Shown here piece by piece: positions 1 through 14,876 of a DNA stretch of 14,876 nucleotides. The DNA comes from Candidatus Hodarchaeum mangrovi (GTDB lineage Archaea > Asgardarchaeota > Heimdallarchaeia > Hodarchaeales > Hodarchaeaceae), in NCBI GenBank assembly GCA_016839515.1, contig JAEOUE010000304.1, forward strand, positions 1 to 14,876. The letters are read 5' to 3'. A program made the translations under genes and the position numbers. Within the stretch, counting starts at the first letter, position 1, and every line of letters begins with the position of its first letter. The notes below the pieces were generated by a model. That model was not told the DNA's origin, did no database searches, and worked only from the letters and a program-made list of their open reading frames with translations.

Positions 1-937
1 ATTTTAAACTCTCTTCTCCGACCTTTATTAATTCTTGAAATAAAGATATTATTTCAGGATTTGTCTCACTCTCTTCAAGATATCTTTTTACAGGTTCTTC
101 TTCATACGCAATAGCAGCATTTACTAGTCCAAAATCGCCTGAAATAGATCCTCGTTGAACTTCCCGTGCATATTTTTTGAAAATTTTCTTAAAAGAATTT
201 AAATGCCTCCCAATCTCTATTTCTAGCTCAGTCATTCTTATTCCCCTTTCCCTAGAGTTTCTTAATACAGGATCTTCAAAAAGTTTTGAAATATCATTTT
301 CTAAAGTCTGAATTTCATTTGAAAGGGATTCACGATCTAATTTTATAGCCTCCAATTCTACTTCAGTTGTTTCCTTCTTAATTTTCAGCTCTTCCACATC
401 TTTATATAACCCATCTAAATCCTCTAGAGCTTTTATAACGGTATATTCTGCTTTCTGTAACTCTCTAAGATCTTTTAAATCAGAGTTTAATTTTGAAATG
501 GGACCATATATCCCTCTTTTCTTAAGCATGAAGTCAAGTCCCATTATTGAATCTGTATTCTTTTGTTCACGGGTTGTATCATTCATTAAGCGAGATAATG
601 ATCTAATAAATTGATTAAAATCATTAAAACTTAAATTATTTTTAGGATTCGGAATATCAAACTCGTCAAACTGGTTATAAAGAAAATGAACGAGTGAATT
701 CATTGCCTTCAACGATCTAAAGTAGATTTTTCCTTTTTTAGTAATTTTTTGAACCCCCTCTTCAGTCAACTGAGGATCAGTTTCATCTAAAAGTTTTTTA
801 CTTCCCTCACGAACCTTTTCGGCTTCCTTTTGGACACTTTCCCGAATTCTACGACTTTTTTCATAGGCGATATTTATTGTTTTAAACATTTGTTTATTAA
901 TTTCTTCAATATACTCCGCTATTTCGCTTTTCGACAA
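1..937 (-). CDS. Hypothetical alpha-helical/coiled-coil protein (>312 aa, 3' end runs off the window)
   Basis: Not in the ORF track because it has no stop in the window. Manual translation gives an open frame from TTG at 937: MSKSEIAEYIEEINKQMFKTINIAYEKSRRIRESVQKEAEKV...LEDLDGLYKDVEELKIKKETTEVELEAIKLDRESLSNEIQTLENDISKL...IGRHLNSFKKIFKKYAREV...GEESLK. SD GGTGA at 946-942, 4 nt before the TTG. E/K/L-rich heptads. Confidence 0.85.
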   Translation of the reverse strand, partial: MSKSEIAEYIEEINKQMFKTINIAYEKSRRIRESVQKEAEKVREGSKKLLDETDPQLTEEGVQKITKKGKIYFRSLKAMNSLVHFLYNQFDEFDIPNPKNNLSFNDFNQFIRSLSRLMNDTTREQKNTDSIMGLDFMLKKRGIYGPISKLNSDLKDLRELQKAEYTVIKALEDLDGLYKDVEELKIKKETTEVELEAIKLDRESLSNEIQTLENDISKLFEDPVLRNSRERGIRMTELEIEIGRHLNSFKKIFKKYAREVQRGSISGDFGLVNAAIAYEEEPVKRYLEESETNPEIISLFQELIKVGEESLK

Positions 938-950
938 TGTATCACCAGTT

Positions 951-1343
951 CTACCTTTTTTTCGCGTAATAAAGTGAAGAGATAAATAATTCTTCCAGTC
1001 GGGTAATCATCAACTCAATATTCGCTTTTTCCTTCCCTTGTTTTTTAACTCCTATTATTAAATGATTAATTTCATTATTATTGGAATCAAAATTCATGAC
1101 TCCTGATAAAACAGGACGAACATTCTCCCAAATCTGTGGAATTACAGCTGATAATTGTTCAAATTCTGTATCTTCCATGTCAACTATTGATTCATTACTT
1201 CTTTTTAGTCCAGTTAATGGAAAACCATTTTCGTCACTAATAAATGATGCTATTACTAGATGTGAGTCGCTTCCCCCAGTCATTTGTTTAGAAAGGATAG
1301 CACGTAAGGATAATCGCATTTGACTCTCTAGATTTCGTTTCAA
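951..1343 (-). CDS. Roadblock/LC7 (MglB/LAMTOR-like) domain protein, 130 aa
   Basis: Pattern helix - VIASFISDENGFPL (roadblock beta1-turn-beta2, 'DxxGxxL') - helix EFEQLSAVIPQIWENVRPVL - three short strands (INHLIIG, IELMITR, LFISSLY). TTG start with SD-like AGGTTGA 7 nt upstream. Confidence 0.7.
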   Translation of the reverse strand: MKRNLESQMRLSLRAILSKQMTGGSDSHLVIASFISDENGFPLTGLKRSNESIVDMEDTEFEQLSAVIPQIWENVRPVLSGVMNFDSNNNEINHLIIGVKKQGKEKANIELMITRLEELFISSLYYAKKR

Positions 1344-1392
1344 TCTGCTTTCAACCTGCTAACTTTTCTTTATCCTAAGGATGTGGAAGATT

Positions 1393-1409
1393 TTTTTAAG
1401 AATTTTCGG
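1393..1409 (-). promoter_or_regulatory. Candidate BRE-TATA promoter for the roadblock/coiled-coil pair
   Basis: Minus strand reads CCGAAAATTCTTAAAAA (purine-rich BRE-like CGAAAA, then TATA-like CTTAAAAA) about 50 nt upstream of the TTG start. The AT-rich background makes this uncertain. Confidence 0.3.
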
Positions 1410-1555
1410 TATATTATCTTTTTAAAATTCTGGGTTGTCTTTTACCGGAAAAATTTGTCATGTCGAAAGGATAATATTTTCAAAGAAAGCAAACTCAAAA
1501 CGGCTAAGTTTGAAAATTAAAACTAATTCAAAGCCCTAATTGACGTGAAAGACCA

Positions 1556-4500
1556 ATGTTTCGAGTAAAATTCACGAAAAAACATATTTATTCCTATATT
1601 TCGCTTTTATTCTTTATTATTTTAACCTCTTCCCAGATATTCTTAATAAATGGATTTATCCCTATTTTCGGGGCACAAGATAAAGAAGAGATTATAGAAG
1701 ATTCAATTATTCCAAACACTCTAGTAAGTAAAATTACTAGTTCAACATATTTTATTGGTAATTATACTTTTGATCTCGAGAGTCTGTATAATTATGTTAA
1801 ATCTTTATATGACGATAAAGAAGCAATATTTTCTGAAGCCTCAAATGGGTATTATACATCTATTGCCACTTTTGAGGCTCTTTCAATATTACGGTTTTTT
1901 GGATTAGATTACTATCTATTTGGCCCTGATTGGCAGAAAAAAGAAGATGCTATTTCAAATAAACTTCTTGTGGATTTAAAGGATAAAGATTCTAATGGAT
2001 ATCTCCTATATGATCCTGAATCATCTGATATCAATGTTCTTTCACTAGAAGGAACCTACGGAGTTTTTGCCTCACTATGGGTTATGAATGAACTTTTTTT
2101 GCTAAAGCAAAGATCAATTAATTTAGTTGATTTTATTATCAATACAGTCTTTAATAAATCCGATAATACATTTCATGAAATCGGAAGAAAATCATCTATA
2201 AAGGCAACATTTCATGCTCTTACTATTCTTGACCTGGTTTATAAGTGTGTAACATTACCTGAACTTAGGGATACTGTAACTACTCCTGTTGTTACTCAAA
2301 ACGTAACCGATTTTATGGATAACCATTCTTTAAATATTTTTACATTCTTAGATAACCATTGGTCAAATAATTCAATTTTTGAATCTTCTGATCAACGTAA
2401 ACTTATCGAAAATAACTGGTATGCTTTACAATCAATCTCTATTCTCGAACGGTTTGCCAAAATTATAATGTCGCCTCTCCCAAAGACTTTGATAGATTAT
2501 AAAGCCTCAATAGTTAATTGGATTAAGGGATTAGTTGTCTCTGAAGGAACTACAATGGGTGGAATAACAGTATCTCCTTCTAAAATCAGTACTCTTTCAG
2601 AAACTGCATTAAGTTATGCCATATTAAATCTTCTTAATGCTACAAACGAACTGAATCATTCTGAAACACTTAAGTTTGTGTATTCGTCTCAATTTCTACG
2701 AAGAGAAAATAGAACGTTCACTGCAACGGAAGAATCGGATATTGGAGGATTTAGTTCAAATAACATTACTCACAGTAAAACTTATGTCAATAAACGAGTT
2801 AATATTCATGATACTTATTATGGTGCATTAACTCTCCTTCTAACTGGTGATTTATATTCATCTATTGATTTAGATCTAAAAACATCACACTATGAAGATA
2901 ATATAAACATTAATCAATCAAATTTTATTATTCAAGGAAATATAGCTGAAATTAAAGAAGGTTTTACTGTTTATAATTACAAGCCACATGGATCATTTGT
3001 AGTAAATAGTTTTATTGATAATTGGAATTTAACCCATTCTTCATATTTAGAAACAAATTCAGCATTTATTGGTAAATCTAATGCGATATATGTTGTGAAA
3101 TTAGAAAATGACACACTAGCTAATTATAACTGGATGCTAGGTCCCCATCAAATGATAAACCAATTAACTATACGAAATCTCCCAGTTATACGTCCTCCTA
3201 CTTTTAATTTCACTTCGGAGATCTTCGTTGGTTACTCAACGGTAACAAGATTTAATAATTCAATGATTAAGCCAGGTGATAATGTAACGGTTTCTATATT
3301 TCTCCAAAATCGAAGTGTATTATCTTATTCTGTTGAAAATATCACACAGGGGACTATTAGTGCTAATTTAACAACTCCAACTAACAACACAACATCATTT
3401 TTTATTAATAAGGCTATTAATGAAACATCGAGATCTATAGACTTTATTTGGAATTTAACCAAAGATAGTGTTCTTGGTTCATGGAAAATATCAATTTTTT
3501 ACAATAATGGTAGTTTCAAGCAATTTATTTCTATTTTTGTAGAAGTTGATGATGAAATTTTTCTTTATAATATCTCAAAACTACCAATTTATTATCCAGG
3601 TAATGAGTTGAATCTTAATGTATCATTGAAATATAGCTCTGGAGCTTTCACAGCTAGGGCAAATGCATCTTTAATTTTTTCGAGCAATATTACATCTAAT
3701 AAGAAGTTTATGGTAAAGTTATCTTACCTAGGTGGAAATGAATATTCTACAAATGAAAATTTTTGTCCTCTTCAATTTTTATATGGTTACTATAATGTTT
3801 CAGTTGAATTCACATGGAATCAGTCATCTGGTTATAAATTTGAAATTATAGAAAATGATAGCCTGCCTTTAATACGAATTGAAGGAATTCCAACCATTAC
3901 CAATGCCTCCCTCAAAACAGAATATCGAAATATTACTCAAATAGACAATAGTACAATATATATTGGAGAAACAATAAATTATTCATTAAGAATCGGTTTT
4001 TCTACTCCAGGTGGAGTTAATGAAATTAAAAATTCTTCCCTTATTAGTATAAATGCAGGAATCATTAATAATTCTCTTCCAGCTCAATTTATTCAAAACT
4101 ATAAAGTAGTTTATTCAAATGAAACAATACATATTAGTGCCCAAGTTAATCCAAACCTTCCAATTGCTACATTTGGATCCAGATTTCGTATTAAATCTGA
4201 ATGGAACAATTCTTTTGTTTTCATTCGTGATCCAATTAATACAAGCAATCCCTTAAATTATAATTTCACTTTAGATGGAAAATTGGTTATTACTGAAGTT
4301 GATTATGTTGCTTCAGATTATGAAGAGGGATTATCTACTTTTGCTCTTGATACTACATCTGTTCTGTCCATTTCTTTCAGAATTGGAAATGAAAAATTAA
4401 ATAATATCTCTGTTCCTAATCTCAATCTTTTTGGAATTTTGGACTATTTAGAACATCCAGGGAAGTTTAATCAATCTTTACCTAGTATTACAACTGCATT

Positions 4501-4753
4501 AGACCAAAATGAGTCTGCTATATACTTTTTAGCGTTCCCAACGACGAGTTTATCTCCCAATAAATATGAAATTACTATTTATACACATACTGCTTTAAAA
4601 GCTAACACATTAGTAGGAAAATTATATCCTGGCTTTAAAATAATAAAAACTTTCAACCCTCAACCACCTATTCAGCCTTATGAACTAATTATAATTATTC
4701 TCGGCATAAGTTTCATTGGCCTGGCTTATGTAAACGTAAAAAAGTTTCGTTAA
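1556..4753 (+). CDS. Large secreted, C-terminally anchored glycoprotein: prenyltransferase/squalene-cyclase-like (alpha/alpha)6 repeats plus several MG/Ig-like beta-sandwich domains, 1065 aa
   Basis: Basic N-terminus and hydrophobic signal/TM segment. Six helical repeats (ATFEALSILRFFG, GTYGVFASLWVMN, ATFHALTILDLV, NNWYALQSISILE, ETALSYAILNLLN, DTYYGALTLLLTG), the last preceded by FVYSSQ...GGFS. Beta-rich C-terminal half, roughly 40 N-x-S/T sequons by eye, C-terminal TM IIIILGISFIGLAYV followed by NVKKFR. Confidence 0.8.
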   Translation: MFRVKFTKKHIYSYISLLFFIILTSSQIFLINGFIPIFGAQDKEEIIEDSIIPNTLVSKITSSTYFIGNYTFDLESLYNYVKSLYDDKEAIFSEASNGYYTSIATFEALSILRFFGLDYYLFGPDWQKKEDAISNKLLVDLKDKDSNGYLLYDPESSDINVLSLEGTYGVFASLWVMNELFLLKQRSINLVDFIINTVFNKSDNTFHEIGRKSSIKATFHALTILDLVYKCVTLPELRDTVTTPVVTQNVTDFMDNHSLNIFTFLDNHWSNNSIFESSDQRKLIENNWYALQSISILERFAKIIMSPLPKTLIDYKASIVNWIKGLVVSEGTTMGGITVSPSKISTLSETALSYAILNLLNATNELNHSETLKFVYSSQFLRRENRTFTATEESDIGGFSSNNITHSKTYVNKRVNIHDTYYGALTLLLTGDLYSSIDLDLKTSHYEDNININQSNFIIQGNIAEIKEGFTVYNYKPHGSFVVNSFIDNWNLTHSSYLETNSAFIGKSNAIYVVKLENDTLANYNWMLGPHQMINQLTIRNLPVIRPPTFNFTSEIFVGYSTVTRFNNSMIKPGDNVTVSIFLQNRSVLSYSVENITQGTISANLTTPTNNTTSFFINKAINETSRSIDFIWNLTKDSVLGSWKISIFYNNGSFKQFISIFVEVDDEIFLYNISKLPIYYPGNELNLNVSLKYSSGAFTARANASLIFSSNITSNKKFMVKLSYLGGNEYSTNENFCPLQFLYGYYNVSVEFTWNQSSGYKFEIIENDSLPLIRIEGIPTITNASLKTEYRNITQIDNSTIYIGETINYSLRIGFSTPGGVNEIKNSSLISINAGIINNSLPAQFIQNYKVVYSNETIHISAQVNPNLPIATFGSRFRIKSEWNNSFVFIRDPINTSNPLNYNFTLDGKLVITEVDYVASDYEEGLSTFALDTTSVLSISFRIGNEKLNNISVPNLNLFGILDYLEHPGKFNQSLPSITTALDQNESAIYFLAFPTTSLSPNKYEITIYTHTALKANTLVGKLYPGFKIIKTFNPQPPIQPYELIIIILGISFIGLAYVNVKKFR

Positions 4754-5127
4754 AAAAAAATTAGAATCTCCTTTGACCATCTGGTAACCCAAAGTTCAAG
4801 GAATTCAATAATTTCTTTTATTTCTTCTTTGGTTGGTGATTGAAGATGAATTCCAAACAAGACAATTATATTTCTCTGAGTGATCTTTGCTATGGTACGT
4901 GCCAAAATTCCTGCTACTTCTGCATCACGATGATGAGGAAGTGAGAAAATATGATAATTTGCTGATTTTTCACCAGTAATCCGCAAATATGGAACTCCTA
5001 CTCCTATACCACCTAAATGATCATTTGGACCTTCTATATTAACTATTAAATCTTGACCTTTAAGATATACTCTGAGGTTGAAAACATACTCCTTAAATTT
5101 TGTACTCTGTCGAAATATTTCTTTCAG
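4750..5127 (-). CDS. LpdD-like (prenylated-FMN chaperone)/PAC4-fold protein, about 125 aa, probable CTG start
   Basis: The frame of ORF 4750..4986 stays open upstream to a TGA at 5136-5134 and adds KEIFRQSTKFKEYVFNLRVYLKGQDLIVNIEGPNDHLGGIGVGVPY. Family-type motifs: GxDLxVxIxG..HxG, PHHRD (cf. GH[RK][DE]), GIH, and TxEEI. No in-frame ATG/GTG/TTG lies upstream of 4986. CTG at 5127 is 6 nt after SD-like GGTTGTGA. Confidence 0.7.
   Translation of the reverse strand: MKEIFRQSTKFKEYVFNLRVYLKGQDLIVNIEGPNDHLGGIGVGVPYLRITGEKSANYHIFSLPHHRDAEVAGILARTIAKITQRNIIVLFGIHLQSPTKEEIKEIIEFLELWVTRWSKEILIFF
4752..4760 (-). terminator. Oligo-T (T9) tract at a convergent gene junction, possible archaeal terminator element
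   Basis: A9 on the plus strand (T9 on the minus strand) sits where two convergent genes share TTAA (4750-4753) for their stop codons. The tract lies just inside the minus-strand ORF end, so a terminator role is uncertain. Confidence 0.25.
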
Positions 5128-5304
5128 AAATAATCACAACCGAAAAATGATGAAAAACATGAATTTCTGTTTGGATTAAGGTGATTCTGTATCTGTCAAA
5201 ATTTTAAGATTAGAGCAGAAAACCTAAATTTTGAATAGGATAAGTCATATATCCACTATCTAGAATTACCTTTAAGGAATTACATTTTCGATAAGAATTA
5301 TGAA

Positions 5305-5724
5305 CTATTCTTCAAGACTTGAGATGTCCTCCTCTAGGACTCTATTCTCTTTTATTAGTCGGAGTTTTTCAGTTTCTAAGTTTTCTAGATTTGTTTTGGT
5401 ATTTTTTATTTCATTTGCTAATTCCATGTCTCTTTTCTCAATTGTAACCTTCTTTTCATTCAATTGAGATCGAATCATCTCTAAGTTTGCTATTTCTTCA
5501 TTAAGAGATGTTTTTTTCATTTTCAAATCCTGAATTTTCGTTTCATATTCAAGTTTGTTCTTCTTAAGATTTTCTTGAAGATTTGAGAGATCTATTTGTA
5601 ATTCTTCTATAGTTTTCCCTTTTTTTTCTTTTGATTCTACAATTAATTGTTCTACTCCTGGAGGAGAACATACTGGACAAGGTGCTCTTATAAAATAAGA
5701 ACCACATCGTTGACATGTAGGCAT
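5305..5724 (-). CDS. C4 zinc-finger plus coiled-coil protein, 139 aa (paralog B)
   Basis: MPTCQRCGSYFIRAPCPVCSP (C-x2-C-x8-C-x2-C), then about 100 aa of heptad repeat. ATG start with SD AAGGAG inside the end of the upstream gene, and a 2-nt gap to that gene. Confidence 0.85.
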   Translation of the reverse strand: MPTCQRCGSYFIRAPCPVCSPPGVEQLIVESKEKKGKTIEELQIDLSNLQENLKKNKLEYETKIQDLKMKKTSLNEEIANLEMIRSQLNEKKVTIEKRDMELANEIKNTKTNLENLETEKLRLIKENRVLEEDISSLEE

Positions 5725-5726
5725 TT

Positions 5727-6188
5727 TTAGTTTTCTCCTTCATTATTACTCTTTGTCTTAATATAAGTTAATTTCTCTTGTAATTCTTCTTTTCGTGATC
5801 TCAATGATTCTATTTCTTGTCTTAATAATTGTTGATTTTGTTTAAGTTCGTTTTTCATAGATTCATTAAGTTTGACACGAGACTCAAGATCAGAAACTTT
5901 AGTTTTAAGACTATCAACCTCAGTCCTTAATTTTTGTTCTGTTTCTTCTAGATTAGTTAATTCTCCACCAATATTTTTTAGTTCCGATTCTTTTTCTGCT
6001 GAAAGAATTTTAAGTTCATTTTCTCCTTTCTCTATTGAATCTAAAAGTTCTAATGGGTCAATGATTCGGACATTCTTTGATTTTTCAATCTCTATTGTTC
6101 TCACAGGGGAATTAGGAGAGTCTTCTGGAGTGCAATGAGGACAAGAGCTTTCTGAGAAATAAGATCCACATTTCGAGCATATTGGCAA
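5727..6188 (-). CDS. C4 zinc-finger plus coiled-coil protein, 153 aa (paralog A)
   Basis: MPICSKCGSYFSESSCPHCTP (C-x2-C-x8-C-x2-C), then a long heptad repeat. TTG start with SD AGGTGA 6 nt upstream. Confidence 0.85.
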   Translation of the reverse strand: MPICSKCGSYFSESSCPHCTPEDSPNSPVRTIEIEKSKNVRIIDPLELLDSIEKGENELKILSAEKESELKNIGGELTNLEETEQKLRTEVDSLKTKVSDLESRVKLNESMKNELKQNQQLLRQEIESLRSRKEELQEKLTYIKTKSNNEGEN

Positions 6189-6360
6189 TTATTTTCACCT
6201 AATTTAATTCTAACATATGATTCTATAATTACTACATCAAGAGAGGTAAATTCTCAATGGTGCTAGTCCATCTTAGATCTGATCTTTTTCTTTATAAAAC
6301 TATCAAATTATATTCTTTACCTGATAAATAATAGATATACATAAAGAGTAATTAAACGAT

Positions 6361-6375
6361 AAAACGATTATATAT
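6361..6375 (+). promoter_or_regulatory. Candidate BRE-TATA promoter for the helicase
   Basis: AAAACGA followed by TTATATAT (6368-6375), about 40 nt upstream of the GTG at 6414, in a divergent intergenic region. A second TATA-like palindrome TTTATAAA at 6291-6298 could serve the opposite operon. Confidence 0.4.
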
Positions 6376-6413
6376 CGATTTAAATTGAAACCCAATTAGG
6401 TTGTTGCATAACA

Positions 6414-9035
6414 GTGAGCTCTTTATATAATATTCGTTCAATTGTATCTACAATCATACTACCGTTTAAACAAGAGAACACTGTACAAATTTTATGTTTT
6501 TCACGTGGAAGATTAAATAAGAGAAAACCAATTTACAAAGGTAGAATTGAGTTTTTGTTTAAACATGATTCATTATGGAGACCACGACGAATATTATGGG
6601 AAGAACAGGGAAAATGGAAAGCATATCCCCCTAAAAATACTATTCAAGAAATTTTTGTGCAATCAAGTATTATTATTTTAGATAAAAACCTCACCTCGAG
6701 AGAGAAAGAGGGGATAAAAAATTATTGTCATGATTTTGCCATAAAGACCAAGCTTATAGAAGGTGAATTGTGTCCATTTTGCCTAATTCATGAAGAAATT
6801 ACTTGGTTATCAGCCTCAGATAATTATTTAGCGTATAATCGAATAATTTGTAAGTCCTGTGCAATTTCTGAATTAGAAAAGGAATTAAAAGCTAAAAAAG
6901 TGGATTTATTAGCTAGTCCAGGGTTTAAGAGATATGCTCTTAATTTGCTTAATAGATTTCAAGATTCTAATGTGGTTGCTGAATTTCTAACGAAGGGAGA
7001 TTCAGACTTAAGTGAAATTACTATGGTTAATCAGATTCATCAAATGTCAGTTACAGAAAGAAACAAAACACTTCAACCAGTATCAAAGTTTGAACTTCCC
7101 TTAATTATTTCCCAGTCATTAAAATTACGAAATATTAATTTTTTCCTCCCGATTCAAGTTTTAGCTTTAAAAAAGGGTTTATTGCAAGGAAAAAGTCTTC
7201 TTGTGATTGCGAACACCAGTGCAGGAAAAACTTTGATTGCAGAGATCGCAGGAATTAACCATGTTATGTCTTTGAAAAAAATGATTTATATCGTTCCCTT
7301 AGTTGCCTTGGCAAATACTAAATTTGAAGATTTCAAGAATTATTACGGTTCTCAAGTCAAAGTAGGACTAAGAATAGGTAAGTCACGAATTTTCGATTCT
7401 GAAGAAGAAAGAAAAGAATTTTATGCAAATCGATATAGTATAAAGGACTCAGATATCATTATTGCCACATATGAAGGTCTTGATTTGTTGTTAAGAGCTG
7501 GAGATATTGATTTTGATCAAATAGGGTGTATTATTATCGATGAAATTCAATCTCTAGCAGATCCAGATCGAGGCCCAACTCTTGATTGTTTAATAGCAAA
7601 AATTCGAACTTACACAAAAAAAGCACAGATTTTATGCCTTTCAGCAACTATTGGAAACCCCATAGAACTAGCACAAGATCTTTCTTTAGATTTAGTAACT
7701 TATGATCAGAGACCAGTCTCTCTTGAACAACATGTACTAATTTCAAGAAGTTTTCAAGATAAACTACGTCAAATCTATAATTTAATAAAAAATGAAACCC
7801 AGTTTGTATCTTCGACAGGATTCAGAGGTCAAACAATAATTTTTACAAATTCACGAAGAAAAACAGCAGAAATCACTGATTATTTACAAGAATGTGGAAT
7901 AAGAGAAGCAAGAGCTTATCATTCAGGACTTTCTTATAAACTTCGAAAACGAATTGAACAAGCGTTCACAAAGGGAGAATGTCCTGCAATTGTCAGTACA
8001 TATGCATTAGGTGCAGGAGTCGATTTTCCAGCATCACAGGTAATTTTTGAATCCTTAATGATGGGAAATAAACTTCTCGATCCGAATACTTTTACCCAAA
8101 TGCATGGAAGAGCTGGAAGATTAGGAAAACATGATCGTGGCCGAGCTGTTCTGTTATGTTTAGGAGAATCAGTTTCTTCTCTTGATGCACGGAGTGAAAT
8201 AGAAATCGCATTTGAACTTTTGAAAGCAGAACTTATTTCTATCACTCCTAATTATGATGAAAACTCATGTGGGGAACAAATATTATCAATTTGCTCGTCT
8301 AAACCTCAAATTTCTCCTAAGGAAGCTTATAGAATATATAATAAAATGATTGGAACAAAGAATTTTAATTTCAGACATGTCACCAATAGTTTGATTCAAA
8401 ATTCATTAATAAAAATAAAAACACATAACAAATTAAGATATCTAAACTTAACATCTTTGGGTCGTGCAGCAGTCTTATCATTTTTTTCTCCATTAAAAGT
8501 AATATCAATTAAAAAGCATATTCAAAGACAGGAACACTTTTTATCTATTGCTCTTGAATCTAATCCTCCTCAGAATGTTTATATCTCACGAAAACTCCAT
8601 ACTTATCTAGAAAAGACTTATCATATGCGCTTTTCAACTCGACTTATCAATAGTCCTGTTTTAGATGTTATGACTTCGTCCTTGCAGGGAAAAGAAGGAA
8701 CAGAGCTAAATAAATGGTGTTTAACTTTATTTTCTAAATGGACTCAACAGATCTTTAATTGTAAATGTAGAGAAAATCCATATTGCGATCATGGATCTCA
8801 AAGGATTGGTAAACTAATCCTTGACGAGAGACTTGCAGGGAAAGGAATTAACCAGATTTCTGCTACAATGAGTAGATATGAGTTATTACTTTATCCAGGG
8901 GATATTCTCTCATTTTTGAACAATTTAATCCATGAATTAGAAGGAATTGAACGTATAGCACAGGCTCTCAAGAACCTAAAACTTGCTAAAACAATAACAA
9001 TCATGATAAATAAGATTGAAATCCCTCCAAATTGA
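6414..9035 (+). CDS. Archaea-specific Ski2-like SF2 helicase (ASH-Ski2/Eta, COG1202 type, DUF5814-like C-terminus), 873 aa
   Basis: Motif I ANTSAGKT, Ia VPLVALAN, ATYEGLD, II DEIQ, III SAT, IV IFTNSRR, YHSGL, V ALGAGVDFPASQVIFESL, VI QMHGRAGR. N-terminal Zn motif CPFC...CKSC. C-terminal CKCRENPYCDHG and YPGD typical of this family. Confidence 0.9.
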   Translation: MSSLYNIRSIVSTIILPFKQENTVQILCFSRGRLNKRKPIYKGRIEFLFKHDSLWRPRRILWEEQGKWKAYPPKNTIQEIFVQSSIIILDKNLTSREKEGIKNYCHDFAIKTKLIEGELCPFCLIHEEITWLSASDNYLAYNRIICKSCAISELEKELKAKKVDLLASPGFKRYALNLLNRFQDSNVVAEFLTKGDSDLSEITMVNQIHQMSVTERNKTLQPVSKFELPLIISQSLKLRNINFFLPIQVLALKKGLLQGKSLLVIANTSAGKTLIAEIAGINHVMSLKKMIYIVPLVALANTKFEDFKNYYGSQVKVGLRIGKSRIFDSEEERKEFYANRYSIKDSDIIIATYEGLDLLLRAGDIDFDQIGCIIIDEIQSLADPDRGPTLDCLIAKIRTYTKKAQILCLSATIGNPIELAQDLSLDLVTYDQRPVSLEQHVLISRSFQDKLRQIYNLIKNETQFVSSTGFRGQTIIFTNSRRKTAEITDYLQECGIREARAYHSGLSYKLRKRIEQAFTKGECPAIVSTYALGAGVDFPASQVIFESLMMGNKLLDPNTFTQMHGRAGRLGKHDRGRAVLLCLGESVSSLDARSEIEIAFELLKAELISITPNYDENSCGEQILSICSSKPQISPKEAYRIYNKMIGTKNFNFRHVTNSLIQNSLIKIKTHNKLRYLNLTSLGRAAVLSFFSPLKVISIKKHIQRQEHFLSIALESNPPQNVYISRKLHTYLEKTYHMRFSTRLINSPVLDVMTSSLQGKEGTELNKWCLTLFSKWTQQIFNCKCRENPYCDHGSQRIGKLILDERLAGKGINQISATMSRYELLLYPGDILSFLNNLIHELEGIERIAQALKNLKLAKTITIMINKIEIPPN

Positions 9036-9062
9036 AACTCATATATAATTATGTCTCTATTC

Positions 9063-9242
9063 CTAGTTATTTCGTGAAGAATGACTTTTCCAATATTTTA
9101 AAAATAGTCCTAAGCCTGCAAACGCTATTAGAAATCCTACAATATAAAAAAAAGCTGAAATAACATCACCTGCTGTTCCTCCAAATCCTGCAAGAAATAA
9201 TCCAATAATAATTAAAAAACCGCCAAGTATTCGCTCATCCAT
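9063..9242 (-). CDS. Small glycine-rich two-TM membrane protein, 59 aa
   Basis: Below the ORF-track size cutoff. MDERILGGFLIIIGLFLAGFGGTAGDVISAFFYIVGFLIAFAGLGLFLKYWKSHSSRNN*. ATG at 9242 with SD AGGTG 6 nt upstream. Two hydrophobic segments and a basic tail. Fills the gap between the PGM and helicase genes. Confidence 0.8.
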   Translation of the reverse strand: MDERILGGFLIIIGLFLAGFGGTAGDVISAFFYIVGFLIAFAGLGLFLKYWKSHSSRNN

Positions 9243-9297
9243 ATTCTACACCTAAATATTTAATTGTGTTTATTAACTACTTTATTAAAAATACTGA

Positions 9298-10680
9298 TCA
9301 ACTATGTCTTTCTATCTCTCCTGTTATGAGTTCCTGCATATAATCTCGGTATTCATCTAGTTTATGCAAATTAATTGCCTCAGCTCGCGCGGAAATAACT
9401 GGCTCAGTACCACTTTGACGAATAAGTATCCATCCATCATCAAATTCTGCTCTTATACCATCAATAGTAATAGAATTTACTGCTTCTTTTGAAAGTAATT
9501 CAACCAAATTGGAAACAACTTTAGATTTGATTTCCTCTGGACAATGTATCCGAATTTCTTCTGTTGAAGGGTATACAGGAAGTTGTTCTAAAAGCTCTGA
9601 AAAGGATTTGCTGGATTTAGATAGAATTTCAATCATTTTTAAGGCTGAATATACTGCATCATCAAATCCATAATAATCTAAACCAAAATAATAATGACCA
9701 CTCAGTTCTCCTGCAAAAATTGCTCCTTTTTTTAAAAGGGTTTCATGAATCCAGGAGTGTCCAACCTTAGTAAAGGTAACTGTTGCCCCAATATTAGTAA
9801 GATATTCGTAAGTCGCTCTAGAAGTCTTAATATCAATTAAAATCTCTGATTTAGGTTTTTTATTTAATAAATATCTTCCAAAAAGCATAATTACTTGATC
9901 AGGCTTTACTATATTCCCTTTTTCGTCAACAAAACCTATTCTGTCTCCATCAGCATCGAAACCAATTCCAACATCAATTTTTTGTTCTTTTATTAATTCA
10001 ACAAGGAATTTTAATGAAGATTCTTTTGCTGGATCTGGAATCATTACTGGAAATCGCCCATCTGGTTCTGAATGTAGCGATCTAACTATCAATCCTTTCG
10101 ATTCAAGTAAGGAGAGAATAGGAAAACAAGTTCCATTCCCTAGTTCAACCCCTACGATCAATTTGGAGCTTGGATTAAAAGACTTATTCTGATATGTCCA
10201 ATATTGTACATTATTTATTTTATCTATATTTAATTGTTTTCCATAACTCATTATTGGGGCAGAGAAAAGTAAATTTTCTTTTAATTTCCTTTTAACTTCC
10301 TGAAACAGATTATTTATATGAAATGAAATTCCATCTTCATTGCAAACTTTAATTCCATTATATTCAATTGGATTATGACTTGCTGTTACCATTATCCCTC
10401 CATTGATTTCCTTATTATTGACTGCTAAGAAATATATTGTAGGTGTGGTACATATACCAACATCAAGAACATTACAACCAGCTTCCAGTAATCCTGTCGT
10501 TAGTGCTGATTTTATTAAAGGGGTGGATATTCTGACGTCACCACCTATAACTATATTCCTACCTATGCCAAATTGGTTTCCTAAGCATTTTCCAAGATTC
10601 ATTGCCGTAGTTGAAGAAAAATCGGTTGGAAATTTCCCTCTAATGTCATAAGTTTTAAAGATATGATCCTGAAAGTCCAT
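9298..10680 (-). CDS. Phosphomannomutase/phosphoglucomutase (alpha-D-phosphohexomutase, PMM/PGM type), 460 aa
   Basis: IFKTYDIRG, catalytic TASHNP, metal loop FDADGDR, sugar loop GELSGH, phosphate loop RQSGTEP. SD AGGTGA before the ATG. Confidence 0.95.
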   Translation of the reverse strand: MDFQDHIFKTYDIRGKFPTDFSSTTAMNLGKCLGNQFGIGRNIVIGGDVRISTPLIKSALTTGLLEAGCNVLDVGICTTPTIYFLAVNNKEINGGIMVTASHNPIEYNGIKVCNEDGISFHINNLFQEVKRKLKENLLFSAPIMSYGKQLNIDKINNVQYWTYQNKSFNPSSKLIVGVELGNGTCFPILSLLESKGLIVRSLHSEPDGRFPVMIPDPAKESSLKFLVELIKEQKIDVGIGFDADGDRIGFVDEKGNIVKPDQVIMLFGRYLLNKKPKSEILIDIKTSRATYEYLTNIGATVTFTKVGHSWIHETLLKKGAIFAGELSGHYYFGLDYYGFDDAVYSALKMIEILSKSSKSFSELLEQLPVYPSTEEIRIHCPEEIKSKVVSNLVELLSKEAVNSITIDGIRAEFDDGWILIRQSGTEPVISARAEAINLHKLDEYRDYMQELITGEIERHS

Positions 10681-10707
10681 CTTTTCACCTTTAACTGTTA
10701 TTTTAGA

Positions 10708-11481
10708 TTAAATATATTCATCTAATGTAGGTTTTTTTGGATATATTATATCTTGGAGAGGTTTCCATTCCCAATTATAACGGATAAATGTGTATTTACG
10801 GTCATAAATTTTCTTATGATTTTGTTGAAAGAAGTTCATAAGGTTTTTATCTTTAACATTTGGATATCCTAGTCCAAGTGTATTCTCAGGAAGCTGTTCT
10901 TGTCTCTCTATTTCTCGTAATTTTTGATCTCTAATGAATTTAGCGATAATAGAAGCTACTGAAACAATAGGAAACAGCTGGTCAGCTTTTTTTGATATAA
11001 AAACACTTTTTTTAATTAAAGATTTATCATTTAAAGAAAAACCAATCCCGTGTTTAGTTAGAATGCGTTTGTACCAAAATTCTTTACCCAAACTATGAAA
11101 ATACATCTTTAATTCGTGCATGGTATATTTTGGGGTGGAAATCGTGTCAATTTTCACAGTTTCACTACTTAGTCCAAGAATTAACCGACCAATAGCTCTA
11201 ATTTCAAGTAAATTCAAATTATCCTTTGGTCGTTTGTCTAACACATTATCAATTTCTATTGCTGTAATTTCCTCTACTTTATATTCGATTGAAGAGTCTT
11301 GTAATAATTTCGCTAGTTTTTCTCTTTCTTTTCTCCCCTCAATTCCTTGAAATAATTTAGAATCCTTTATACCTTGAGTTTGATTTAAAATATCCTCTTG
11401 AAAGGTGACTCCAACTATTATTAACGGACCAAAAACACTCCCTCTTCCTGCCTCATCTATCCCAGCTATTATTTGAGACAA
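10708..11481 (-). CDS. rnhB: Ribonuclease HII, archaeal type
   Basis: AGIDEAGRG, KDSK, LNLLE, KAD..PIVSVASIIAKFIRD, GLGYP, IRYNW. PIP-box-like C-terminus KPTLDEYI. TTG start 1 nt after the egsA stop. Confidence 0.93.
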   Translation of the reverse strand: MSQIIAGIDEAGRGSVFGPLIIVGVTFQEDILNQTQGIKDSKLFQGIEGRKEREKLAKLLQDSSIEYKVEEITAIEIDNVLDKRPKDNLNLLEIRAIGRLILGLSSETVKIDTISTPKYTMHELKMYFHSLGKEFWYKRILTKHGIGFSLNDKSLIKKSVFISKKADQLFPIVSVASIIAKFIRDQKLREIERQEQLPENTLGLGYPNVKDKNLMNFFQQNHKKIYDRKYTFIRYNWEWKPLQDIIYPKKPTLDEYI

Positions 11482-11482
11482 A

Positions 11483-12571
11483 TCAATCTATTCCAGTTAT
11501 TTCAAGAGCATTAATAAGTGCTGATTTTGTTATTCCTTCCGAAAGTATAGTATAACGATTTGGACGAATTTTTTGAGCAACATTGACTGCATTTAAGAAA
11601 ATATCCCTATCTAGTTTTAGATCTTTCAATGTTAAGGGTGCTTTGACTCTTTCCAATACATTTGGGATTCTTTGCCAATCTCCACCATGTAAATACATCA
11701 TCAATATAGATACTAATCCAGTCTTATGCCCATGAGCGATATTTAATCTCTCTTTTTCTGCAACTTTATCCAGAGCATGACTTACTAAATGTTCTGACCC
11801 ACTTGCTGGTCTTGAAGATCCTGCTATACACATTGCAACCCCAGAACTAGCCAAAGCTTTCAATAGGTCTCTTGCTCCCTTTTCACTAATAAAACCCTGA
11901 CCTAATGACGAAACCCTATCTGAGACCAAAGTTGCAGTCATTTCTGCAAACGTTGCAGCATAAATATCAAACTTTTCGCCTTTTAATCTGTTTGCTAACC
12001 TCCAATCTCGAATTGCAACCCATTTAGATAAAACATCACCTACTCCAGCAGAAATTGATGCTTCAGATGCTTGGGAAACAAGTTTTGTATCTCCTATTAT
12101 TGCTAAAGGCGATGTTGGAATATAACTTGGAAAATAGCCTGTTTTTCCTTCTCTCTTTATTTTTTCACGAAGAAGAAAATTAATATATGGACTAGAAAAA
12201 CCATCATGACTTGCATTAGTTGGAATAGCTATATAATCCCTTTTAGCGATGCTAGCAATAACTTTGACATAATCTATTATCTTTCCTCCCCCTACAGCCA
12301 TTAACTGAGTTTCGAAATCGGGTAAGTTAGTAGCATAGTTATTTAGATCTTCCAAAGTGATAGAATTAGAAAGAGAAATATGATCATATGTAATATGATC
12401 TTCTAATTCAGGTATAACTAAGTCATGAGTGATTTTTTGTGTTTCAGTTTTTCCACTAAAAATTATGATTTTTGATATACCAATGTCGTCACAAACGCTT
12501 GAAATTTTCTTGATAGCGTTCGGTCCAAAAGCTACTCTTCTAGAAACTACAATCTCTTGTATAGAGTTAAT
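11483..12571 (-). CDS. egsA: sn-glycerol-1-phosphate dehydrogenase, about 362 aa, probable ATT start
   Basis: GGGKIID, PTNASHDGFSSP, GVGD..SKWVA..DW, GSSRPASGSEHLVSHALD, HG. The frame is open upstream of 12355 to a TAG at 12586-12584 and adds the family-like N-terminus NSIQEIVVSRRVAFGPNAIKKI...IIIFSGKT. SD AGGAGGA at 12585-12579 lies 7 nt before ATT at 12571. Product call is firm; the start is inferred. Confidence 0.92.
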   Translation of the reverse strand: MNSIQEIVVSRRVAFGPNAIKKISSVCDDIGISKIIIFSGKTETQKITHDLVIPELEDHITYDHISLSNSITLEDLNNYATNLPDFETQLMAVGGGKIIDYVKVIASIAKRDYIAIPTNASHDGFSSPYINFLLREKIKREGKTGYFPSYIPTSPLAIIGDTKLVSQASEASISAGVGDVLSKWVAIRDWRLANRLKGEKFDIYAATFAEMTATLVSDRVSSLGQGFISEKGARDLLKALASSGVAMCIAGSSRPASGSEHLVSHALDKVAEKERLNIAHGHKTGLVSILMMYLHGGDWQRIPNVLERVKAPLTLKDLKLDRDIFLNAVNVAQKIRPNRYTILSEGITKSALINALEITGID

Positions 12572-12578
12572 ATGTTTA

Positions 12579-12585
12579 TCCTCCT
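12579..12585 (-). promoter_or_regulatory. Shine-Dalgarno site for egsA
   Basis: AGGAGGA on the minus strand, 7 nt upstream of an in-frame ATT. No ATG/GTG/TTG is in frame for a further 72 codons. Confidence 0.7.
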
Positions 12586-12625
12586 AACAAGGTTTTTTAT
12601 AATTTTTATCTTTTCTCTTGAGTTC

Positions 12626-13717
12626 TTAATTCATTTTTTTTCTATTATTTCCAATTTCTGATTCATCAGATGAAAATTTTTTCTTTATGCGGAATATTTC
12701 CATACCACCAAGCTTTAATGAGGCATAACTTCCTAAAAGACCTAGCATTATAGTTTTTGCAAATCGATCTATAAGAGCAATGCTTACTGCTCCACTACCA
12801 GGATAATTAGGTGTTCCATAAAGAATTATCGCTACTACAGCTTCATACTCTCCCATGGCTCCGGGTAAAATCGGAATAATAAATGTTATATTTCCTGCAC
12901 ACGACGCTGCTATTACCCATGGGAGATCAATAACATTCAAATATCCTTCATGAGCTGGAAAGACAGTGAATGCAATAACATACAACATTATTCCTTCAAT
13001 TATCCATATGGAAGCTGAAGTGATTATTCCTGAAATTAAAAGATTTGGTTTTAATCGAAGATCATGTAATCCATTTTGAAAGGAGTTATAAACCGATTGA
13101 AGTCTTTCACTAATAAATGACGGGAAAAAGTCTATTAGAGTGTTTCCTATATCCGGAAATATAAGAAGAGCTGCTAAAATTATCAATCCAGCAAAAGAGA
13201 AGACAAATAAAAAAATTATAAGCTGCTGAATTATTTTTGAATCGTTAAGAGAGGTAAGAGAGTTTCCAAGTAAAAAAAGAGTTCCTGTTACAACAATAAG
13301 TAATCCAATTATACTTAAAACCTGTTCGATTACTATAGATGAAAAAGTATCGGAATATTTGGTATTATAATTTCGTTTTAAAGAGTACATCCTCACTGCT
13401 TCCCCAGCGCGAGCAATTGTAAAGAGATTTATCATTAAAGCTGATATAGTGGGAAGAAATAACTTGGTAAAGTTGAGATCAACACCTTGAGCGAGTAATA
13501 ATAATTTCCAGCGATAGGTACGCACAATCATATCAACAAAATAAAGTGAAATAAGTGAAATAGATAATACAAACATACCCCAGAATCCTAATTGGAGTAT
13601 ACTTTCAATAAGCATTATAGGTTGAACATACAATAAAATAATTAACAAAACAACTAATGTAAGTGAATATATTATTAAACTTGTTAACTTATTAGAAACA
13701 CGCATAAAAACCCTCAC
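12626..13717 (-). CDS. UPF0104 / lysylphosphatidylglycerol-synthase-TM (flippase-like, AglD2-type) membrane protein
   Basis: RTYRWKLLL, N.FTIARAGEAVRMYSLK, SSIVIEQVL, IPILPGAMGEYE, ALIDR and many TM helices. The GTG overlaps the argS stop (GTGA). ATG at 13705 is an alternative start. Confidence 0.88.
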   Translation of the reverse strand: MRVFMRVSNKLTSLIIYSLTLVVLLIILLYVQPIMLIESILQLGFWGMFVLSISLISLYFVDMIVRTYRWKLLLLAQGVDLNFTKLFLPTISALMINLFTIARAGEAVRMYSLKRNYNTKYSDTFSSIVIEQVLSIIGLLIVVTGTLFLLGNSLTSLNDSKIIQQLIIFLFVFSFAGLIILAALLIFPDIGNTLIDFFPSFISERLQSVYNSFQNGLHDLRLKPNLLISGIITSASIWIIEGIMLYVIAFTVFPAHEGYLNVIDLPWVIAASCAGNITFIIPILPGAMGEYEAVVAIILYGTPNYPGSGAVSIALIDRFAKTIMLGLLGSYASLKLGGMEIFRIKKKFSSDESEIGNNRKKMN

Positions 13718-14876
13718 ATTTCGTCAACTAAGGAAATTCCAAGTATTTTAAGGACATTTTCCATTACTATGAGAAAGCATTCAACTATCAAAATTCTGAA
13801 TGCTTTCAGGTCTGGAGATTCAGCATTTAAAACAGGAGACGTTTCATAAAACTTATTAAAAGAGGAGGCTAATTCATTTGCATATTTAGTCATTTGAATG
13901 GGTTGGAAAACAGACGCGGCCTCTTCAACAATAATGGAAAATCTAAGGAGATCTAATATTAATTGTTTCTCTTGGAGAGAGATTTGTTCCTCATTAATTA
14001 TATACTGTTTTTTTACCTTATGCTTTCCCATTTTCTCAAGAATCTTATTAGCACGAACATGAGAATAAACTAGAAAGGGACCAGTATCCCCTTCCAAGGA
14101 AGTTGCATCTTCAATTCGAAATTTAATTTCTGTTTCAGTAGAAAATTTGGCAAGCCAATAGCGAATGGCACCCACTGATAATTTTAAAGTAATTTCACGT
14201 TTTTTAGAATAATCTGACTCTAAATCAGGACGTTTTAAAGAAATCACTTTGTAAGCTTCATCGAATGTGTCTTGGAGTACTGCATCAGCCCAAGCCCTTT
14301 CTTCATACCAGTTTCCAGATCTCCCCGAGAAACGGGCATGGGGAGCATTGACATGCTTATAAGATAAATGAAACGAATTTTCATATTTTTCATTCATATT
14401 CAATAGTTTTAAGGTGTGTCGCACAATTTCCTGAAGAAATTCTTGTTCTACGCCTATTACATTACAAACTCTGTTAGCTTTTCCGAATTCAATAGATAGA
14501 TATTTTGCAACATTTAAATTACTACTACTCCAGAGCTTTTTACCTTCACCACTTTCATTTTTTTGTTGAACGATCCCATTACTAATTAATGAAGCTTTGA
14601 CAATTCCAAACTTCCAAAATTGTAGAGCAACATCATGCGCTACATAAGTTGGAACTCCATTCGATCTTACAAAGATTTTAACAGGGTTTTTTTTATCTTG
14701 AAACTCAGGAAGATCACCTAAATAAGCCACAAAGCAACCTTTATTTTCCCCTTTGGTTTCCCAAGTAAAAGAACTATTTTTTTCTAATAAATGTAATGTT
14801 TCTTCCCATATTCCTGATTTAGATATGTCTGATTCCCAAACAAGATAATCATAAGTAATTCCATATTGCCATGCAG
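13714..14876 (-). CDS. argS: Arginine--tRNA ligase, C-terminal part (5' end outside the window)
   Basis: Frame open to the window edge (AWQYGITYDYLVWESDI...KGCFVAY). RSNGVPTYVAHD, NVIGVEQ, HLSY, FSGRSG, GAIRY, EGDTGPFLVYSHVRA..I, FNKFYE..PVL, DALR anticodon domain and terminal LGI...DEM. Confidence 0.96.
   Translation of the reverse strand, partial: AWQYGITYDYLVWESDISKSGIWEETLHLLEKNSSFTWETKGENKGCFVAYLGDLPEFQDKKNPVKIFVRSNGVPTYVAHDVALQFWKFGIVKASLISNGIVQQKNESGEGKKLWSSSNLNVAKYLSIEFGKANRVCNVIGVEQEFLQEIVRHTLKLLNMNEKYENSFHLSYKHVNAPHARFSGRSGNWYEERAWADAVLQDTFDEAYKVISLKRPDLESDYSKKREITLKLSVGAIRYWLAKFSTETEIKFRIEDATSLEGDTGPFLVYSHVRANKILEKMGKHKVKKQYIINEEQISLQEKQLILDLLRFSIIVEEAASVFQPIQMTKYANELASSFNKFYETSPVLNAESPDLKAFRILIVECFLIVMENVLKILGISLVDEM

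Follow-up and report, generated by a model that had tools for sequence, protein, structure and literature searches.

A lineage-specific pair of cysteine-headed coiled-coil genes beside the ASH-Ski2 helicase in Hodarchaeales

We report that two adjacent genes of Candidatus Hodarchaeum mangrovi, here called gene A and gene B, encode an undescribed, lineage-specific pair of proteins, each of which opens with a four-cysteine head and continues as a long coiled coil. The pair lies in a window of 14,876 nucleotides (the whole stretch of DNA that was analysed; features in Table 1), and a single, tightly coupled message encodes both members. We consider it probable that A and B are a real heteromeric pair, and give a nearly even chance to the more specific proposal that together they make up a lineage-specific coiled-coil adaptor with two heads, each protein being one subunit; that such an adaptor acts with ASH-Ski2, the RNA helicase transcribed divergently from the pair, is a narrower and more doubtful proposal. 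Hodarchaeales are widely held to be the closest archaeal relatives of eukaryotes, and cell biology specific to the lineage may be sought among those conserved proteins of the order that belong to no family. If the pair is just a structural rod, it would amount to a modest lineage-specific family. Both proteins are small, soluble and free of membrane segments, and are therefore cheap to test.

The stop codon of gene A and the start codon of gene B are 2 nt apart, and both proteins start with MP[IT]C..CGSYF....CP.C[TS]P, as a preliminary description of this DNA had reported. The TTG at 6188-6186 is the sole possible start in the open frame of gene A, and an AGGTGA motif ends 6 nt before it. The observation that the DNA encoding CGSYF is 13/14 identical between the genes (6170-6157 vs. 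5706-5693, one base differing) was also correct; however, it carries little weight, since such identity is expected for identical residues in DNA of 31% GC. The coiled coils had been called uninterrupted, which is accurate for the heptad phase (unbroken over ~90 residues in each protein) but overlooks a conserved, non-helical linker of ~17-23 residues that precedes the helix. In A, this linker ends in an RIIDP motif that caps the helix.

Table 1. Features of the A-B pair and its divergent neighbour (positions in the window; residues numbered within each protein)
Feature	Positions	Strand	Remarks	Basis
Gene A	5727-6188	-	153 aa, TTG start; TAA stop 5729-5727 included	ORF list and sequence
A head, residues 1-21: MPICSKCGSYFSESSCPHCTP	6126-6188	-		C-x2-C-x8-C-x2-C spacing
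A linker, residues 22-44	6057-6125	-	acidic, Pro/Ser-rich	
A coiled-coil helix, residues 45-152	5733-6056	-		AF2 helix and heptads
GGAG ribosome-binding site of B	5735-5738	-	within last codons of A	
Gene B	5305-5724	-	139 aa, ATG 5724-5722; TAG stop included	ORF list and sequence
B head, residues 1-21: MPTCQRCGSYFIRAPCPVCSP	5662-5724	-		19-row alignment
B linker, residues 22-38	5611-5661	-	PGVEQL..DS...KGK type	alignment and pLDDT
B coiled-coil helix, residues 39-138	5311-5610	-		AF2 helix and heptads
Divergent intergenic region, A/ASH-Ski2	6189-6413	.	225 nt, 24% GC; contains AGGTGA 6200-6195	
ASH-Ski2-type helicase	6414-9035	+	DEAD, Helicase_C, DUF5814 domains; divergent neighbour	

Sequence conservation is concentrated at the front of both proteins. 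A BLASTP alignment of A with B is confined to the head (12/21 identical, E 4e-10), and within each family the mean pairwise identity of the head lies far above that of the coil (A: head 0.79, residues 22-55 0.64, coil 0.33; B: head 0.83, residues 23-45 0.54, coil 0.33), which bears out the earlier proposal of an old duplication with selection centred on the finger. Across 22 aligned rows of A, the head residues C4, C7, Y10, C16 and C19 are invariant, as are S27, P28, V29, T31, R41, P45 and L48 in the linker and at the start of the helix; across 19 rows of B, M1, P2, C4, C7, G8, Y10, R13, C16, P17, C19 and P21 are invariant in the head, and Q26, L42 and L46 nearly so beyond it. The linkers are thus conserved, and they differ between the two paralogues. 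Most B orthologues bear a charged, E/R/Q-rich tail. Both heads may bind zinc; against this count the low model confidence of the A head and the second cysteine pair of several A orthologues, which reads C-x-C or C-P-C and not C-P-x-C. We searched the 4.0-Mb genome in six frames for C..C..[YFW].....C..C and obtained just three open frames of ≥60 aa, namely A, B and another head-bearing protein, which indicates that the head motif is not a product of chance.

The A-B pair was found only in the host's own order. Database searches returned 24 relatives of A, of which those with a source label all come from Hodarchaeales, and eight relatives of B. Among 400 genomes of the phylum, full-length A was found in 20/21 same-genus genomes and full-length B in 19/21, each also in one genome of the sister family (G079), and the remaining matches were coil-only. 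Likewise, the pattern MP.C..CG[SG]Y[YF]....CP.C.P followed by a coiled coil was found only in the host's order and in contigs carrying a Hodarchaeota or Heimdallarchaeota label. A and B lie on one strand in all 15 loci, the studied one included, and a GGAG- or GAGG-type motif stands ≤20 nt upstream of the B start in each; the gap between the A stop and the B start is 1-4 nt in 14 of these loci and 25 nt in the remaining one (L081). The two genes are adjacent wherever both are assembled, and within the lineage they occur as a pair throughout. One genome (G066), considered because pair and helicase might both have been lost there naturally, was set aside: its phosphomutase shows just 30% identity and the large neighbour gene was not found, which shows it to be no close relative despite its genus label.

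That the proteins match no described family, as first stated, agrees with all searches made: matches in Pfam, NCBIfam, PDB and Foldseek were generic coiled coil at most. Foldseek with the A model against PDB gave no match at E≤10, and the top ESM Atlas scores (0.78 and 0.76) were under lead level. A profile search of PDB gave 232 matches at E≤1, the best 60 of which were mostly coiled-coil proteins and were all aligned from query position 33 onward; none of these 60 covered the head. An exhaustive profile search recovered 6027 matches at E≤0.001, and among the 150 listed of these, 130 were long coiled-coil proteins (478-4853 aa) aligned from profile position ≥27, 18 were short head-first proteins and two were head-less fragments. 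The same search yielded at least five additional divergent head-plus-coil members, one of them labelled Hodarchaeota. A DNA-pattern scan of metagenomes for the divergent head type gave one locus, a chance match within a large unrelated gene, and a literature search on Hodarchaeales zinc-ribbon/coiled-coil proteins returned nothing. Two candidate identities were rejected: the crescentin rod (PF19220, Rod_CreS) reached 25 bits against a cut-off of 100, with 3/22 A members at E≤0.01 and only the coil aligned, and matches to SMC/Rad50 ABC-type ATPases were also coil-only (TIGR02169 21.2 bits vs. 729; PDB SMC match over query positions 55-154). One relative carries the JGI label 'chromosome segregation ATPase'.

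AlphaFold2 models each protein as a single helix, residues 45-152 in A (pLDDT 84.8; 84-98 over residues 41-150) and 39-138 in B (pLDDT 88.3; helix 91-98). The heads are modelled at 62-66 in A and 76-80 in B, and pLDDT falls below 50 at residues 26-33 in both linkers. Heptads run unbroken through both helices, and Leu occupies most d positions. The core of A holds conserved K66, E84 and K112, and B has conserved K85, K92 and K120 at a positions; a comparison of the charged core positions of A and B gave no clear hetero-specific register. Predicted as a complex, A and B scored 0.58 (runs 0.59, 0.58 and 0.58) against 0.00 for the best of three controls, these being unrelated natural proteins that are probably not coiled coils. 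The partner was placed at pLDDT ≥78 and the runs agreed in ≥79% of contacts. In the calibration of this score, 18 of the 157 solved complexes passed at ≤0.60, and 2/215 mismatched pairs passed at all, both scoring ≤0.60. The heterodimer put forward in the preliminary description is thus weakly favoured by the prediction, and the parallel orientation of the pair is a step that we infer; homodimers or higher oligomers may form instead.

We reasoned that, in the adaptor reading, the helices of A and B (~100 residues, roughly 15 nm) would pair in parallel as a heterodimer, bringing both knuckles, each with its zinc, and the two unlike linker motifs together at one end of the rod, where they could form a joint binding surface; the rod itself would serve as a spacer or dimerisation device. 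By gene order, the likeliest partner would be the ASH-Ski2 RNA helicase, and A and B may, by analogy, serve it as zinc-knuckle/coiled-coil cofactors serve the Ski2-like helicases of eukaryotes.

The helicase is identified by Pfam (DUF5814 98.4 bits, DEAD 97.1 bits, Helicase_C 62.8 bits), and within the lineage the pair stands next to it in the divergent arrangement in 14/14 loci examined (13 same-genus loci and L081). The 13 same-genus loci are collinear across 13 genes, and their adjacency therefore adds little; in L081, all flanking genes differ except ASH-Ski2, and the link stands on about two independent lineages. In another genome of the sister family (G078, 85% complete), the helicase has Alba genes upstream and the pair was not found. 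ASH-Ski2 occurs in 76/81 genomes of the class, and no comparable pair stands upstream of it in the seven loci examined from other orders, so the helicase clearly works without A and B elsewhere. As far as the excerpted text of PMC10946056 goes, ASH-Ski2 is an archaea-specific branch present in 38/42 Asgard genomes, and aRNase J, with which it partners in euryarchaea, is lacking in Asgard, which leaves the helicase there with a partner missing. A partnership of A and B with ASH-Ski2 is plausible from gene order, and would make the pair a concrete candidate partner in Asgard that lack aRNase J, the question raised by that paper.

The head seems to be portable. Proteins of the sister family that begin with it include an ABC ATPase (ABC_tran 128.6 bits), a Ras-like protein (Ras 27 bits, cut-off 21.6) and a 964-aa protein; it is fused to other bodies as well, and the host genome carries a third head-plus-coil protein. 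Because the knuckle opens such different proteins, we regard it as a portable N-terminal module and accordingly take its role to be targeting or partner binding and not catalysis; that an ABC ATPase carries it as well as a Ras-like protein points to a common device for targeting. At its furthest extension, this line of thought would make the MP.C..CG.Y knuckle a Hodarchaeales invention that recruits varied machines to one site, with A-B as a two-headed tether that shares its plan with Atg14, the cysteine-repeat/coiled-coil adaptor of eukaryotes, and may be its ancestor, a proposal that we hold to be very improbable. Besides the A-B rod, the machines would include the Ras-like protein, the ABC ATPase and the large helical protein, and the site would be a membrane or a protein hub.

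Two other functions have to be weighed against the adaptor. A and B could be structural or cytoskeletal rods that form homodimers, filaments or lattices like bacterial coiled-coil-rich proteins and crescentin, with the heads anchoring them to a surface and the helicase neighbourhood being merely inherited gene order. The collinearity of the same-genus loci suits this reading, as do the thousands of long coiled-coil proteins recovered by the exhaustive profile, the charged tail of most B orthologues, the occurrence of the head on unrelated proteins and the fact that the top Pfam matches are rod families such as Rod_CreS; however, these rod-family matches are far under their cut-offs and cover the coil only, the head and linker are conserved most and the rod less, and the coupling of two diverged paralogues in 15/15 loci fits a heteromer of fixed ratio better than independent homomers. 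We therefore regard rods as unlikely, while keeping them in serious consideration. A and B could instead be a dimeric nucleic-acid-binding regulator that sets paired knuckles on DNA or RNA without contacting the helicase. Nucleic acids or RNP proteins are frequent ligands of C4 zinc ribbons with this spacing, B residues 3-20 give a weak echo of Nop10 (NCBIfam, E 0.16), and the pair adjoins the AT-rich divergent intergenic region of 225 nt. Candidate targets would be this shared divergent promoter or RNA substrates. On the contrary, the heads range from acidic to neutral, A has a strongly acidic linker and lacks a basic patch beside its knuckle, no nucleic-acid-binding family was matched in Pfam or NCBIfam, and fusion to an ABC ATPase or a Ras-like domain is an atypical setting for a DNA-binding finger, all of which make such a regulator quite unlikely.

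Kinship with known zinc-ribbon proteins was weighed in the same way. Archaeal Nop10 carries a zinc ribbon of similar spacing to the A and B heads. The excerpted text of PMC10936438 names an Asgard-specific, ESCRT-I-like family with zinc ribbon, coiled coil, PH domain and steadiness box (Znr_CC_PH_SB, cog.011556), and A and B might be trimmed relatives of this family, with which they share Asgard specificity and the order of parts, first a zinc ribbon at the N-terminus and then a coiled coil, or of Nop10. However, A and B stop after the helix with neither PH domain nor steadiness box, and the neighbours of the pair are the helicase, a PAC-like gene and others, with no ESCRT gene among them, so that architecture and neighbourhood set the two apart; as for Nop10, the genome's own copy scores 41.7 bits (PF04135) in a genome-wide Pfam scan that does not recover A or B at E≤1. 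An origin from Nop10 was rejected: NF009623 scores 12 bits where its cut-off is 68, with only B residues 3-20 aligned. Descent from either family is hardly credible. The likeness to Atg14, which the preliminary description had raised with the caveat that it might be convergence, is one of layout: A has C4, C7, C16 and C19 followed by helix 45-152, and Atg14/Barkor has two C-x2-C pairs at its extreme N-terminus and, after them, a long coiled coil through which it binds the coil of its partner. The excerpted text of PMC2928018 describes the N-terminal cysteine repeats of Atg14 as conserved, required for ER localisation and dispensable for Beclin binding. Were A and B homologues of the Atg14/Vps38 (and Beclin) scaffold of the class III PI3-kinase complex, the Asgard lineage of the host would be fitting, as would a sub-threshold match of A to Pfam ATG14 (PF10186; residues 4-141 vs. 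profile positions 1-107, E 7.9e-5). Yet this match, at 22.3 bits, is below the 33.2 cut-off, E≤0.01 is reached by 4/22 A and 0/8 B members (B itself gave no match), and 6/14 control prokaryotes also match below the cut-off. The profile run over the host genome gave nothing at E≤0.01; of its 347 positions only the first 107 are covered, 108-347 being unmatched, and A finishes after its coil at residue 153. Chains of Atg14, UVRAG and Vps38 are absent among the best 60 of the 232 PDB profile matches, and among the matches listed by an Asgard-Atg14 literature search neither term occurs in title or abstract. In the host genome (91% complete), the best PI3-kinase match (PF00454) scores 17.9 bits, under the 27.1 cut-off, and Beclin/APG6 (PF04111) has no match, a weak negative because the control genomes are silent for it too. 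Because the genome has no PI3-kinase match over the cut-off and no Beclin match, we read the likeness as convergence; the original caveat is the better reading, and kinship with Atg14 is, in our judgement, extremely unlikely.

The adaptor reading of A and B can be placed beside several known systems. A pattern scan found the generic C-x2-C-x8-C-x2-C knuckle at protein starts in Bathyarchaeia, Thermoplasmata and other archaeal genes, and generic archaeal zinc ribbons (DZR/zinc_ribbon and CPxCG small proteins) have the same N-terminal knuckle spacing as A and B; the match to Pfam DZR (PF12773; residues 3-26, E 0.06) is 14 bits against a cut-off of 27.3. Atg14 differs in that A and B lack its C-terminal domain and carry the head on both partners. 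Air1/2 and ZCCHC8 are small zinc-knuckle proteins, some of them dimerised through coiled coils, that adapt Ski2-like RNA helicases to their substrates. The gene pair described here resembles them in being kept beside a Ski2-like helicase; however, their knuckles are CCHC whereas those of A and B are C4, and the resemblance would be a functional analogy with no sequence relation.

We found that genes A and B (see table) encode paralogous proteins that share a four-cysteine N-terminal head, MP.C..CGSYF....CP.C[ST]P, in which the cysteines are spaced C-x2-C-x8-C-x2-C starting at residue 4, and the second cysteine pair is C-x-C or C-P-C in several A orthologues. Gene A begins at a TTG, the sole start codon within its open frame, with AGGTGA (6200-6195) 6 nt ahead of it, and B begins at an ATG 2 nt past the TAA stop of A. 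The BLASTP alignment of A and B is confined to the head (12/21 identical, E 4e-10). The preliminary description had proposed, from sequence alone, a tandem pair with a common finger head, and its coordinates, 2-nt gap and head motif were all confirmed, as was the absence of an enzyme or membrane domain: no such Pfam or NCBIfam match was found for A or B, and no hydrophobic segment was seen in either sequence. The 13/14 DNA identity it reported over CGSYF, and took as a sign of selection on the finger, is correct as a figure and weak as evidence, such identity being expected of identical residues in 31% GC DNA.

AF2 models built from the family alignments give A and B one layout, with a small knuckle containing two beta bridges at the N-terminus (pLDDT 62-66 in A and 76-80 in B), poorly ordered residues 26-33 in both, and a single unbroken helix (45-152 in A, mean pLDDT 84.8; 39-138 in B, mean pLDDT 88.3). 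The hydrophobic pattern of each helix keeps a single heptad phase over ~90 residues, with d positions mostly Leu and a few a positions occupied by conserved Lys or Glu. Conservation, measured as mean pairwise identity, declines from head to tail in both proteins (head, 0.79 in A and 0.83 in B; linker, 0.64 and 0.54; coil, 0.33 and 0.33), and each linker has its own signature (TPDDSP.SPV.T......RIIDP..L..SIE in A; PPGVEQL..DS...KGK...ELQ in B). Most B orthologues at loci L070-L081 also carry a charged, E/R/Q-rich C-terminal tail of the REEEERRQ type (20-90 aa); B of the window stops directly after the coil, and its nearest relatives are likewise short.

A word-index search returned 24 A relatives including the window's own protein, the labelled sources being Hodarchaeales, and 8 B relatives labelled Heimdallarchaeota, Hermodarchaeota or Hodarchaeales. 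Among 400 genomes of the phylum, the A profile matched from its first positions in 20/21 same-genus genomes (one match, in G060, is truncated by a contig end) and in G079, a genome of a sister family within the order; at E<=0.001 it matched 98/400 genomes in all, and the remaining matches are to coiled coil only, since none of them starts before profile position 46. Full-length matches to the B profile came from 19/21 same-genus genomes and, twice, from G079; the others start no earlier than position 28. The two genes lie adjacent on one strand in 19/19 genomes holding both, and again in G079. Neither A nor B, nor an ASH-Ski2 orthologue, was found in G066, a genome with the same genus label; its phosphomutase is 30% identical vs about 60% in other genomes and the large neighbour gene was not found there, so this absence, in what is no close relative, says little. 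When 1.84 billion representatives were searched exhaustively, 6027 matched at E<=0.001, almost all of them giant coiled-coil proteins; among the 150 listed were 18 short proteins with the head at the start, of which five are more divergent head-plus-coil members (one labelled Hodarchaeota). Of the two G079 copies, the upstream one scores as B-like (71 vs 37 bits) and the downstream one, with its head removed, as A-like (19 vs 3.5 bits), which suggests that A and B were already separate paralogues before the two families diverged; their order is possibly swapped in G079.

Coordinates of the features discussed (window positions unless a locus is named)
Feature	Location	Strand	Description
Gene A	6188 to 5727	-	153 aa
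Gene B	5724 to 5305	-	139 aa
ASH-Ski2	6414-9035	+	RNA helicase
PAC_bac-like gene	4750-5135	-	proteasome-assembly-chaperone-like; called as 78 aa from TTG 4986
312-aa gene	2-937	-	helical; weak, sub-cut-off BAR_3 match (E 0.0016)
130-aa gene	951-1343	-	no family match; adjoins the 312-aa gene
1065-aa gene	1556-4753	+	Asn-rich; N-terminal hydrophobic stretch, C-terminal hydrophobic anchor; weak MG2 and prenyltransferase-toroid echoes only, both sub-cut-off
59-aa gene	9063-9242	-	two-helix membrane protein beside ASH-Ski2
Look-alike of 59-aa protein	L083 1078-1374	+	directly upstream of helicase in G078
Head plus ABC ATPase	L122 2854-4860	+	669 aa; ~440-aa disordered middle; ABC_tran 128.6 bits; sister-family genome
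Head, large protein	L114 666-3557	-	964 aa; head at start; no Pfam match; sister-family genome
Head plus partial Ras fold	L174 844-1533	+	230 aa; C-terminal half of Ras fold (27 bits, cut-off 21.6); G078/G079
Head, further protein	L175 1501-2229	+	243 aa; head at start; G078/G079
Third head protein of own genome	contig C208, L003 964-1665	-	head MSPVCKKCRNYVMDFPCPHCG, ~130-aa Pro-rich spacer, C-terminal coiled coil
Nop10 of own genome	contig C138, L177 1498-1671	+	cysteines C-x-C ... C-x2-C

We reasoned that A and B probably form a heteromeric two-headed rod, a reading favoured less by complex prediction than by the way in which two diverged paralogues have stayed translationally coupled. The A stop and B start are separated by 1-4 nt in 14 loci including the window (25 nt at L081, the G079 locus), and a GGAG- or GAGG-type site lies <=20 nt upstream of B in every locus examined, supplied in most by the conserved C-terminal Leu-Gly codons of A. 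Prediction of the A+B complex from both family alignments scored 0.59, 0.58 and 0.58, the highest score among three controls with unrelated proteins being 0.00 (partner pLDDT at least 78; contact agreement between runs at least 79%). In the tool's calibration, 18/157 solved complexes passed at 0.60 or under, as did both of the 2 mismatched pairs (of 215) that passed at all, so that these scores give weak support: they are compatible with the heterodimer proposed earlier and do not single it out. Zinc binding, orientation and oligomeric state are what we infer for A-B, as are the functions suggested below.

A partnership of the pair with the divergent helicase had also been raised as a possibility. 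The 13 same-genus loci share the window's gene order across 13 genes and thus amount to one observation; L081 is the informative case, as the pair is divergent from ASH-Ski2 there although all other flanks differ. Against the link, no pair was found in G078, an 85%-complete sister-family assembly in which two Alba-like genes and one for a small membrane protein lie upstream of the helicase, and none of 7 ASH-Ski2 loci examined outside the order has a zinc/coiled-coil pair upstream (5/7 have a same-strand 321-324-aa gene there); the helicase itself occurs in 76/81 genomes of the class. The known partner of ASH-Ski2 is, according to a passage in PMC10946056, missing from Asgard, and with divergent gene order in two lineages this makes an A-B partnership with ASH-Ski2 a reasonable hypothesis. 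Given its look-alike in pair-less G078, the 59-aa membrane-protein gene may be conserved beside the helicase more widely than the pair.

Elsewhere in the window, the PAC_bac-like frame is open upstream to about 5135 and encodes ...GQDLIVNIEGPNDHLGGIGVGVPY; this extension has its counterpart in the N-terminal half of 11 orthologues (about 125-150 aa). As none of ATG, GTG and TTG occurs in it, the gene may use a non-canonical start. The 130-aa/312-aa gene pair is kept in 11/13 same-genus loci, the other two ending at or inside the preceding gene, and the 1065-aa protein is 44-50% identical in 12/13, locus L072 having just the last ~190 residues.

The head also occurs apart from the pair. A DNA pattern for P.C..CG.Y.....CP.C, scanned across 185,579 species genomes, gave 54 loci: by our reading 19 are A/B genes, 12 are other archaeal genes beginning with the motif, 1 is an internal archaeal site, and the other 22 lie in bacterial DNA, often GC-rich, as internal cysteine motifs or out-of-frame sites. 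The 12 include L114 and L122 (see table) and a group (L102, L117 and L128) whose proteins combine the head with a disordered region and a helix at the C-terminus. Within the window's own genome, C..C..[YFW].....C..C occurs in only three open frames, A, B and a ~220-aa protein on contig C208, whose head is 9/20 identical to that of L117 (E 6e-6). Because unrelated bodies repeatedly carry it at the very N-terminus, the head would most simply serve as a targeting or docking device.

Neither A nor B has a Pfam or NCBIfam match that reaches a family cut-off; the sub-cut-off matches extending beyond the coil are to ATG14 (residues 4-141), DZR (3-26) and Nop10 (B residues 3-20), the rest being coil only. 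Kinship with ATG14 fails on score, on consistency across the family, on a genome-wide scan with controls and on domain coverage, and neither a PI3-kinase match above the cut-off nor any Beclin match turned up in the window's genome, which also counts against it; we read the likeness as convergence, in line with the caveat that the preliminary description had itself attached. Archaeal Nop10 zinc ribbons usually have two C-x2-C pairs. A Nop10 origin was rejected, as the genome's own Nop10 (41.7 bits) has another cysteine pattern and the Nop10 model does not detect A or B. A PDB profile search (best 60 listed), Foldseek and the ESM Atlas gave no match for the pair that goes further than coiled coil. 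A-B is thus an undescribed, order-specific pair, although its family may already carry a number in an Asgard COG table. The nearest described Asgard architecture is Znr_CC_PH_SB, shown in a figure legend of PMC10936438 as part of an ESCRT-I-like set; A and B differ from it in genomic context and in having neither a PH nor a steadiness-box part. Haloarchaeal CdpC, which is no relative of A or B, illustrates the breadth of zinc-ribbon roles, since a passage of a 2026 preprint shows that such ribbons can act in protein docking in archaeal division.
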